From positions 44,444-108,443 of the IMG/VR virus record IMGVR_UViG_3300033418_000001: a DNA stretch of 64,000 bases. One strand, given 5' to 3'. The position numbers and the translations under genes were made by a program. This stretch comes from a virus. The notes under the pieces were generated by a model. The model did no database searches. It had not been told where the DNA came from and was given only the letters and a program-made list of their open reading frames with translations. Below are positions 1 through 64,000 of this stretch, one piece after another (within the stretch, counting starts at the first letter, position 1; every line of letters begins with the position of its first letter).

Positions 1-1663
1 GCGGGTTGCGGTTGCGGTCGCCTTCCTTGGGCGGGCCTTGGAACTCGGCGTACTTGGGACTGGACCCCTTCATGTACATGAGGTCGTGGCGCGTGGGGTG
101 CGACCACGGGTTGGCCGCGTTGGTGGTCCACCGGCCCCACTCGTCGCGCGGCTGCATCTCGTCGTACTTCTTGGCCGTGGGGAAGCGCGTCAGGTACGAC
201 GGGTCGCCATAGCCCGGGGACTGCTTGAAGCCGTGCCGCTTGTACCACGCCACCAACTGGGCCTTGGTGAGTCCCTTGCCCTTGGCCCCGGCGTCGGGGA
301 TGGGCTTGGCGTTCAAGTCGATGGCCACGCCATGCTCGTCCGCCATCTGGGTAATCTCGCGCATCAACTCGGAGGCTTCGCCCTTGCCCTTGCTGCCGTA
401 GCTGATGATCGAGGACAGGTGCACCTGATCCATGCCCTGCCATGGCGACATGTCGATGCCCACGTTGCGACGCAGGCGTTGCCGATCATCGAAGGGGTGC
501 GCTTGCGAGCCTTCGATCCACTCCTGCATGAAGGCAGTGGCCTTCTCGGTGAAGCGCCCGGTCTTCGGGTCGTGGTTGGGGTTCATCTTGGTGATGGCCG
601 TCACCAAGCCCTCCCCGTACTGGAACATGCGCTTGAAGCCATGGCGACGCTTGCGCTTCGGGCCTTGGGCAGCAGGCAGGCGTCCGCCACGGTCGAGGTC
701 GGCCTGTGCGAGGTCTTCCTTCTTGGTGCGCGGTTGGCCGCGAGCGAAGGTGTCGTACTCGTTGAAGTAGTGGTCGAAGATGCCCTTGATGGACTTGATC
801 GAGGTGCGACCGCTCTCGCGGATTTCCTTCGGCTTGTCGTGGCTGTAGGTGGCCGCGAAGGCTTCGGCGAACCACTCCCGGTCGTTGACCGCCGCGTAGG
901 TGGAGATAGCGGTCTCGCTGTCCACCTCCTGCCGCAGGCGTTGGGTGAGCAGCTTGCCATTGCGCTTGGTGCGCTTGCCGAGGTAGTCGAGTTCGCCCTG
1001 TTCGAACGCCTGCACGTGGTGGCCGAACTCATGCACGAAGATGCTGCCCACGGTGTCGTTGCCGAGGGGGTGGTAGCCCGCCTCCTCCGCTTCCCGCAAC
1101 TCCATCAGCAGCGATCCGGCCCGGGTCACCGGGGTGGTCAGCAGGTCGTCACGATGGCGCCCATCGGTGATGAGGTTGCTGCCCATGTCGAAGTAGCGCG
1201 GGTTGAAGCGCATGTGCCCGTGTTCCATCGCCGCCCATGCCCCGGCGTGGTTGCCGGTGGCCGCGAACACACTGTCGGCAGTCTCCTGCATCCCGATGGT
1301 GTCGAGCGCCGCGAAGGCGTCGGGATGGCTGTTGGCCATGCGGTCGATCTGCGTGGCCACTTCGCGCAGGGCGAAGGGGTGCATCCACTCCATGTTGCGG
1401 AAGGTGAGATGCGGGTGAGCTTCCTGCAACGCCTTGACGATGGCGTAGGCCGACTTGCCTTGGTACTTGTCGGCGACGAGGCCGCGCAGGTCTTGCTCGC
1501 TCTCGTAGCGGTCCACTGCTTGGCGCAGTTCCGCTTCGGAGACACGCCGGAAGGCGCGTTCGAACGGGGAGTCTAGGGCAGCACCGCCATGGCCCGCGAA
1601 GGTGAAGCGCCCATCCTTCGGATCATGATTCGGGTTGTACTTGAGGACGGACTGCCAGTCCAT
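1..1663 (-). CDS. Tagged multi-domain polyprotein (zincin metallopeptidase + GNAT acetyltransferase + further module), 3' end outside the window; absent from the ORF track
   Basis: Manual translation from ATG 1663 is open to base 1: MDWQSVLKYNPNHDPKDGRFT...FVHEFGHHV (HExxH at 1019-1033)...ISTYAAVNDREWFAEAFA...AITKMNPNHDPKTGRFT...GKGEASELMREI...AQLVAWYKRHGF...AKKYDEMQPRDEWGRWT. Confidence 0.85.
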   Translation of the reverse strand, partial: MDWQSVLKYNPNHDPKDGRFTFAGHGGAALDSPFERAFRRVSEAELRQAVDRYESEQDLRGLVADKYQGKSAYAIVKALQEAHPHLTFRNMEWMHPFALREVATQIDRMANSHPDAFAALDTIGMQETADSVFAATGNHAGAWAAMEHGHMRFNPRYFDMGSNLITDGRHRDDLLTTPVTRAGSLLMELREAEEAGYHPLGNDTVGSIFVHEFGHHVQAFEQGELDYLGKRTKRNGKLLTQRLRQEVDSETAISTYAAVNDREWFAEAFAATYSHDKPKEIRESGRTSIKSIKGIFDHYFNEYDTFARGQPRTKKEDLAQADLDRGGRLPAAQGPKRKRRHGFKRMFQYGEGLVTAITKMNPNHDPKTGRFTEKATAFMQEWIEGSQAHPFDDRQRLRRNVGIDMSPWQGMDQVHLSSIISYGSKGKGEASELMREITQMADEHGVAIDLNAKPIPDAGAKGKGLTKAQLVAWYKRHGFKQSPGYGDPSYLTRFPTAKKYDEMQPRDEWGRWTTNAANPWSHPTRHDLMYMKGSSPKYAEFQGPPKEGDRNRNP

Positions 1664-1841
1664 AGGTCTTCCCACCGGGTTGGGGTTCGTAACGGACCCC
1701 ATTATCGCCCGCAGCGGGGAACCTGTGATCGAACGAGTTCATCAGGATGGTGAGGGGGATGCCGTGAGGGAACGCCGCGCAGTTGAAGGTACCCCTTTGC
1801 AGATGTCTGCAACCCATGCACATGGGCACGCCACCGATCAT
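1623..1841 (-). CDS. Small Cys/His protein (CxxCxH...CxAFPxGIP...H...GDxG), possible partner or immunity protein of the downstream metallopeptidase
   Basis: ATG at 1841 overlaps the protease stop; the motif resembles small genes recalled next to MuF/zincin genes in phages. Confidence 0.6.
   Translation of the reverse strand: MIGGVPMCMGCRHLQRGTFNCAAFPHGIPLTILMNSFDHRFPAAGDNGVRYEPQPGGKTYGLAVRPQVQPES
1798..1811. repeat. 14-bp quasi-palindrome copy 1/17
   Basis: TGCAGATGTCTGCA, read as CRHL in a small CDS. Confidence 0.95.
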
Positions 1842-2428
1842 GACGTGGCCTCTTCCCACAGCACCTTCTCCACGTAGCTGAAGCGATGGTTGTGGCCGAG
1901 GGAAGATTCGGTCACCGTGCCGCGCTTGATCACATGGCTGTGGCCATCGGCAGCGGATGAGGTGCGCCCGCCGAGGAACTGGCCGTTGTCGTCGTAGGAG
2001 ACGAAGAACTCATGGTCATGGCCATCGTCGGCCTTGGCCACAAGCCCGCTGATCACCGGGGGTAGTTCCACCGTCATGGTGGCCTTCTCCCGGGTGACGA
2101 GGGCTTCCATCGAGTAGCCGTTGATTTCGCCCTTCTTGATCATCGACCACACGCCCTTATCGGGGATGTGCATCCCCACCACCCATGACCCCTTGATGAA
2201 GTCGGGGTCGCCCTTGCGGGCGATGAAGGACTCGATGATGTAGGCGTTGACGAGCTTGTTGTTGTGCTGAAGGTCGATGCGATCCGTCTTGCGCTCGCGC
2301 ATGAACTTGTAGGCCATCTGCTCGATGGCCGTCTCGGTCATGATGTCGCCGTCAGCATCGGGGATGTTGGGCGCGTAGACCTCGGCCCACACCATCTGTT
2401 GGTCTTCCGACGCAAGCTTGAGGTCCAT
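1838..2428 (-). CDS. XkdF-like prohead (capsid maturation) protease
   Basis: VWAEVYAPNIPDADGD...AYKFM...IDLQH...ESFIA...GSWVVG...IKKGEINGYSMEA; located in the head cluster. Confidence 0.85.
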   Translation of the reverse strand: MDLKLASEDQQMVWAEVYAPNIPDADGDIMTETAIEQMAYKFMRERKTDRIDLQHNNKLVNAYIIESFIARKGDPDFIKGSWVVGMHIPDKGVWSMIKKGEINGYSMEALVTREKATMTVELPPVISGLVAKADDGHDHEFFVSYDDNGQFLGGRTSSAADGHSHVIKRGTVTESSLGHNHRFSYVEKVLWEEATS

Positions 2429-2430
2429 GG

Positions 2431-3135
2431 TCAGTCCCACCAGAGTCGCAGCACGGAACCCTTCCACTGGCGCCCCGAGGGGACGAGAGCCTTCGGCCCG
2501 CCGCCATGGTACTTGTCCACGTCCTCTTGCGTGAGGAAGCGTTCCCCCGGCTTCACCATGTCGATTTCATCGGCGCGCGTGCTGCGCTTGGCGAGCTTGG
2601 CGATTTCCTTCAGCGCCCGCTCCGGCCCATGCACGTAGACCACGGGCGACATCTCACGCCCCGGGGACACCTTGATTTCGTCGTTCCACTTGGCGAGGAA
2701 GTTGGCGACGCGGTTGGTGTTGAAGGCGTTGTACCCGCCCGGGGTCGCCGTGCCCATGGTGTTGCGGAAGGCATCGACCGACATCTCCTTCTCGGCCACG
2801 AAGCGCAGCTTGTGGGTACGGTACCCGTCGATGATGTCCCGCCGGTCCTTGAACTCGCGGTACATGCCACGCGGGTCAGTGGCGGGCTTGGGTTGCGCGG
2901 CGGCAAGCTGCCCTTCCGTGGACATGCCATTGCGCGGACCCATCTTCGGCGGGGCCGTGTTGAAGCCGAGGCCATCGTGGGTGTCCCCGGTAGATCGAGC
3001 GTGTTCCGCTGCCGGGTTGGCAGCGACCGGGCCTTCGAAGTCGGCAGCAGCGGCAGCGCCGCCGTTGCTCGTCGTGAAGCGACCATCCGGCCCGTGGTTG
3101 TGGTTGTACTTGCGGAGGCGGAAGAAGTAGTTCAT
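2431..3135 (-). CDS. Tag-bearing hypothetical protein, candidate capsid cargo
   Basis: N-terminus MNYFFRLRKYNHNHGPDGRFTT; lies between MuF and the protease. Confidence 0.7.
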   Translation of the reverse strand: MNYFFRLRKYNHNHGPDGRFTTSNGGAAAAADFEGPVAANPAAEHARSTGDTHDGLGFNTAPPKMGPRNGMSTEGQLAAAQPKPATDPRGMYREFKDRRDIIDGYRTHKLRFVAEKEMSVDAFRNTMGTATPGGYNAFNTNRVANFLAKWNDEIKVSPGREMSPVVYVHGPERALKEIAKLAKRSTRADEIDMVKPGERFLTQEDVDKYHGGGPKALVPSGRQWKGSVLRLWWD

Positions 3136-3147
3136 GGTCGCGCCCCC

Positions 3148-3981
3148 TTACCAACCCATGGCGCGAAGCTTCTTCGCGTTCTTCTCCTGCGCGGGCGACA
3201 TCTGCACCTTCTGCCACTTGTCGCCCATCTTGGCGTGCGTGATGTCGTGGGTGTAGACCGAACCCATCTCGGTGTAGGTGCCGTAGACGGTGGCGAGGCG
3301 GATGTTGCCCTTCTTGTTGTCCTCCATGCGGGCTTCCCACCCGTTGCGGAGCTTGATGCGCGTGCCGCGCTTGATGTCGTTGGCGTAGAGCGCCGCCGGG
3401 GCTTGGGTGCCCTGCGCGGTCTGCGTGGACGCGGAGTGGCCCTGCGTGCCCGACGTGAGGCCCGTGCTGCCCGAGGCGTTGTCGCCGTCCGTGGCCTTGT
3501 TCTCGCCCGAGCGCGGGCCACCGGCATCACCGATGGCGCCCACGTCGCCGCCCGAGGGCGTGCCCTTGTTCTCGCCCGAACGGGTGCCCCCGGCGTCCTG
3601 CCCCGTGATGGCGGCTGCGGAGGTCAGGGCGTCGTTCTGTTGGGAGACGGCGGGCGTGCCCGCGTTCTCGCCGCTGCGCGGGCCGGAGACCGAGCCACCG
3701 GGCTTCGGGCCACCTGCCGGGATGGCCTTGTTCTCACCGCTGCGCGTACCGCCTGCGTCCTGCCCGCTGACCGACGTGGCCGGGGCCGGAGCCATCTTCA
3801 CCGGGTCGGTGCGCGGGTCGCCGCCACGATTGGCCGAGGTGCCTTGGCTCTCGCCGGAGCGCGGGCCTTGGACCGGGGGCTGCGCGTTCTTGCCCTCGGT
3901 GCCTGCGGGCATACCGGAAGCGAAGCGACCATCCTTGCCATGGTTGGGGTTGTACTTCAGGACTTGCGCGAACTTGGTCAT
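3148..3981 (-). CDS. Tag-bearing protein with G(P/T)RSGE(N/S) repeats and a small C-terminal beta domain
   Basis: N-terminus MTKFAQVLKYNPNHGKDGRFAS; five RSGE repeats in a low-complexity G/A/T/P region. Confidence 0.75.
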   Translation of the reverse strand: MTKFAQVLKYNPNHGKDGRFASGMPAGTEGKNAQPPVQGPRSGESQGTSANRGGDPRTDPVKMAPAPATSVSGQDAGGTRSGENKAIPAGGPKPGGSVSGPRSGENAGTPAVSQQNDALTSAAAITGQDAGGTRSGENKGTPSGGDVGAIGDAGGPRSGENKATDGDNASGSTGLTSGTQGHSASTQTAQGTQAPAALYANDIKRGTRIKLRNGWEARMEDNKKGNIRLATVYGTYTEMGSVYTHDITHAKMGDKWQKVQMSPAQEKNAKKLRAMGW

Positions 3982-4010
3982 CTTCGTCTCCTCAACTTGG
4001 GAACCGCGAG

Positions 4011-4448
4011 TTACTTCAGGGGCTTACCGGCTCGATTCCACCGGTCGTTCAGGTCGTTCAATTCCTGCTTGTACTTGGCCCCGAGCGCGCGATCCGTCTG
4101 CGTCTTCGCCTTCTCGGGGGTCATGTCGATGCGGAACAACTGGTCTTCCAAGGTGCGCTTGCGATTCTGGTCCGCTTGGTACTCGATCTGAAGCAGCAAC
4201 GCCTTCTGGGCGTCGTCCTGCTTCTTGGCCTGCGCCACCACCTCACCCTTCACCTGCTCCACCGCGTCGTTCTTCGCGTACTTGCGGTCGAAGGCTTCGA
4301 CGGCGCCGAACGCCGAGGTCACCAAGCCCACCGCGATCCCGAAGAACCACACCAACCCCTTGACGTAGGGGTTGTCCCAGAGCCGTGCAGATGTCTGCAA
4401 ATCGTCACCCATGGCGGTCATGGTAGCGTGGCCCTTGCCACCGATCAA
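4011..4448 (-). CDS. Single-TM membrane protein with coiled coil
   Basis: GLVWFFGIAVGLVTSAFGAV followed by a heptad-rich region. Confidence 0.6.
   Translation of the reverse strand: MIGGKGHATMTAMGDDLQTSARLWDNPYVKGLVWFFGIAVGLVTSAFGAVEAFDRKYAKNDAVEQVKGEVVAQAKKQDDAQKALLLQIEYQADQNRKRTLEDQLFRIDMTPEKAKTQTDRALGAKYKQELNDLNDRWNRAGKPLK
4386..4399. repeat. 14-bp quasi-palindrome copy 2
   Basis: TGCAGATGTCTGCA (QTSA). Confidence 0.95.
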
Positions 4449-5899
4449 TCAGGGTCCACCAGTTCAGTCACGTCGTAGCCCTGCTCCCGCAGGAACGCCG
4501 CTATCTCGTCGTCAACGCCCGCTGCCACATCCACCTCGGTGATGCCCATCAGGGCCGCTGCCGCCAACCACTCCGTCAGCACATCCACCCATCGACCCCG
4601 ACGTGCCCGCAGGGCGCGGATCAGCATCGACTTGCGGTAGTTGGTGAACACGAAGTCGAGGGCCGTTTGCAGGCGCCCCGCCTTCCTGCCGGTGTAATCG
4701 ACACTGGCCCGCAGGCGTTCCGCCTCGGTGCGGTTGACGGCCAACGACATCTTCAGGCCATACGCATCGGAGGAGGCCGTGCCCGCCACCGGGTTGTACG
4801 CAACGTCCGCCATCTCCTGCGGCGGCAGGCCGGTGATCAGCGACAGCACCTCAGCCGGGTGCACCCCGGCCTCCTTGACCCACGTCCGCACCTCTTCCTC
4901 GGTGGCCTCGATGCCCAAGGTCTTGAAGGTCTCCACATCCACTTCGGACGGGGAGAAGTCGCCGGTCACATTCTCGGGGAAGGCGGCTTGGTAGCTTGGC
5001 GTGCGCCGGATGTCGGGCACCTCACCCACACGCACCAGTTGGCCACGGCAGTAGGGGTGGTAGGGCGGGATGTGCCACCCACGGTCCACGATGTCACGGG
5101 TGGACATCTCGCGCAGGGCTTCGACGCTCGCCTTGCTCTGCGACGGCCATGGTTGCAGCGTCTTCAGTTCCTCGGGGTTGTCGGTGCTGAGGGAGCGCAA
5201 CAGCAAGCTGCGCGCATCGCTCACTTGGAACGTCTTGCCGTGCATCTCCTCGCACACCGGACAGATGCGGTTGTCGAGTTGTTCGTTGATGGCGTACTCG
5301 GTCACGTCGAGCAGCGACGCCTCCTCGGTGAAGCCGAAGGCCGCGAGGCGCGTGGTGTGCAGGGCGCTGATCATCTGGATCATGCGCTGCGCCTCGTTGT
5401 TCACCGGGTTCTTGAACTCCACGTAGGGCTTGAGCAGCGTGGTGTCCTCGGCCTTGAACAGCACGTTGCCTTCGGACTGCGCGAAGTTCGTACTCGGCTG
5501 CGACAGGTCGTACTCGCGGATCAGGGTGTACAGCTTGGCCCGCACCTGATCGCCCACCGTGTTGACGATGGCGTTGGCGAAGCTTGCCGTGGTGCGCGCG
5601 GCGACGGACAGCAGTCGCTTGCTCTGCAATATCTTGGCGTCCTCGGCCTTGCCGCTCAGGCGCGACGCTCCGTACACCATCGAGGCGAGCGACACGTAGC
5701 GCACATAGTCCCGGGTGTGCCGGATGACGGGCGCCAAGTCGAGGTTGTCCACCATGCGCGTGGCCCCGAGGACATCGTTGCCCTTCAGGCGCAAATAGAC
5801 AGAGGGCAAGATGTCTTCCGACACCTTGCCCCATGCCGCTGTGATGCGGGAAGAGAGCGAGGCTTCCAGTGACAGGAACGCCTCAAGTTTGACGCTCAT
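4445..5899 (-). CDS. MuF/SPP1 gp7-like head morphogenesis protein with C-terminal extension
   Basis: DNRICPVCEEMHGKTF...PPYHPYCRG motif; ATG overlaps the portal stop (TGATG). Confidence 0.85.
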   Translation of the reverse strand: MSVKLEAFLSLEASLSSRITAAWGKVSEDILPSVYLRLKGNDVLGATRMVDNLDLAPVIRHTRDYVRYVSLASMVYGASRLSGKAEDAKILQSKRLLSVAARTTASFANAIVNTVGDQVRAKLYTLIREYDLSQPSTNFAQSEGNVLFKAEDTTLLKPYVEFKNPVNNEAQRMIQMISALHTTRLAAFGFTEEASLLDVTEYAINEQLDNRICPVCEEMHGKTFQVSDARSLLLRSLSTDNPEELKTLQPWPSQSKASVEALREMSTRDIVDRGWHIPPYHPYCRGQLVRVGEVPDIRRTPSYQAAFPENVTGDFSPSEVDVETFKTLGIEATEEEVRTWVKEAGVHPAEVLSLITGLPPQEMADVAYNPVAGTASSDAYGLKMSLAVNRTEAERLRASVDYTGRKAGRLQTALDFVFTNYRKSMLIRALRARRGRWVDVLTEWLAAAALMGITEVDVAAGVDDEIAAFLREQGYDVTELVDPD

Positions 5900-8190
5900 C
5901 AGTGCGAGTGATCCATCAGCCCAACGCAGCACCCCGCGAGTTCAGCGAGACCTTCAGCATCGAACGACGAACGCGCGAACGTGCTGTTGGCCAACACCGC
6001 ATCGAACAGCTTGCGCTGCTCCTTGGGCAACGTCTCCACCTTCTGCACGATGGCACGCCGCAGTTCCTTGTCCATGCGCGGACCATCGCTCAGGCCAACC
6101 GCATTGGCCCATTGACCGGCGAGCAGCACGATGTCGTTGGACGTGAGGTCCGACTTCGTAACGGCTGACGACATCGCGCTGCTGCCCGTGCCCCCCGACG
6201 ATGGAGTGCCTAGACCGGCAGAGAAGGGGTTCTTCGTCGGATCGCTTCCCTGCGCGTTGGGATCACCTCCTCCGAATGGCTTACCGGCTTGCGCCTCAGC
6301 CAAGGCTTGCTGTTGAGCTTGCGCCGCCGCCTCTGGATCGTAGGTAAGGCTGAGACCTGTGATCTGGTTGATCGTGTCGATGAGGTCTTCGGGCTTGATC
6401 TTGTCAGCCACCATCTCAAGCGACTTCAGTTGCAGGTCCACGTTCTTCAGAGTCGAAGGCAGTGACTTCAGGATGTACCGCTTTGCCCCGAGGGCACGGA
6501 CGATGGTGTGGTTGATCTTTTCATCAAACTCCTTTCGTTCAGGGGCGAAGACTTGGGCCTCGGTCACCATCACCGCAGTGAGAGCCGTGGCGAAGTTGTA
6601 GTCGTCCGACTTGCCGAGGAAGATGGACGGGAGGCGGAAGGCGCCCCGCACATGGTTCTCGCACTTCTCATCGAACACTTGGAACATCGAGTCAGTGCCG
6701 TTGGCGCGGTTGTCGCCGAAGCGTTCCACGGTCACCTTCACCTGCCCTGCGCTGTCGAGCGAACCGGACGAGGACTGCGCCTCAACGACGGCTGCGCGAT
6801 GCTTGTCCTTCAGATCGCCCCCCAGATACGCGAGGAGTTGATTCTTGACACTCTCGGCCAGTGCACCACCTTGAATGAAGATGATGGCCGGGGGCAGGCC
6901 ACCGGCATCGAAGAAGTCCAGATTGAACTCCTCGGCCTTCCGTGACCCAAGGACAGCGGGGAGGTTGTTGATCCATCGCGGTATCCCGTAAGGTGTGGTG
7001 GCATCCTTGTCGCAGATGAAGTGCAACACCTCCGACGCGAGGTTCACCTTCTGCGTCCCATCGGCGTTGGTCAGGTTGGCGGGCCGCTCTGCGCCCGTGG
7101 CACTGGCAGGCCCGGGGGCCACGCCGTTGTCCATCTGCCGCTGCCGTTCCAGATCACCCTTCAGCGTGAGCAGGGGCGTGCTGTCCTTGGCCTGCCCATG
7201 GGGAGCGCCCGGGTTGGGCAGAGGGAAGCCGGTCTGCCCCGGCGCATCGAGCCAACCGCCATCCTCGCGGCTCAGGCGACGCTCGCTGCCGAACTCCTTG
7301 TAGTAGATGTAGTTCGTGCCCACGCGCTGCACGTAGCGCCGCTCGCGCACCCAGATGTTGGCCTTGAAGGGCACGCCGTTGCGCTCGATGATCTTCTCCA
7401 CCATCACCGGGTTGTCGAGCTTCACCAAGCGCATGGTGGAGGCATCGAGGTGGCGCAGGAAGACGATCTTGCCTTCTAGGTTGCGGATCACCTCAAGGTA
7501 GCCGTTGCCGGTCATCTCGATGTCCGCGCGCAGCTTGCGCCGCTGCGACACGAAGGACTCGTTGGGGAACGGCTCCTTGAAGAACGCCTTGAGCATCGCC
7601 TTCTCGGCGAGGTCGGCAGGCGTCTCGGCGTTGGGGTCAGGCTCGCCCGTGGTAGGGTCCACTGCCATGGGTTCCTGCGGTTGCAGCGGGAACTCGGACG
7701 GCGGGTCCACGCCCAAGGTGGCATGGCGGGTCATGACCTTCGCTGCCGCTGCGGCTGCGGCCACCACGCCGGGGCCGACTTCCTTGGTCACCTTGACCTT
7801 GTTGGCTTGAACTAGGGCCGCTGCCGCCGCCGCACGTACCGTCGGGTCGGCAATGGTATTGAAGTCCACCGGGGCGCCCTCCAAGGCCGGATGGGGCTGC
7901 GGTAGCTTGTCCTCCTTGTCCTGATCCTCGTCGGCAATCTCGTAGCCCGTGCCATCGACGTTGGTCTCCATGGCATGGACGCACTGCATCAGGATGTTGT
8001 TGCGCGTGCACAGACGCTTCAGCACCAACGGGTTGAACGGCGGCATCAGCGCCGCGTTGGTCTTGGTGATTTCGTAGATCGAACTGAACTCGTCCTCCAA
8101 CTCCAAGGTGTGTTGGATCACCACTTGGGTGTCGGACGCGATCTTGCGTCGGGCGAAGCTGATGCTTGAGCGGTTCTTGCGGACAGGCAT
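5899..8190 (-). CDS. Portal protein (PBSX-like) with Pro/Ala-rich insertions
   Basis: DIEMTGNGYLEVIRN, YGIPRWI, FNLDFFDAGGLP, FRLPSIFLG, YNFATA; AGGAG RBS before ATG 8190. Confidence 0.9.
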   Translation of the reverse strand: MPVRKNRSSISFARRKIASDTQVVIQHTLELEDEFSSIYEITKTNAALMPPFNPLVLKRLCTRNNILMQCVHAMETNVDGTGYEIADEDQDKEDKLPQPHPALEGAPVDFNTIADPTVRAAAAAALVQANKVKVTKEVGPGVVAAAAAAAKVMTRHATLGVDPPSEFPLQPQEPMAVDPTTGEPDPNAETPADLAEKAMLKAFFKEPFPNESFVSQRRKLRADIEMTGNGYLEVIRNLEGKIVFLRHLDASTMRLVKLDNPVMVEKIIERNGVPFKANIWVRERRYVQRVGTNYIYYKEFGSERRLSREDGGWLDAPGQTGFPLPNPGAPHGQAKDSTPLLTLKGDLERQRQMDNGVAPGPASATGAERPANLTNADGTQKVNLASEVLHFICDKDATTPYGIPRWINNLPAVLGSRKAEEFNLDFFDAGGLPPAIIFIQGGALAESVKNQLLAYLGGDLKDKHRAAVVEAQSSSGSLDSAGQVKVTVERFGDNRANGTDSMFQVFDEKCENHVRGAFRLPSIFLGKSDDYNFATALTAVMVTEAQVFAPERKEFDEKINHTIVRALGAKRYILKSLPSTLKNVDLQLKSLEMVADKIKPEDLIDTINQITGLSLTYDPEAAAQAQQQALAEAQAGKPFGGGDPNAQGSDPTKNPFSAGLGTPSSGGTGSSAMSSAVTKSDLTSNDIVLLAGQWANAVGLSDGPRMDKELRRAIVQKVETLPKEQRKLFDAVLANSTFARSSFDAEGLAELAGCCVGLMDHSH

Positions 8191-8259
8191 GGATACTCCT
8201 CGATCAGCCTCGGTCACGGACGGGGTAAGGATAGCCTAGTGTGGCGCACCGGACTACCG

Positions 8260-8273
8260 TGCAGACATCTGCA
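8260..8273. repeat. 14-bp quasi-palindrome copy 3
   Basis: TGCAGACATCTGCA, intergenic upstream of portal. Confidence 0.95.
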
Positions 8274-8275
8274 AA

Positions 8276-10630
8276 TCAGCCACACAAAGCCTTGTGCTTC
8301 TTCAGCGCCCCGAGGTTGGGGCCAATCTCGGTGTCCACGGTGAAGCGAAGCTGCGGCGCCCAACCCACCTCATGGAAGGGCAGGTTTTCCATCAATTCCT
8401 TGCGCTCCGTGGCGATCTGCTCCCAGTTGTCTTCGGGCACGTAGGACAGGAGTTGATCATGCACCATGCCGAACACCGGGGCAATATCGAAGGTCTTCTG
8501 CTGCACCATCAGGCCCGTGGCCCACAGCGCCATGTCGGACAGGGTGGCCTGCACCGGGGAGTTGATCGACCGCCGCAGTTCCTTGGCCACCACCGCCTCT
8601 TCCCGGCTGCGGATCATGGGCAGGTGACGAATGCGCCCGAGCGGGGAGCGCACCATGCCGAACTTCCGCGCCCGGTACTTGTACTCCTTGTGCCACGGGA
8701 TCAGGCCCGGGTACAGATCGAAGAAGGCATCACGGTTCTCCTCGGCCTCCTCCAAGGTCATGGCCACACCGTAGTTGCTGATGGCGTAGTTCATGAAGCC
8801 GTTGGCCCCCATGCCATAGATCAGGCCGAAGTTGCCCGCCTTGCCGAGGTAGCGAATCTCTTCGAACAGGTGGGGGTCGGTCTCGGCCAGTGCGAGGAAG
8901 TCATCGAAGTCATACCCGGCGAGTCGTGCCGCCGTCACCGCGTGCAGGTCGATGCCGTGCATGTACGCAGCGATCATCGTCTCTTCGTTGGCGAGGCACG
9001 CCGCGATCTTCAGTTCGCCTTGCGAGTAGTCGTTGGAGAGGATGATGTAGCCGGGGGGCGCGATCACCGCGCGCCGCAACCGCTTGGCCCACTTGGTGTG
9101 CTTCGGGATGGTCTGGATTGCGGGGTCTTTGACCGACAGGCGACCGGTCACTGCGCCGCCTTCGGTCTCCACCTCGTCCATGCCCGAGAAGAGGAAGTAG
9201 TTGGGATGCCACCTGCCGTCCTCACGCAGGTGCGACAGGAAGCCCGTGACGTAGGTGCCGAGCGTCTTGGTAGCTGAGGTGTACTCGCTCAGGATCGACA
9301 CCAGTGGCGCCGCCTTCGGGTGATCCTTGAACATCATGAGGTGTTCCATCGAGGTGGACGGTGACTTGTCCTTCTCGGTGAACATCTTCGGCTTCAACCC
9401 GAGGTAGTTGGGGCTGAACATGAAGTCGATCAGCAGCGCCGCCTTGCCGAGGTTGAGCGTGCCGTCCTTCTTGGTGTGCTTGGCCACCAGTCTGCCGCCC
9501 AACACCTCCTTGGCTTCGCTCGTCAGGCGAGCGATGTCGGTCTCTATCTCGTCGCGCAACTCGCGGTAGTACGGCACGTCCACGCACCAACCCACGCGCT
9601 CCACGCGCTCGTAGGCCCGCGCTGCCGGGTGCAGGATGTTGGTGTAGAAGGTGGTGAGCTTCTTGTCCTTCAGTAGCTCGTCCTTCATCCGCTCCGAGGC
9701 TTGGTAGCAGGCGTCGGTGTCGCCGCCCGAATAGGTCAGGAAGTCGTCATCGGGCACAAGGTCCATGCGCCCTTTGTCGTACTTCTGATTGAAGGCATCG
9801 TCGTACCCACCGATGTCGCTGAACAGCTTGGCGTGCACCGTGAGCGAGTTCGAACGGTTCTCATCGAGGATGCTGCCGACGATGGTGGTGTCGAAGTTGT
9901 AGTTGGTGCACTCGGTGATGCCCCAGTGCTTCGCAATCCAGTTGAGGTCGTACTTGAGGTTGGCCCCGCGCAGCTTGACCTTGGGGGAGGTGAGCAACCA
10001 TTGAATCTGGTGCCACAGCCCCGCAAGACCGTCGCCTATGGTGTCGTTCACCTTCTCGCACGCACGGGTGCTGCGGAAGCGCACGACATCCGCCGCGCCC
10101 TTCTTGTACGTGATCTGAATGGACTCGATGTACGCCCCCAAGGCATAGGGGTCGAGGCCCAAGGTCTCGGTGTCGAGTGCCACCACGACAGGATGCTTCT
10201 GGGCGTTGATCCACGCGACGGCTTCGGTGAAGTCGTTGACGTAGCGGTACTTGCCCACGGTGGGCAGGAAGTCGCCCGTGTTGACGAAGCGGCACGCGGC
10301 CACCACGTCCGTTTGCAGGTCCACGAACATCGCGTAGTCCACGTCGAGAATCGACGGTGAGTACGTGATCAATACGTGCCCACCCCCGGGCATGGGGAAG
10401 GGGCGATTGCGAAGGGACTTGATCGAGCGGTTCTTGGGGATCACCGCATGTGCAGCGAGGAGGGCAAGACCTTCGCCCCCCATGCACACCAGAACATCGC
10501 CCTCTTTGGTCTCGGGGAGCGTGTCCCCGATTTCGACTACCTCATGGTCCACCCCCGACGCCGCTATGAGCGGGCCAAGCTTCTTCTTCAGGTACTCCCA
10601 TGGTGGTCGGGTCCACAACTTCAACTTCAT
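8276..10630 (-). CDS. polA: Family A DNA polymerase with 3'-5' exonuclease and degenerate N-terminal UDG-like domain
   Basis: ALDTETLG (ExoI), NLKYD, TGRLS, DYSQGELK (motif A), KAGNFGLIYG (motif B), VHDQL (motif C). Confidence 0.95.
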   Translation of the reverse strand: MKLKLWTRPPWEYLKKKLGPLIAASGVDHEVVEIGDTLPETKEGDVLVCMGGEGLALLAAHAVIPKNRSIKSLRNRPFPMPGGGHVLITYSPSILDVDYAMFVDLQTDVVAACRFVNTGDFLPTVGKYRYVNDFTEAVAWINAQKHPVVVALDTETLGLDPYALGAYIESIQITYKKGAADVVRFRSTRACEKVNDTIGDGLAGLWHQIQWLLTSPKVKLRGANLKYDLNWIAKHWGITECTNYNFDTTIVGSILDENRSNSLTVHAKLFSDIGGYDDAFNQKYDKGRMDLVPDDDFLTYSGGDTDACYQASERMKDELLKDKKLTTFYTNILHPAARAYERVERVGWCVDVPYYRELRDEIETDIARLTSEAKEVLGGRLVAKHTKKDGTLNLGKAALLIDFMFSPNYLGLKPKMFTEKDKSPSTSMEHLMMFKDHPKAAPLVSILSEYTSATKTLGTYVTGFLSHLREDGRWHPNYFLFSGMDEVETEGGAVTGRLSVKDPAIQTIPKHTKWAKRLRRAVIAPPGYIILSNDYSQGELKIAACLANEETMIAAYMHGIDLHAVTAARLAGYDFDDFLALAETDPHLFEEIRYLGKAGNFGLIYGMGANGFMNYAISNYGVAMTLEEAEENRDAFFDLYPGLIPWHKEYKYRARKFGMVRSPLGRIRHLPMIRSREEAVVAKELRRSINSPVQATLSDMALWATGLMVQQKTFDIAPVFGMVHDQLLSYVPEDNWEQIATERKELMENLPFHEVGWAPQLRFTVDTEIGPNLGALKKHKALCG

Positions 10631-11060
10631 CGAGGCGGCTCCAATGCTTGTTCTTGACCTCTCGCATCCACATGCCGCGAACCGAGGGGAGGATGGTGTC
10701 GTACAACGCCTTCTGCGACAAGTTGCTGAGGGTGGAGAGGGTGAGGCCGTTGGCCTTCGGGTCGATCAGGCTGAGGCTCAGTTCCTTCATGGCCTTGTCG
10801 TAGCTGACGACGACGCCGAGGTTCAGGCCGGTGATGGAGAACACGATGTAGGCATCGCCCGTGTGGATGGCCGAGGCTTCCACCTTGCACTTGAGGTCGA
10901 GTTCCGCCGAGGGGGCGAAGGGGTAGCCGAACTCGCCGTGGCCCTTGGCCGTGTAGGGGACATCCTTGCCGTTGCCGACGAGGAACAGCGAGAACTGCAC
11001 CGCGTCCGCGAGCGGCATCAACATCTGCATCGCATCATACTGTTGCAGGGGCTTTGACAT
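10542..11060 (-). CDS. Hypothetical protein
   Basis: ORF co-oriented with, and abutting, its neighbours. Confidence 0.55.
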   Translation of the reverse strand: MSKPLQQYDAMQMLMPLADAVQFSLFLVGNGKDVPYTAKGHGEFGYPFAPSAELDLKCKVEASAIHTGDAYIVFSITGLNLGVVVSYDKAMKELSLSLIDPKANGLTLSTLSNLSQKALYDTILPSVRGMWMREVKNKHWSRLDEVEVVDPTTMGVPEEEAWPAHSGVGGGP

Positions 11061-11285
11061 GCAGGCTCACTCCCTTGTTCATGAAGGACAGCACGAACTC
11101 GCCGAGGTCGATGCCGAGGTACCGGGCCGACAGCACCGCGCCGATGGCCTTCTTCTCCTTCTTGGTGCTGACGACGGTCCACTTCACCTTCTTGTCCGAG
11201 AGGCCGAGGAAGATGCCCTCCGTGCAGAAGGTGTCGCCGACTTGGAGAGCTTGCGCCTCCGCTTGCGTGAGGGGCAGGGCGATCT

Positions 11286-11963
11286 TCATGAGCAGAGTCC
11301 CTTCACCTTGTTGAACTTCGGCAGGGGCGTATCGAACTCGATGCCGCACCCGAGGAGGATGGCGCCCAACACCTTGTTGGCCGGGGCTTCGACGGTGCAG
11401 GGGTAGTGCCCCGACATGTACTTGAAATCGGGCTTGGCCTTGAGGGAGAGACCCTGATCCGTGAGCTTGGCCACGGTGAGGGCGTCATCGAGAGCGGCCC
11501 CTTCCGCGCGCACCGAGAGTTGGACGCCTTCGACGCGCACCGCGATCTTGAGCTTGTCGGTCAGCGCCACGGCCACGTAGACCGAACCGGACGACGTGCC
11601 CTTGACCCTCTGGTACATGGCGCAGGCGTCGCGCAGGGGGATCACGTCGTTGGACGGTTCCGGTGCAGACATCTGCACGGGGTCCGAGGGCTTGACGTTG
11701 GCCGGGATGCCGCCCGCCTTCTTCTCGTTCTCGATTTCGGTCAGGACGAACAGCATGAACGAGTTCAGTTCCGCCTGCACCTGAGCCGGGGACGCGAGCC
11801 AGTTCATGACGAGCTTGTAGCCCTTGCTGCCGTGCCAGATGGTGAAGAAGTCGTCGCCCTCCTGCGTGGCGAGACCGAGAGCCTTACAGGTGGCGATACC
11901 GTGGGGGTCGCACCCGTAGTTGGTCAGGACGCTGAGGGACTTTTTCTTGAGGATCAGGGCCAT
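11286..11963 (-). CDS. Hypothetical protein (promoter-cassette gene)
   Basis: Preceded by a TTGACA/TACAAT promoter and AAAGGAGTG RBS. Confidence 0.7.
   Translation of the reverse strand: MALILKKKSLSVLTNYGCDPHGIATCKALGLATQEGDDFFTIWHGSKGYKLVMNWLASPAQVQAELNSFMLFVLTEIENEKKAGGIPANVKPSDPVQMSAPEPSNDVIPLRDACAMYQRVKGTSSGSVYVAVALTDKLKIAVRVEGVQLSVRAEGAALDDALTVAKLTDQGLSLKAKPDFKYMSGHYPCTVEAPANKVLGAILLGCGIEFDTPLPKFNKVKGLCS
11664..11677. repeat. 14-bp quasi-palindrome copy 4
   Basis: TGCAGACATCTGCA (QMSA). Confidence 0.95.
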
Positions 11964-11987
11964 GTGCACTCCTTTGCTGACAGCCTC

Positions 11988-12015
11988 ATTGTACCACAAT
12001 CAGGGGGAGTGTCAA
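11988..12015 (-). promoter_or_regulatory. Sigma70-type promoter
   Basis: TTGACA-N16-TACAAT, then AAAGGAGTG RBS. Confidence 0.8.
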
Positions 12016-12803
12016 ACCGTCCCCCAGATGTTGCCGGTCATGGTGAAGGGCTTGATTTCCACCACCTCGCCGCTGTACTCCTTGGCGATCTTGTTCACGC
12101 GCAGGTCAGGGGCACGGCGCAACACCTCATCGAAGTCTCGCCCCGAGCCGGAGTAGGTCATCGCAGGCGCGCTGTGGTAGGACTTGGGCGCCTTCGCTCC
12201 GCGCACTGCGGTGATGTCGAAGTGCTTGGCCAACCAGTCGGCCTGCGCCGTGGTCTCCACCGCCTTCTCACAGTAGTGGCCACGCACGTAGGTGATCGCA
12301 TCCTTGACACCGCCGAGCATCCTGACCAGTGCCGCGAGGACCATGCCGGTGCGCCCGTGGCCACCGATGCAGCCGACGTGCACCGACTTGCCCGCGACGA
12401 TCTGATCGCAGAGCCATTCGATCATCAGCTTGAACTCGGTGACATCCTTGGGCACCGACATGTCGCTGATCGGGAAGTAGATGAACTGGCGCGAGCCGTG
12501 CCACGGCCACGCTTGCGGGTCGTGTGCAGTGCCATGGTCGAGCGCCACGTAGATGTCGAGACCGGTGTGGATTGGATCACCGCACGCGCCACCGTACACG
12601 GTGTAGACCTGATCCTTGCCCGTGACCTCGATCAACAGGGGCGGGTGAGAGTGCGCGCACTTCTGGTAGCCCTTGTGCGCCTTGTGCACCTTGGGGGCCA
12701 CGCTCGCATCGTATTCGAACCCGGTGTACACCGGGACACCATCCGCCGTCATGCTCGCATCGAACACGACGGGGAGAGTGTTGCTGCTGATCTTCTTGCC
12801 CAT
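12012..12803 (-). CDS. Protein-tyrosine/dual-specificity phosphatase-like protein
   Basis: YFPISDMSVP acid loop; VHVGCIGGHGRTG CX5R loop; AVETTAQ; true start inside the longer track ORF. Confidence 0.85.
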   Translation of the reverse strand: MGKKISSNTLPVVFDASMTADGVPVYTGFEYDASVAPKVHKAHKGYQKCAHSHPPLLIEVTGKDQVYTVYGGACGDPIHTGLDIYVALDHGTAHDPQAWPWHGSRQFIYFPISDMSVPKDVTEFKLMIEWLCDQIVAGKSVHVGCIGGHGRTGMVLAALVRMLGGVKDAITYVRGHYCEKAVETTAQADWLAKHFDITAVRGAKAPKSYHSAPAMTYSGSGRDFDEVLRRAPDLRVNKIAKEYSGEVVEIKPFTMTGNIWGTV

Positions 12804-13816
12804 CACGCCGCCTTCCTTTCGATCACTTCCACCCACGTATCGGGCATCACGTAGAACACCTTCTTGCCCGCCGTCTTCGACTTGAGCATCTGAGCGGTCT
12901 TCAGGGTGCTGTAGCTTTGCACCGCGCCCGCCTTCTCCACCTTCACCCAATCCACCGTGGGGCCGAAGGCTTTCGGGAACAGACTGTCCGCGATGTTGAC
13001 TATCGCCTTGGCTTGCGGCGTCACGTAGTGATCCTTGACCGGGTGGCAGTCCTTGATCAGTTCCGGTATCTGGCCACTGCGCTGCACGTCGAGGATGGTC
13101 TTGATCTGGTGCGAATCGTAACCGTGGTAGGTCATCCCCTTGTTGAAGATGGGGCCGTTGTTGTGGCACAGCGCCCACGACACGTCGGTGGCCACCTCGG
13201 GGGTGATGTTGCCTTCGACCAGTTCAAGGAACACCTTGGCGATGTCGGCCCACGGGATGCCACCGTACCCACCGGAGAAGCTTCCGTGGCGGAAGGTCCA
13301 CTCGATGGCAGCAGCGTACTTGCCGAGCTTCATCGTCGGGGCGTTGTTGAGGAACATCGACTTCGCCGCCATCGAAGACCCAGAGGAGTGCATCACGGCG
13401 TTGAAGTCCACGTAGTCGCTGCCCCACTTCGCCGCCGCCGACGCCTTGAAGGAAGAGTTGGCGTGCACGTGGCGCGACTCGCGCGAGATGATCAGGAGCA
13501 GGTAGTAGAAGAGGCGACGGGCCACATCGCTTGCCGCACCGAGGTAGAGCTTGCCGAGGGACAGCACGTCGGGCGGCAGCGGTTCATCCGGCCCGTACTG
13601 CCTGCACATCTCGGCCCACGCCGCGTTGCCCGCGTAGAACGTGAGGGCTTCGGACTCGGGGTGAACCAAAGAGCAGGAGGGCAGGTACGCTTGGCACGCC
13701 TTGACCGCATCCGAGAGGTCAACGTCCCGCATCGACTTGGCGAGGAAGAGGGGTTGCCCCTTCAGGTGCGCCAAGGTATTGGGCAGAACGTGGTAGGGGA
13801 GAATCAGCTTCGACAT
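12803..13816 (-). CDS. Hypothetical protein (GYGGxPWxxIA...HNNGxxFNKG motifs)
   Basis: Own promoter and RBS; flanked by two phosphatase genes. Confidence 0.75.
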   Translation of the reverse strand: MSKLILPYHVLPNTLAHLKGQPLFLAKSMRDVDLSDAVKACQAYLPSCSLVHPESEALTFYAGNAAWAEMCRQYGPDEPLPPDVLSLGKLYLGAASDVARRLFYYLLLIISRESRHVHANSSFKASAAAKWGSDYVDFNAVMHSSGSSMAAKSMFLNNAPTMKLGKYAAAIEWTFRHGSFSGGYGGIPWADIAKVFLELVEGNITPEVATDVSWALCHNNGPIFNKGMTYHGYDSHQIKTILDVQRSGQIPELIKDCHPVKDHYVTPQAKAIVNIADSLFPKAFGPTVDWVKVEKAGAVQSYSTLKTAQMLKSKTAGKKVFYVMPDTWVEVIERKAA

Positions 13817-13845
13817 CTTTGGCACTCCTTTGCCGTCACAACCCC

Positions 13846-13874
13846 ACTATACGCTAGTGGCGGGAGACTGTCAA
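13846..13874 (-). promoter_or_regulatory. Sigma70-type promoter
   Basis: TTGACA-N17-TATAGT, then AAAGGAGTG. Confidence 0.8.
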
Positions 13875-14386
13875 CGGGGACTCAGGCCCAACCCGGTCGG
13901 CTGAAGACCCCGCCGCATCGCCCTGAGCTTGAGCCACGTCAAGTCCCACCGGGTGAACGGGGGATCGTACTCGATCACGTACTGCTCCTGATCCTTGGTC
14001 TCGATGGCCTTGGCATGGTAGTTGGCCCGCACGTGCCCGATGGCGTTGGGGATGCCCATGGCCTTGACGAGCAGCGCGAGGAACAGGCCCGTGCGCCCAC
14101 GCCCGCCCATGCAACCGACGAACACCGCGTCCTTCGCCGCAAGGTGGTTCAGCACCATCCACACCACCGCGTTGGTGCGGTGGAGGTCACGGGGCGTAGA
14201 GAAGTCGCCGATGGGCAACTCGATCATGGCGTCAGCCAACACCTCGGGGGCGAGCTTGACGCCCACGTAGCCGAAGGGCTTGTCGTAGTAGGGGCCACCG
14301 AAGACCACACGCCACGCGAACCCCATGGGGACGGGCATGGCCTTGGGCGGCATCTGGCTGCGTTGGAACTTGGGGTAGACCACCAC
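13871..14386 (-). CDS. Second PTP/DSP-like phosphatase
   Basis: LPIGDFSTP; VFVGCMGGRGRTG; AIETKDQ. Confidence 0.85.
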   Translation of the reverse strand: MVVYPKFQRSQMPPKAMPVPMGFAWRVVFGGPYYDKPFGYVGVKLAPEVLADAMIELPIGDFSTPRDLHRTNAVVWMVLNHLAAKDAVFVGCMGGRGRTGLFLALLVKAMGIPNAIGHVRANYHAKAIETKDQEQYVIEYDPPFTRWDLTWLKLRAMRRGLQPTGLGLSPR

Positions 14387-14400
14387 GGCACACTCCTTTG

Positions 14401-14802
14401 TCAGTACCGCGTTGACATCTTGCGGTTCTGTTCACACGTTGGGCACGGGATGCTCGATGGGACCAGACCGGCGTCGCACTTCGTGCACCCCACACCATCA
14501 CAATGCTCGCACTGATCGAAGACTCGCACTCGGTTGGTGTCCCGGCACGTCATGCACCGGTAGTTCATCGCCTCTTCCAACGCGAGCAGTTCGCCCTCGA
14601 TCACGATGCTGACTACTCTGTTGCCCTCCACCATGAAGATGAAGTCTTCGTACCTGCGGTTGCCATCAGGGTGCGTGCACCGTGCTGACAACCGAACCAT
14701 GTCTTGTAGCTGTTCAAGTCCGACGCCCTTATCCTTTGCCCGCGAGACAAGGCTGAGTGGGATGAGGAAGCGTCGTTGACTTTGGGGGTCGGGGCTTGCC
14801 AT
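14401..14802 (-). CDS. Zinc-finger protein (CxxC repeats)
   Basis: CMTC, CEHC, CTKC, CPTC. Confidence 0.6.
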   Translation of the reverse strand: MASPDPQSQRRFLIPLSLVSRAKDKGVGLEQLQDMVRLSARCTHPDGNRRYEDFIFMVEGNRVVSIVIEGELLALEEAMNYRCMTCRDTNRVRVFDQCEHCDGVGCTKCDAGLVPSSIPCPTCEQNRKMSTRY

Positions 14803-15070
14803 ACAACTCCTCGCGCAAGATCACCAACGAGCGTGGTGCCTCGATGACGAGGCGGGGCAGAGCCGCCCCACCTTCTCGCGCTATTTTAGGCACACCACAC
14901 GAAACATACACCCCCCGCATGATTTCGGTGGCCTTGAGGTCGGAGATGTCGAAGCTCTCGCCGTCGATCAACAGCCGCGCGTGCGAGTGCCCAGTCGAAG
15001 CGATCACCTTCACCGGGACGTGCCCGAAGTAGATCGTCTCTCCCACGTGGTAGCCGAGGATCAGTGCCAT
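14729..15070 (-). CDS. CsrA/RsmA-like protein with internal insertion
   Basis: N-terminal MALILGYHVGETIYFG and C-terminal RLVIEAPRSLVILREELY match the two halves of CsrA (MLILTRRVGETLMIG / RIGVNAPKEVSVHREEIY). Confidence 0.6.
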   Translation of the reverse strand: MALILGYHVGETIYFGHVPVKVIASTGHSHARLLIDGESFDISDLKATEIMRGVYVSCGVPKIAREGGAALPRLVIEAPRSLVILREELYGKPRPPKSTTLPHPTQPCLAGKG

Positions 15071-15071
15071 G

Positions 15072-15527
15072 TCATTTCACCTGTAGCAGTCGTTGTGCTG
15101 AAGCGGTGAGAACCCACGTGGACCCTCCCGGCAAACCCTTGCGGAACTCGGTGACCACCACCAGTCCCTTGTAGCGCAGCACCGTGAGGTGCGAGGACAC
15201 CTCGTTGGTATCGTACCCGGGCACCGGCTTCTTGTTGTGATTCACCTGTGCCGTGATGTCGGCGGTACTCGCTGATCGTAACGCCGCGAGCGCCACCAAG
15301 CACTCCCACAATTTGGTGCCCTGCCGTGGCAGGGTCACGTCTTCCGGCTTCTCGCTGTGGTCGATGATCACGCTGCCAAGCTTGGTCTGTACCAATTTGT
15401 GCAGGCCACACAGGCATCGCAGGAACACGTCCTGATGCCCATATTCGAACCACGCCGATTCCGAGCCGCACTTGGGACAAATCGCGCGCACCAAGACCCC
15501 TCCTTGGGGGTCCATGGTACCGCACAT
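15072..15527 (-). CDS. Zn-ribbon + winged-helix putative transcription regulator
   Basis: CPKC...CLC, then STADIT...EVSSHLTVLRYKGLV...GSTWVLT. Confidence 0.65.
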   Translation of the reverse strand: MCGTMDPQGGVLVRAICPKCGSESAWFEYGHQDVFLRCLCGLHKLVQTKLGSVIIDHSEKPEDVTLPRQGTKLWECLVALAALRSASTADITAQVNHNKKPVPGYDTNEVSSHLTVLRYKGLVVVTEFRKGLPGGSTWVLTASAQRLLQVK

Positions 15528-15528
15528 T

Positions 15529-15542
15529 TGCAGATGTCTGCA
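15529..15542. repeat. 14-bp quasi-palindrome copy 5
   Basis: TGCAGATGTCTGCA, immediately upstream of the Zn-wHTH gene. Confidence 0.95.
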
Positions 15543-15545
15543 CGG

Positions 15546-17534
15546 TCATGACAGGAGGGAGAGCGCCGCCGCGAGGGGCGAGAGGGCGTACTTGGCGCCG
15601 CCCTTCAGGGCGTCGGCACCCACCTCGGTCACGCAGTTGAGGGACACGATCTTCTTCTCGGCGACCACGGCCACCACCTCATCCTTGTTCTTCAGGAGAG
15701 CCGCGTGGTCCGCGACCACCATCGCGCCGTCATCGAGAGCCGCGAGGCCGGTCACCGAGTTGACGGTCGGCACCAGAGTGTAGCCCGCACCCTTGAGGGC
15801 CACGCCCGCTTCGAACCCGTTGCCGATCACCTTCACGCCCTTGAGCTTGAGGCTGACGAGGGACATCACCTTGTCGGTCTTGTCGCTGTACGGGGCGCCC
15901 CAGAGCAGCGCGAGCGGTGCGCTCTCCGGTTCCACCGCCGCTTCGCGGAGGTCCACGATCAGGTCGTCGGCCATCGCCGCGATCTTGGCCACCTCGGCTT
16001 CGAACTCAGCCACGCCGAGGGCGTAGGCCGGGATGACCACGCGCTTCGCGTTGGCCACGTCGCTCGCCTTGGTCGCCACCTCGTAGTACCCGTAGTGGTC
16101 GCCGAGCAGCGAGAGGAAGTCCTTCACCGCGCCGCTCACGCCACCCACCATCTTCGGCTCCACGCCCACCCACACCGCGCCGCTTGCGCCGTCGAGGGCC
16201 ACCGTGGTGCCCGCAGTGATCAGGCGGACCACACCGCTCGCATCCTTGAAGCTCCACCCGTTGGAGGTCTTGTCCAACGCGCTGCAACCCACCACCGCCA
16301 CCTTGTTGGCGCCGCGCGCCACCACCGCCGCGTGGGAGGTCATCCCGCCGCGAGCAGTGAAGATGCCGGAGGAGGCGAGCATCCCGCCGATGTCGTCGGG
16401 GTCGGTCTCTTGCGTGATCAGGATCACCGGGCCGTTGACCGCTTGGGTCATCGCATCCGCCGCACTGAACACCGCCTTGCCGATGGCCACGCCCGGGGAA
16501 GCCGCGATCCCGGTGGTCATCGGGGGGTTGGCCGCGAGCCACCCGGCATCGAGTGCCGGTTGCGCCGCCTTCATCAGGTCCGCCGCCGCGACACGCTTGA
16601 TCGCATCCTCGGTGCTGATCAGCTTCTCGCTCACCAAGTCCACTGCGATCTTCACTGCCGCCTGCGCGGTGCGCTTGCCGTTGCGGGTCTGAAGGATGTA
16701 GAGCTTGCCGTCCTGCACGGTGAACTCGATGTCCTGCATGTCGCGGTTCATCGCCTCAAGCTTCTCCACGTACCCGCAGAGGTCGGCGTAGACACTCACG
16801 TTCCAATCGGCGAGAGAGGTGAGGGGCAGCGGGGTTCTGATCCCTGCCACCACGTCCTCACCTTGAGCGTTGACGAGGTATTCGCCGATCACCTCGTTCT
16901 CGCCGTTCGACGGGTTGCGCGAGAACAGCACACCAGTCGCCGACTTGTCGTTGAGGTTCCCGAACACCATGGCCTGCACAGTGACCGCAGTGCCGAGAGC
17001 ATCCGAGATGCCGTACTCCTTGCGGTACGCCTTGGCGCGGTCGTTGTTCCACGACTTGAACACCGCGATGATCGCGCCGAAGAGTTGGTCATCGAGGTTG
17101 TCGGGGAGCGGAGCCTTCACCACGCTCGCGTACATCGAGCAGAGGCGGTCCCAACAGTTGGACGCGGCATCCTTGCCCAGTCGGTCCCACCACAGCGGGC
17201 CATTGGCCTCGGTCATGCCCACGTTCAGGATGGTGTCCATCATCCCCGGCATCGAGAACTTCGAACCGGAGCGCACCGAGACGAGGGGCATCACGTTGTT
17301 GAAGTGAGAGGCGAGGTCCGACTTGATGGCCGGGATGGCGGTGTAGCGGACCCAGTTTTCGACCGGGGCCGGGTTCGCCATGTAGTCGCGGCACACGTCG
17401 GTGGTGATGATGCAGGCCGGGGGCACCGGGATGCCCGCCTGCGCCATCTTCCAGAGGTTGAAGCCCTTGCCGCCGAGGAGGTCCGAGGAGAACCCCGCAT
17501 CGGGCGACTTCAGGGAAACGAGACGGTCAGCCAT
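15546..17534 (-). CDS. PPDK-like dikinase (ATP-grasp and swivelling phospho-His domains; no pyruvate/PEP barrel)
   Basis: LLGGKG, LVSVRSG...SMPGMMDTILN, QAMVFGN, QGEDVVAGIRTP, DIEFT, LQTR, GGMTSHAAVVAR; last ~200 aa unlike PPDK. Confidence 0.9.
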   Translation of the reverse strand: MADRLVSLKSPDAGFSSDLLGGKGFNLWKMAQAGIPVPPACIITTDVCRDYMANPAPVENWVRYTAIPAIKSDLASHFNNVMPLVSVRSGSKFSMPGMMDTILNVGMTEANGPLWWDRLGKDAASNCWDRLCSMYASVVKAPLPDNLDDQLFGAIIAVFKSWNNDRAKAYRKEYGISDALGTAVTVQAMVFGNLNDKSATGVLFSRNPSNGENEVIGEYLVNAQGEDVVAGIRTPLPLTSLADWNVSVYADLCGYVEKLEAMNRDMQDIEFTVQDGKLYILQTRNGKRTAQAAVKIAVDLVSEKLISTEDAIKRVAAADLMKAAQPALDAGWLAANPPMTTGIAASPGVAIGKAVFSAADAMTQAVNGPVILITQETDPDDIGGMLASSGIFTARGGMTSHAAVVARGANKVAVVGCSALDKTSNGWSFKDASGVVRLITAGTTVALDGASGAVWVGVEPKMVGGVSGAVKDFLSLLGDHYGYYEVATKASDVANAKRVVIPAYALGVAEFEAEVAKIAAMADDLIVDLREAAVEPESAPLALLWGAPYSDKTDKVMSLVSLKLKGVKVIGNGFEAGVALKGAGYTLVPTVNSVTGLAALDDGAMVVADHAALLKNKDEVVAVVAEKKIVSLNCVTEVGADALKGGAKYALSPLAAALSLLS

Positions 17535-17567
17535 TCAGCACTCCTTTGCGATTTGGCCTACAACGTC

Positions 17568-17596
17568 ATACTACCCCTTCGGGTACAGACTGTCAA
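17568..17596 (-). promoter_or_regulatory. Sigma70-type promoter of the PPDK-like gene
   Basis: TTGACA-N17-TAGTAT, then AAAGGAGTG. Confidence 0.8.
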
Positions 17597-17770
17597 GCAT
17601 CTTGCGGCCCTTGTAGTACGAGGCGTACTGCGCCTTGTCCTCGGGCGTGCCGCCGATGGTCTCGGGCGTCATGCCGTCGTTGTACAGGGCTTCCAAGGTC
17701 CAGTCCGACAGGGGCGCGTTGGCCGGGAACATGGCGTTGTCGCCAAGTCGGTCACGGGCCTCTGCGTAGG

Positions 17771-20101
17771 TCATCTTCGGGTCTGCCATGCTACCTCCGT
17801 CCTCATCATACCACGGTAGGAAGGGATGCTCAATCCTTTGACGACAGGATGGGACTGCCGCCACCGAGAATGAAGCCGGTCCCAAGCTCCTCTTCGGTCT
17901 TGTCCGAGATGGGCATCAATGACGGCTTGGTAGGCGTCTCTTCCTTCTTGGCGGGTGTCCCAACTGCCAAGGAACTCGCCACGTCCGCGCCACTGGGAGA
18001 TTTCGATTCCATGTCTCGCTCCTGCTTCCTGAACCTGCTTCTTGAGTTGAGTGCCCGGGTCGAACACGTACACGTCGGTGTGCCCTGAGTGCGGGACCAT
18101 GGTGTGGAACTCCAACCCGGCCTCGCTGAACTTCGCGTGCACCGACTTCAGATCGGTGTCCGACACCTTCACCTTGTACATGGAGTCGGGTCCGTCCTTC
18201 TCCACCTTGAAGGGGATCACTGCCTTCTGATCGGCAAGCATACCCTTCATCGCTGCCGACAGCCTGATCTGATCGTAGGAGGCGTTACCATAGACGCGAC
18301 CGAGCATCGTGTTCTCGGCCCCGTCACTCCACGCACCGACGCCACTCTCATGCTTCGAACGCAGATCAAGCAGCGCATCCACTTCCGTAGCAATCGCCAC
18401 AACATCCTGATGGCGTGCCGCCCGTACCGCACCCTCCGCGCCTTTAACGTCCATGCCTTCATCGACGTTGGGGGAGACGAAGGAGACACCCTGACCATTG
18501 CCCGCGACAGTGAAGCGTCCCCGCTCATCGTGGTTGGGGTTGAACTTGCGAGCGCGCCCCTGATCGAGGTCCAACACCTGTGCGTCGATATGCACTGTGT
18601 TGTTCATCGCTTCGAACGCAACTCGATGGTGTCCGTCAAGGAGGTACATCTTGCCGCGATGCCGAGCAACCTGCACTGGCTTCGCGTTGACGTTCTTAAA
18701 GTTCTTCACAGCTTCGTGATGCACGACGTTCTGCGTGAAGATCAAGTCCCGTATCGCCACAACCTCAACGGGCTGTTGGGAGAAGAGAACGTCCCGGGAA
18801 GCCTTCTGCTCCTTTCCCGAGTCGGCGTTGATGTCGGTGCCCTGTAGCTGCATCAGGTCTTCGAAGAACGGCACCTTGGTGTACGGCACGTAGGTGGCGT
18901 CGGGGATGATGCTGCCGAGCGGCTTCACCTGCTTCGGGTCACTGAGCGGTCGCCTCTCCGGCTTGAGGTCGATGATCTTGCGGTCGAGGTCGGTGAACTC
19001 CGCGTTGCCCACGCCACCGGAGGCGAAGCGGCCCAACGCATCGTGGTGCGGGTTGAACTTCAGCACCTCCATGTACTCGTCCGCCTTGCGCGACTTGCGG
19101 TAGTGCGGGTTCTCCTTGCGGTGGTCCACCACCAACACCGGAGGCTCAGGCCACTTCACCATGTTGTGGTGGATGGTGTAGCCCTTGTTGAAGTAGCGCA
19201 CCATCTTGTCGAAGTTGGCCTCGTTCTTGTAGTTGCCACCGTTCTGCCTGCCATCCGGCCCCGTGGTGCCCACGATCACGTCAGTGGGCACGTAGCGGCC
19301 CCCGGGCTGTAGCGCCCGCCGCGCCGAGCGCGTCGCCGCATCCTTCGGCGGCAGGAACATGTAGGCGCCCTTCAGATCGAACCCGGCCTTCTTGAACGAC
19401 AGGACGAGCGAGGTCTTGTCGCTCTTCAGCGTCATGTCCAACACCATGCTGATGCGGCTCACCCGGGCGTACTCGATCAACTGCTTGAAGATGTGGTCGC
19501 CCTCTTCGTGCCACAGCCCCGCGTCGGCGCCGTTCCACTCCCCATGGTTGACCTGCTTGGAGAGCATCGACTTGATTTCGTCGGGGTCAAGCACGAAGGA
19601 CTTCTTAGAGCCTTCCTCGTTGTAGGCGAGACCCTTGAGTTGGCTCTTGCCTGAGCCGCCGCGACCACCGAGGACCGTGAGCATCGGAGTCTCGCCCTCC
19701 TTGGCCTTGAACTCGTCCATCCCCGGCACCCACTCACCCTTCTCGTTGGTGAAGCCGTTCTTCACCTTGTCCAACACCGCACGGTGCGCCTTCACCCTCT
19801 CGGGGAGGTAGTGCTTGCCGTCGTGGTTGCGGGTCCACACCAGATGGGTGGACATCCCCGCCTTCAGCTTCTCGGTGATGGCGCGGTCCAAGGCGTTGAT
19901 CTTCGCCTGCTCCTCGGGCGTGAGGTCGTTGAACACCTCGGCCACCGACACGGGGCGGTTGAAGCTCTTGGCGAGAACCTGTGCCGACTGCGGCGACCAC
20001 TGCTCCGTGGCCCCTGCCGTGCCCTTCGGGGCGAACTGTCCCCCCTTGGGGGAACCGGCGGGCTGATGGTTTGGGTTGTACTTGAGCAGGTGCAGGAACA
20101 T
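17771..20101 (-). CDS. Tagged polyprotein: zeta-toxin-like P-loop kinase + ParB/Srx-like domain + unknown domain
   Basis: Three tag copies; VLGGRGGSGKS...LDPDEIK...GGRYVP (zeta-like); PVQV...MYLLDGHHR (ParB-like). Confidence 0.85.
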   Translation of the reverse strand: MFLHLLKYNPNHQPAGSPKGGQFAPKGTAGATEQWSPQSAQVLAKSFNRPVSVAEVFNDLTPEEQAKINALDRAITEKLKAGMSTHLVWTRNHDGKHYLPERVKAHRAVLDKVKNGFTNEKGEWVPGMDEFKAKEGETPMLTVLGGRGGSGKSQLKGLAYNEEGSKKSFVLDPDEIKSMLSKQVNHGEWNGADAGLWHEEGDHIFKQLIEYARVSRISMVLDMTLKSDKTSLVLSFKKAGFDLKGAYMFLPPKDAATRSARRALQPGGRYVPTDVIVGTTGPDGRQNGGNYKNEANFDKMVRYFNKGYTIHHNMVKWPEPPVLVVDHRKENPHYRKSRKADEYMEVLKFNPHHDALGRFASGGVGNAEFTDLDRKIIDLKPERRPLSDPKQVKPLGSIIPDATYVPYTKVPFFEDLMQLQGTDINADSGKEQKASRDVLFSQQPVEVVAIRDLIFTQNVVHHEAVKNFKNVNAKPVQVARHRGKMYLLDGHHRVAFEAMNNTVHIDAQVLDLDQGRARKFNPNHDERGRFTVAGNGQGVSFVSPNVDEGMDVKGAEGAVRAARHQDVVAIATEVDALLDLRSKHESGVGAWSDGAENTMLGRVYGNASYDQIRLSAAMKGMLADQKAVIPFKVEKDGPDSMYKVKVSDTDLKSVHAKFSEAGLEFHTMVPHSGHTDVYVFDPGTQLKKQVQEAGARHGIEISQWRGRGEFLGSWDTRQEGRDAYQAVIDAHLGQDRRGAWDRLHSRWRQSHPVVKGLSIPSYRGMMRTEVAWQTRR

Positions 20102-20159
20102 GGAGACTCCCCCGTAGACCTGCCCATTCTACGGGGGGATGGGGAACCTGACCAAGGCG

Positions 20160-20173
20160 TGCAGATGTCTGCA
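20160..20173. repeat. 14-bp quasi-palindrome copy 6
   Basis: Intergenic, upstream of the tagged polyprotein. Confidence 0.95.
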
Positions 20174-20175
20174 CG

Positions 20176-20532
20176 CTAGGGTGCCTGTCCGGCGTCTCCG
20201 TTGGTGACGATGCGGGGGCGATCCACCGTGGGTGGGGTGGGGGCAGGCGCAGGCGCCGGGAAGGTCGGGGGGTTGGCCCGCACCCACGTCACCTTGCCAC
20301 CCTCCGTGCCCTTGCTGCGCCAGATGCCCCACGCCGTGACGTACAGGCGGTCCTCGGGCGCCACCTCGTTCAGGAAGGCCGTCAGTTCGATCAGCTTGGC
20401 CGTGCGTCGCCGCAGCAGCGGCATGACGTTGGTGAGGAGTTCGATGGCCTCCGGCCCCTTCACCTTCTTCGCCTTCAGGCGAGCCTCCAAGTCCTTCATG
20501 GCCTTGTCGCCCGTCATCATCGTGATGCTCAT
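20176..20532 (-). CDS. Hypothetical protein
   Basis: AAGGAG RBS before ATG 20532 (MSITMMTGDK). Confidence 0.6.
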   Translation of the reverse strand: MSITMMTGDKAMKDLEARLKAKKVKGPEAIELLTNVMPLLRRRTAKLIELTAFLNEVAPEDRLYVTAWGIWRSKGTEGGKVTWVRANPPTFPAPAPAPTPPTVDRPRIVTNGDAGQAP

Positions 20533-20546
20533 GGTTCGCTCCTTGG

Positions 20547-21506
20547 TCAGAACAGCACTTGGACTCGCGCCTTCATGCGGGCGTACTCTTCCGGCGACAG
20601 CACCGGGGACACCTTCTCGCCCGGGGCATCCTTGGCTTCTGCGGCGATCTGCTTCAGATCGGCGTGCAGGGCGCCCTTGGGGGCCGAGAACGGTGACACC
20701 GGGGCGGGAGGCTGCGTGGGGTGGAGGTAGACGTGGGGGTTGTGCGTGGCTTGCCCCGAGGTCACCTTCTTCGCCAACGCCTTGAGCGCCGCCGCACCCG
20801 ACGACACGTTGTCGCCCCACGGCAGACCGTAGTGGCCCGCGCAGATCGGGCCGTAGCCCACCGAGGTGGACTTCTCGTCGCTCAGACCCTTGTTGCAGAA
20901 GCAGCACTTGCCGTGCAGCTTGCCGTAGCTCGCCGCGACGCCTGCCGGGTCGGTGGCGAACGCCTTCAGGGCCGTCTTCACCTTGCCGAGGAACACGTCG
21001 TTCAGCGTCGGCTTCGGCTTGAAGGTGCCATCCGCGAAGATCGTGCCGTAGAACATGTTGGGGTAGCCCGTGTCGGACACCACCAAGATGTTCTCGGGGT
21101 TCTTCGCAGGCTTGAGGGCCATCTTCAGCCCGTCGTAGCTGATCTTGATCGACGGCTTCTTGAGGTGCACTGCCGCCGTGACGAAGAGAGCCTTGATCGC
21201 CGACATCTCGCCTTCCGAGGCGACCGGGGCAGGGCCGTTGTCGATGACCGGGGGCAGGCCCGCCACTGCCGCGAGAGCAGCGACCCCTGCGGCGGACAGC
21301 GGATTGGCGGCAGCGGCCTTCGCCTTGTCCACCATCTTCTGCGCCCAGAGGGCTTGCTTGTCGGACCACCCACCGTACTTGATGTGCCCGTCGCACAGCG
21401 AGAGGGCGAAGCCCTTGTCGCTCTCGGGCAGGTTGGGGAGCGCCGCCTGCAACTCACACAGCAGGGCGGGGTACGGGGTCTTGGGCTTGAACAGTTGGTA
21501 GGACAT
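20547..21506 (-). CDS. Hypothetical protein with DUF6011-like Zn finger
   Basis: CCFCNKGLSDEKSTSVGYGPICA; promoter/RBS cassette upstream. Confidence 0.75.
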   Translation of the reverse strand: MSYQLFKPKTPYPALLCELQAALPNLPESDKGFALSLCDGHIKYGGWSDKQALWAQKMVDKAKAAAANPLSAAGVAALAAVAGLPPVIDNGPAPVASEGEMSAIKALFVTAAVHLKKPSIKISYDGLKMALKPAKNPENILVVSDTGYPNMFYGTIFADGTFKPKPTLNDVFLGKVKTALKAFATDPAGVAASYGKLHGKCCFCNKGLSDEKSTSVGYGPICAGHYGLPWGDNVSSGAAALKALAKKVTSGQATHNPHVYLHPTQPPAPVSPFSAPKGALHADLKQIAAEAKDAPGEKVSPVLSPEEYARMKARVQVLF

Positions 21507-21536
21507 TTAGCACTCCTTTGCCATCACTACAACCCC

Positions 21537-21565
21537 ACTGTACTACAACGCCGGGAAACTGTCAA
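21537..21565 (-). promoter_or_regulatory. Sigma70-type promoter
   Basis: TTGACA-N17-TACAGT, then AAAGGAGTG. Confidence 0.8.
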
Positions 21566-22784
21566 CCACCACTCTTGGGCAGGGGGCGGCAGATGGTGTT
21601 GCGGCAGGTCTCGCACACGAAGCGCAGCTTGCCCCCCATCTTCACGCTGTTGCCACTCCGCACCGGCATCATCTTCGAACACATGAAGCACTTGCTCTCC
21701 CTCTTGTCCAACGTCACGTCTTCTCTCCACTGGTCGCAATGGTCTCTGTGATCTTCGTCTTCGCCAAGCCGATCTGATGCAGTTCGTAGTGCACCGAGAG
21801 CTTGGCCCGCTGCTCTGGCGTCAGGAACGACGCGCAGTCCTTGATCATGGTCTCAGCTTGCTCCAAGGCTGACAAGATGCCCGCGAGGCATTCCGTCATC
21901 TCTTGGAGCCGCACCTTCATCGGGATGTAGACGACGCGCGACTTCGCGTCCTCCCACGTGTGCCCCTGCACGCACACTCGGTAGATGGCAGGGAGCCGCC
22001 TCACCACCTGCCCCGCCTTGCCGCAGTAGGGGCAGTGGTCCGCGCCCTTCTGCGCGCCGGGTACTACTTCGATTTGCGCCATGGTCCCTTGGAGACGTTG
22101 GGTGCCGGGGGGACCACCTGCTCATCCGGCAGCGAGGCCACCGTGACCATGGGTTCCACCGGGGGCCGATGCAGCACCGCCGTCTGCGCGGTCTTCTCCA
22201 CCTTCTTGTCGAGGGCGTAGCCCACCTTCGACTTCTCGCGCAGCCAGATGGCGTTACGCAGCCACGCCGAGCGCATCGACTCGTTGTTGGGGTAGACCTG
22301 CCACGACCGCTGCTCTAAATCCTTGTTCTTGCCGCGCTCCTTCGCCATCACCACACTCCTTCGTTGACGAGCTTCTTGATGTACCACAGGTTGCCCAGTG
22401 CCACGCCGCCCCACAGGAGAGCGACGCCGGGTTGCTTGGCGACCGTCGCCCACAGGATGGCATTGAGGAAGTACAGCAGTGCATTGAGTCCCAACGTGAG
22501 TCTCATGATCCCCTCCTTAGACCAACACCACTTCGATCACCCGAATCCCCACCGGACCCTTCGCCTTCTGGATGCCGACAGTGATCGGGTACGCCTTCTT
22601 CGCTGCCTTGATGGCCTCCACCTCCGTGGGGAAGTCATCCTCCACCCGCTGCGCGGGGCGCCACACCCCGTTGATGCGAATCTCCACCACGAAGGCCGTC
22701 TTGCTCTCTTGGGCGCTCACTTGAGGCTCCTCACTCTTCCCATGGAGGCTTCGCCCCCGAGTCAACAACGGGTGCGACCGGGGT

Positions 22785-22798
22785 TGCAGATGTCTGCA
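22785..22798. repeat. 14-bp quasi-palindrome copy 7
   Basis: TGCAGATGTCTGCA (QTSA). Confidence 0.95.
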
Positions 22799-24072
22799 CA
22801 ACCTTCGACCGCTTGTCCTTCTTGATCGGCTTGATCCTGACCATCAGACCGTAGGCCAACAGAGGCGACGACGGCCCGATGGAATCCGTGCGAAAGCGCA
22901 GGATCACCTCGGCCTTGCCCTCGATCACCATCATGTTGAGGGCATCGTAGCGACCCTTGCCCACACTCACCTTGCCGCCGCGAGGGCCGGTGCCGGTCAC
23001 CCACATGGCCGAGAGCATCCGCTTGGTGTGCTTCGACTCGGCAATCAACTCCAACTCGGAGTGGGTGTACTTCACGTCGGTTCCTTCGGCAGTTCCGGCT
23101 CCACCTTGTCGAAGCCGAACGCCTCGTAGAGGTCGGGTTCCAGAACACACTTGCCCGTCTTCATGATCTGCGACCGCAACGGCTCCATGATGCTCTCCCA
23201 GAAGTGCGCCTCACGCTTGGCCACGCACCACCGGCCCGTGGGGAACACACCCGGGGCCACCTCCGGTTGCCACCGCTCCTTCTGGTACTTGGTGGCCTCG
23301 ATCACCGTGATGCCGAGCGCCATGTTGCGGCGGCACTGCGGGCACGGCTCCAAGCTGATGATGGACTTCCGTTCCGCCTTGCGGCCCTTGTTGTACCCGA
23401 GGAGGCCGATGGTGCCGTCCTCGCTGCCGCACCAGAAGCACAGCCCGAGGGTGGGGTTGACCCCCTCCGTGGGGTGGAGAGTGATCCTGCTCATCCGAAC
23501 ATCCTTGGCATCGTGAGAACGAGTCCGGTGTTGCGCTCGATGCAGGCGCGCAAGTCGGAGTTGAAGATGTCCTTGTCCGAGGCGACGGTCTTGCACGTGA
23601 AGCCACCCTTGCCCCGGCGAATCGAGAGGAAGTCCACGTCGTACAAGTCGCTGCCGTTCAGGCGGATGACGATCTTGTTGATGCGAGGCCGCGACAGGTT
23701 GGAGGGGATGGAGAACTGCAACCCCCCGGGGGACGTGTCATTGGCGCTCAGGGCATAGACCTCCCGCGCCCCGAGCATCAGCCGCAACACCCTCATGCCG
23801 CCCAACTGCGCGAGGATGACGTTGCCGACGAAGTTCTTACTGGTCAGGTCGTTCACGCTGCCACCTTGCCGAGGAAGACGCGGACGTACCACTCGCCGAA
23901 CCCGAGGGAGTAGACGCGCTCGCGGTTCGCGGCCCGCTTGAGGACGCTCGCCTTGTAGGCAGCGTAGTAGTCAACGAGCTTCGCGTCGGCGACCTCGTAG
24001 ACCGGGAGGGGCGGGAACTTGAGGGCTTCGGCCATGACGCACTCCTTTGCGGTGGGGAAGGACTACAGCCCC

Positions 24073-24101
24073 ATGATGCCCTACTCATGATGCAATGTCA
24101 A
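24073..24101 (-). promoter_or_regulatory. Sigma70-type promoter (weak -10)
   Basis: TTGACA-N17-CATCAT, then AAAGGAGTG. Confidence 0.55.
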
Positions 24102-24306
24102 TGGGGAACAAGCTGCCCGCCCTCGGCAGCGAAGTAGTCCAGTACCTCTGCCGCAACACAGGGCGGCATGTGCTGCTGCACCGGGGCACCATCCCACCAC
24201 ATGGTGTGCAGCCAGTCGCGGGCCTCTCGATCCAAGGGGACCAAGACCACCATGTGATTGGACGGCTGATGCAGGGACATTCTCATGGGGGGATGATAGC
24301 CGAGCG

Positions 24307-24320
24307 TGCAGACATCTGCA
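24307..24320. repeat. 14-bp quasi-palindrome copy 8
   Basis: TGCAGACATCTGCA, intergenic. Confidence 0.95.
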
Positions 24321-24336
24321 CACCCGGCTCAGGAGG

Positions 24337-24867
24337 TTAGCCCAACACCTTGAGGTAGTACCGGCGCTTCTTCTCAAGCTTGGCCAGTGCCGTCTTGGCG
24401 CGCTTGGCTTTGGTCTCCCACCGCTTGATCCCGGCCTCCACCAAGGCGAGCTTGCGTTGCCGTGGGTCCGCCACCGGGGCGGGCTTCTTCTCCGGTGCCT
24501 TCAGCTTGCCCGCGAGCCACCCCCGCTTCAGGGCTTCCTTGGTGAGCTTGATTTCCCACCGGGCATGGTGCTTGGAGTGGGGCCGCTCGCCGGGGTTGGC
24601 GGCATACCAGAAGTAGTGGCTGAGTTCGTGGATCAGGTTCTTCCACCCGCGACTCGGGTTCACCGTCAGCACGCCGTTGCGGTACCAGTTGTAGCGGTTC
24701 CCCGTGCCGATGTGCACCTTGCCCGTGTAGGTCTCGCCCATGGCGTAGCGCCACAGGCGCCGTGCTGCCCGCTCCGCTTCGTGGGCCGTGAGGGGTGGCA
24801 GGGGATTGGGCCACAGAGGCGCGACCGGCTTGTGGATGTCGATGGGATCGTACTGTTTGACTGCCAT
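24337..24867 (-). CDS. SprT-like zincin (HExxH) protein
   Basis: LIHELSHY...HSKHH; consensus promoter upstream. Confidence 0.6.
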   Translation of the reverse strand: MAVKQYDPIDIHKPVAPLWPNPLPPLTAHEAERAARRLWRYAMGETYTGKVHIGTGNRYNWYRNGVLTVNPSRGWKNLIHELSHYFWYAANPGERPHSKHHARWEIKLTKEALKRGWLAGKLKAPEKKPAPVADPRQRKLALVEAGIKRWETKAKRAKTALAKLEKKRRYYLKVLG

Positions 24868-24911
24868 GCTGCACTCCTTTGCTGTGTCACCGGGACCGCC
24901 CCGGCAGGGTC

Positions 24912-24940
24912 ATTATAACACAGCGTCAGGAGACTGTCAA
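24912..24940 (-). promoter_or_regulatory. Consensus sigma70 promoter
   Basis: TTGACA-N17-TATAAT, then AAAGGAGTG. Confidence 0.9.
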
Positions 24941-26847
24941 GCGGCCTCTGATGCGTCCTCGGTCTCTCCGGTCTTCAACTTGTCCGGTTTCTTGATGGCT
25001 TCCTTGATCGAGTCGGGCACCATGATGAGCGGGATGTTGAAGCTGCCCCACACCTCGCGGCGCATGGTGAGACCGAACACCACCCCGGCCAGTGAGTCGG
25101 CGATGTCCTTGCTGCCCGTGGGCAAGTGGTCCACCTTGAACTTCTTGTTGAGAGTGTTCAGCACGAACTGCAACTCGCGCAGTTCCTTGAGCAGCTTCGG
25201 GTTCTGCGGTATGTCCACCCGCTTGTCGTAGATCGCCGCCTTCAGGAAGTCGTAGGGCGTGGTCTCCTTGTCCATGGAGGTCAGGCCCACCGAGTAGCCC
25301 TTCTGCCGCAGCAGTTGGATCGAGTCCACCGACTGGAAGGCGTCGAAGGTGACCCACCGCAGGTTGAGGCCCAACGCCCGCACCATGTAGAGCAGGCGCC
25401 GCAGCTTGTAGAACAGAATCTCGCCGTTGCGCGGGGGCACCACCTCCAACGCCCCGTCGATGTAGATGTGGGGGAGCAGTTCCGAGATGCCGCCACCCCG
25501 GTCCATGGTCATGAAGCGGTCCACGTGCCCGATGGTGACCCCGGCGCTGTCTCCGCTCACCGCCAAGTCGATGTGGCAGAAGCGCGGCATCTCGGGGTTG
25601 ATGAACGCATCGGGGATGATCTTCAATTCGCGCCGGTCGAAGTCGGTGTCGTCCCGGCTGAAGATCGACTTCCGCTTGATGAACACGCGGTTGATGGCCG
25701 CAGGGTCGGGGATGAAGGGCGACTTGGTGAGGTTGGACACGCCCGCGAGTTCGCGCAGCGCGTTGGTGGTGTCCTTCTCAAAGTCAACGCGGAAGTCCTC
25801 GGGGATGTGATCCACCAAGTGCTGATCTTCCGGCTCCACCTTCTCGCCCTCCTCAAGGATGCGCGGCTTGCGGAAGTCGTCGCCGATGAACACTCGGAAC
25901 TTGCGCGTGCTGAACGCCTCGGGCTTGATGTCCCACACCCGCTTGTTGTAGACAAAGATGGTCGGGTCTTTTTTCGCCTCTTCCTCTTTGATGTCGGTGA
26001 ACTGCCCGGGGTACCGCTTAGACGAGACGAGGCACAGAATCCCCGGCATCTTGCCGCCGCTCAGGAAGCGAGACTTGCGGCGACGGGCGATGGAGTTGTA
26101 GACCTCGATGGCTTGGTTGTACGTGCCCGCGTCCACCGAGCGCGATGACTTCTCGATCACCGCCATGTAGTTCAACTCGTCAATCAGCCCGCCGATCACG
26201 TTCTGCCCGATGGTGGCCATGGACGAACCGCTCACCGGCTTGACGATGATGCGGTTGGGGAAGTGCATCTCGCTGTCGAGTGAGTCATCGAAGGCGAAGT
26301 GCTGTTGGAAGTAGGGACTGCCCGCGATCATGGCCTTGAAGCGGGGGTAGTCCACCGTGCGCGCAAGCTTCTCGGTGATGTTCTGGAAGACGATGATCAA
26401 CTCGTCGTTGACCGAGATGCCGTACAGCGCATGGGGGCTGCGCGTGATGGAGAGCAGGTACAACTGATACGCCGTGGTCCACAGCGCGACGGTGGTCTTC
26501 GCGGAGCCGATGCCCCCGGTGAACACCGCCTCAACGTACTTGCCACTGTTGCATTCGACCACCTCGGGCAGCACCAAGTCGTACACCTGACCATGCAGGT
26601 TGAGGTAGTACGGGTCGAGCAGGAAGGTCTCCACGTCCACCGGGGGCACGCGGTAGGGCGACGCGGCGAACTGCAAATCACGCCCGGTGGCCTTGCCGAT
26701 GTTGAGGAGCAAGCCTCGGAAGTATTCCTGCTGCTCGTCCTCTTCTTCCAACTCAAGGCCGATGGAGTACAACTCCTTGGCCGTGTCGTCGCCAAAGGCC
26801 ACCCGCAGGAAGAGCAGGAAGTCCTCAGTGCTTACGGCTTGGCTCAT
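24937..26847 (-). CDS. terL: Terminase large subunit
   Basis: Walker A GGIGSAKT, Walker B LIDE, nuclease HIDLA...TFDAFQS...DHLPTGSKDIADSLAG. Confidence 0.9.
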   Translation of the reverse strand: MSQAVSTEDFLLFLRVAFGDDTAKELYSIGLELEEEDEQQEYFRGLLLNIGKATGRDLQFAASPYRVPPVDVETFLLDPYYLNLHGQVYDLVLPEVVECNSGKYVEAVFTGGIGSAKTTVALWTTAYQLYLLSITRSPHALYGISVNDELIIVFQNITEKLARTVDYPRFKAMIAGSPYFQQHFAFDDSLDSEMHFPNRIIVKPVSGSSMATIGQNVIGGLIDELNYMAVIEKSSRSVDAGTYNQAIEVYNSIARRRKSRFLSGGKMPGILCLVSSKRYPGQFTDIKEEEAKKDPTIFVYNKRVWDIKPEAFSTRKFRVFIGDDFRKPRILEEGEKVEPEDQHLVDHIPEDFRVDFEKDTTNALRELAGVSNLTKSPFIPDPAAINRVFIKRKSIFSRDDTDFDRRELKIIPDAFINPEMPRFCHIDLAVSGDSAGVTIGHVDRFMTMDRGGGISELLPHIYIDGALEVVPPRNGEILFYKLRRLLYMVRALGLNLRWVTFDAFQSVDSIQLLRQKGYSVGLTSMDKETTPYDFLKAAIYDKRVDIPQNPKLLKELRELQFVLNTLNKKFKVDHLPTGSKDIADSLAGVVFGLTMRREVWGSFNIPLIMVPDSIKEAIKKPDKLKTGETEDASEAA

Positions 26848-27517
26848 CGCTCGCTTCGGCAGTGAACTTGCCCTCGATGATGGAGAACGCCCGGTTCAAG
26901 GCAGCGTCCACGCGGTTCGACTTGTTCATGGCCTCCTGCAAACGCTGCTGCGTGCGCGAGGCCAAGCCCTCGATCTGAAGCTTCTGCGGCACCTTGCGGA
27001 GCAGGCCGAGGTCCATCTGAAGGTCGGCGAGCTTGGTGTACAGGTTGCCGAGCAGTTCCACCTCGTAGCGCGTCTTGCGATCCAAGATGCCGGGGTGCAG
27101 GGTGTTCTCGGCGTGGATGGCCTTGGTCACCCGAGTCTGCTGCAACTCCACAAGCTTGGTCAGGTTCTCCAACACGTCCACCTTATCGGCGAACTCGGAC
27201 AGGCGCGGCGCGGTGGGGTCCGCCATCAGGACCAGTTTGCCGATGAGGCAGTCCTTCTTGTAGCGCCCGAGCGTCTTGGCGATGGCGTTCATGGTGCTGC
27301 CGGTGAGCAGCTTCCAATCCAACTTGATCGTTCTGGCGATGGCTTCGCACGTCTCTCCGTTGAGGAGGCGGCTGTCCACCATGGCCATGCGCTCAGGGCC
27401 GAGCGTCTTCGTCAGGAGTGTGTGCGCGGGCTTCTTGGCCGTCCCACGGGTATGGGGAGGCTTCGTCTTCGCCTTTGCAGATGTCTGCACGGTCTTCGTG
27501 TGTACGCGCACCACCAT
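26825..27517 (-). CDS. Putative terminase small subunit
   Basis: HTH-like N-terminal half, helical C-terminal half, immediately upstream of terL. Confidence 0.6.
   Translation of the reverse strand: MVVRVHTKTVQTSAKAKTKPPHTRGTAKKPAHTLLTKTLGPERMAMVDSRLLNGETCEAIARTIKLDWKLLTGSTMNAIAKTLGRYKKDCLIGKLVLMADPTAPRLSEFADKVDVLENLTKLVELQQTRVTKAIHAENTLHPGILDRKTRYEVELLGNLYTKLADLQMDLGLLRKVPQKLQIEGLASRTQQRLQEAMNKSNRVDAALNRAFSIIEGKFTAEASDEPSRKH
27476..27489. repeat. 14-bp quasi-palindrome copy 9
   Basis: In the N-terminus of putative terS (QTSA). Confidence 0.95.
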
Positions 27518-27593
27518 GTGCTGCTCCTGTCGGGCCAGTATAACAAGAGGGGGAGGCTGTCACACCTCCCCCTCGGGCCGCATGGTGGCCGGA

Positions 27594-27893
27594 TCAGATG
27601 CCGTTGCCGGGGAGCAGGCTTGCCTTCACTGCCCTCTTGACCCCCGCCACCTTCACCGTCTTGACGACCTTCTTGGGCGGTCCCGGCTTCACGGTCGGGG
27701 TCTCGTCCACGATCTTGAAGTCGCCTGCGTGCACGGCCTCCAACAGAGCCTTCAGCCCCTTGTCGCGCATCGCCACCGACGTGTAGCTCTCGGCGCCATC
27801 GGCGATGACCTTGCCGTTGCGCGACCGGATGCTCCACCGATGCCCCTTCTTCTTGTCCACGTACTTCACGATCTTCAGTGCCATGACTTCCAC
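27594..27893 (-). CDS. YegP/DUF1508-like protein
   Basis: RWSIRSRNGKVIADGAESY. Confidence 0.7.
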   Translation of the reverse strand: MEVMALKIVKYVDKKKGHRWSIRSRNGKVIADGAESYTSVAMRDKGLKALLEAVHAGDFKIVDETPTVKPGPPKKVVKTVKVAGVKRAVKASLLPGNGI

Positions 27894-28898
27894 TCCTTTG
27901 AGGAACTACGAACGAGTGGGCCACACCATGTACGCTGCCGCCAACCACACTGCGGCAGTACCCGGCTTCTCCCACGCCACAAACAGCGCCGCCCCACCAA
28001 GCAACGACGCGACAAACACCTGAAGGAGGATGACCCTCTTCATCGGTAGTGCGTCACCGTGACATCGCTCCACGGAACCATCTTCTTCTCCAAATGCCGC
28101 GCCTCGCGGTCGGAGTCCTTCGCCATCTTGCACATGGCAAAGATGAAAAGGTAGGCGAGGCCCACCCCGATGGCCACCAGTACCCACATGCCTGCGCTCA
28201 TCCCGTCACTCCTCGTTGAAGACCTTCTCTTCGATTTGCTTGAGGATGGTCATCTGCTTGTCCGTGAGAACGGTACGCTCCTTCACCGACTCCAAGAACT
28301 CGCGCTCCCACGACGTGACGCCGTACTGGGAAGCCACCCCTTCGATTTCCGCCTCGATCTTTTCCACCCGCTGCCTGACAGTCGCCATCGTACCATCTCC
28401 TATGTCTGAAGTCCCATGGCCTGCTTGAGGGACTGTTGGAGAGCGAAGAAGGCTTGGCTGAACTTCTGATCGAACGCCATGGCGATGGCATCGGTGATGC
28501 CCCGGCCCATACGCTCCTTGATCACCGCCTCGATGACCGCTTGGTTCTGCGGCTCCTTGGCCCACTCGGTGACGACCTTGTGCGCCGTCTTCTCGATCAG
28601 CGGGGTGAGGATTTCCTGAATCAGCGGGGGCGCCTGCTTGGTGCCGCCCCCGTAGCGGTTGTCGTCGCGGACGGTGCGGACCTTGAACAGGATGTCGTTG
28701 ACCGATGCCTCCACGATCTTCTTCAGATCGTCGTCGGACATCAGTTCGCCCATGGAGTCGCGGATGCGATCCTTGAGCTTCTGTTCGAACGTCTGGGGGA
28801 TTGCAACTTCGTTGCTCATGCTCACTCCTTTGAGGGGGAGGCGGCGGGACCGAAGCCCCGCCACCTGTACCACGGTACTGCGCGCAGCGAGTGCCCGG

Positions 28899-29375
28899 TT
28901 AGACCGGCTCGCCGAAGTTGATGACGCCGCCGACAGCGGTACCGGCGATGACTTCGACCGTGCCGAGCAGCACGACCGGAACCACGCCCGCGCCCAGATC
29001 GGCGTCGGCAGTGCAGGTCACTTGGCCGGAGCCGAGCGGACCCACGGCGGCGACCGTGGCGCTGCCGTCACCGTTGTCGGTGACCGCGAGCAGGTCGGGA
29101 CGGTCGGTGCCCCAAACCGGGACGCCTTCCACTTGGGCCGGATTTCCCTTCGCGTCAACGAAGGAAGCGGTCGCGGCTACGCTCTTGTCGTCAGGCAGTT
29201 GCATGTTGAAGTCTCCTTGGAAGCGGACGCTAAACGTACCGAGGGAGAGCGTCCAAACTCCCTTCGGCGGTACAGGCTTCGGAGGGGCATCGTCCTCCTC
29301 ACAGCACCCACAGAAGACGAGGCAGAACAGCTTCCTCGCCCACCGGGCATACGACCCTGCTACTTTGATGGCCAT
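28899..29375 (-). CDS. Ig-like beta-sandwich protein, possibly virion-associated
   Basis: ATASFVDAKGNPA...WGTD...DGSATVAAVG; beta-rich. Confidence 0.5.
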   Translation of the reverse strand: MAIKVAGSYARWARKLFCLVFCGCCEEDDAPPKPVPPKGVWTLSLGTFSVRFQGDFNMQLPDDKSVAATASFVDAKGNPAQVEGVPVWGTDRPDLLAVTDNGDGSATVAAVGPLGSGQVTCTADADLGAGVVPVVLLGTVEVIAGTAVGGVINFGEPV

Positions 29376-29827
29376 CAACCACCCTCCTTCACAAACTGGT
29401 GCCACTGCGCCACGTGGTGTTGGGCCTTCAGGTGATTCTGCTCCCCAAGCAGGCCCGCCCACGCCATCGCAAGCCATGACCGCTTGAGATGGAAGAAGAC
29501 GGGAGCCTCCCGCCGGAAAGGTTGTCTACCTCGGGGCTTGGTTGGCATCGACCGGCACCCCGTCAACGAACGTCTTGGTCTTGGGACCAACCATGGTGTG
29601 GCGGATGAAGCGCACGTGCCCGCAGTCCTTGGTGTCGATGATCTGCACCTTCTTCAGGGCTTCCGTGCACGTCAACACCGCCGCCTCCTCACTGTCCGCC
29701 ACCACCCCGATCACCTCCGCGAAGGTGGCGTCGCCATCATTCACCTCATGCAGCAGGTGGACCTGCCAGTACCGCACACTCATGGTCTATCCTCGATGGG
29801 TTGAAGTGTAATGCACAGGGTGCCACC

Positions 29828-30397
29828 TTACGTGACTTTTTCGTGATCCCGCTTCCACCACTTCTCAGCGGCCTTCAGTTCCGCCGCCACGTGGAGCTTG
29901 ATCTTCTCGGTGGCCGAGAGATGGCCCGCGCGACTGTTGCACACCTTGTGCGCGAGGAACAAGTTGGAGATGTGCGACGGCCCGCCATGGCCATGGGGCA
30001 CCAGATGCTCCAACGACGCCGCCTCCTCGGTCACGTGCAAGCGGCAGAAGAAGCAGAGGTCACCATCCCGCTCGCGCACCGTGCGGATCACGGGCGATGC
30101 CTTCTTCGGTCGCGGTTGCTTGGTGCCGTTGACGGTGGGCAGCGCGGGCTTCCATGCGTGCTGATTGACGTAGGCACCCCACGCCTTCTCGGACTCCTGC
30201 GTGAAGGTCACGTGGCCCTTGGCGTTGCGATAGACGATGCTCGTCTTGCTGCCCGTGCGGAAGCGCAGCAGTTCCCACTCGTTGGTGGTCTGCAACACTT
30301 CGGCGCCCGCTGCCTTGAGGAAGGAGAGGAAACCGGGGAGCTTCTTGGAGAACGTGACGACGTTGGTGAACACAACCCACTCCTTTGTTGGTCGCAC
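29828..30397 (-). CDS. HNH endonuclease-domain protein
   Basis: RDGDLCFFC...SLEHLVPHGHGG...SNLFLAHKVCN. Confidence 0.8.
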   Translation of the reverse strand: MRPTKEWVVFTNVVTFSKKLPGFLSFLKAAGAEVLQTTNEWELLRFRTGSKTSIVYRNAKGHVTFTQESEKAWGAYVNQHAWKPALPTVNGTKQPRPKKASPVIRTVRERDGDLCFFCRLHVTEEAASLEHLVPHGHGGPSHISNLFLAHKVCNSRAGHLSATEKIKLHVAAELKAAEKWWKRDHEKVT

Positions 30398-30423
30398 TCT
30401 ACCACGATGGGGGAGAACGTCAA
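30396..30423 (-). promoter_or_regulatory. Sigma70-type promoter
   Basis: TTGACG-N16-TAGAGT, then AAAGGAGTG. Confidence 0.65.
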
Positions 30424-30431
30424 GAGGCGTA

Positions 30432-30463
30432 CAAAAAAAGGGGGAGTGATCAGCCCCCCTCCC
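30432..30463 (-). terminator. Intrinsic terminator
   Basis: Minus strand GGGGG-CTGATCACT-CCCCC followed by a T7 run. Confidence 0.7.
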
Positions 30464-30483
30464 TGCTACGACCGCAAGAAGAC

Positions 30484-30939
30484 CTACGGCAGCGTCTTGG
30501 TGCCTGCCTTGAAGCGCGGGTTCATCGGCGTGACCGGCTTCGGCTGCGCTACGGATTCGAACACGAACGGGGGCGAGCTACGCACGCTGTCCACGTTGTT
30601 GAGGACGGACGACACCTCCACCCAGTAAGTGCCCACCGGGTAGGACGCCGTGAACTGGCAGGCCACCGTGCCCGGGGGGTTCGATGGGTCAGCAGTCGGG
30701 CCGGGGACCACCGCTACCCGCAGCAGGTACACCGCAGGGACAGTCGGCGGTCCCGAGGTGGCCCGGTACAGCGTGCAGTGCGTGGGCTGCGCCACCGGGG
30801 CGCCCATGCCGTCCACCAACGGGAAGGCGTCGGTGATGATCGTGCACACCGAGGGAGATGCACAGATGTACTTGGTCTGCGCGTGCGCCATGGGCAGGGT
30901 GACCCACAGCATGACCATCAGGAGGAACAGTCGCTTCAT
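30484..30939 (-). CDS. Secreted Cys-containing beta protein (paralog of 37400-37834)
   Basis: Signal peptide MKRLFLLMVMLWVTLPMAHA; CTIITD...PTHCTLYR. Confidence 0.7.
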   Translation of the reverse strand: MKRLFLLMVMLWVTLPMAHAQTKYICASPSVCTIITDAFPLVDGMGAPVAQPTHCTLYRATSGPPTVPAVYLLRVAVVPGPTADPSNPPGTVACQFTASYPVGTYWVEVSSVLNNVDSVRSSPPFVFESVAQPKPVTPMNPRFKAGTKTLP

Positions 30940-31117
30940 GGCTTCGTCTCTTCAGTGGTGGGAGCCTTGTCCTTCTTCAGGGACCGCAGCATCTTCTTGA
31001 TCGACTCCCACAGGTTGCGGGCCTCTACCGGGTTGCGGCCTGCCCAGAAGCAGAACAACCCGAAGAGGATGTGTGAAACCGTGATGGCGAGGATGCCGGT
31101 GAAGGTCATGGTGGCCC

Positions 31118-31876
31118 TCAGCAGTTGGCCGCGCCGCCTGCACCGCCGCTGCTCGATCCGCCGCTGCCGCCCGTAGTGGTGCCTGCCCCACCGGACCCTG
31201 CGGAGACGTTGCCCGCGTTGCCGCCCGTGCACTCACGGCGCACGTTGTAGGAGTCGGTCACCGTCGTGGTGGTGAAGGAGCCGTTGCCGATCACGCCGTT
31301 GCCGCCGATGGTCATGTTGGGCTGCGGGGCTTGGATGTAGCTGCCAAGCTGCGCGTTGGAGTTGAAGCCCGCGATGCCAAGGTTGGACATGCCCGTGATG
31401 CCGCTCTGCGCGATGCCCGTGAAGGCGTTGTACGACGCGATGGTGGTGTCCGCGTTGTTGTTGCTCTGCGTGACGCCGAGGCGGTACCCGAAGTAGCCCG
31501 CTGCGATGTTGGTGATCGGCCCCGCGAACAGCGCCGCCCACTTGTAGGCGCGATCCGCATCGGACTCGGGCGGTACCGGCACCGGGGCTGCGGTGATGGG
31601 CATGGCGGGGATCGAGCGCCCACCCATGGCGAGCGCCATCACGGCGAGCGACCGGGTGTTGGGGTCTCCGGTCTCGGCGATCTTCTGCAACGCGAGGAAG
31701 CGCGACTCCTCGGCCCGGGCCTGCTCCTTGAAGGCTTCGACCTTGGCCCGCTCCACGGAGGCATACGCCTCGATCTGCGCCGCGTAGTTGGCGTTGACGG
31801 TGTTCGTCGCGCACCCCGTCATGGTGACGGAGAACGCCACCAACACGATGGCGCTGATCAGCTTACTTGGTTGCAT
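31118..31876 (-). CDS. Lipoprotein with Gly-rich tail
   Basis: Lipobox MTGC; follows the o-spanin. Confidence 0.65.
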   Translation of the reverse strand: MQPSKLISAIVLVAFSVTMTGCATNTVNANYAAQIEAYASVERAKVEAFKEQARAEESRFLALQKIAETGDPNTRSLAVMALAMGGRSIPAMPITAAPVPVPPESDADRAYKWAALFAGPITNIAAGYFGYRLGVTQSNNNADTTIASYNAFTGIAQSGITGMSNLGIAGFNSNAQLGSYIQAPQPNMTIGGNGVIGNGSFTTTTVTDSYNVRRECTGGNAGNVSAGSGGAGTTTGGSGGSSSGGAGGAANC

Positions 31877-32144
31877 TCTTCTCTCCCAACAGACGTTGCC
31901 GCAACTTGATGGTCTCGATCAACTCGGCCTTGCCGTCCGCGCAGTCGCGGTACTTGAAGCCTTGGACCACCGCCCACCGCTCTACCTCATTGTGGCTTCC
32001 GCTCTTCAGTTGCTCCGGCTCCTCGCACGGGTACAACTTGGCTTGGCTGATCGGAGGCAGGTCCGACTCCCCAAGCTGCATTGATGACGCGCACCCGGCT
32101 AGGGTCAAGCCAACACTGAGCAGGGTCAGGAAGAGTTTGAGCAT
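31863..32144 (-). CDS. o-spanin (Rz1-like lipoprotein)
   Basis: Lipobox LAGC, Pro/Cys content, overlaps the i-spanin in another frame. Confidence 0.75.
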   Translation of the reverse strand: MLKLFLTLLSVGLTLAGCASSMQLGESDLPPISQAKLYPCEEPEQLKSGSHNEVERWAVVQGFKYRDCADGKAELIETIKLRQRLLGEKNATK

Positions 32145-32406
32145 GTTGGGTCACCTCGGTCATGATGGCGGGCTTCTGCGCGTCGCGCTTGGTCTTGCGC
32201 TCCACGTACTTGATGACGACCTTTTCGACTTCGCGCTCGTAGACCTTGCGGAGTTCCGTTGCCGCCATCATGCGTTCCGCCTGTGCCGCGAGGTGCTTGT
32301 TGCCCTCGTAGGCCATGCCCTTCATGAAGGAGAGGCCACACGCCGCTGCGAAGGCGAGGGCCGCGATGATCCAAACGCCGAACGGGCCGAGAATGGGCGA
32401 GAACAT
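31987..32406 (-). CDS. i-spanin (Rz-like)
   Basis: N-terminal TM helix, coiled coil, C-terminal Cys; overlapping lipoprotein gene. Confidence 0.75.
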   Translation of the reverse strand: MFSPILGPFGVWIIAALAFAAACGLSFMKGMAYEGNKHLAAQAERMMAATELRKVYEREVEKVVIKYVERKTKRDAQKPAIMTEVTQHAQTLPDPAQCWLDPSRVRVINAAWGVGPASDQPSQVVPVRGAGATEERKPQ

Positions 32407-33365
32407 GGAGCGAGCCTCCTGAGAAGCCCCATCTTAGCGGGAAGCGCCCCCTCCTAACGCTTGGTGGACCGGTCCATCACGGCCCGGGCACGCCCATAGA
32501 GGGTGATGCCCTCGTAGCGGATGTAGTCGCGCAACTCGGGGCAGTGGGACGGCTCTTCGGTGCCGGTGGTGCATTGGCACTCATGGCGGTCCCGGTTGAT
32601 GCAGTCCTCGCACTCCTTGCACCATGGACTGAAGAACTCCTCCACCCACCGCAGAAGGGAGCAGTCGCCGCCGAACTGGCGGTGGGGGAAGTCGTAGGCG
32701 GGGCAGGTGCAGACTACTTCGCCTGCTCTGGCCCGCCTGCTCATATCTTGTTCTCGTCCACCTTGTGGTCACCGCACCAGTCGGTGGAGAACACCGCCGG
32801 GTAGCCGTTCATGGTGGGCGCGTGCCTGCGGCAGCGACCGAACCCGGGCTTGGGCGTGGTAACGAGGTCACTCGTCTCTATCGCGGGTGCCTTCTCCACG
32901 TACCACATGCACGTCCTGCACTGCATCCCCTTGCTCCGGTGCTTCCACGGGTCTTCGCTCATCTCGATGCTCCTTTGTGGTCCGAGGGCGATCCACAGCG
33001 GCCACCCAACCGAACTGTTTTCGTCGCGCACGCCCGCCGATCTGAGCGGCCCGCCTACGTCTACCTTCTGACGCGATGTCATTCTTGGTCTTCTCCGAAA
33101 GCATGGTCAGTTGGGCTTGATTTCCACCAACTTCCGGTTGTCGAAGGGGAACGCCTTCGCCAGTTGGATGGGGGACACCGCCTGCATGTAGCCCTCGGCG
33201 ATCTTCAGCGGCGCCGGGAGGTGGCAGAGGATTTGCGACTTCGGCAGCATCAGGTCGGCGTCCTCGGCGGGGATCATGAAGTTGACGAAGCCGATGCGAA
33301 TCTCCGGCCCCACCTGTTGGTACTGCAACACGCGCAGCTTGCTGAACACCACGCTGTCCTCGGTC

Positions 33366-33659
33366 TCAGCCACCATCTGGCCGATGCAGTCCGTCATGTT
33401 GTTCAGCTTGAACAGCAGCACTTCCTTCGTCCCACTCATCGTCGTCCTCCTTCGGTAATCGCAACGCCTCTTCCCGGGAGATGCAGCCGCAGGAGAGAGA
33501 CGCACCATGGCGCAGGATGTCTCCGCGCAGAGTTTCCACCGTGCCGCAGATGCAGCGACAGACCCACAGCGCGTGCCCGTGGTATCGCTCTTCCGACAGC
33601 CAGATCACAAGCCACGCGCCAAACCTCTGGCGCGTCAGGTCTACCAACTTGCGGCTCAC
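33366..33659 (-). CDS. N-terminal Cys module of phage HNH/AP2-type endonuclease family, stand-alone
   Basis: DLTRQRFGAWLV...WVCRCICG...LRHGASLSCGC. Confidence 0.65.
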   Translation of the reverse strand: MSRKLVDLTRQRFGAWLVIWLSEERYHGHALWVCRCICGTVETLRGDILRHGASLSCGCISREEALRLPKEDDDEWDEGSAAVQAEQHDGLHRPDGG

Positions 33660-34228
33660 GGCGCGATGGTGAAGGACCACCCTGTAGGTGGCCTAGCGTT
33701 GTCCATCGGCCCGAGCAGCGCCCCCGACTTCGAATACACCTTGACGAGAACCTTGTGGGGCTTGTTGTCGTAGTAGGTATCGGGGATCACCCACTTCCAC
33801 ACGTTGACGTGCCCCGGGTAGGTCGGCGTGGGGACCACGGTGTAGACCGGCCCGACACCATCCACCTGCAACGTGATCTTGTTCGACTTCTCCACCACAC
33901 GACCGGAGATGTAGGAGCCGCCGATGGTGTTGGGGTTGGTCGGCGGACCCACGTCGATCTTGCCGGTGAGGAAGTCCTGCGGCTTGGGCAGCTTGGACTT
34001 CAGCACGAACTCCAAGTACGGCACGTCCTGCGACCGCACGATGGAGTCCACCATGCCCTTGGTGTAGGTGACCGCCGTGCCCTGCTGCACGACATACCCA
34101 TCAGGGAACGTCAGGGTCACATCACGCGGCTCCACCACCGTCAGGTTGGTGGGTGGCGGCAAGGTCTGCGGGTGCGCCTGTTGCGCGGCGAGGCCCAAGG
34201 CCAACACCGCGATCACTGATCCGATCAT
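33656..34228 (-). CDS. Secreted/periplasmic beta-rich protein
   Basis: Signal peptide MIGSVIAVLALGLAAQQAHP; LPPPTNLTV. Confidence 0.6.
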   Translation of the reverse strand: MIGSVIAVLALGLAAQQAHPQTLPPPTNLTVVEPRDVTLTFPDGYVVQQGTAVTYTKGMVDSIVRSQDVPYLEFVLKSKLPKPQDFLTGKIDVGPPTNPNTIGGSYISGRVVEKSNKITLQVDGVGPVYTVVPTPTYPGHVNVWKWVIPDTYYDNKPHKVLVKVYSKSGALLGPMDNARPPTGWSFTIAP

Positions 34229-34242
34229 GGTTGCGTCTCCTT

Positions 34243-34256
34243 TGCAGATGTCTGCA
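34243..34256. repeat. 14-bp quasi-palindrome copy 10
   Basis: TGCAGATGTCTGCA (QTSA, gene end). Confidence 0.95.
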
Positions 34257-34656
34257 ACACCGCGCCCTTGCGGTGAACGAGGTCAAGAAGCTCAGGGGTG
34301 GGTTCCTTCGTGCCCTCGGGCAACACCGCCATCAGGTAGTTGGCATCCACGGTGGTGTCCACGCGAGAGTCGAACTCGTACCCGGTCTGTGAAGTCAGCA
34401 TCAGCCGCCGCGACTCCTCATCGAAGCCACGCACCCGATACCATACCCTAGCCTTGATCAGGTGCAAGAGGAACTTGACCCTGCCCTGCTCGTCGGAGAA
34501 GTCCATCTTCCGCAACAGCACCGCACCATCGAACTCCCACCCTCTCGGATGTGGAGAAGCCCCCGGGGGGCCACCCTTCTCGGGCGGGGCGGGGGCTTCT
34601 GCCGGGGGCGTGACGGGCGGCTCGATCTTCTTACGGATGATCCGCACCGGCATGGC

Positions 34657-35517
34657 TCACTCCTCGGGGACGGTCACATCGAGCGTCACCTTGGGGAACG
34701 CCTGTTCCAGAGCCTTCAGGGTGTCGTCCAACTTCAGGTCCACCATCGCTTCGACCATGGCCGCGATCTTCTCGGCCTTGGTGAGCTTCTTCGGCTTCGC
34801 CGCCGGTTCCGCCGGGGCATCCGCGCCGCCGATGGTCGGGATTTCGACCGAACCGCCGAGGTACCCGGTGGCGAGGTTGGTGATGGCCACCGAATCGTAC
34901 TCGGTCTTGGTCTCGGCCTTGACCTTGGCGAGGGCTTCCTTGACGACTTCCTTCTGGTCCGACTTCAGCTTGAAGGTCATCGTGGTGAGCGTGCTGTCGC
35001 CCTCGGTCTCGGAGGCGTCCTTGCCGCCGGTCGCGGTCTTCTTCTTGACCGCATCGAGCAGTTGCACGTAGGTGAGCTTCTTCGCCTTGGCGACCCACGA
35101 TTCGACGTTCTTCGCGGTGATGACCTTGGCGATGGCCGCGATCTTGGTCCAACCGAGACCCTGCACCGCGCTGTACGGGATGCTCTTCTCGGTCAGGTTG
35201 CGGTAGATGTCGATCAGGTACATCGCCTTGCGGTAGTGCAGGGCGAACTTCTCGTTGCACAAGTCCTTGAAGGACTTGGCGTCGCCCAACCACTCCTCGG
35301 CGCCTTCCTCGCACTTGGCCTGAATCGTGGACAGTGCGCCCCCGAGCTTGAAGCTGTTCTGCTCGATGTCGTTGGACAGTTCTTCGACCAACGTGAACGC
35401 CTTCGCGGCGGTCAGGTTTTCGACCTCCTGCGCGGTAGCGAAGATCAGGTCGGCACTCGCCGCCTTCGCCTTCGTTCCCGCAGCGACCTTGCTTGCCACA
35501 CCCTTTTTCGCTGCCAT
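34657..35517 (-). CDS. Helical Lys/Ala-rich putative DNA-binding protein
   Basis: SFKDLC...HYRKAMYLIDIY...LGWTK; promoter/RBS cassette upstream. Confidence 0.6.
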   Translation of the reverse strand: MAAKKGVASKVAAGTKAKAASADLIFATAQEVENLTAAKAFTLVEELSNDIEQNSFKLGGALSTIQAKCEEGAEEWLGDAKSFKDLCNEKFALHYRKAMYLIDIYRNLTEKSIPYSAVQGLGWTKIAAIAKVITAKNVESWVAKAKKLTYVQLLDAVKKKTATGGKDASETEGDSTLTTMTFKLKSDQKEVVKEALAKVKAETKTEYDSVAITNLATGYLGGSVEIPTIGGADAPAEPAAKPKKLTKAEKIAAMVEAMVDLKLDDTLKALEQAFPKVTLDVTVPEE

Positions 35518-35560
35518 GTTCCACACTCCTTTGGTTGGACCCCTTACCGGGATCAACTTC

Positions 35561-35588
35561 ATCTTACCACATTGACAACGGAGGTCAA
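35561..35588 (-). promoter_or_regulatory. Sigma70-type promoter
   Basis: TTGACC-N16-TAAGAT, then AAAGGAGTG. Confidence 0.65.
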
Positions 35589-36313
35589 GCGTTTTTTGCT
35601 TTGACCGCCGCCAGAACTTCCACCTGTGGCTTCGTCAGCGCCCCCGGGGGGAGCTTGTAGAGCGACGCCGCCATCTGGGCCAGAACGTAGGCGTCGGCCA
35701 GATTGTTGGTCGGCGCCTCGTACCCGTACTTCTTGAACACCTGCATCATCACCTGCTCCTTCTTCCCCACCCCCTTGCCGAGGATGAACTTCTTCAGGGC
35801 CGCAGGAGCTACCTCGTACAGCGCCACGTCACCGGAATTGAGGCACATCAGGACTGACCGGACACTGGCCCCGAACTCCACCAAGGTGACGAGGGAGTGG
35901 GCGTTGGCGTACCCATACCCCTCGATGGCCACGGCCCTCGGATAATACTTGATCATGGCCTTGTTGACCGCCGCCCGCAGGTCCAAACAGCGTTGGGTCC
36001 GCTGCTTCATGGTGGCCGTCTTCGGCAGCGAGGGCAGGTTGATTTCGAAGTCCGCCACCGTGCGCCACACCTTGTGGCTCTCGTCGTAGCTCAGGACCAC
36101 CACCCCGGTGTCGGTGGACACGTCGAGGCCCATGACCGTGGTGAGGGTGGGAGTGACGGGGTAGGAGTACGAGGATGCTTGGGGCGGCGATACCGTGGAC
36201 CCTTGGGGGGTGAACCCGGGCATGTACGAAGTGAACGCCGTCATAGATGCCGGGGCACCACCGCCCACCTGAAGAATCTGGGGCTTCATCTTCTTGATGA
36301 TGTTGATCGGCAT
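35585..36313 (-). CDS. ruvC: RuvC-like Holliday junction resolvase
   Basis: VMGLDVSTDTG, VAIEGY, LKKFILGKG...KEQV, NLADAYVLA. Confidence 0.8.
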   Translation of the reverse strand: MPINIIKKMKPQILQVGGGAPASMTAFTSYMPGFTPQGSTVSPPQASSYSYPVTPTLTTVMGLDVSTDTGVVVLSYDESHKVWRTVADFEINLPSLPKTATMKQRTQRCLDLRAAVNKAMIKYYPRAVAIEGYGYANAHSLVTLVEFGASVRSVLMCLNSGDVALYEVAPAALKKFILGKGVGKKEQVMMQVFKKYGYEAPTNNLADAYVLAQMAASLYKLPPGALTKPQVEVLAAVKAKNA

Positions 36314-37200
36314 CAGAGCTTCACCCCTGACGGGTACTTGCCGCTGAAGCACTGCTTCACCACCGGGCACGCCTGCGCTCGCTTGTCCATGTGGTTGGTG
36401 CAGATCACGTGCGGCAGCACGCCACCCTTGCGGAAGGTCTGCACCCGCTGCCCGAGTTCGAAGTATTGCTCCACCGCCTCGTCGTTGCGCTGCACCGAGA
36501 ACTCCTTGAAGGGCAGCACCTTGCCATGGTCCGCGTTCATCTTGCCGAAGCCCTTGCTGATGTACAGGATGCGCGCATGGGTGAGGTCGATCTGCTCCTT
36601 CACCTCCTTGGAGGCAGCACGGTCGATCAACGCGAGGTAGACCTGAGAGCGAATGCGGTGCTTGGCCATGGGACCGGCGAGCTTGCCGAACTGGTCCTTG
36701 TCGATGCTCTTCGCTTCCACGATGGTGAGCTTCTTGTTGCCCATGTCCACGAAGAAGTCGATGCTGCCGCTGATCCCGGTGGCGGGGTCCACGAACTTCT
36801 CTTCGTGGTACTCCCAGTCGTGCTGACACAACTCGGACTTGGAGGTGTGCGGCAGCTTGGAGAAGTGCCGCTCCTCTTTGCACTTCTTGCACTTCCACAT
36901 GCCGATCACGTCGTGGCGCAGCCACTTGTTGCGGCACAGGTCATGGAGGGCTTCCCCGTTGTCGAAGGCCACCTGCAACGCGGCGTTGATGTACTCGGGG
37001 GGAAGCTTCTGCTCAAGGACATCGAGCAGTGCGAACTGCCGAGGGCAGAAGCCCAACTCGGAGTCCGTCACGGTGGAGACGTGCACCACCTTGTGCGACC
37101 GTGCTTCCCGCTTGCCCGCGAGCCGCACGTTGAGGAGTTCGACCAAGGACCGTTGGGACAGGTGGTCGTCCTGTAGCCGCTTGAGGAACTTGAGCGCCAT
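36313..37200 (-). CDS. Cas4-like/PD-(D/E)xK exonuclease
   Basis: FCPRQ, GEALHD, ISGSID...IVEAKS, QVY, C-terminal Cys cluster. Confidence 0.8.
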   Translation of the reverse strand: MALKFLKRLQDDHLSQRSLVELLNVRLAGKREARSHKVVHVSTVTDSELGFCPRQFALLDVLEQKLPPEYINAALQVAFDNGEALHDLCRNKWLRHDVIGMWKCKKCKEERHFSKLPHTSKSELCQHDWEYHEEKFVDPATGISGSIDFFVDMGNKKLTIVEAKSIDKDQFGKLAGPMAKHRIRSQVYLALIDRAASKEVKEQIDLTHARILYISKGFGKMNADHGKVLPFKEFSVQRNDEAVEQYFELGQRVQTFRKGGVLPHVICTNHMDKRAQACPVVKQCFSGKYPSGVKL

Positions 37201-37330
37201 CAGTCCTCCGCGATGATGCGGCTCGCGCACACCACATCACCGTCCACGTTCTTGGTGGTGAGGGAGAAGAAGTCGTTCCACAGGTAGTGGCCCTCGTTCG
37301 AAATGTGGTACGCGATGGTGAGGCGGCGTT

Positions 37331-37344
37331 TGCAGATGTCTGCA
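37331..37344. repeat. 14-bp quasi-palindrome copy 11
   Basis: TGCAGATGTCTGCA (ADIC). Confidence 0.95.
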
Positions 37345-37399
37345 AATGGGCACGCCTCACCGTCCCTGCACCGAGCGTAGTCGATGGGCAGGCGATGAC

Positions 37400-37834
37400 T
37401 CATTTCATCCTCAGCCCGGTCGGGGTCGGCGGCACGGTCGCCAGTGCCGTCACGATGTCCACGTTGAAGGGCAGGCTCACCGGACTGGTCCCCGCTAGGT
37501 TGGTGGCCGTCATGGTCATGGCGTAGGTGCCCGGGGAGAGGGTGGCCCGCACCGCGCACGTCTTGGACCCTGCCGGGGCTGTGGGGTAGGGCGGCGGGGC
37601 CGGGAGGCAAGCGCCCTGCAACCCGACGATGGTCGAGGAGTCCACCGGGGGCGCCGTGGCCACCAAGGTGCCGTTGCGGTACAGCGTGCAGGACGTGGGC
37701 ACCCCGGTGCTTGGGGTGTACGGGTCCGCCACGATGGTGCAGTCGGGGGTACACGTGCACTGCACGTTCTGCGCGAAGGCAGGCAGCGACACGACGATGG
37801 CAAACAGTCCGACGAGAAGCCAGAAGCGTTTCAT
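37400..37834 (-). CDS. Secreted Cys-rich FN3-like protein (paralog of 30484-30939)
   Basis: Signal peptide ...SLPAFA; CTIVAD...PTSCTLYR; GTYAMTMTATNLAGTS. Confidence 0.7.
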   Translation of the reverse strand: MKRFWLLVGLFAIVVSLPAFAQNVQCTCTPDCTIVADPYTPSTGVPTSCTLYRNGTLVATAPPVDSSTIVGLQGACLPAPPPYPTAPAGSKTCAVRATLSPGTYAMTMTATNLAGTSPVSLPFNVDIVTALATVPPTPTGLRMK

Positions 37835-38178
37835 GGTGAGTCTCCGTTGAGTTCATCGAACACGTACTTGGGCATCAGCACCCAATCGCCATTCACCTTC
37901 GGCTCTCCGCTGCCGTTGACGAAGGACAGGAACAGCAGGGGGTCGCATCCCAACTCGATGGCCTCCTGCGTGATCTTGGTGAGCCACGCCAGTTGCAGGC
38001 TCGCCGAGGAGTGTAGCGTGGCCTTGGCCTCAGCGAGGTACTTCCCCTTCCGCATGTCCCCCTTGCGACCATCGAAGGCGCCGCTGCCGGGTTGCAGCTT
38101 GGCGCCATGGGCCTTGGCCACACGCTTCTCGCTGCGCTGCCCGTGCTTGCCGCCCCGATTGAAGAGGGGGTTGGTCAC
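37831..38178 (-). CDS. Small PD-(D/E)xK nuclease (Hjc-like)
   Basis: SEKRVAK...PGSGA...KGD...LAEAKAT. Confidence 0.75.
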   Translation of the reverse strand: MTNPLFNRGGKHGQRSEKRVAKAHGAKLQPGSGAFDGRKGDMRKGKYLAEAKATLHSSASLQLAWLTKITQEAIELGCDPLLFLSFVNGSGEPKVNGDWVLMPKYVFDELNGDSP

Positions 38179-38368
38179 AGGTTGGGTTCCCGGTACGGCT
38201 CATAGCGGCGGTCGTGCAGCCACGTCACGCAGTCGGGGCACAACGCCTTGGCAGGACCACCCACGGTGTCGAGAGCCTTGCGACAGCACAGGCACAGCAC
38301 GAAGGCTTGGGTCACGATGGTGCCCGGGGCGCGCTCCTTCGCCATGGTGAGGCGGTAGTGCGGCGTCA

Positions 38369-39469
38369 TCATCCCAGTATCTCCCCCGTCTCCTTGTCGA
38401 TCTTCGCCGTCACCGGAATCTTGTCGATCTTGGTGGCCATGGTGGTGACTGCCGCCTCGCACTTGCGCGCGAACTTCGCCTCGGCCCGGTACTCATCCTT
38501 GATCACGTCCAAGGTCTTGTACTCCTTGCCGAACAGTTCCCACGAAACCTTGCCCTTGATCAACTGCCCCTGCGCTTTGAGGAAGGACGCCACGGTGTTC
38601 CACGCTTCGACTTGACCCACGTCAAGATGCTCATGGGCGATCAGTGCTTGGTCGAACTCAAAGCTGCGTCCGACGATAGGGCACTTGTACTTCTTCACGA
38701 TCCCCGACACGTGGATGACGGCAGGCTTGTCCTTGCTCACCGACTCGATCATCACCTTCTTGCCATACAGGCGCAAGGTCAGCGACGACGCGAACTTGAG
38801 AGCGTTGCCGCCGCTGAACTTCTCGGGGTCGCCATGGGTCTTGCCAATCTCGTAGCGGGTCTGCGCGATGGCGACGAGCGCCGGGAGGTGGTCAAGCTTG
38901 CTCTCCCGGGACAGGGCCATGGTGGACTTGCGGACCATCTTGCTGACGATGGCCGCGCTGCCCGCCACGATCTGCTTCTCGGCCCCCGACACGATTTCGT
39001 TCTCGGTGACCATGGCCGACACGGAGTCCACCAACACCATGCCCACGTCCTTGGCGTAGAGGAAGGCTTCCACCGCATCGACCGCCTGCTCCGCGTTGTC
39101 GGGCTGCACGACAATGAGCCGCTTGGTGTCGAGGCCGAGGATGCTGCCCCAGTCGTTGTCCCATGCGTGTTCCGCGTCGATCAGCACGGCGGTCTCGCCC
39201 ATGGTCTGCACCTGCCGCAGCGCAAGGTAGCCCTGCATCGACTTGGCCGATGACTCGGGGCCATAGACGACGCTCACCCGGCTGCGGGGGATACCACCCC
39301 CCGTGGCCAGATCGAGCGGGAAGATGCCGGTGGGGATGCGGGGAACCGGCTTGAACACCCCACCCTTGGATGCGACCTGATCCCCGTGCTGCTTCTTCAG
39401 TTCCCCGAGAACCTTGTCCGACGCGAGCGAGCCTGCCTTAGTTGTCTTGAGACTGACTGCCACCGTCAT
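38369..39469 (-). CDS. recA: RecA-like recombinase
   Basis: IPTGIFPLDLATGGG, YGPESSAKS, IDAEHA, LVDSVSAM, GGNALKFASS. Confidence 0.9.
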   Translation of the reverse strand: MTVAVSLKTTKAGSLASDKVLGELKKQHGDQVASKGGVFKPVPRIPTGIFPLDLATGGGIPRSRVSVVYGPESSAKSMQGYLALRQVQTMGETAVLIDAEHAWDNDWGSILGLDTKRLIVVQPDNAEQAVDAVEAFLYAKDVGMVLVDSVSAMVTENEIVSGAEKQIVAGSAAIVSKMVRKSTMALSRESKLDHLPALVAIAQTRYEIGKTHGDPEKFSGGNALKFASSLTLRLYGKKVMIESVSKDKPAVIHVSGIVKKYKCPIVGRSFEFDQALIAHEHLDVGQVEAWNTVASFLKAQGQLIKGKVSWELFGKEYKTLDVIKDEYRAEAKFARKCEAAVTTMATKIDKIPVTAKIDKETGEILG

Positions 39470-39811
39470 GCTCCTCGGTCAGCGACGCCATGCGGGTGTC
39501 CACCCACGCCAAGCACTCCTCGTAGCAGGCGTCCACGCTCTCAGGGTCGCACGGCATGTGGATGGAGACGCCCACCTTCACGCTGTTGAAGTCGCCGAGG
39601 TTGATGGTGCGCTGCGCCTGCACGCCGACGTTGGCGTAGACCTTGGGCACCTCGCGCAGGGGTTGCACGGTGGTCTTCACCACCTCGCTCCCTGTCTTGC
39701 TGTGCGCGACCGAAGTCTCCACGATCCCCGCCACCTGCGTCTTCTCGGAGATGACCTGCTTGGCCGTCTTCTTGTTGGGCACCGGCTTGGCCTTCTTGAT
39801 GTTGATCGCCA

Positions 39812-40246
39812 TCACGCCGCCTTCTGCCACGTGGCCTTGATGCGGGACACGATTGCGGCCTGCTTGTCAGCGAACTTGGGGTCGGTGTAGTGCATCGCGC
39901 TGCGGTGGGTCACCAACCGCGAGACCTGATACACGTTCTTCGGGTGGTAGCGCCGACGCTGCACGCCATCGGTGGTGCGCGGGATGAGCTTCTTGCGCTC
40001 CAAGTTGCGGATGGTCTCGGGGCTGCACCCCACTTCAGCAGCGAACTCGCTGATCAGCATGTAGTTCCTCACGACGCGCTCCCTGTTCTGCCACGGCTTG
40101 TTCTTCTTCCGCCACTCCCGGCACACCTTCAGATTCTTCTCCCGGTACTTGCGGTCCTCTTGGTACCGTTCCCTCCGGCGCTGCGCCACCTTTTCCTTGT
40201 TGGCTTGGTACCAGATTTGGAACTTGGTCAGTTGCTTCTTTGCCAT
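39812..40246 (-). CDS. MerR-type HTH protein
   Basis: ISEFAAEVGCSPETIRNLERKKLI...RRRY. Confidence 0.7.
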   Translation of the reverse strand: MAKKQLTKFQIWYQANKEKVAQRRRERYQEDRKYREKNLKVCREWRKKNKPWQNRERVVRNYMLISEFAAEVGCSPETIRNLERKKLIPRTTDGVQRRRYHPKNVYQVSRLVTHRSAMHYTDPKFADKQAAIVSRIKATWQKAA

Positions 40247-40255
40247 CTTGGTCCT

Positions 40256-41629
40256 CTACAGGTAGATCACCTCGCCCTTCAACTCAGAGGAGGTGTATTG
40301 CTTGAGACGGGCCTTGAAGTAGCCTTCCAGAATGGCGCTGTCAGTGTCCACGAAGTCCACGATCACCGGCTTGGGCTTGCCCGGGTACTCACGCAACACT
40401 CGCCCTGCGGCTTGGGTCACGTTAGCCCTCGGGGTCGCCAAGATCAGACAATCCCACCATGGCACATCCGTTGCCTCACTGGTCATACCGTAGGTGCAGA
40501 AGACGAGGTGCTTGGTCTTCGCCACCTCAAGGTCGGCCTTCTTCATGCCACCCTTGTAGTATGCCATGTCACTGTCAGGCACTCCGGCCCGTTTGCACAT
40601 CTCCCGCAGCATACCAAGGTGCTTGTCCTCTGCCAAGTCCGACATGACGATGGTCCATCGTCCCTTCTTGTAGGCTTGCACAGCGGTGTTGACGATCATG
40701 GCATTGCGAATGCCGTCCTGCGCCATGGCCGTGATGATGTGCATCAGCTTGCCCGCCTCATGCGGCATCTGAATCCTGATCAGGTTGCCGTGCGAGTCCC
40801 GACGCATCACCCGGGGCAGCTTCCACCCGGTCATCTTGACCAACACCTTCGGCGGCACCGGGATCAGCTTGGCCTTGACCCCCACCCTGCCGATGTGACC
40901 ATGGAACACCCCGTCCTTGCCGTCGATGCGCTGCGGTGTGGCGCTGAAGCCGAGGCGTAGCTTGGTGGGGAACATGGCAGCGACCGTGCTGAAGGTCTCT
41001 GCGGCCATGTGGTGCACCTCATCGAAGATGACCAAGCCGAACTCGGACTTGTCGAAGTCGTACTCGCGCTGCGCGAGGGAGTGCACCATGGCCACCACGA
41101 TGCCCCGGCCCTCCACCTCGCACTTGTTCTGTTGGATGATCCCCACCTTGGGCGCGGAGGGGAAGAACTTCGCCACCTCCTTGGGCCACGACGTGAGCAG
41201 GTCTTCCTTGGTGACGACGATCAGCGTCTTCACGCCTAGCTGCGCCGCGATGTTGAGAGCGCAGAAGGTCTTGCCGAAGCCCGTGGACGCTTCCACGATG
41301 TGCGAGTGGTCCGCCTTGAGCAGGGCCACCGACTCCTTGATGACGCGAGCTTGCTCCGTGTTGCGCGGGGAGAACGCAGGGGCACCCATGTCGATGGGCA
41401 GGCCCGCACTGCGCTTGTCCACCTCGGTGCCTCGCCAGTTCTGCACCATCTCGCGCGGCACGCCGATGAGCGGAGCCATGCCGAAGCCGAAGGCCACGGA
41501 AGCAGTGCCCGCCGTCGCCATGTTGTACGCCTCATCGAACCGGTTGATGCGGTTCAGCGAGTCGTGCATCTTCTGCGTGTGGTGGTACCACGCACAGGAG
41601 TCAACCAACAGGGGTTTGCCGTAGATCAT
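40256..41629 (-). CDS. Superfamily 2 helicase
   Basis: ASTGFGKT, IFDEVHH, GFSATP, QAAGRVLR. Confidence 0.9.
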   Translation of the reverse strand: MIYGKPLLVDSCAWYHHTQKMHDSLNRINRFDEAYNMATAGTASVAFGFGMAPLIGVPREMVQNWRGTEVDKRSAGLPIDMGAPAFSPRNTEQARVIKESVALLKADHSHIVEASTGFGKTFCALNIAAQLGVKTLIVVTKEDLLTSWPKEVAKFFPSAPKVGIIQQNKCEVEGRGIVVAMVHSLAQREYDFDKSEFGLVIFDEVHHMAAETFSTVAAMFPTKLRLGFSATPQRIDGKDGVFHGHIGRVGVKAKLIPVPPKVLVKMTGWKLPRVMRRDSHGNLIRIQMPHEAGKLMHIITAMAQDGIRNAMIVNTAVQAYKKGRWTIVMSDLAEDKHLGMLREMCKRAGVPDSDMAYYKGGMKKADLEVAKTKHLVFCTYGMTSEATDVPWWDCLILATPRANVTQAAGRVLREYPGKPKPVIVDFVDTDSAILEGYFKARLKQYTSSELKGEVIYL

Positions 41630-41985
41630 TCTCCCTTTCCCCAACGCTCGCTCACCACTTCGTAGTAAAACTCTTCGGGGGTATCCCTCGGCGGATAACA
41701 CCACACCGCAGAACGAGCAACCAACGCCCGGGCCTCTGCTTCGTCATGGTGGTTCTTCACCTTGGCCCGTACCAAAGTTTGCCGCACGATCTGGGACACC
41801 CTCTGCTGAGAGATGCCCCACTTGCGACCTAGCGCGGCGCAAGTCATGCCGCAGAGATGGTCCAACGTGATCATCGCGTTGCGGCGCCGAACCGAAATAC
41901 CGGTCTCCCATGGCTCCGCGTTGACGTTGATGACCTGCACGCTCACTCCTTTGAAGGTGGGGGGTTCCGGCCTGTATCGTTTCAT
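41626..41985 (-). CDS. Sigma-region-4-like HTH protein
   Basis: GMTCAALGRKWGISQQRVSQIV. Confidence 0.6.
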   Translation of the reverse strand: MKRYRPEPPTFKGVSVQVINVNAEPWETGISVRRRNAMITLDHLCGMTCAALGRKWGISQQRVSQIVRQTLVRAKVKNHHDEAEARALVARSAVWCYPPRDTPEEFYYEVVSERWGKGE

Positions 41986-42017
41986 CCGGCGTGGGCAAGT
42001 CCCAACCCCCCGTACTG

Positions 42018-42806
42018 CTACATGTGCTTCCCGGCCTCCGCATCCGCCGCTTCCGCGTCGGGTGCCGACTCGCTGCCGATGGGCTTGCCGCTACCGAAGC
42101 CCTTCGCGCGCAGTTCCTTGCCCGAGAGGAACACGATTTCCTTCTCGTAGTCGGCGGGGACGAAGACCGTGGTGGTCTTGCCGTCCTTGCCCTTGCGCGT
42201 GTACTGCTTTTGCAGCGCCGTGATGTTGCCCTTCTCTTCGAAGTCGAAGCTGCCCCCGACGTTGGGATCGCTGTCGTTGAGCCGCGAGATTTCGAAGGTG
42301 GCCCCGGCGAGGCCATCGCGCTTGGTCGCCATCTGTTGCAGCAGCTTGATGGTGTTCTTCTTCGCCACGTAGAGCTTCGGGGTGTCCTTGTAGACGCCCT
42401 TCTTCCCCTTGTAGGTGCGGTGGTCGATGATGGTCAGCACGCCGACGAGCGACGGGAAGTCACCACCTTCGCACAGCGGGCAGGGTTCCGACTCGGCGAT
42501 GCAGACGAACTGCTCCCAGTCCCCGTTGACCTGCACGGAGTGTTCGCGGAACGTCAGGATGTCGAGCGTGCCATCGGGGAGCAGGTTGCCGTCCACGAAG
42601 GTCACACGGGCGGACTCGCCCTTGGGAATCCAGAACCGCCACATCCGGTTCTTCTCGGCGAAGTGCTTGTCGGCGTCCTTCTCGTACTGCTCCATCGCCG
42701 CCGTCGCTGCCTTGCCGCGCTTCGCCCAACTCGGGGTCTTGCTGCCGGTCGGGGACTTCTCTTGGGCCGCAGGCCCGGTCTTCTTTACGATTGCCATGAT
42801 AGGCAT
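42018..42806 (-). CDS. Single-stranded DNA-binding protein (gp32-like)
   Basis: RFWIPKGESARVTF, C...PCPLC, acidic tail; adjacent to primase. Confidence 0.7.
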   Translation of the reverse strand: MPIMAIVKKTGPAAQEKSPTGSKTPSWAKRGKAATAAMEQYEKDADKHFAEKNRMWRFWIPKGESARVTFVDGNLLPDGTLDILTFREHSVQVNGDWEQFVCIAESEPCPLCEGGDFPSLVGVLTIIDHRTYKGKKGVYKDTPKLYVAKKNTIKLLQQMATKRDGLAGATFEISRLNDSDPNVGGSFDFEEKGNITALQKQYTRKGKDGKTTTVFVPADYEKEIVFLSGKELRAKGFGSGKPIGSESAPDAEAADAEAGKHM

Positions 42807-42857
42807 CTCCTTCAGGTTTCAAAGTCGCCACGTAGGGCGCACGTCAATGTACAACGA

Positions 42858-43814
42858 TCAAACCACAGGGTCAAGCTTCACGAAAGGGTCCAATGCTTCT
42901 CGGATGCTCTCGGATGACATGTCGCCCGGGTCTTTGCTCCCCTCGGGCAACTGCACGCGCTGCGTGTCGGGCAGCATGTCGCGCAGGTGCCAGAAGACTT
43001 GCTCTCCCGCGAGGTCGCTGTCGGTCATCGCCAACACACCTGCGGCAAGCGAGATGGTCGCCATCTTGCGCTTGTTGATGGACGCCATGAAGATGGCGCA
43101 CACGTTCTTGTAGTGCGGGTAGACCGCCGCCAGATCGAACGGGCCTTCCACCACGACGAGAGGCTTCAGTGGGTTGATCCATGACTCGCCGTAGAGGACC
43201 ACCGACGTGTTGTTGTTCCCGTTCCACACGAAGTCGTGGTACCGCTTGGCCGTCACGGAGCGCCCACGGAAGCCTGCCAGTTGCCCGCCGCGATGGCGGA
43301 TCGGGAAGCAGACCATGCCACGCTTCTGGTCCCACCGCAGATCGAGCGCCCTGCACGTGGCCTCGGTGATGCGGCGCGTGATCAGGTAGGCCCGCGCCGG
43401 GGCCACGCTCCATGCGGGGGTGTAGTCGTCAAGGAACCACTCCGGCCATGGTTCGAACACCTTGGTGTCACTGGTGTCCTTCCACTCATGGGGCATGTAC
43501 CCAATCTCGTCTTCCTGCGCGACGATCTGCCGTGCCTTGGCGAAGTCGATGTCGGTCTTATCCCACCGCTTGGCATCGTGGTGCAACTCGATCAGAAGCT
43601 CGCTCAGGTCGCGCCCCTTGAGGCCGCAGGCGAAGCAGTTGTACCCGCTCTTGCCGTCCTCCACCACGTTGATGCCGAAGGACGGGTTGCTGTCGTGGCC
43701 GTGGGCATGGCGGGAGAAGGCGCCGGGGCAGCTTGCCTGCACCCACTCGCCTTCGTCCTTGGCGCCCTGTGACCCGAGCGCCGCCAGAAGCTCTACGATG
43801 CCCTGCCGATTCAC
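42858..43814 (-). CDS. DNA primase (Zn finger + TOPRIM)
   Basis: SCP...H...D.NPSF...YNCFACG; VVEGPFD; MTDSDLAG; KDPGD. Confidence 0.88.
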   Translation of the reverse strand: MNRQGIVELLAALGSQGAKDEGEWVQASCPGAFSRHAHGHDSNPSFGINVVEDGKSGYNCFACGLKGRDLSELLIELHHDAKRWDKTDIDFAKARQIVAQEDEIGYMPHEWKDTSDTKVFEPWPEWFLDDYTPAWSVAPARAYLITRRITEATCRALDLRWDQKRGMVCFPIRHRGGQLAGFRGRSVTAKRYHDFVWNGNNNTSVVLYGESWINPLKPLVVVEGPFDLAAVYPHYKNVCAIFMASINKRKMATISLAAGVLAMTDSDLAGEQVFWHLRDMLPDTQRVQLPEGSKDPGDMSSESIREALDPFVKLDPVV

Positions 43815-44203
43815 TGCTCGTCTTTTGCAGATGTCTGCACGGACCCGCCGATGGTCTTCACCGCGTCCAACTCGGTCTTGACGGGCGGGAACTCCACCTT
43901 CTCCACCCACAGCCACAACAGGTAGGCGCACGTCGCCGTCTTGTCCTCATGGCGAGGCTCCCACGACCGCAGGATCGACGCCACGTGCTTGTACGCCGCC
44001 TCGGCGCTGACGCCCTCCTTGGTGTAGAACAGCGTGCCCTGCGGCAGTCCTTCGAAGAACCACCGGTCCACGACCTTGCACCATGGGTCGGTGCCGTCGC
44101 AGAACCTTTCGGGGATGTCATCCGGCGGCAGCAGGGACCGCAACTCTTCCCCGTAGGCACCGAAGGCGCGAACCGCATCGGTGGTGACTCTTGGCATGAA
44201 CAT
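43811..44203 (-). CDS. Hypothetical phage protein
   Basis: AAAGGAGTG RBS; WFFEG...SWEPRHEDK. Confidence 0.65.
   Translation of the reverse strand: MFMPRVTTDAVRAFGAYGEELRSLLPPDDIPERFCDGTDPWCKVVDRWFFEGLPQGTLFYTKEGVSAEAAYKHVASILRSWEPRHEDKTATCAYLLWLWVEKVEFPPVKTELDAVKTIGGSVQTSAKDEQ
43826..43839. repeat. 14-bp quasi-palindrome copy 12
   Basis: Gene end just upstream of primase (QTSA). Confidence 0.95.
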
Positions 44204-44219
44204 CAGGCACTCCTTTGCT

Positions 44220-44788
44220 GACGATGGGATTGCCCCTTACGGGGGCAAGTCGCTTCTCCATGGCCACTTCACTGAAGACTCACTCTCCGAAGAGGGCTTG
44301 GTGGTATGCAGCGGTGGGGGAATCAGCAGTCCCGCATCCTCGGGTAGGCGGGGCATCAGCCCCTAACCACACTTCTAACCCTAAGACTCACCCTGTCTCG
44401 CGCTACCGGCATCCTTGTGGGACTCGATGTACCCACTAAGGAGGGCGTCTAGCTGCACACTACCAAACCCACTTCGGAGAGCGGGGGGAGGCATCGTAGC
44501 TGATAGCCACCCCCACTCCGGTTTCCCCACGATCACTGAGCCTGAGACGAGAACGATATAAGACCGGTGTCCTGAGCCACTAGACGACCCCCCTGTGGTA
44601 CGCGCTACGCCGCGCAGTGGCAGGAGGGGCGGGATTTGAACCCGCGTTTCCGATCAAGTTGTGGGCGAACTTGATCCTCAAAATCAGTGCCCACGTCCCA
44701 GTGTTCGTGCCTTACGATACCGATGTCTTGGCAATACGACAGTCAGTGACGACTACGCCAACGACAACGATAACGCTGCCAAGCCCTC
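44220..44788 (-). ncRNA. Large structured ncRNA candidate containing a permuted tRNA-like domain
   Basis: No credible ORF; 30-bp inverted repeat 44283-44312/44452-44481 whose mismatches include two G-U wobbles on the minus strand; hexamer tracts; tRNA halves. Confidence 0.7.
44563..44654 (-). ncRNA. Circularly permuted tRNA-Glu-like element (3' half precedes 5' half)
   Basis: ATCGG-AAAC-GCGGG-TTCAAAT-CCCGC-CCCTCCT-G-CCA (44654-44618), 23-nt linker, then AGGGGGG-TC-GTC-TAGTGGCTCAG-GAC-A-CCGGT (44594-44563); acceptor and anticodon stems pair across the halves. Confidence 0.8.
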
Positions 44789-45559
44789 CTATGCCTTGAG
44801 CGGCGCGAGCAGGATCGCAACCACCTTGTCCGCGATCTTCTCGGTCACCGCTTCCGTTTCGTTCGCGCGCATCCGCGCCTGCTTGACCTCCACCATCAGG
44901 TCATCGACCACCTTGATGGCTTCGGCCTTTTGCAGCGCCGTGCACGCACCGCTTCGCTTGGTGATGGAGTTCTTCCCCACCACGATGTCCTTGTTCACCG
45001 CCGCCACCTGCGCCGGGTGCTTGTCCGTCGCCGGGGACATCTGCACCGGCACCGTGACCTTCTCGGTCTTGGTGGTCTCGTCGGGGAACTTGGTCTCCCA
45101 GATGCCGACACCCAGATCGCCCGCCTTGACCCAGTGCTTGGTGGCATCGAGCGTCGGCATCTCGGCATACAGCGCCCGCAGACGCATCAGCCGCGCTTCC
45201 AGACCGAGCAGTTCATCCACCGGCAGGCCGGGGAGCAGCACGGTGCCGCGCCACATCACGTCGCCCGTCGCCTTGCGATTGGTCGCGTTCTTCTGGTACT
45301 GAAGGTCTTCCGCCTTGGCGAAGATGTCGAGCGCGTAGGTGAGCGTGTCGAGGACCGTGGTGGTCACCGGCTTCTCTTCCCGCGCCGCCGCCTCGATGGC
45401 CGCGTTCTCGGGCGTGCCCTCGATCATGGTGAGGGACTTGCTGTGGCCTTCGAAGAAGTGACCGACGTTCTTGAACTTCTTCAGCGTGTCCTCGTACAGA
45501 GCATTCCACGCCCCGGTGGGCGTCTTCTCTGCGGCGAGCAGTTCGTGCAGCTTTGCCAT
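44789..45559 (-). CDS. Uncharacterised protein directly upstream of the ncRNA
   Basis: MAKLHELLAAEK...PATDKHPAQV...KQARMRAN; own promoter and RBS. Confidence 0.8.
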   Translation of the reverse strand: MAKLHELLAAEKTPTGAWNALYEDTLKKFKNVGHFFEGHSKSLTMIEGTPENAAIEAAAREEKPVTTTVLDTLTYALDIFAKAEDLQYQKNATNRKATGDVMWRGTVLLPGLPVDELLGLEARLMRLRALYAEMPTLDATKHWVKAGDLGVGIWETKFPDETTKTEKVTVPVQMSPATDKHPAQVAAVNKDIVVGKNSITKRSGACTALQKAEAIKVVDDLMVEVKQARMRANETEAVTEKIADKVVAILLAPLKA

Positions 45560-45599
45560 GGTTCTCACTCCTTTGGTTGGATGACGACAACGAGATGTG

Positions 45600-45627
45600 A
45601 TTCTACTACGTGTTTCCGAAGTGTCAA
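45600..45627 (-). promoter_or_regulatory. Sigma70-type promoter of the protein+ncRNA unit
   Basis: TTGACA-N16-TAGAAT, then AAAGGAGTG. Confidence 0.8.
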
Positions 45628-46314
45628 CTACTCCTTCGGGGCAGGCAACTCGATGGGGGGCTTCTCCCCCTTCAGCACAGCAAGCCCAGTGCGAGACACG
45701 ATGCTGCTGACGTAAGCCTCCACCTCGGTCTTGGCGTCCTCGGTGACCTTCTCCATGTGTTCTCCGAACTGCTCCGCGACGAACTTGACGGAGGAGGTTA
45801 CACCATAGCCCGCCACCTCCAAGGCCATGAGGATTTCCTTCTTCGCCTTGGCCGACAGGCTAGTGCCCTCGATCATGGTCCGCACCTTGTCCAACCCCGC
45901 GTTGGTCTTGAGCAACGTCTTCTTCATCTCCACAGCGAACTGATCCTGCCGCCTCTCCGGTGGGGGCAAGCCCGGGATGTTGTAGTTGCCCTTCACGGCC
46001 AACAGAGTGCAGGGGGTGCCGCTGCCGACGTTGAGCGTGGAGATGAACGTGGCCCACTGCGCCTCCGACATCTCCACCTCGGTGATGAGGCCGCGAGCGA
46101 AGTGCCAGTCCCGCGACAAGCTGCGATGCAACTCGCTGTGCTTGATTTCGATGCGGATGGTGTTGTGGTGGGTGAAGTCGGAAGCGTACAACTGCGTTTG
46201 GCCACTCACCCGATGCGCGACGATCTGCGCGAAGGCCGGGTGCGTGGTCACCGTCTCCGACACCACGGAGGTGCCCTTCTCTGTGACGGGCTTCTCGATG
46301 GGCCGCATCGTCAC
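45628..46314 (-). CDS. Hypothetical phage protein
   Basis: HPAFAQI...EVEMSEAQWATFIST.N.G.G.PCTL. Confidence 0.65.
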   Translation of the reverse strand: MTMRPIEKPVTEKGTSVVSETVTTHPAFAQIVAHRVSGQTQLYASDFTHHNTIRIEIKHSELHRSLSRDWHFARGLITEVEMSEAQWATFISTLNVGSGTPCTLLAVKGNYNIPGLPPPERRQDQFAVEMKKTLLKTNAGLDKVRTMIEGTSLSAKAKKEILMALEVAGYGVTSSVKFVAEQFGEHMEKVTEDAKTEVEAYVSSIVSRTGLAVLKGEKPPIELPAPKE

Positions 46315-47001
46315 ACCACCCCTTCGTCAACCCACATCACGGTCTCCTCGGTCACCCGCTTGACGACGCGGACCTTCTTGAAGCCCTCCCGCACCTTCTT
46401 CTCCTTCGCGTAGCTGAGAGAGTCATCGAAGGTGGGGTACCACGGGCCGAGGTCGAACCACACCCCGCTGCCGTTGGCTTGCGATTGGTACTTCGTCATC
46501 GTGGTCACAGCCGCATCTCCTTGAACACCAGAGTCCGCATGTCTTCCAAGTGGGCCTTGGTTGCCGCCAACTCGCCGCTGCTGCCGACACCAGAAGGCCG
46601 CACCCCCGAGTTCCACAACTCGGTGATCAGGGCTTCGGCCTCTTCGAAGGTCAGCGACATCGAGGGGCGTGCGATGGTCTCGTTGGGTTCGATGGTTTCG
46701 AACACCAAGGTCTTGGCCACCGCCACCGTATCGGGGGAGGCGTGCGAGAACACCGTCAGTTCGAACGCCCGTCGCCGGATGTCCTTGTTGACCCAGAACT
46801 CCAAGCCTTGCCTGATCATGTCTTCCTCTCACAGCGCCCCGCGAGGGGGCGCCACAGGTACCCAGTGACCCGCATCCATGCGGTCTGCGTCTCGCGGTGC
46901 TGCACCTTGCCGCAGTTCGCACAGCGCCGAACCGGCTCGCTCATGAACAACTGAGCGTTCGACCATCCCGGCGGGTGATACGGCTCCCACTTGTGCGCCA
47001 T

Positions 47002-47406
47002 CTACTTCTCGATGATGTCGATCTTGCGGGCGCCGTTCTCGATGGTGATGAACTCGGCGCTCTCGTTGGGGGTGAGGTACTTGTCCACGTCCGTGAGCGT
47101 GATCTTGGCCACCTCCCAGAAGACCTCGTTGCCGAGAGCCTTCTTCAGACCCATCATGTTGTCGATCTTGCGGACCTTGGTGGCCTCGCTGAAGACCACG
47201 CTGTAGTCGGTGCCTTCGAACACGACCGGCTGCGACGGGTCTTGCTCCATGGCCTGCTCGCGCAGACCCTTGGTGAGCTTGTCGTACTCCTTGGTGATCG
47301 GCGCGAGCGCGTCGATCTGCTTCTTCAGTTCGATGATCCGGTCCACCGTCATCGCCGTGGCGGACTTGGGGGCGGCTTTGGTCTTGACCTTCAGGGAGAC
47401 TGCCAT
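47002..47406 (-). CDS. Hypothetical protein (promoter-cassette gene)
   Basis: Promoter and RBS upstream; coiled-coil N-terminus. Confidence 0.65.
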   Translation of the reverse strand: MAVSLKVKTKAAPKSATAMTVDRIIELKKQIDALAPITKEYDKLTKGLREQAMEQDPSQPVVFEGTDYSVVFSEATKVRKIDNMMGLKKALGNEVFWEVAKITLTDVDKYLTPNESAEFITIENGARKIDIIEK

Positions 47407-47443
47407 GGTTCACACTCCTTTGTCGTTGGGGTCCAACAGTTGC

Positions 47444-47471
47444 AATGTACCACGTTGTTTGGAAGTGTCAA
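47444..47471 (-). promoter_or_regulatory. Sigma70-type promoter
   Basis: TTGACA-N16-TACATT, then AAAGGAGTG. Confidence 0.75.
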
Positions 47472-48030
47472 GGGGCGTGAAGCCCTTGCACGTGGTGTTG
47501 CGGAACGGGAAGGACTTCAGGTTGGCCATGCCCTCCTTGTACGCGCACTCCCACCACCAGATGTGGGGCATCTCCCATGACTCTTCTTCCCGGCGAAGAT
47601 TGGCGCAGCGATGGCAAGCGTTCACTTGGCCTCCTTCAGGTGGTGCTTCCGCAACATCCTGCCATTGGGGCAGATGCAGAAGTTGATGCGACCGACATGC
47701 CACCCGGCAGGCGACACTGCCCGCCCCGTAGTGTCGATCTTGCCCGTGTTGCCGCACAAGGTACAGAGGCCCGTGCGCTCATCCGTGAACTCCTCTGCCC
47801 ATTCCTTGGATGTGATCATTTGGTCACCTCCGCTTCGATGCACTCGTCCGTGTCATCGAACGTCACGGTGTTGGGGTCGAAGCCCAGTTCCCGGCCCAGA
47901 ACGTCCCACGCCTCCGACAATGGGTTGGGGTGGGGCACACTGCCATCACGCAGGTTGGTCATGGCCAAGGTGCGTTCCGCCGCCACATCAAGCTCCTTCT
48001 CTTGCTTCTCCGTCAGGTAGAACGTGCGCC

Positions 48031-49086
48031 TCATCGCGTCACCTCGTAGGTTGTCACCACAACGCCCTTCTCACGGTGGCCACGACGATGCGCCTTGCGC
48101 CACCACTTGAGTCCGCCGCAGGTCATGCAGCGCCACTGATTCACGTCGTACTCGCGCCAGTCATGTTCATGGTTGTGTTCGCGCGTGGTCTTGTCGTGGC
48201 AGAAGTGGCCACGGCAGTCATGCTCGCGGCGCCACACCCCACCATGGCCGTACAGCTTCTTGAAGAGGGGCTTGGGGTCGAGCTTCAGGCGCACCACGCT
48301 GTGCCGCGTCAGGAGCGCCGTCTTGGCATGGATGAAGCCCTGCGCGGGGCCGATCTGATCATCGAAGCGCACCTCGTTGGTCCGGTTGAGGAACAGCGTG
48401 AGGGCGATGATGTTGCGGAGGTCACCCGCCGCACTGGTGAACATCGGCGTGATGAGGTCATCCACGTCCTTGGCATACCAGTGTTCGAAGCCATGGTTGG
48501 CACGCAGCGCCACGCGCTCCGACTGAGGGAGCTTGTTGTAGCTGCTGCCCCAGAACAGCACGTCGATGCCGAGGCGGCTGACGCGCGCACGGTTGCACAC
48601 GTCCAACTCCTGCTCGATGGTCATCGGTTGGTTGAGCGTGTAGGCCAACGGCATCATCATGGCCTGACAGCCGAGCTTCTTCCGCATCTCGGCGTTCTCG
48701 GGGCCGTTCCACACCCGCGACAGCACGTAGGCCCGGGGGCCGTCGATGAAGTAGCCCACCTCGGTGTCGCCCATGATGGGGTCGTGGGGGTTGTTGCCGC
48801 CGAGGGTTTCGAAGAAGCCGGGGTACGGCAGTTCGATGTACATCCTCGGGAAGCAGGGGATGGCGAACTCCTGATCGTGCGCGACGGCGATGGGATGGTC
48901 GCGGATCATCTCTGCCGCGTAGATCGCCGCCTTCTCATCGAGGACGAACTTCTTCGCCTCCCGCAGGTTGTTGCGGACGGCGAGGATCAGACGCTCCTCC
49001 TGCTTGTCGGGCCATGGGACCATCTTGGTCGCAAGGAACTCGTCAACGAGCAGGGGGCGGCGCTTGGGCTTCAGTCGGGTCTTCAT
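48031..49086 (-). CDS. Hypothetical phage protein
   Basis: 351 aa; C-terminal RREHDCRGH...WRKAHRRG. Confidence 0.65.
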   Translation of the reverse strand: MKTRLKPKRRPLLVDEFLATKMVPWPDKQEERLILAVRNNLREAKKFVLDEKAAIYAAEMIRDHPIAVAHDQEFAIPCFPRMYIELPYPGFFETLGGNNPHDPIMGDTEVGYFIDGPRAYVLSRVWNGPENAEMRKKLGCQAMMMPLAYTLNQPMTIEQELDVCNRARVSRLGIDVLFWGSSYNKLPQSERVALRANHGFEHWYAKDVDDLITPMFTSAAGDLRNIIALTLFLNRTNEVRFDDQIGPAQGFIHAKTALLTRHSVVRLKLDPKPLFKKLYGHGGVWRREHDCRGHFCHDKTTREHNHEHDWREYDVNQWRCMTCGGLKWWRKAHRRGHREKGVVVTTYEVTR

Positions 49087-49090
49087 GCTT

Positions 49091-49104
49091 TGCAGATGTC
49101 TGCA
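49091..49104. repeat. 14-bp quasi-palindrome copy 13
   Basis: TGCAGATGTCTGCA (ADIC, gene end). Confidence 0.95.
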
Positions 49105-50364
49105 CGACGCCCCGCCAACGGGCGCTCAAGCACCACGATGAGCGGGTGGAAGCTGTCGTGATTGATCAGGCTGCGCCGCACCTCAGCGGCGTTCTTGTAC
49201 CCGGTGTAGAACACCGTGTCGATCTTCTTGCCCCGCAGGTACACGTCGTAGGCTTTCATCACTTCACCTCGCACACGTCGCCGAGCCTCACCATCTTCCA
49301 CGGCGTCGGCTTGGCGTAGCCCTCGGGCAACGGCTCCAAGCATTCGTGGACCATGCCCATCATCATCGGGTTCTTCCACCCGCAGGCCGTGCACCGGGGG
49401 TAGCACTCGCCCCAGTGGTTCGTCCCGATCAGCGATTCGTGGCCGCACGTCGTGCAGCGGTATCGCTTCATGCTGTACTTGCCGGTGGTCTTCATGCTGC
49501 CTCCGTGCAGATGCCGTTGGCGATCAGGTCGCGGGCCGTGCGCCCGAACCACCCTTGGAGCCGCCAACACAGGCCGGTGTCGATCAGGTGTTGCCACGCT
49601 TCGATGACCTGCTCTTGGCTCTCGGCTTCGATGAAGCCCTCGGCAAGGCCGGTGGCAGTGAAGTCGTCCATCCGCGTCTTCGTCGTCATGTCAGTCTTCC
49701 TCCATGAACTCGGGGCTGCACTCGGGGGCCGGATTGAACGGGCCGATCAGTTCGCACCCGCTCAGGTAGGGCCAGTCCTTGGCCATGGCATCGACCTCGG
49801 CCTTGCTGAAGAGCTTGCCGCACCGCGCGAAGGGCGACCACAGCGCGGGGTAGTCTGGGTTGACCAAGTATTGGTTGAACATGCCGCCGAGGCGGGGGTC
49901 TTTGATCAGGAACTTTTCCATGGTGCCCTCCTCAGTCCATCCGCGACATCGAGTAGGCGCGGAGGCCCGCGTCGCTCAGGACATCCGCGAACGCCGCTGC
50001 GTACTTCTCCTTGCGCTCCAAGGACTGATTGAAGTCCATCACCGAGATGATGTAGCCGCCCTCGTAGCTGTCGGCGCGACCGATCTTGTTGGCCTTGCAC
50101 CAGTTCACGAAGTCGCCGCGAGCGGGGCGAATCTTGATCCACGCGAACCCGCACACCCCGTCCATGACCGGGGCGTACCGCTTGACCACCGGGGACGAGT
50201 CATTGAGGGGGTCGGCGTGCTGACAGACAACCATCGGGACCGGCTTCGCCGCACTGCCCGCCGCGAGACCGGCGTCACGCGCCTTGCGGTAGAGGTCGGC
50301 CATCGCTGCGTAGTTGGGTTTTCCCATGGTGCACTCCTTTGCGCGGGGGGAAGGGGACAACCTC

Positions 50365-50392
50365 ATAGTACCACAGTGGGGGAGAATGTCAA
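50365..50392 (-). promoter_or_regulatory. Sigma70-type promoter
   Basis: TTGACA-N16-TACTAT, then AAAGGAGTG. Confidence 0.8.
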
Positions 50393-51291
50393 CTCTTTTT
50401 CTTGGGGCAGGCGCCGTCACTGAAGCGGTGGTCCTTCCAGTACGCCCCGCAGACGCACTTCACCATGCTCTGCAACTTGGGGCCATCGGGCTTGTCGTCC
50501 CACTGGGGGAACCACACCCCGTCGAACTTGCTGCCCTCGATGAAGCGGTCAGCAGGGTCCATCAGTAGACCCCCTCGGCGTTGGAACCGTCCTCGTTGAG
50601 GCAGCGGACGATGGCCGCGTCGTTGAACCGGCGGCAGACGATGTAGAGCGCCGCCTTGTACTCGGCCCGCGCTTCCCTCACCCCGTAGCACTTCCGCTCC
50701 TTCTTGGAGCCATCGGGGAACTCCACCACGACGTTGAAGACCTTCAGCTTGCTCGCCATGTCACCCTCCTCAGTCGCACATCCCGTAACCGTCGAGCCAC
50801 GACACCATGCCGTCGCCGACTGCGATGTTGCTCGCGCCACGCGGCCAACGCAGGGCGCCGTAGGAAGAGCCGCCCGGGTACTTCGCGCGCACCGCCTTCT
50901 TGATCATGTCCGCGTCCCAGTCCGCCGGGAAGGCCGACAGGGGAGCGATGCAGTCCCAGTGCCCGCCGTAGGCTTCCATCACCTCGGGGCCGTTCCCAAC
51001 GAGGGACCAGTCCACCAGATCGAGGGCGGGCTTGGCCGCAGGGGCGGGGGAGGGGGCGGGGTCGTCCATCACGGCCACGTTCCTGCCGTAGGCCCAGACC
51101 ACGTTGCCCGCGTCGTCCTTGATGCCCACGCGGAGGTAGGACTTCTTGCCGTACCCGTCCGCCTTGGGGTAGTACCACTTCTCCCAGAAGCAGAGGCCGG
51201 AGAAGCCCACGTCGGACTTCCCGCGAACCACGGCGACCTTCGATCCCTTCAGCATTTCGCACTCCTTTGCGGTGGTGGGGGGGACAACCCC

Positions 51292-51319
51292 ATAGTACCA
51301 CAACGGGGGAGAATGTCAA
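51292..51319 (-). promoter_or_regulatory. Sigma70-type promoter
   Basis: TTGACA-N16-TACTAT, near-duplicate of the 50365 cassette. Confidence 0.8.
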
Positions 51320-51325
51320 CTACTT

Positions 51326-51339
51326 TGCAGATGTCTGCA
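51326..51339. repeat. 14-bp quasi-palindrome copy 14
   Basis: 6 bp upstream of a TTGACA -35 box. Confidence 0.95.
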
Positions 51340-52241
51340 CGGGCATAACACGCAAGAAGCGGAGGTGGGCGTAGTCGTACCGGTCCACCGTGCCGTCATC
51401 CCACTTCACGTGGACACTGCTCTTGTCCACGGAGGAGACTTCCCCTCTGCGGTGGGGCCACCATGAGTCGTACACTCGCACCCCCTTCGTGAGGGGAATC
51501 AACCTTGGCCTCACCACGCCAACCCGGCGGGCTTGGTCTCCGCAGCGAGAGCCTTGACCACGGCGTTGCGGTCCACGCCACGGCAACCGTTGCCGCTGTC
51601 CATCCACCGCTCGCTGAAGTTGTTGAGGCGTTCGAACTCGGCGAAGGTCTCGCCGTACTCCACGGTGAAGCGGGCGGGCTTGCCCGCCTTCTTCCACGCC
51701 GCGATGATCCGCGCCGCACTCGGGCGGCAGTTCTTGCCGTTGGTGGGGGTGAAGTCGAAGTGGGCCATGGTGTCTCCTAGTTGAAGAAGTAGGGGTACGC
51801 GATCTTCATGCCGAAGAAGCCGATGAAGAGGCCGATCAGAATCCAGAACGCGAGGCACATGGTGTCTCTCCTATCTCAGGTAGTTGGCGCCGTGCACGCC
51901 GATGCCTTCCAGACCGTTGGAGGCCGAGAAGATGTTCCCTCTGGCGTGCTTGGCGGGCTTCTTCCAACCCTCGCACTTCAGCACGTCGCCGTTGGACTTG
52001 TCGATGAAGCAGTGGGAGGAGCGGGAGCCGCTACTGTCGTGGCGCACGATCCTGATGTACTTGAGACCCTTGGCGTCGGGGCAGAGGACCGGCGGTTCCA
52101 AGGACGGGTAGTGCTTGGCGTAGTCGTCGGCGATCATGCCGTTGGCCTTGATCAGGAAGCCGTCGAGCGCCGCGAGGAAGGCGGGGGAGAGGGGAAGGGA
52201 TTTGGCCATTTCGCACTCCTTTGCGTTGTCACTACAGCTAG

Positions 52242-52269
52242 ATCATACCACACTCCAAAGGAATGTCAA
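52242..52269 (-). promoter_or_regulatory. Sigma70-type promoter
   Basis: TTGACA-N16-TATGAT, then AAAGGAGTG. Confidence 0.8.
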
Positions 52270-52388
52270 CACTCTCCCCCACCCCTGCCACATCACCCAC
52301 CCCCACCCGCACAGGAACGCGGAGCCGAGGATGTACCCCGCCCACCGCATGGCCGGGGTGTCGAACCTGTTGGCGTCCATCCTGTGAC

Positions 52389-52715
52389 TCATGCGACCAC
52401 CTTCTCCCACCCCTTGCGCGCTGCCTGCCGCAACACCCCCTGCTGCTTGCGGGTGAGCCACCGGCAGTTCTGCGGGGTGTAGCCCTTGGTCACGTCGATG
52501 CGGCCCAGTTGATGGTCACGATCCGGCTTCGGCCCCATGTCCTTGAGGAAGGCCGGAAACGACATCCATGGTGGGCACACCGTGATGCCCTTGCCCCCGT
52601 AGTCGTCCCACCGTTGGTGGTTGGGGTTGGTGCAGCGTTGCACCATCGACTCCCACGCACGGTAGGTGGGCGACCGATTGGTGTCGCTGCCGTGCCCGTG
52701 GCGGCTGTAGCTCAC
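52389..52715 (-). CDS. C-terminal (HNH-like) module of phage HNH/AP2-type endonuclease family, stand-alone
   Basis: HG...TYRAWESMVQRCTNP...YGGKGITVC..W..F..F..DMG..P...LGRID...Y.P.NCRW. Confidence 0.75.
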   Translation of the reverse strand: MSYSRHGHGSDTNRSPTYRAWESMVQRCTNPNHQRWDDYGGKGITVCPPWMSFPAFLKDMGPKPDRDHQLGRIDVTKGYTPQNCRWLTRKQQGVLRQAARKGWEKVVA

Positions 52716-53364
52716 TTGGCATCCCCCGCGAGGGTGTAGAGGTACAGCATCACCTTGGCTGAGAAGGCGTTGAGATGCGCGATGTCGAACTCCAACAGTT
52801 CGATCTTGGACATCAAGCCCCGCGCCACCTTGTCGAGTGCGATCACCCGCTTCGACTCGTAGTCGAGCTTCGACTGTTGCAACTCGTAGAGCGTCATTGG
52901 TCCCCCCTGATCACCACGTCGTGCAAGGTCGGGATGGGGCGGTAGGCCACCAACAGCCGTGCCACGCTGATCCGCACCCCCTGCTTGCGAAGAGCCTTCG
53001 CCGCAGCAAAGGCACCCACCTGCTGCACCCGGCGCTGCCACTTGCGATGGAAGTACCACCCCACCGCGAAGTAGAACCGCTTGATGATGGTGCGCTTCAC
53101 CTGAACTTGTTTCGTAGCGGCTCGATGATGGCCTTGTGCTTCTGGTACCAGATGGTGCCGTCGAGCATCTTGAGTGCGTCGAGAATGACTTCGCGCCATT
53201 GCTGCCTCTCCTTCTCCCACGCTTGTTGGCCCGCCGACGTGTGCAGCGACACCGACAGCTTGTTGGGGTCCATGGTGTGCACCCCGTCGTAGAGACCGAG
53301 GTCTTCCGCGTTCTTCACCATCTTGTCGAGTGCTGCTTCCTTCTGCGGGTCGGTCATGGTGCCC

Positions 53365-54612
53365 TCACACGAACTTGAGTTGAGATGCCTTCTCCGGCAC
53401 CGCCTCGTTGAAGTTCATCTTGTCGAAGTCCCAGTGCACATGGAACTTGGTGGGCCGATCCGTGCGGCACTTCAGCACGTCAATCTCGCGCAGCTTGGCG
53501 GTCTCCACCGTGTCCTCCTGCTTCATGCCGAGGACGATGCTGCTGATCTGCCCGATGGCGTCGGCGTGCGCGATGTCTTCCAACCCGCCGCCCTCGTCCT
53601 TCTTGCCCTTCCACTTCTTCACCGCGTCGCGGTTGAACTGGAACGAGCAGATCACCGGGATGTTGCACTCGCCTGCCCTGCGCTTGATCAACTCCACGTT
53701 GGCATCGACCCGCTTGTACTTGTCGAGGCGGTCGTTGGGGTGGCCGAGCAGGTAGGCGCCGTCGATGAACAGTGCCGCCGGTCGCAGTTGCTTCACCACG
53801 GTGAAGATTTGGTCCACCTGCGCGTTGAGGTTGCCGTCCATCAGCCACAGGTTGTTGCTGCGCTCCTTGCCGCCCTTCATGGCCTTGGTGAGCCGCAACG
53901 TCTCCACCTGCGTCAGTTCCGCCTGCCGGATGTGGTTGGTGGTGACGCCCGCCGTGATGCCCATCAGGCGTTGCGCGATGGACAGCACGTCCATCTCCAT
54001 CGACACCGCGAGGACGTTGTTCTGCTTGACCCACCACATGAACCACGCGATGAACAGGAGGAACCACGTCTTGCCCATAGCGGGTCGCCCGATGATCGAC
54101 ACGATGTCGCCACCGCGCAGCCCACCCGAGAGCTTGTCCACGGTGGGCCACCCCATCATCAGCCCCGAGTCCTCCCCGGCGAGCTTCACCCGGCGAATCT
54201 CGTCGGCCACCAAGCTGCTGTGCCCGAAGTCGGTGACCGCCTTCGACAGTTCACGCATCCGCAGTTGATGGACCACCTCCTCCATCATGTTGAGCGCCGT
54301 CCACCCGTCCTGCTCCTTCATCAGGGAGTTGGCTTCCAACAGCGTGCGGTTCAGCGTCTTGTGGACGTAGCGCGCCTCCACATGGTCGAGGTAGAACAGC
54401 GGCGGCTCTCCGGCCTTGGGCAGGTCGGGGAACTCCGCTTGCAACGTCTCAAGCTTCGGCAGTTGGTGATGCTTGGCAACGTGCTTGGCGACGAACTCGT
54501 AGATCGGCAACTCGCTGCCGAAGAACAGACCATCATGCAGTTGGTACCGCATGTAGTCCTGTGCGTTTTGCGCCTGCACCAAAGCAAGCAGCAGTTGGCC
54601 TCCCACATCCAT
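53365..54612 (-). CDS. dnaB: DnaB-like replicative helicase
   Basis: GRPAMGKT, VSMEM, LFIDGAY, QFNR. Confidence 0.9.
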   Translation of the reverse strand: MDVGGQLLLALVQAQNAQDYMRYQLHDGLFFGSELPIYEFVAKHVAKHHQLPKLETLQAEFPDLPKAGEPPLFYLDHVEARYVHKTLNRTLLEANSLMKEQDGWTALNMMEEVVHQLRMRELSKAVTDFGHSSLVADEIRRVKLAGEDSGLMMGWPTVDKLSGGLRGGDIVSIIGRPAMGKTWFLLFIAWFMWWVKQNNVLAVSMEMDVLSIAQRLMGITAGVTTNHIRQAELTQVETLRLTKAMKGGKERSNNLWLMDGNLNAQVDQIFTVVKQLRPAALFIDGAYLLGHPNDRLDKYKRVDANVELIKRRAGECNIPVICSFQFNRDAVKKWKGKKDEGGGLEDIAHADAIGQISSIVLGMKQEDTVETAKLREIDVLKCRTDRPTKFHVHWDFDKMNFNEAVPEKASQLKFV

Positions 54613-54624
54613 TGGGACTTGCTC

Positions 54625-55191
54625 CTACAAAATGTGCCAGTGAGCTTCGATGAAGACGCCAATGCCTTCGCCGAAGTTCTTCTTCAACCCTTCGATGCTC
54701 TGCACGTAGATGACGGTGGTCTTCTTCTCCACCAGTCGGCGCATGAGGATGTCTTGGAGGATGTTCACCTGCCAGTTGGTGTTGGGCTTGCCCCCCGCGT
54801 ACTCCACGTAGAAGTTGGGGATGAGCAACACCGTGGGCGACTCCACCTCGCCGGTCTTGTGTTCCTCCAACAGCGTGGTCATGGTGACCACCCGGGCGTC
54901 GATGTAGTTGCGGAGCAGGGCCGCACCGATGGCCATCATCTTGGACTCCACCGGGTGCTTCACGTCGATGCCGGTCAGGCACAGGCCCGCCACACCCTTC
55001 TCCCGGTGCAGCAGGATGTGCCGCACCCACTTCACCTCCTCGGGGCTGCAATACTTGGCGAGGGGTTCGTGGATCATCGACACCGGCACGTTGGCGACCC
55101 CTGCGAAGTGGTCGATGTCGGCCAACAGGCGAGCGTGGTACTCCTCGTTGAGGATGCTCGTCGGTTGCTTGGCGTCAGCTTCAGTCTTCAT
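54625..55191 (-). CDS. Degenerate DnaC-like helicase loader candidate
   Basis: Lies between initiator-like gene and DnaB; AAA-like pattern without an intact Walker A. Confidence 0.45.
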   Translation of the reverse strand: MKTEADAKQPTSILNEEYHARLLADIDHFAGVANVPVSMIHEPLAKYCSPEEVKWVRHILLHREKGVAGLCLTGIDVKHPVESKMMAIGAALLRNYIDARVVTMTTLLEEHKTGEVESPTVLLIPNFYVEYAGGKPNTNWQVNILQDILMRRLVEKKTTVIYVQSIEGLKKNFGEGIGVFIEAHWHIL

Positions 55192-56110
55192 CGGTCTTGT
55201 CCATGCTCTTCAGCATGGCCTCAATCTCTTCCTTGGTGGCCAGTACCGGCTTCTCCACGGTTGGTGCAGACATCTGCACGGGTTCCGGCGAGTGTACCGG
55301 CTCCTTCACCTTCAGATAACCCTCCACCGCCACGGTGCAGCACTTGAGCAGGGCCGGGATGGTGGGCTTGGACGCCACCTCTTCCCCCATCTCCTCCTTG
55401 GCCCGGTAGCGGAACTTGGCCCAGTTGCTCAGTGCCCACTCCATGGCGGGCAGTGCATGGGCACCGGTCAGCTTCACGTAGCGGGACAGCATCCCGAGTT
55501 CACGCATGGTGTGCGGCTTCTGGAAGCCCACGTCGAAGTGCTTGGGCACGATCCGCTGCCAGTGCGTGGAGAGAGTCTTGGCCTGAACCTTCCCTTGCAC
55601 GGTGGGTGAAGCTGCTGCCTTCTTCTGGATGCCCTCAAGCACTTCCCGTGCGGTTTTCCCGGCCATGGACTCCTCCGTTTCTTCTTGCGACGCGAAGTCG
55701 TCGCTTAATCTATGTATCAGTTTCTTCTTGGGTGGAAGACACGAAGTGTCTTCTACTCCTGTTATGGATTTGTTGATTCCCGACTTGTGGGGAGCAACAA
55801 ATCGGGCGAGCTTTTCCACATCAAGGTGGTAGTGGTTGGTGGGGATCGCATCGAACTTCCACACCACGCGCTCCACCAGTCCCATGGCAAGCAGCTTCGC
55901 TTCCGCCGTGCGTGTCGCCTGTGCCGACAGGCCGCACTCCTCGGCGATGTCCATGCGGCTCTTGGCCAACCAGAGCTTGCCCCGCTTCTGCACCCGCAGC
56001 TTGGTGGGCGTGTGCGTGAACCACCAGTACAGCCACGACAGCAGCACCCCTGCCGCCGCACTCTCGGTGATGACGTTGAACGCCGGGTACAGGGTGATGC
56101 TGCGCTTCAT
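55181..56110 (-). CDS. Replication initiator-like wHTH protein
   Basis: AGVLLSWLYWW...WLAKSRMDIAEECGLS...KLLAMGLVE; upstream of loader and helicase. Confidence 0.65.
   Translation of the reverse strand: MKRSITLYPAFNVITESAAAGVLLSWLYWWFTHTPTKLRVQKRGKLWLAKSRMDIAEECGLSAQATRTAEAKLLAMGLVERVVWKFDAIPTNHYHLDVEKLARFVAPHKSGINKSITGVEDTSCLPPKKKLIHRLSDDFASQEETEESMAGKTAREVLEGIQKKAAASPTVQGKVQAKTLSTHWQRIVPKHFDVGFQKPHTMRELGMLSRYVKLTGAHALPAMEWALSNWAKFRYRAKEEMGEEVASKPTIPALLKCCTVAVEGYLKVKEPVHSPEPVQMSAPTVEKPVLATKEEIEAMLKSMDKTDED
55265..55278. repeat. 14-bp quasi-palindrome copy 15
   Basis: TGCAGACATCTGCA (QMSA). Confidence 0.95.
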
Positions 56111-56127
56111 CTGCCACTCCCTTGGAC

Positions 56128-56156
56128 AAAGGCCGGTGAGCTTTCACCCACCGGCC
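56128..56156 (-). terminator. Possible intrinsic terminator
   Basis: GGCCGGTG...CACCGGCC hairpin followed by TTTGT on the minus strand. Confidence 0.45.
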
Positions 56157-56182
56157 TGATGGTACCACGTTTGGTCGGAGGT

Positions 56183-56785
56183 CTACAGGGAGTCCTCGTC
56201 CCCCACATTGCTCTCGGGGGTGTCGTCGCCGATGGTGGGCGGGCCTTCCGGTTCCGGCGGGCCGTAGGAGTCCTTGCCGAAGTACACCTTCACCTCGGGC
56301 AGCGGCACCTTGTTGTCGGGGATCATGTCGAGGAACCGTTCGCGCAGCACGGTGAGCAGGTCGTCCTTGCCGACGATGATGGTCAGCCCCTCGGCGCCGC
56401 TGAGGCGGTCGTACAGGCCGTCCACCAACTTCTCGATCAGCTTGTCCTCCACGATGTGCTGCTGCACCACCCATGGCGACAGCGTGAGGTTGCAGGCCGG
56501 GATGCGGAGTTGGCCCACGTAGCGGTCGCCTTCGCTGCGCTTGCTGAGGTAGCCGATGTTGAGGTACGTGGCCACGCCGTCGCGGGGCGGCAGGGTCTTG
56601 CCCTCTTGCGGGCGCACGTGCACGCGCAACCCGATCTGGAAGAAGCGCCGCGTCTTGTCGAAGTACACCATCTGCGCTTCGGGCTTCACCGCCACCATGA
56701 TGTCGGGGTCTTCGGCGACGACGATGTAGATCGTGTTCTCCGACGCACCCGGGATGGTCTTCAGTGCTTGAAAGCTTTGGTCCAT
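56183..56785 (-). CDS. Hypothetical protein (promoter-cassette gene)
   Basis: Promoter and RBS upstream. Confidence 0.65.
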   Translation of the reverse strand: MDQSFQALKTIPGASENTIYIVVAEDPDIMVAVKPEAQMVYFDKTRRFFQIGLRVHVRPQEGKTLPPRDGVATYLNIGYLSKRSEGDRYVGQLRIPACNLTLSPWVVQQHIVEDKLIEKLVDGLYDRLSGAEGLTIIVGKDDLLTVLRERFLDMIPDNKVPLPEVKVYFGKDSYGPPEPEGPPTIGDDTPESNVGDEDSL

Positions 56786-56821
56786 CTGTCACTCCTTTGA
56801 GGTTGAGGGCACTACGATGTC

Positions 56822-56849
56822 ATCGTACTACTTCTGTAGGAAGTGTCAA
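56822..56849 (-). promoter_or_regulatory. Sigma70-type promoter
   Basis: TTGACA-N16-TACGAT, then AAAGGAGTG. Confidence 0.75.
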
Positions 56850-57586
56850 GTGCACGCCTTGTAGAGCAGGGCGATGTTCTTGGCCACCTCGTTGTACAGC
56901 GCGATCAGACGCACCGCATCGAGTTGCCGCACATGCTCCTTGCGGGCTGCGTTGAACGCGCACGCCGGGATGGTGACATCGAACCGCATGGCGTGGGCCA
57001 CATCCGTCAGTTGGATGTTCTCCACCCCCATGACGATACCCCCCGCAGGAGTGGTGGGCTTGGTCTTCTCTTGGGTGACCTTGGGGGGTGGGACCAAAGC
57101 GACTCGTTGACGCTTGTCCACCACCTTGTCGAGGGGTAGAGGGGAGGACCGCTTGCGCCCCGAAGAGAAGGGCTTGTCCATGAGGGGCTTGCCGTCGTAG
57201 TTCTTGCCGTAGTTCTCTTCGAAGAAGAGGTTGCCACTGGCGGTGATGCACCACATGTCTTCGGAGGTGGCGTCTTCCCGCACGTAGTTGCCCTTCTCCT
57301 TCAGCTTCTTCAAGGCCGCGCGCACTTGCCGCATTGAGAGGCGGTTCGCCTGAATCTTCACCCCATGGTTGACCAACTTCTTGATGGCCAACACCGAGAC
57401 GTAGAGGGTCTTGTCCTTCCGGTCCTCCTCGTTCTCGGCGTTAGGATCGCCGGGGATCACCACCCCACTACCCATCGTGTGCAACTTCCGCAGCACACGG
57501 GCGGGGTGCGTCTTCAAGTCCACACGCACACGCAGTGGCTTCAGTTCCGTGGAGGGAACAACAGAGGATTCGATCTGGGTTTCCAT
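56846..57586 (-). CDS. Hypothetical protein
   Basis: AAAGGAG RBS; 246 aa. Confidence 0.6.
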   Translation of the reverse strand: METQIESSVVPSTELKPLRVRVDLKTHPARVLRKLHTMGSGVVIPGDPNAENEEDRKDKTLYVSVLAIKKLVNHGVKIQANRLSMRQVRAALKKLKEKGNYVREDATSEDMWCITASGNLFFEENYGKNYDGKPLMDKPFSSGRKRSSPLPLDKVVDKRQRVALVPPPKVTQEKTKPTTPAGGIVMGVENIQLTDVAHAMRFDVTIPACAFNAARKEHVRQLDAVRLIALYNEVAKNIALLYKACT

Positions 57587-57599
57587 GGTGGGTCTCCTT

Positions 57600-58760
57600 T
57601 CAGTTGGACAGGCACTTCTTGTTGTGCTTCACGTAGTCGAACACGAACTGCGTCACTGCTGCCGGGGTGATGCCCTCCTCGCCAATCTCCTTGACGAGCA
57701 GTGTGTTGAGGCGTGGTTCGTAGGGAAGCTTCAGCGAAGTGCACAGCGCCGCTGCCAGTTCACGCGCCGCCTTCTCCTTCATCGGGACAAAGGTCATCAC
57801 GCGGTCGATGCGACCGTTGCGGTACAACTCCGCAGGTAGGGCGTCCCGCTTGTTGGTGGTCATGATGGTGAGGATGCGCGAGGTGTGTTCCTGCGCCCAC
57901 CACAGCAGTTGCGACAGGATGCGCGACGTGGTGCCCGAGTCTTCCCCGGGTTCGAACAGCTTCTCCACCTCGTCAATGAGGAAGACGCATGGCTCTTCCT
58001 GATCGAGCATCGACAGCACGCGCCCGAAGTTTGCTTCACTTTCGCCCACCCACTTGGCCAGAGACGACGCGAGGTCGAGACGGTAGAGGGGCACGCCGAG
58101 TTCACGGGCGACGTACTTGGCGCCCTGCGTCTTGCCGGTGCCGGGTTCGCCATCGAACAGCAGGCCACGCGGGATCAGCCGAGGGTCCGCTGCGTTTTCG
58201 AAGTAGGGTCGCTCCACGTGCATCCACCGAGCCAAGCGAATGTCAGGAATGTAGCACTGTGTGTCGGTCTCCACCAGAGACAGCCCCTTGAGCTTGCCCA
58301 CCATGCGTGCCCGCTCGCGCAGCACAGCGGGGACCGACAGTTGCTTGTCCTCGGTGATGACCATGCGGATGACTTCGCTCGCGCTCTTCAGCGTGAGGCC
58401 ACGGAAGGCGGGCAGCAGCTTGAAGGACTGCTTGGCGTCGGTGATTTCCTCGATCAGTTCGCGGATCAGCGGCGAGGGTACCGGCACTTCGCCGACGTTG
58501 ATGGACAGGCCGCTCTCGTCCTCTTGGTTGATGAGCAGCAGTGTCTTGCCCTGTTCCGCCAAGGCTTGGTACCACGCATCGGTGACTTCGACCTTGGTGG
58601 TGGCGATGAACACGTCCGCCGTGGCGATGGCGCGAGGCCCGCCCCAGTCGGTCAGCTTCAGCTTGGGCACCATGTGCGACAGCACGTCGTGCAGGTTCAC
58701 GGTGTCCGTGGTCGTGGCCCGCAGCAACGGCAGGCGCGCTTTCAATGCGGAGAGCAGCAT
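57600..58760 (-). CDS. AAA+ ATPase (Ycf46-like)
   Basis: RGLLFDGEPGTGKT, FLIDEVEK, MTTN...LPAELYRNGRIDR. Confidence 0.85.
   Translation of the reverse strand: MLLSALKARLPLLRATTTDTVNLHDVLSHMVPKLKLTDWGGPRAIATADVFIATTKVEVTDAWYQALAEQGKTLLLINQEDESGLSINVGEVPVPSPLIRELIEEITDAKQSFKLLPAFRGLTLKSASEVIRMVITEDKQLSVPAVLRERARMVGKLKGLSLVETDTQCYIPDIRLARWMHVERPYFENAADPRLIPRGLLFDGEPGTGKTQGAKYVARELGVPLYRLDLASSLAKWVGESEANFGRVLSMLDQEEPCVFLIDEVEKLFEPGEDSGTTSRILSQLLWWAQEHTSRILTIMTTNKRDALPAELYRNGRIDRVMTFVPMKEKAARELAAALCTSLKLPYEPRLNTLLVKEIGEEGITPAAVTQFVFDYVKHNKKCLSN

Positions 58761-64000: not shown

What the first reader, a model, noticed from the sequence alone, without database searches (positions are those of the whole stretch)
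44563..44654. Circularly permuted tRNA-Glu-like domain with encoded CCA and an open anticodon arm
SEEN (minus strand): the T-arm, acceptor 3' strand, G discriminator and CCA come first, then a 23-nt linker, then the acceptor 5' strand, D-arm and anticodon 5' strand. AGGGGGG/CCCTCCT pair 7/7 with one G-U, GCGGG/CCCGC close TTCAAAT, GTC/GAC close the D-loop, and CCGGT pairs with the upstream ATCGG. The D region TCGTCTAGTGGCTCAGGACACCG closely follows bacterial tRNA-Glu. There is no anticodon loop; the flanking RNA enters and leaves there. KNOWN: this T-acceptor-D order occurs in YrlA-type Y RNAs and two-piece tmRNAs, but no Ro60/TROVE gene is in the window and it lacks tmRNA's G3-U70 and D-less form. 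INFERENCE: RNase P and 3' trimming could yield a two-piece, possibly aminoacylated tRNA mimic, for example a decoy for anticodon nucleases or a ribosome/synthetase ligand.
Basis: partly seen in the sequence, partly recalled or inferred. Interest (0 to 1): 0.85.

Follow-up and report, generated by a model that had tools for sequence, protein, structure and literature searches.

The report
Phage tRNA-mimic RNA beside DUF7873
The flagged stretch is a real back-to-front tRNA look-alike at the core of a roughly 300-base phage RNA that almost always follows an unstudied protein gene (DUF7873); it resembles bacterial Y RNAs but lacks their Ro60 partner, so it is probably an undescribed RNA-protein unit.

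Summary

- **Structure:** it is not chance and not a tandem-tRNA remnant. In 80 viral loci chosen only by the upstream protein, a covariance model finds the element downstream on the same strand in 73. All 20 pairs covary (95% paired against 40-49% in slid controls), and the tRNA tertiary nucleotides are kept.
- **Family traits:** a 7-bp acceptor stem and encoded N-CCA (about 80%).
- **Context:** the window lies in a 108-kb phage with no Ro60/TROVE, RtcB, SmpB or CCA-adding enzyme. The core sits in a conserved RNA of about 306 nt (44778-44473), directly after a DUF7873 gene that has a near-consensus promoter.
- **Known families:** Rfam YrlA scores 12 bits against a 69-bit cut-off. The Ro60-binding motif is absent, and G3:U70 occurs in 1 of 92.
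- **Partner protein:** DUF7873 folds confidently but has no recognisable structural relative.

Best reading: a YrlA-like tRNA mimic, probably opened by RNase P and acting with DUF7873. This scan has noted the same module on other DNA. I found no publication describing it. Processing, binding and function are inferred, not shown.

The parts
45600..45627 (-). sigma-70-like promoter TTGACA-16-TAGAAT (11 of 12) just upstream of the DUF7873 start
   Evidence: the only such site in 43700-45700, against 0.2 expected from shuffles
44789..45568 (-). DUF7873 gene (259 aa), candidate protein partner
   Evidence: Pfam PF25283 E 5.6e-62; 209.5 bits in the genome search; AF2 pLDDT 95, pTM 0.84
44473..44778 (-). 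conserved structured RNA (~306 nt) shared with 12 close relatives; starts about 10 nt after the stop codon
   Evidence: alignments A6/A7; 37 of 49 predicted pairs have compensatory changes
44715..44775 (-). helix P1: CGUUAUCG (44775-44768) with CGGUAUCG (44722-44715); mostly invariant, so weakly supported
44706..44709 (-). 5' strand (CACG) of the long-range helix P2 that encloses the tRNA-like core
   Evidence: 2-5 double changes per pair
44528..44531 (-). 3' strand (CGUG) of helix P2
44652..44676 (-). variable 9-bp hairpin GAUCAAGUU/AACUUGAUC; its 3' end overlaps and competes with the anticodon-stem 3' strand
   Evidence: present in only some relatives
44563..44654 (-). permuted tRNA-like core (four-way junction)
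44629..44645 (-). T-arm GCGGG-UUCAAAU-CCCGC
   Evidence: T54 T55 C56 A58 invariant in 92/92
44622..44628 (-). acceptor 3' strand CCCUCCU
   Evidence: all 7 pairs covary
44618..44621 (-). discriminator G plus encoded CCA; predicted mature 3' end at 44618
   Evidence: CC in 76/92, A76 in 75/92
44595..44617 (-). 23-nt linker, itself a 6-bp hairpin (-8.7 kcal/mol); predicted to be removed
   Evidence: linker 2-76 nt in the family
44588..44594 (-). acceptor 5' strand AGGGGGG; predicted RNase P cut between 44595 and 44594
   Evidence: precedent PMC4201824
44569..44585 (-). D-arm GUC-UAGUGGCUCAG-GAC with A14, G18, G19
44546..44560 (-). clade-conserved single-stranded motif UAUAUCGUUCUCGUC; one of four UAUCGU-type repeats found only in this RNA
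44476..44519 (-). covarying 3' hairpin with a loop sequence conserved in relatives (GGCAGG-type; CAGCUACG in the window)
44292..44472 (-). window-specific tail; CGCUG..CCAAGCCCUC (44313-44292) can pair with the RNA's 5' end (44788-44774). Not conserved, so it may not belong to the RNA

Best explanation
This is one member of a widespread family of circularly permuted tRNA mimics encoded next to a DUF7873 gene, mostly in phages. SHOWN: the RNA folds as a tRNA-type four-way junction whose acceptor stem is closed by a linker and whose anticodon stem is open. It keeps the nucleotides that build the tRNA L-shape. It is embedded in a larger conserved RNA, and it is inherited together with DUF7873 and with no other gene. 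INFERRED: gene and RNA are transcribed together from the promoter at 45627-45600. Host RNase P cuts before A1 (44595|44594), and exonucleases trim the linker back to the encoded CCA (44618). This gives a two-piece RNA held together by the acceptor stem, anticodon stem and helix P2, with a free tRNA-like acceptor end. DUF7873 binds this RNA, as Ro60 binds YrlA. SPECULATIVE: the particle presents an anticodon-less tRNA body and CCA end to a host factor that recognises tRNA shape or acceptor ends, either as a decoy or as a recruiter, during infection.
For: Structure: 95.3% of 1,783 pair cells are paired against 40-49% in slid controls. All 20 pairs have double changes, and the covariation score is 0.929 against 0.218 in shuffles (0 of 500 reach it). 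RNAalifold recovers the junction unprompted. Tertiary nucleotides: T54 T55 C56 A58 in 92/92, U8 89, A14 84, G18G19 87, and the Levitt pair covaries G:C 55 / A:U 23. Linkage: 73 of 80 protein-selected viral loci have the element downstream on the same strand, at a median of 151 nt. Two misses lack downstream sequence and three have it upstream. 4 of 7 elements found by DNA pattern alone have a 30-38% identical DUF7873 directly upstream. 5 of 7 MAG loci keep the linkage. No other neighbour is conserved. Processing: 7-bp stem, N-CCA in about 80%, G1:C72 in 65/92, linker ending in TAT in 33/92; M. smegmatis YrlA is cut by RNase P and gains CCA in vivo. Promoter.
Against: There is no transcript, cleavage, binding or phenotype datum for any member. 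DUF7873 is near-neutral (pI about 6-7) and has no recognisable RNA-binding or other known fold. In the window the -1 base is C and the 1:72 pair is A-U, which is less ideal for RNase P than the family consensus. Gene linkage can also reflect a cis role for the RNA. Some permuted elements occur without a detectable DUF7873, in incomplete records. An earlier check within this scan priced the protein-binding reading at only about 22 in 100.
Confidence: 0.6

Rival explanations
1. Cis-acting 3' element of the DUF7873 mRNA. The tRNA-like fold only serves RNase P-dependent 3'-end formation or protects the message from 3' exonucleases (as tRNA-like ends do for some long non-coding RNAs), and the released RNA has no function of its own.
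For: The conserved RNA starts about 10 nt after the stop codon, with no room for its own promoter. The strand is always that of the gene. RNase P-type features are conserved.
Against: Three loci have the element upstream of the gene. A promoter was annotated between gene and RNA in Klebsiella phage FBKp24. About 300 nt of extra covarying structure, a conserved hairpin loop and intact D-arm tertiary nucleotides are far more than end formation needs. Two or three modules occur in 15 loci.
Confidence: 0.15
2. A classical YrlA/Y RNA that works with Ro60, either a cryptic phage copy or the host's.
For: Same permuted topology and tertiary mimicry as YrlA. The best Rfam YrlA hit in the phage falls on this element. 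One phage record with similar modules does carry a TROVE gene.
Against: YrlA scores 12 bits against a 69-bit cut-off and matches only the tRNA-like part, model positions 30-81. There is no TROVE in the CheckV-complete 108-kb phage. The Ro-binding motif GNCGAA(N0-1)G is absent from the window RNA and occurs at chance frequency in relatives (25/77 against about 29% expected). No conserved terminal helix exists.
Confidence: 0.07
3. A two-piece, aminoacylated tmRNA-like or otherwise chargeable tRNA mimic that enters the ribosome or feeds a tRNA-dependent enzyme.
For: Permuted gene order as in two-piece tmRNA; encoded CCA and a 7-bp acceptor stem.
Against: ARAGORN finds no tmRNA and the Rfam tmRNA families do not match. 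G3:U70 occurs in 1/92, the discriminator is variable, the variable loop is short and a full D-arm is present. The phage has no SmpB. From established synthetase identity rules (my own knowledge), an anticodon-less RNA without G3:U70 or a long variable arm has few possible chargers, and no shared identity set is seen.
Confidence: 0.05
4. A permuted pre-tRNA that is circularised or ligated and then processed into a true tRNA (anticodon UAU), as in the permuted tRNA genes of some algae and archaea.
For: The re-joined halves plus the natural next 7 nt (CUUAUAU) are called tRNA(tat) by ARAGORN. Depositors annotated tRNA-Ile(tat) or Sup-TTA downstream of DUF7873 in two phages.
Against: The flanks of the anticodon stem are not conserved as an anticodon loop across the family. 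The phage has no RtcB or other ligase signal. The FBKp24 'tRNA' overlaps half of a permuted module and looks like a caller artefact. The conserved motif continues well beyond 7 nt.
Confidence: 0.03
5. A decayed remnant of two tandem tRNA genes, or chance complementarity.
For: Most hits of my architecture pattern in viral contigs are ordinary tandem tRNAs, and tandem tRNA-Glu copies also give 7/7 acceptor pairing.
Against: No complete tRNA covers either half here or in the relatives. The permuted order, pairing and CCA are kept through extensive compensatory change in more than 90 diverged loci.
Confidence: 0.01

Closest known systems
YrlA (Y RNA-like A; Rfam RF02553), partner of bacterial and phage Ro60/Rsr (Chen et al. 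2014, PMC4201824; structure preprint 10.1101/312249)
   Same: Circularly permuted tRNA mimic with the order T-arm, acceptor stem, D-arm, closed by an anticodon-like stem that leads into the rest of the RNA. tRNA tertiary contacts are kept. It is encoded next to its protein partner and occurs in phages. The M. smegmatis member has a 7-bp acceptor stem, is cut by RNase P and gains CCA.
   Different: There is no Ro60 gene, no Ro-binding helix or GNCGAA motif, and the Rfam score is far below the cut-off. A 7-bp acceptor stem with encoded N-CCA is the rule here, whereas most YrlAs have closed, variable-length stems judged poor RNase P substrates and 'lack a free CCA end'. The linked gene is DUF7873. 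Extra conserved parts are present (helix P2, a 3' hairpin with a conserved loop).
Two-piece (permuted) tmRNA of alpha-proteobacteria, some beta-proteobacteria and cyanobacteria
   Same: The gene encodes the 3' acceptor piece with CCA before the 5' acceptor strand, and an intervening segment is excised to give two base-paired pieces.
   Different: No G3:U70, a full D-arm, no tag reading frame detected, and no match by ARAGORN or the Rfam tmRNA models.
tRNA-like 3' elements processed by RNase P (mascRNA-type ends of long non-coding RNAs; viral tRNA-like structures)
   Same: A tRNA-shaped module downstream of a longer transcript that host tRNA enzymes can recognise.
   Different: Those elements are in normal, not permuted, order and lack a dedicated linked protein gene.
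Permuted tRNA genes of Cyanidioschyzon and some archaea
   Same: The 3' half with its acceptor end is encoded before the 5' half, and a linker joins the acceptor strands.
   Different: Those genes carry an anticodon loop restored through a circular intermediate made by the splicing endonuclease and ligase. No anticodon loop, junction motif or such enzymes are seen here.

Membership tests
YrlA / bacterial Y RNA (RF02553) | Permuted tRNA-like domain (T-arm, acceptor stem, D-arm, closed by an anticodon-like stem) with tRNA tertiary nucleotides | tested here: met
YrlA / bacterial Y RNA (RF02553) | Reaches the Rfam gathering score | tested here: not met
   12 bits against 69, E 1.2, model positions 30-81 only; not listed at E<=10 in the local scan
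YrlA / bacterial Y RNA (RF02553) | Ro60-binding module: helix of the 5' and 3' ends carrying GNCGAA(N0-1)G | tested here: not met
   Motif absent from 44800-44204. In relatives 25/77, about the chance rate of 29%. The terminal helix exists only in the window and is not conserved
YrlA / bacterial Y RNA (RF02553) | Encoded beside, or in the same genome as, a Ro60/TROVE gene | tested here: not met
   No TROVE match in the 108-kb, CheckV-complete phage, and the controls rang. Use of a host Ro60 cannot be excluded
Two-piece tmRNA | G3:U70 alanine identity pair | tested here: not met
   G3:C70 in the window; G:U in 1 of 92 family members
Two-piece tmRNA | Detected by ARAGORN or the Rfam tmRNA models, with a tag reading frame | tested here: not met
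Functional tRNA | Contiguous cloverleaf with an anticodon loop | tested here: not met
   ARAGORN and Rfam tRNA find nothing in the native order. The stem opens into non-conserved single strands
DUF7873-linked permuted tRNA mimic (class seen by this scan; no publication found) | Same strand as, and within a few hundred nt downstream of, a DUF7873 gene | tested here: met
   The window core starts 135 nt after the stop codon; 73/80 relatives
DUF7873-linked permuted tRNA mimic (class seen by this scan; no publication found) | 7-bp acceptor stem followed by encoded N-CCA | tested here: met
DUF7873-linked permuted tRNA mimic (class seen by this scan; no publication found) | Two tandem modules, as reported for many members | tested here: not met
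   The window has one module; the next-best hit is below 8 bits with filters off. 58 of 73 viral loci also have one, so this is a variable feature, not a defining one
DUF7873-linked permuted tRNA mimic (class seen by this scan; no publication found) | Physical binding of the RNA by DUF7873 | not testable with these tools
   Only genomic linkage is available

The most novel reading that the evidence does not exclude
Phages carry a Ro60-independent ribonucleoprotein. Host RNase P opens a permuted tRNA mimic into a two-piece RNA with a free CCA end, the orphan-fold protein DUF7873 binds it, and the particle captures or diverts a host factor that reads tRNA shape or acceptor ends (for example a tRNA-directed defence toxin or a tRNA-processing enzyme) to favour infection.
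Probability: 0.3. Interest if true: 0.85.

Novelty: new variant of a known kind. Interest (0 to 1): 0.72.

Why it matters
tRNA mimicry by non-coding RNAs is known from only a few systems (tmRNA, viral 3' ends, YrlA), and for YrlA the purpose of the tRNA-like domain is still unknown. Here the same unusual permuted design recurs in a large family: DUF7873 has 1,910 clusters at 50% identity and occurs in 75 cultured-phage records. The family lacks Ro60 and has a canonical acceptor end as the rule. That separates the tRNA-like module from Ro60 biology and supplies a new candidate partner protein with no known fold. It also offers cultured, tractable phages (Ralstonia phiRSL1, Rhizobium, Gordonia, Vibrio and Klebsiella phages) in which the function of such mimics can be tested. 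On the practical side, it explains odd 'tRNA-Sup' or unannotated gaps in phage genome annotations.

Tried and rejected
- **Standard RNA detectors:** ARAGORN on the window and the whole phage found nothing at default stringency. The low-stringency calls lie elsewhere and look spurious. Rfam at gathering thresholds gave nothing, and the permissive scan gave only weak partial T-arm hits.
- **Phage DNA search:** blastn of the locus against cultured phages found no match.
- **Architecture pattern:** The corrected scan returned mostly ordinary tandem tRNAs, which I filtered by acceptor pairing and ARAGORN.
- **Second module:** none found in the window.
- **DUF7873 identity:** nothing informative from PDB by sequence, Foldseek PDB (best E 0.012, TM about 0.1), VIA-align wide (generic helical bundles only, Z <= 8.7, inside the tool's stated background), BFVD, ESM Atlas, PADLOC or NCBIfam, or the literature.
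- **Bacterial genome scan:** the 67-sequence alignment was too diverse to give a search pattern. The 8-sequence alignment gave one narrow pattern and only 7 loci, so the cellular distribution is under-sampled.
- **Terminal helix:** the helix closing a ~500-nt domain is present in the window but at chance level in 12 relatives.
- **Orphan elements:** three pattern-found elements had no DUF7873 in their records, but those records are 7-60% complete, so this is inconclusive.
- **Unavailable:** Burroughs & Aravind 2016 and the 2020 Ro60 review are not held, so I could not check whether a Ro-independent partner has been proposed in print.

Full report
**What is there.** On the minus strand, 44654->44563 reads as:
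- anticodon-stem 3' strand ATCGG, then AAAC
- T-arm GCGGG-TTCAAAT-CCCGC
- acceptor 3' strand CCCTCCT, discriminator G, CCA
- a 23-nt linker
- acceptor 5' strand AGGGGGG, then TC
- D-arm GTC-TAGTGGCTCAG-GAC, then A
- anticodon-stem 5' strand CCGGT

Pairing is 7/7, 5/5, 3/3 and 5/5, and the closing stem extends to 6 bp. ARAGORN finds no tRNA or tmRNA in the window or in the whole phage at default settings. Rfam at gathering thresholds finds nothing. When the two halves are swapped back and the natural next 7 nt serve as a loop, ARAGORN calls a 76-nt tRNA, whereas the native order gives none.

**Context.** The window is the last 64 kb of a 108,443-bp IMG/VR viral record that CheckV rates complete. 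The element lies in a ~585-nt gap without a credible ORF, inside a replication module with primase, helicase and a UvsX-like recombinase. Directly upstream on the same strand is a 259-aa DUF7873 gene (PF25283, E 5.6e-62). That gene is preceded by a near-consensus sigma-70 promoter, TTGACA-16-TAGAAT. The phage has no TROVE/Ro60, RtcB, CCA-adding enzyme, SmpB or reverse transcriptase, and the control genomes rang in each of these searches.

**It is a conserved structured RNA.**
- Five viral loci found through the DUF7873 protein all carry the same permuted element downstream, with different but complementary acceptor strands.
- A covariance model built from nine loci was run on 80 further viral loci selected only by the protein. 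73 have a hit downstream on the gene's strand, at a median of 151 nt after the stop codon.
- Of the seven misses, two have under 180 nt of downstream sequence and three carry the element just upstream.
- On 92 distinct sequences, 95.3% of pair cells are paired against 40-49% when partners are slid. All 20 pairs show double changes, and no shuffle out of 500 reaches the covariation score. That alignment is fitted to the model, but RNAalifold on a plain MAFFT alignment recovers the same junction.
- The nucleotides that build the tRNA L-shape are kept: T54 T55 C56 A58 in 92/92, U8 in 89, A14 in 84, G18G19 in 87. The Levitt pair covaries as in real tRNAs.
- This rules out chance and decayed tandem tRNAs. 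Tandem tRNAs did turn up as controls in my pattern scan and were recognisable as complete tRNAs.

**Linkage from the other direction.** Seven permuted elements were found purely by a DNA architecture pattern. Four of them have a 30-38% identical DUF7873 gene immediately upstream. Five of seven loci from metagenome-assembled genomes keep the pair. None of the window's other neighbours recurs beside DUF7873, so gene and RNA move as a two-part unit. The link is not absolute. Two pattern-found elements lie in phage tRNA arrays with no DUF7873 in their incomplete records. A third lies in a record that carries a TROVE gene and has three tandem modules.

**Family traits at the acceptor end.** CC follows the discriminator in 76/92 and A76 in 75/92. 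The 1:72 pair is G:C in 65/92. The linker is 2-76 nt and ends in TAT in 33/92. The discriminator is free (T 31, A 27, G 26, C 8). G3:U70 occurs once. Longer linkers, including the window's, form their own hairpin. These are the features of a good bacterial RNase P substrate. The published precedent is M. smegmatis YrlA, which has a 7-bp acceptor stem and in vivo is cut at the RNase P site and gains CCA, giving two pieces (PMC4201824). The YrlA structure paper stresses that most YrlAs instead have closed stems of other lengths and no free CCA end (10.1101/312249). What is the exception in YrlA is the rule here.

**The RNA is larger than the flagged stretch.** Conservation with 12 close relatives runs from about 10 nt after the stop codon to about 44473, roughly 306 nt. 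Its parts are:
- helix P1 (44775-44768 with 44722-44715, little covariation)
- a covarying long-range helix P2 (CACG 44709-44706 with CGUG 44531-44528) that encloses the core
- four UAUCGU-type repeats that occur nowhere else on that strand of the phage
- a covarying 3' hairpin (44519-44476) whose loop sequence is conserved; a similar GGCAGG-type loop follows the module in Rhizobium phage RHph_Y1_11, whose protein is only 37.5% identical

A first-reader note on this genome suggested a terminal helix closing a ~500-nt domain. The pairing exists (44788-44774 with 44313-44292; a run that long appears in 3 of 200 shuffles), but no relative has an equivalent. I leave the 3' boundary open between about 44473 and about 44292. 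The window has a single module, whereas 15 of 73 viral loci have two or three.

**The protein.** DUF7873 has 1,910 clusters at 50% identity, nearly all stand-alone proteins of about 250 aa. It is annotated 'hypothetical protein' in 75 cultured-phage records. The AlphaFold model is confident (pLDDT 95, pTM 0.84): a helical bundle with long beta-hairpins. Neither Foldseek nor VIA-align against the PDB, nor BFVD, nor the ESM Atlas gives a convincing relative. PADLOC and NCBIfam are silent. The protein is near-neutral. Its role is therefore inferred only from linkage.

**Comparison with known families.**
- It works like YrlA but is not a member. Rfam's YrlA model places its best hit in the phage on this element, but at 12 bits against a 69-bit cut-off and only over the tRNA-like part.
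- The Ro-binding motif is absent from the window and at chance frequency in relatives, and no Ro60 gene is present.
- It is not tmRNA: no G3:U70, a full D-arm, and no detector hit.
- It is not a functional tRNA: across the family the anticodon stem ends after 5-7 bp and opens into A-rich and U-rich strands with no loop-like pattern.
- The tRNA-Glu-like D region is confined to the window's close relatives.

**Annotation in cultured phages.** The RNA is unannotated in phiRSL1, where there is a 485-nt gap. In Klebsiella phage FBKp24 a 'tRNA-Sup-TTA' overlaps half of a permuted module. In RHph_Y1_11 a normal-order tRNA-Ile(tat) lies between the module and the 3' hairpin.

**Verdict.** The most likely mechanism is a DUF7873-RNA particle presenting an anticodon-less tRNA body with a free CCA end. 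Processing, binding and function remain inferences. The scan has recorded the same gene-RNA module on other genomes, and my tests here agree with those notes. I found no paper that describes it, but two possibly relevant papers could not be read.

Noticed in passing
window 44292-44472 and 44774-44788 (minus strand): CCAAGCCC (44301-44294) can pair either with GGGCUUGG at the RNA's 5' end (44786-44779) or with GGGUUUGG (44470-44463), giving two exclusive long stems. The 270-nt tail is modestly structured (z -2.1) and is not conserved in relatives.
   Followed up: partly
L172:3018-3097 (Klebsiella phage vB_KpM_FBKp24, NC_061421.1): The annotated 'tRNA-OTHER / tRNA-Sup-TTA' overlaps the T-arm half of a permuted module (3060-3154), with another module at 2862-2934. 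It is probably a gene-caller artefact and not a suppressor tRNA.
   Followed up: partly
L171:3058-3300 (Rhizobium phage RHph_Y1_11, MN988558.1): A permuted module (61.5 bits) is followed by an annotated normal-order tRNA-Ile(tat) and then a hairpin with a CGGCAGGC loop like the window clade's 3' hairpin. The 'tRNA' may be a domain of the same RNA.
   Followed up: partly
L036:619-1002 (IMGVR_UViG_3300033052_000019): Three tandem permuted tRNA-like modules lie in a phage record that also encodes a TROVE/Ro60 protein elsewhere (G002:C1:2764-3594). The Rfam YrlA model does not reach its cut-off there either.
   Followed up: partly
L017:7530-7605 and L022:379-456: Permuted modules with perfect 7-bp acceptor stems and CCA sit inside phage tRNA gene arrays. 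No DUF7873 or TROVE was found in the (incomplete) records.
   Followed up: partly
window 38369-43931 (minus strand): A replication and recombination module lies next to the RNA: UvsX/RecA-like recombinase (38369-39469), superfamily-2 helicase (40256-41704) and Toprim primase (42858-43931).
   Followed up: no
genome C1:2827-3375 (outside the window): ARAGORN at a lowered threshold calls a permuted tmRNA with tag ADDLRLHRVEIAK. It is absent at default stringency and is probably spurious.
   Followed up: no

What the first reader, a model, noticed from the sequence alone, without database searches (positions are those of the whole stretch)
44220..45627. Candidate protein + large ncRNA ribonucleoprotein unit with hexamer-periodic tracts and a switchable long stem
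SEEN: a dedicated promoter drives a 256-aa unknown protein. Its stop codon is followed at once by ~570 nt without a credible ORF, the longest such gap I found in the window. Besides the permuted tRNA, this region has three tracts of 5 x 6-nt periodicity (plus strand): 44749-44778 acgact/acgcca/acgaca/acgata/acgctg; 44529-44558 acgatc/actgag/cctgag/acgaga/acgata; 44363-44392 ctaacc/acactt/ctaacc/ctaaga/ctcacc. It also has a 30-bp stem (44452-44481 with 44283-44312; 26 WC + 2 G-U on the minus strand), a 5' segment GAGGGCTTGG-CAGCG (44788-44774) complementary to the same 3' arm and therefore mutually exclusive with that stem, and hairpins at about 44651-44676 and 44230-44248. INFERENCE: the upstream protein oligomerises on the hexamer tracts to form an RNP that displays the tRNA mimic, a plausibly undescribed phage system.
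Basis: partly seen in the sequence, partly recalled or inferred. Interest (0 to 1): 0.88.

Follow-up and report, generated by a model that had tools for sequence, protein, structure and literature searches.

The report
Phage tRNA-mimic RNA with DUF7873 partner
A phage gene of unknown function (DUF7873) is followed by a conserved folded RNA of about 320 bases built around a back-to-front tRNA look-alike; the gene and RNA travel together in nearly every related phage, so they probably form an RNA-protein particle that I did not find in the RNA library or the papers I searched.

Summary
A strong sigma-70-like promoter drives a 256-aa DUF7873 gene. Its stop codon is followed by about 585 nt with no recognisable ORF. 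The conserved part is a roughly 320-nt RNA (44788 to about 44476, minus strand) with these elements in order:
- P1, a hairpin whose loop is a 6-nt-periodic UCGU tract
- a UAUCGUAAGG junction
- P2, a long-range helix that encloses a circularly permuted tRNA-like domain (T arm, acceptor 3' strand, GCCA, spacer, acceptor 5' strand, D arm; no anticodon loop)
- P3, a hairpin with a conserved loop

In 111 of 129 distinct DUF7873 loci a strict scan finds the permuted tRNA-like domain downstream on the same strand. A covariance model recovers nearly all the rest. No other neighbouring gene is conserved.

The 30-bp "switchable" stem, the third hexamer tract and the alternative 5' pairing lie in, or depend on, a window-specific 3' extension that even the closest relative lacks.

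The plan resembles YrlA Y RNAs, especially the Mycobacterium smegmatis form. However, the genome has no Ro60, no Ro-binding motif, no RtcB and no Band-7 gene, and it fails the Rfam YrlA and tmRNA tests. Protein-RNA binding, processing and function remain untested.

This scan has already noted the same module on other DNA in at least 170 genomes.

The parts
45600..45627 (-). sigma-70-like promoter TTGACA-16-TAGAAT for the DUF7873 gene and the RNA
   Evidence: 11 of 12 matches. It is the only promoter-like site in 44100-45750 (shuffles give a mean of 0.3).
44789..45559 (-). DUF7873 protein gene, 256 aa, with the leader AAAGGAGTG before the ATG
   Evidence: PF25283, E 5e-62, residues 1-251. AlphaFold2 model pLDDT 92.6. 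2,522 clusters at 50% identity in 1.84 billion proteins, all about 245-275 aa among the best 150.
44727..44783 (-). P1 hairpin: CUUGGCA (44777-44783) pairs with UGCCAAG (44727-44733).
   Evidence: I3; helix covaries: CUUGGC/GCCAAG, CUAGGC/GCCUAG, UCAGGC/GCCUGA, UUAGGC/GCCUAA
44710..44726 (-). conserved single-stranded junction ACAUCGGUAUCGUAAGG
   Evidence: alignment A4; motif table
44699..44709 (-). P2 5' strand (CACGAACACUG), pairs with 44528-44538
   Evidence: cognate duplexes average -18.5 kcal/mol against -10.0 for non-cognate pairs. The cognate partner is the best of 27 in 17 sequences and in the top three in 26 of 27.
44652..44676 (-). variable hairpin just 5' of the tRNA-like domain (9-bp stem). 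It is shared only with the closest relative.
44563..44654 (-). circularly permuted tRNA-like domain, in this order: anticodon-stem 3' strand AUCGG, variable loop AAAC, T arm 44629-44645, acceptor 3' strand plus GCCA 44618-44628, 23-nt spacer hairpin 44595-44617, acceptor 5' strand AGGGGGG 44588-44594, UC at 44586-44587, D arm 44569-44585, anticodon-stem 5' strand CCGGU 44563-44567. There is no anticodon loop.
   Evidence: all 21 pairs show changes on both sides; covariation 0.92 against 0.24 in shuffles; 68 bits; U8, A14 and GG each in 132/133; Levitt pair in 123/133; single copy in the genome
44546..44562 (-).
   Evidence: (D4)
44528..44538 (-). P2 3' strand (CAGUGAUCGUG), followed by the conserved GGGGAAACC (44520-44528)
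44476..44519 (-). P3 hairpin with the conserved loop core CAGCUACG (consensus CACGGCAGGYACGCACGG). This is the 3' end of the conserved RNA.
   Evidence: cognate -22.0 against non-cognate -12.8 kcal/mol; the cognate partner is the best of 27 in 18 sequences.
44283..44482 (-). window-specific 3' extension closed by the 30-bp stem. Its 5' arm overlaps the last 7 nt of the P3 3' strand (44476-44482). Function unknown.
   Evidence: I1; z -5.1; single copy in the genome; absent from relatives
44230..44248 (-). 7-bp hairpin UUGCCCC-CGUAA-GGGGCAA just before the leader of the next gene (130 aa, ATG at 44203)
   Evidence: It has no U tract, so the terminator scan does not call it.

Best explanation
This is one copy of a widespread, mostly viral two-part module. 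It consists of a DUF7873 protein and, co-transcribed directly after its stop codon, a structured non-coding RNA of about 320 nt.

The core of the RNA is a real tRNA-shaped domain written in permuted order. Its open 'anticodon' end continues into a long-range helix (P2). P2 is flanked by a hairpin that carries a 6-nt-periodic UCGU tract (P1), two more single-stranded UAUCGU motifs and a conserved hairpin (P3).

Inferred steps:
1. Host RNase P cuts at the 5' end of the acceptor strand (between 44595 and 44594).
2. The encoded GCCA end (44618) is exposed by 3' trimming.
3. This gives a two-piece RNA held together by the acceptor stem, the anticodon stem and P2, as shown experimentally for Mycobacterium smegmatis YrlA.
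4. A DUF7873 dimer or higher oligomer binds the conserved single-stranded repeat motifs.
5. The particle presents an anticodon-less tRNA module to tRNA-binding factors.

What is shown: conservation, covariation and gene linkage. What is inferred: processing, protein-RNA binding and the biological role. The most plausible roles are a decoy or tether for host tRNA-directed enzymes or defences, or RNA quality control as for Ro60 with Y RNA.
For: Gene-RNA linkage
- A strict structural scan finds the permuted element within 1.5 kb downstream, on the same strand, in 111 of 129 distinct DUF7873 loci that have at least 450 nt of downstream sequence. The median distance from the stop is 138 nt.
- Covariance model R1 recovers nearly all the others, including metagenome loci that were not used to build it.
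- No other gene is shared by more than 4 of 91 loci.
- In at least four loci the 5' strand of P1 includes the stop codon, so the RNA must be co-transcribed with the gene.
- Only one promoter-like site is found, and it lies upstream of the gene.

tRNA-like fold
- All 21 base pairs show changes on both sides.
- Features my scanner did not require are conserved across 133 distinct elements: U8 in 132, A14 in 132, GG in the D loop in 132. The Levitt pair covaries, with G15:C48 in 81 and A15:U48 in 42.
- NCCA follows the acceptor strand in 87 of 133 elements, and in 46 of 48 elements with a short spacer.

Rest of the RNA
- P2 and P3 pair far better with their own partner strand than with partners from other sequences. 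P1 covaries.
- Trinucleotide self-match in the 5' arms is 2.9 times expectation at lag 6, but only 1.15 at lag 3 and 1.08 at lag 9. TTATC is 11-fold enriched relative to the coding sequence.

Protein
- The family has a uniform single-domain length.
- A three-copy model gives ipSAE 0.55 against 0.00 for the best of 3 controls. The runs share at least 85% of contacts and the partner's pLDDT is at least 81. In the tool's calibration this mark was reached by 20 of 30 proteins solved as pairs of one chain and by 1 of 23 solved as single chains. The calibration used two copies and its own alignments, so it holds only roughly here.

Precedent
- M. smegmatis YrlA has a 7-bp acceptor stem, is cut by RNase P and receives CCA in vivo (PMC4201824).
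Against: - I obtained no transcript, processing or binding data.
- DUF7873 is near neutral: pI 6.55 here and a family median of 6.3.
- It shows no known RNA-binding fold. The best structural match is 3kdq_A, a protein of unknown function (Z 9.9, rmsd 7.6 A over 146 residues). No Foldseek hit reaches E 0.001 in the PDB or viral libraries, and there is no PDB sequence hit.
- Conserved synteny is also compatible with a protein that acts on or alongside the RNA without forming a stable particle.
- The RNA could equally work with host proteins.
- The homo-oligomer pass is only the model's own confidence.
Confidence: 0.55

Rival explanations
1. The RNA works with host proteins (RNase P, the CCA-adding enzyme, an aminoacyl-tRNA synthetase, EF-Tu, PNPase or a defence nuclease). 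DUF7873 is functionally linked to it but is not a stable RNA-binding partner. It could be, for example, an enzyme that modifies the RNA or acts on the same target.
For: - The protein has a near-neutral pI and no RNA-binding fold match.
- Invariant His, Glu, Asp, Lys and Arg residues (H5, E6, E11, E121, H181, D219, K211, R229) could form an active site rather than a binding surface.
- tRNA-type features differ between clades. The D arm is Glu-like here: a 23-nt match at 95.7% identity to an E. coli tRNA-Glu gene, E-value 0.5. Elsewhere it is Leu-like with A73 in 15 of 18 elements. This suggests the domain is recognised by host tRNA-specific factors.
Against: - The strict one-to-one linkage and co-transcription and the conserved single-stranded repeat motifs that flank the tRNA-like domain are most simply explained by a dedicated binding partner.
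- The only dedicated candidate is DUF7873.
Confidence: 0.2
2. The RNA is a cis-acting 3' UTR element of the DUF7873 mRNA. A tRNA-shaped 3' end would protect or process the message, with no function of its own in trans.
For: - The RNA starts at the stop codon and has no promoter of its own.
- tRNA-like ends protect RNAs from exonucleases; this argument is made for YrlA in PMC4201824.
Against: - About 320 nt with three further covarying helices, conserved loop motifs and a periodic tract is far more than a stabiliser needs.
- Some loci carry two tRNA-like domains (21 of 129).
- In L136-L138 the best model hit lies upstream of the gene.
Confidence: 0.12
3. It is a two-piece (permuted) tmRNA-like molecule that is aminoacylated and acts on ribosomes.
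For: - The gene order is permuted, with an encoded CCA, a spacer and then the acceptor 5' strand, as in two-piece tmRNA genes.
- In this window tract 1 can be read as a short frame ending in a stop codon.
Against: - G3:U70 is found in 0 of 133 elements, and the discriminator base varies.
- The tracts have period 6, not period 3.
- The putative frame has no conserved stop codon in relatives (reading).
- The element has a full D arm and an anticodon stem.
- ARAGORN finds nothing and Rfam tmRNA models give no match.
Confidence: 0.04
4. It is a permuted gene for a functional tRNA that is circularised or ligated into a normal tRNA, as in Cyanidioschyzon merolae.
For: All four tRNA stems and the tertiary-contact nucleotides are intact.
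Against: - No 7-nt anticodon loop can be assembled. The sequences flanking the anticodon stem are repeat motifs and run into helix P2.
- The genome has no RtcB.
- Rfam gives no group I intron match in the region at E up to 10.
Confidence: 0.03

Closest known systems
YrlA Y RNA with Ro60/Rsr, especially the Mycobacterium smegmatis form (Rfam RF02553; Chen et al. 2014, PMC4201824; Wang et al. 2018, bioRxiv 10.1101/312249)
   Same: - A non-coding RNA whose core is a tRNA mimic in the same permuted order (variable region, T arm, acceptor stem closed by a loop, D arm), with the RNA ends at the anticodon-stem position.
- The Levitt pair covaries.
- It is encoded next to its partner protein on the same strand, and it also occurs in phages.
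- The M. smegmatis form has a 7-bp acceptor stem, is cut by RNase P and gains CCA, giving two pieces. Here the 7-bp stem and GCCA are encoded.
   Different: - The genome has no Ro60/TROVE gene.
- There is no GNCGAAN0-1G Ro-binding motif: 0 in this RNA and 1 of 27 in the subfamily, against 4.1 in shuffles.
- The Rfam YrlA model scores 12 bits against a gathering score of 69, and only over the tRNA-like part.
- This RNA is two to three times longer, with P1 and its hexamer tract, P2 and P3.
- The linked protein is DUF7873.
Two-piece (circularly permuted) tmRNA of alpha-proteobacteria, some beta-proteobacteria and cyanobacteria (from my own knowledge: Keiler et al. 2000)
   Same: Permuted gene order with an internal CCA, an intervening spacer that is removed, and two pieces held together by base pairing.
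   Different: No G3:U70, no tag reading frame, a full D arm and a 5-bp anticodon stem. It is not detected by ARAGORN or by the Rfam tmRNA models.
[quoted passage not shown] I know this only as cited in bioRxiv 10.1101/312249; the 2016 paper itself was not held.
   Same: A tRNA-like RNA genetically paired with a protein other than Ro60.
   Different: The genome has no Band-7 gene and no RtcB gene. b7a-tRNA is described as closely resembling an authentic tRNA, whereas this RNA is permuted, lacks an anticodon loop and is embedded in a larger RNA.

Membership tests
Pfam DUF7873 (PF25283) | Full-length match above the curated cut-off | tested here: met
   210 bits against a cut-off of 27, residues 1-251. 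one search gives the same result on the whole genome.
YrlA / bacterial Y RNA (RF02553) | Encoded near, and bound by, a Ro60 (TROVE-domain) protein | tested here: not met
   no TROVE match in the 108-kb genome, which CheckV rates as 100% complete. The control genomes did give matches.
YrlA / bacterial Y RNA (RF02553) | GNCGAAN0-1G Ro-binding motif near the 5' end (PMC4201824) | tested here: not met
   none in 44204-44790; 1 of 27 subfamily RNAs has it, against 4.1 expected from shuffles.
YrlA / bacterial Y RNA (RF02553) | Score at or above the Rfam gathering threshold | tested here: not met
   12 bits against 69, E 1.2, model positions 30-81 only. It is the best hit in the genome and lies on the element. 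Searches list no YrlA match.
YrlA / bacterial Y RNA (RF02553) | Permuted tRNA-like module (T arm, capped acceptor stem, D arm) with tRNA tertiary contacts | tested here: met
YrlA, M. smegmatis form | RNase P cleavage and a CCA end in vivo | not testable with these tools
   The sequence is compatible: a 7-bp acceptor stem and an encoded GCCA. No read data could be obtained.
Two-piece tmRNA | G3:U70 alanine identity pair | tested here: not met
   0 of 133 elements. This window has G4:U69 instead.
Two-piece tmRNA | Conserved tag reading frame ending in a stop codon | tested here: not met
   period 6 without periods 3 and 9. The candidate frames have no conserved stop codon.
Two-piece tmRNA | Detection by ARAGORN or the Rfam tmRNA models | tested here: not met
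Permuted functional tRNA genes | Halves that can be joined into a 7-nt anticodon loop | tested here: not met
   the flanks are repeat motifs that lead into helix P2.
b7a-tRNA / Band-7 / RtcB system | Adjacent Band-7 protein and RtcB ligase | tested here: not met
   neither gene is found in the genome.

The most novel reading that the evidence does not exclude
DUF7873 and its RNA form a Ro60-independent tRNA-mimic particle. Phages would use it to intercept host factors that recognise the tRNA body (acceptor stem, T arm and D arm). Such factors include tRNA-directed defence nucleases, enzymes that modify the CCA end, and synthetases. The tRNA type being mimicked (Glu-like here, Leu-like or generic elsewhere) would be tuned to the host factor. 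That would be a new class of viral counter-defence or translation-control ribonucleoprotein.
Probability: 0.2. Interest if true: 0.9.

Novelty: new variant of a known kind. Interest (0 to 1): 0.76.

Why it matters
DUF7873 is a large family: 2,522 clusters at 50% identity. It is mostly viral and has no assigned function. The RNA linked to it is not in Rfam, and I found no paper on it.

If the pair is a particle, three things follow:
- tRNA-mimic ribonucleoproteins would extend beyond Ro60 with Y RNA.
- There would be a second natural case of a two-piece, RNase-P-processed tRNA mimic.
- A cultured system is available for testing: Ralstonia phage phiRSL1, ORF270 plus the unannotated gap downstream of it.

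It also matters for annotation. ARAGORN, Rfam and the deposited phage records all miss these 300-400-nt regions.

Tried and rejected
- tmRNA tag or mini-ORF in tract 1. In this window it reads A-A-L-S-L-S-L-A-stop. Rejected: relatives have no conserved stop codon, and the periodicity is 6, not 3.
- Stop-codon readthrough extension of DUF7873. Rejected: the frame is not conserved in relatives (reading).
- Shine-Dalgarno-like GGAG just after the stop codon. Not enriched: 18 of 129 loci against 16 in a control window.
- Loop-loop or pseudoknot pairing of the P3 loop with the UAUCGU junction, the 3' tract or the P1 loop. Cognate and non-cognate duplex energies are equal. Because the motifs are nearly invariant, pairing is not excluded; it is only unsupported.
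- The long-stem domain as a MITE-like repeat. It is a single copy in the genome.
- The 5' segment as a switch partner of the long stem. It is a 10-nt perfect match, roughly what chance gives in about 590 nt. It is not conserved, and the segment's covarying partner is P1.
- Group I intron (permuted intron-exon) route to a circular tRNA. No Rfam match.
- Fold and sequence searches for DUF7873 gave nothing interpretable: Foldseek against PDB and BFVD, VIA-align, a PDB profile search, NCBIfam, PADLOC, PHROGs and the ESM Atlas.
- Conserved neighbouring genes: none found.
- Small ORFs in the gap: no family match.
- Burroughs and Aravind 2016 could not be read.
- A search of 300 further genomes of the order of one MAG that carries the gene found no other copy.
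Full report
**What is in the window.** All features lie on the minus strand.
- A promoter, TTGACA-16-TAGAAT (45627-45600), matches 11 of 12 consensus positions. It is the only promoter-like site in 44100-45750 and starts right after the stop codon of the upstream gene.
- It drives an ORF from ATG 45559 to TAG 44789 (256 aa). The ORF matches Pfam DUF7873 over its full length, E 5e-62.
- The next gene (130 aa, phrog_36680, function unknown) starts at 44203.
- The 585 nt in between hold six small ORFs that match nothing in Pfam or PHROGs.
- ARAGORN finds no tRNA or tmRNA in the window or in the whole 108-kb virus record. Rfam finds nothing at gathering thresholds and nothing relevant at E up to 10.

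**The permuted tRNA-like domain.** Reading the sequence gives the following order:
- anticodon-stem 3' strand AUCGG
- a 4-nt variable loop
- a canonical T arm
- acceptor 3' strand CCCUCCU followed by GCCA
- a 23-nt spacer hairpin
- acceptor 5' strand AGGGGGG
- U8-C9
- a D arm with the GG dinucleotide
- anticodon-stem 5' strand CCGGU

These elements span 44563-44654. There is no anticodon loop.

I collected DUF7873 loci from three sources: 80 viral contigs, 10 genome contigs and 80 metagenome contigs.
- A strict structural scan requires 7/7 acceptor pairs, 5/5 T-arm pairs, at least 3/4 D-arm pairs and at least 4/5 anticodon-stem pairs. It finds the same permuted element downstream, on the same strand, in 111 of 129 distinct loci with at least 450 nt of downstream sequence. 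The median distance from the stop is 138 nt. Twenty-one loci carry two elements.
- A covariance model built from 58 of these elements (R1) scores the window's element at 68 bits (E 2e-17). It recovers nearly all the loci the strict scan missed, including metagenome loci not used to build it.
- The loci without any hit are ones where the contig ends just after the gene.
- On the 58-sequence alignment all 21 pairs show changes on both sides. The covariation score is 0.92, against 0.24 in shuffles and at most 0.21 with slid partners. These sequences were chosen by a scanner that requires pairing, so the percentage paired is by construction. The diversity of the pairs is not.
- Features the scanner did not require are the stronger evidence. 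Among 133 distinct elements, U8, A14 and the D-loop GG are each present in 132. The Levitt pair is G15:C48 in 81 and A15:U48 in 42.
- NCCA follows the acceptor strand in 87 of 133 elements, and in 46 of 48 with a short spacer. Short spacers mostly end in UAU before the acceptor 5' strand. Long spacers often extend the acceptor helix.

**The rest of the conserved RNA.** I aligned 27 RNAs from proteins at least 55% identical to the window's (A4).
- P1 is a 6-8-bp hairpin that starts within a few nucleotides of the stop codon. In at least four loci it includes the stop codon itself. It covaries: CUUGGC/GCCAAG, CUAGGC/GCCUAG, UCAGGC/GCCUGA, UUAGGC/GCCUAA.
- The P1 loop is the periodic tract.
- After P1 comes the junction ACAUCGGUAUCGUAAGG.
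- P2 is a long-range helix. It joins the 5' arm to the 3' arm, just before a conserved GGGGAAACC, and so encloses the tRNA-like domain. Cognate strands pair at -18.5 kcal/mol on average, against -10.0 for non-cognate pairs. The cognate partner is the best of 27 in 17 sequences and in the top three in 26.
- Right after the anticodon-stem 5' strand lies a second repeat motif, UUAUAUCGUUNUCGU.
- P3 is a hairpin with a conserved loop, consensus CACGGCAGGYACGCACGG. The window has the core CAGCUACG. Cognate strands pair at -22.0 kcal/mol against -12.8.
- In the window the conserved RNA therefore runs from about 44788 to 44476, roughly 320 nt.

**The hexamer tracts.** Across 103 loci the 5' arms show trinucleotide self-match at lag 6 at 2.9 times expectation and at lag 12 at 1.65 times. 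Lags 3 and 9 are at 1.15 and 1.08. The coding-sequence control shows the codon pattern: 1.52, 1.38, 1.50 and 1.68 at lags 3, 6, 9 and 12. The repeat is therefore a 6-nt RNA-level (or DNA-level) motif and not a reading frame. TTATC is 11-fold enriched over the coding sequence.

- In the window, Tandem Repeats Finder calls tract 1 at 44749-44775.
- Tract 2 shares a 12-nt direct repeat with tract 1. Its other half is the P2 3' strand.
- Tract 3 is not detected and lies outside the conserved RNA.

**The long stem.** The 30-nt inverted repeat is real: 87% complementary, 139 nt between the arms. It gives a very stable domain, z = -5.1.
- The whole stretch from about 44482 to 44204 is absent from every relative. 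In the closest one (L098, 76% protein identity), P3 is followed almost at once by the leader of a different downstream gene.
- The stretch is a single copy in the genome.
- Its 5' arm overlaps the last 7 nt of the P3 3' strand. A local competition with the base of P3 is therefore possible, but it is specific to this lineage.
The conserved partner of that 5' segment is the P1 3' strand.

**The protein.**
- The AlphaFold2 model is confident: pLDDT 92.6, pTM 0.66. It consists of long helices plus two beta-hairpins.
- It has no informative structural neighbour. The best is 3kdq_A, a Corynebacterium protein of unknown function (Z 9.9, rmsd 7.6 A over 146 residues). Foldseek finds nothing at E 0.001 or better in the PDB or in BFVD.
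- Profile searches of PDB sequences, NCBIfam, PADLOC and PHROGs give nothing.
- The family is large and uniform in length: 2,522 clusters at 50% identity, and the best 150 are all 244-280 aa. It is mostly viral according to the ESM Atlas clusters.
- In one bacterial order sampled around a MAG that carries it, no other copy was found among 300 further genomes.
- Invariant residues include H5, E6, E11, N94, E121, K211, D219, R229 and N233. H181 in the DKHPAQ hairpin tip is nearly invariant (at least 90%).
- The pI is 6.55, with a family median of 6.3.
- A three-copy complex model gave ipSAE 0.55 against 0.00 for the best of three controls. The interface is symmetric, the runs share at least 85% of contacts and the partner's pLDDT is at least 81. 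In the tool's calibration 20 of 30 true homomers and 1 of 23 monomers reached this mark. That calibration used two copies and its own alignments, so it holds only roughly here.

**Comparison with known systems.**
- YrlA. The plan matches YrlA Y RNAs. These have a tRNA-like domain in the same permuted order, are encoded beside Ro60 on the same strand, and occur in bacteria and phages. In M. smegmatis, YrlA is cut by RNase P and receives CCA, giving two halves bound by Rsr (PMC4201824). Membership fails on every specific test:
  - no TROVE gene in a genome rated complete
  - no Ro-binding motif
  - Rfam YrlA at 12 bits against 69, although that weak hit is the best in the genome and lies exactly on the element
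- Two-piece tmRNA shares the permuted gene order and the internal CCA. It fails on G3:U70 (0 of 133 elements), on a tag frame and on detection by ARAGORN and Rfam.
- The predicted Band-7-associated tRNA system fails because the genome has neither Band-7 nor RtcB.
- A functional permuted tRNA is excluded because no anticodon loop can be assembled.

**A lead on identity.** The 5' half of the window's element matches an E. coli tRNA-Glu gene over 23 nt at 95.7% identity, with E-value 0.5, so this is only a lead.
- The window's class has U8-C9, U11:A24 in 23 of 25 elements and a 4-nt variable loop in 23 of 25. From my own knowledge, these resemble the augmented D helix of tRNA-Glu.
- Other clades carry a Leu-type D arm with A73 in 15 of 18 elements, or a generic D arm.
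- The mimic may therefore be tuned to different tRNA-recognising factors. I did not test this further.

**Verdict.** The gene-RNA unit, the tRNA mimic and the periodic tracts are real and conserved. The "switchable stem" is not part of the conserved element.

The most likely mechanism is a DUF7873-RNA particle whose RNA is matured by RNase P into a two-piece tRNA mimic. I put this at about 0.55. Binding, processing and biological role are all inferred.

Earlier agents of this scan reached the same reading on other genomes. A later check recorded there put the odds at 90 in 100 for the observation and 22 in 100 for the bold reading. My own linkage count agrees with the observation: 111 of 129 loci by the strict scan and nearly all with the covariance model.

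Noticed in passing
L024:3603-3697 (Ralstonia phage phiRSL1, record NC_010811 about 189293-189387, minus strand): The cultured jumbo phage phiRSL1 carries the module. ORF270 is the DUF7873 homologue. The 484-nt gap between ORF270 and ORF269, which has no annotation in the record, holds the permuted tRNA-like element.
   Followed up: partly
window 45566-45574 and 44208-44216 (minus strand); also L098 about 1690-1700: The same leader, AAAGGAGTG, precedes the DUF7873 gene, the next gene (130 aa) and the unrelated downstream gene of the closest relative. This may be a shared translation signal of this phage group.
   Followed up: no
L017, L019, L031 (jumbo-phage contigs of 15-245 kb): Here the DUF7873 gene sits inside arrays of ordinary tRNA genes. 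The covariance model gives many weaker hits across tRNA-tRNA junctions. By contrast, the window's own genome has no tRNA gene at all.
   Followed up: partly
L136, L137, L138: 946-1036: In these three metagenome loci the best tRNA-mimic hit (62.7 bits) lies upstream of the DUF7873 gene (1201-1956) rather than downstream.
   Followed up: no
window 44476-44482: The last 7 nt of the conserved P3 3' strand are also the first 7 nt of the 5' arm of the window-specific 30-bp stem. The base of P3 and the outer end of the long stem therefore cannot form at the same time. The closest relative has a much shorter hairpin in the same place.
   Followed up: partly
window 44661-45302 (+) and 44930-45715 (+): Long plus-strand ORFs (213 and 261 aa) lie antisense to the DUF7873 gene. 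Their counterparts recur in relatives only as shadows of the DUF7873 frame, so they are most likely not genes.
   Followed up: partly
G001 and 300 genomes of its order: DUF7873 was found only in the MAG that served as the centre of the search, and in none of 300 other sampled genomes of that order. This fits a phage-borne gene rather than a bacterial core gene.
   Followed up: partly
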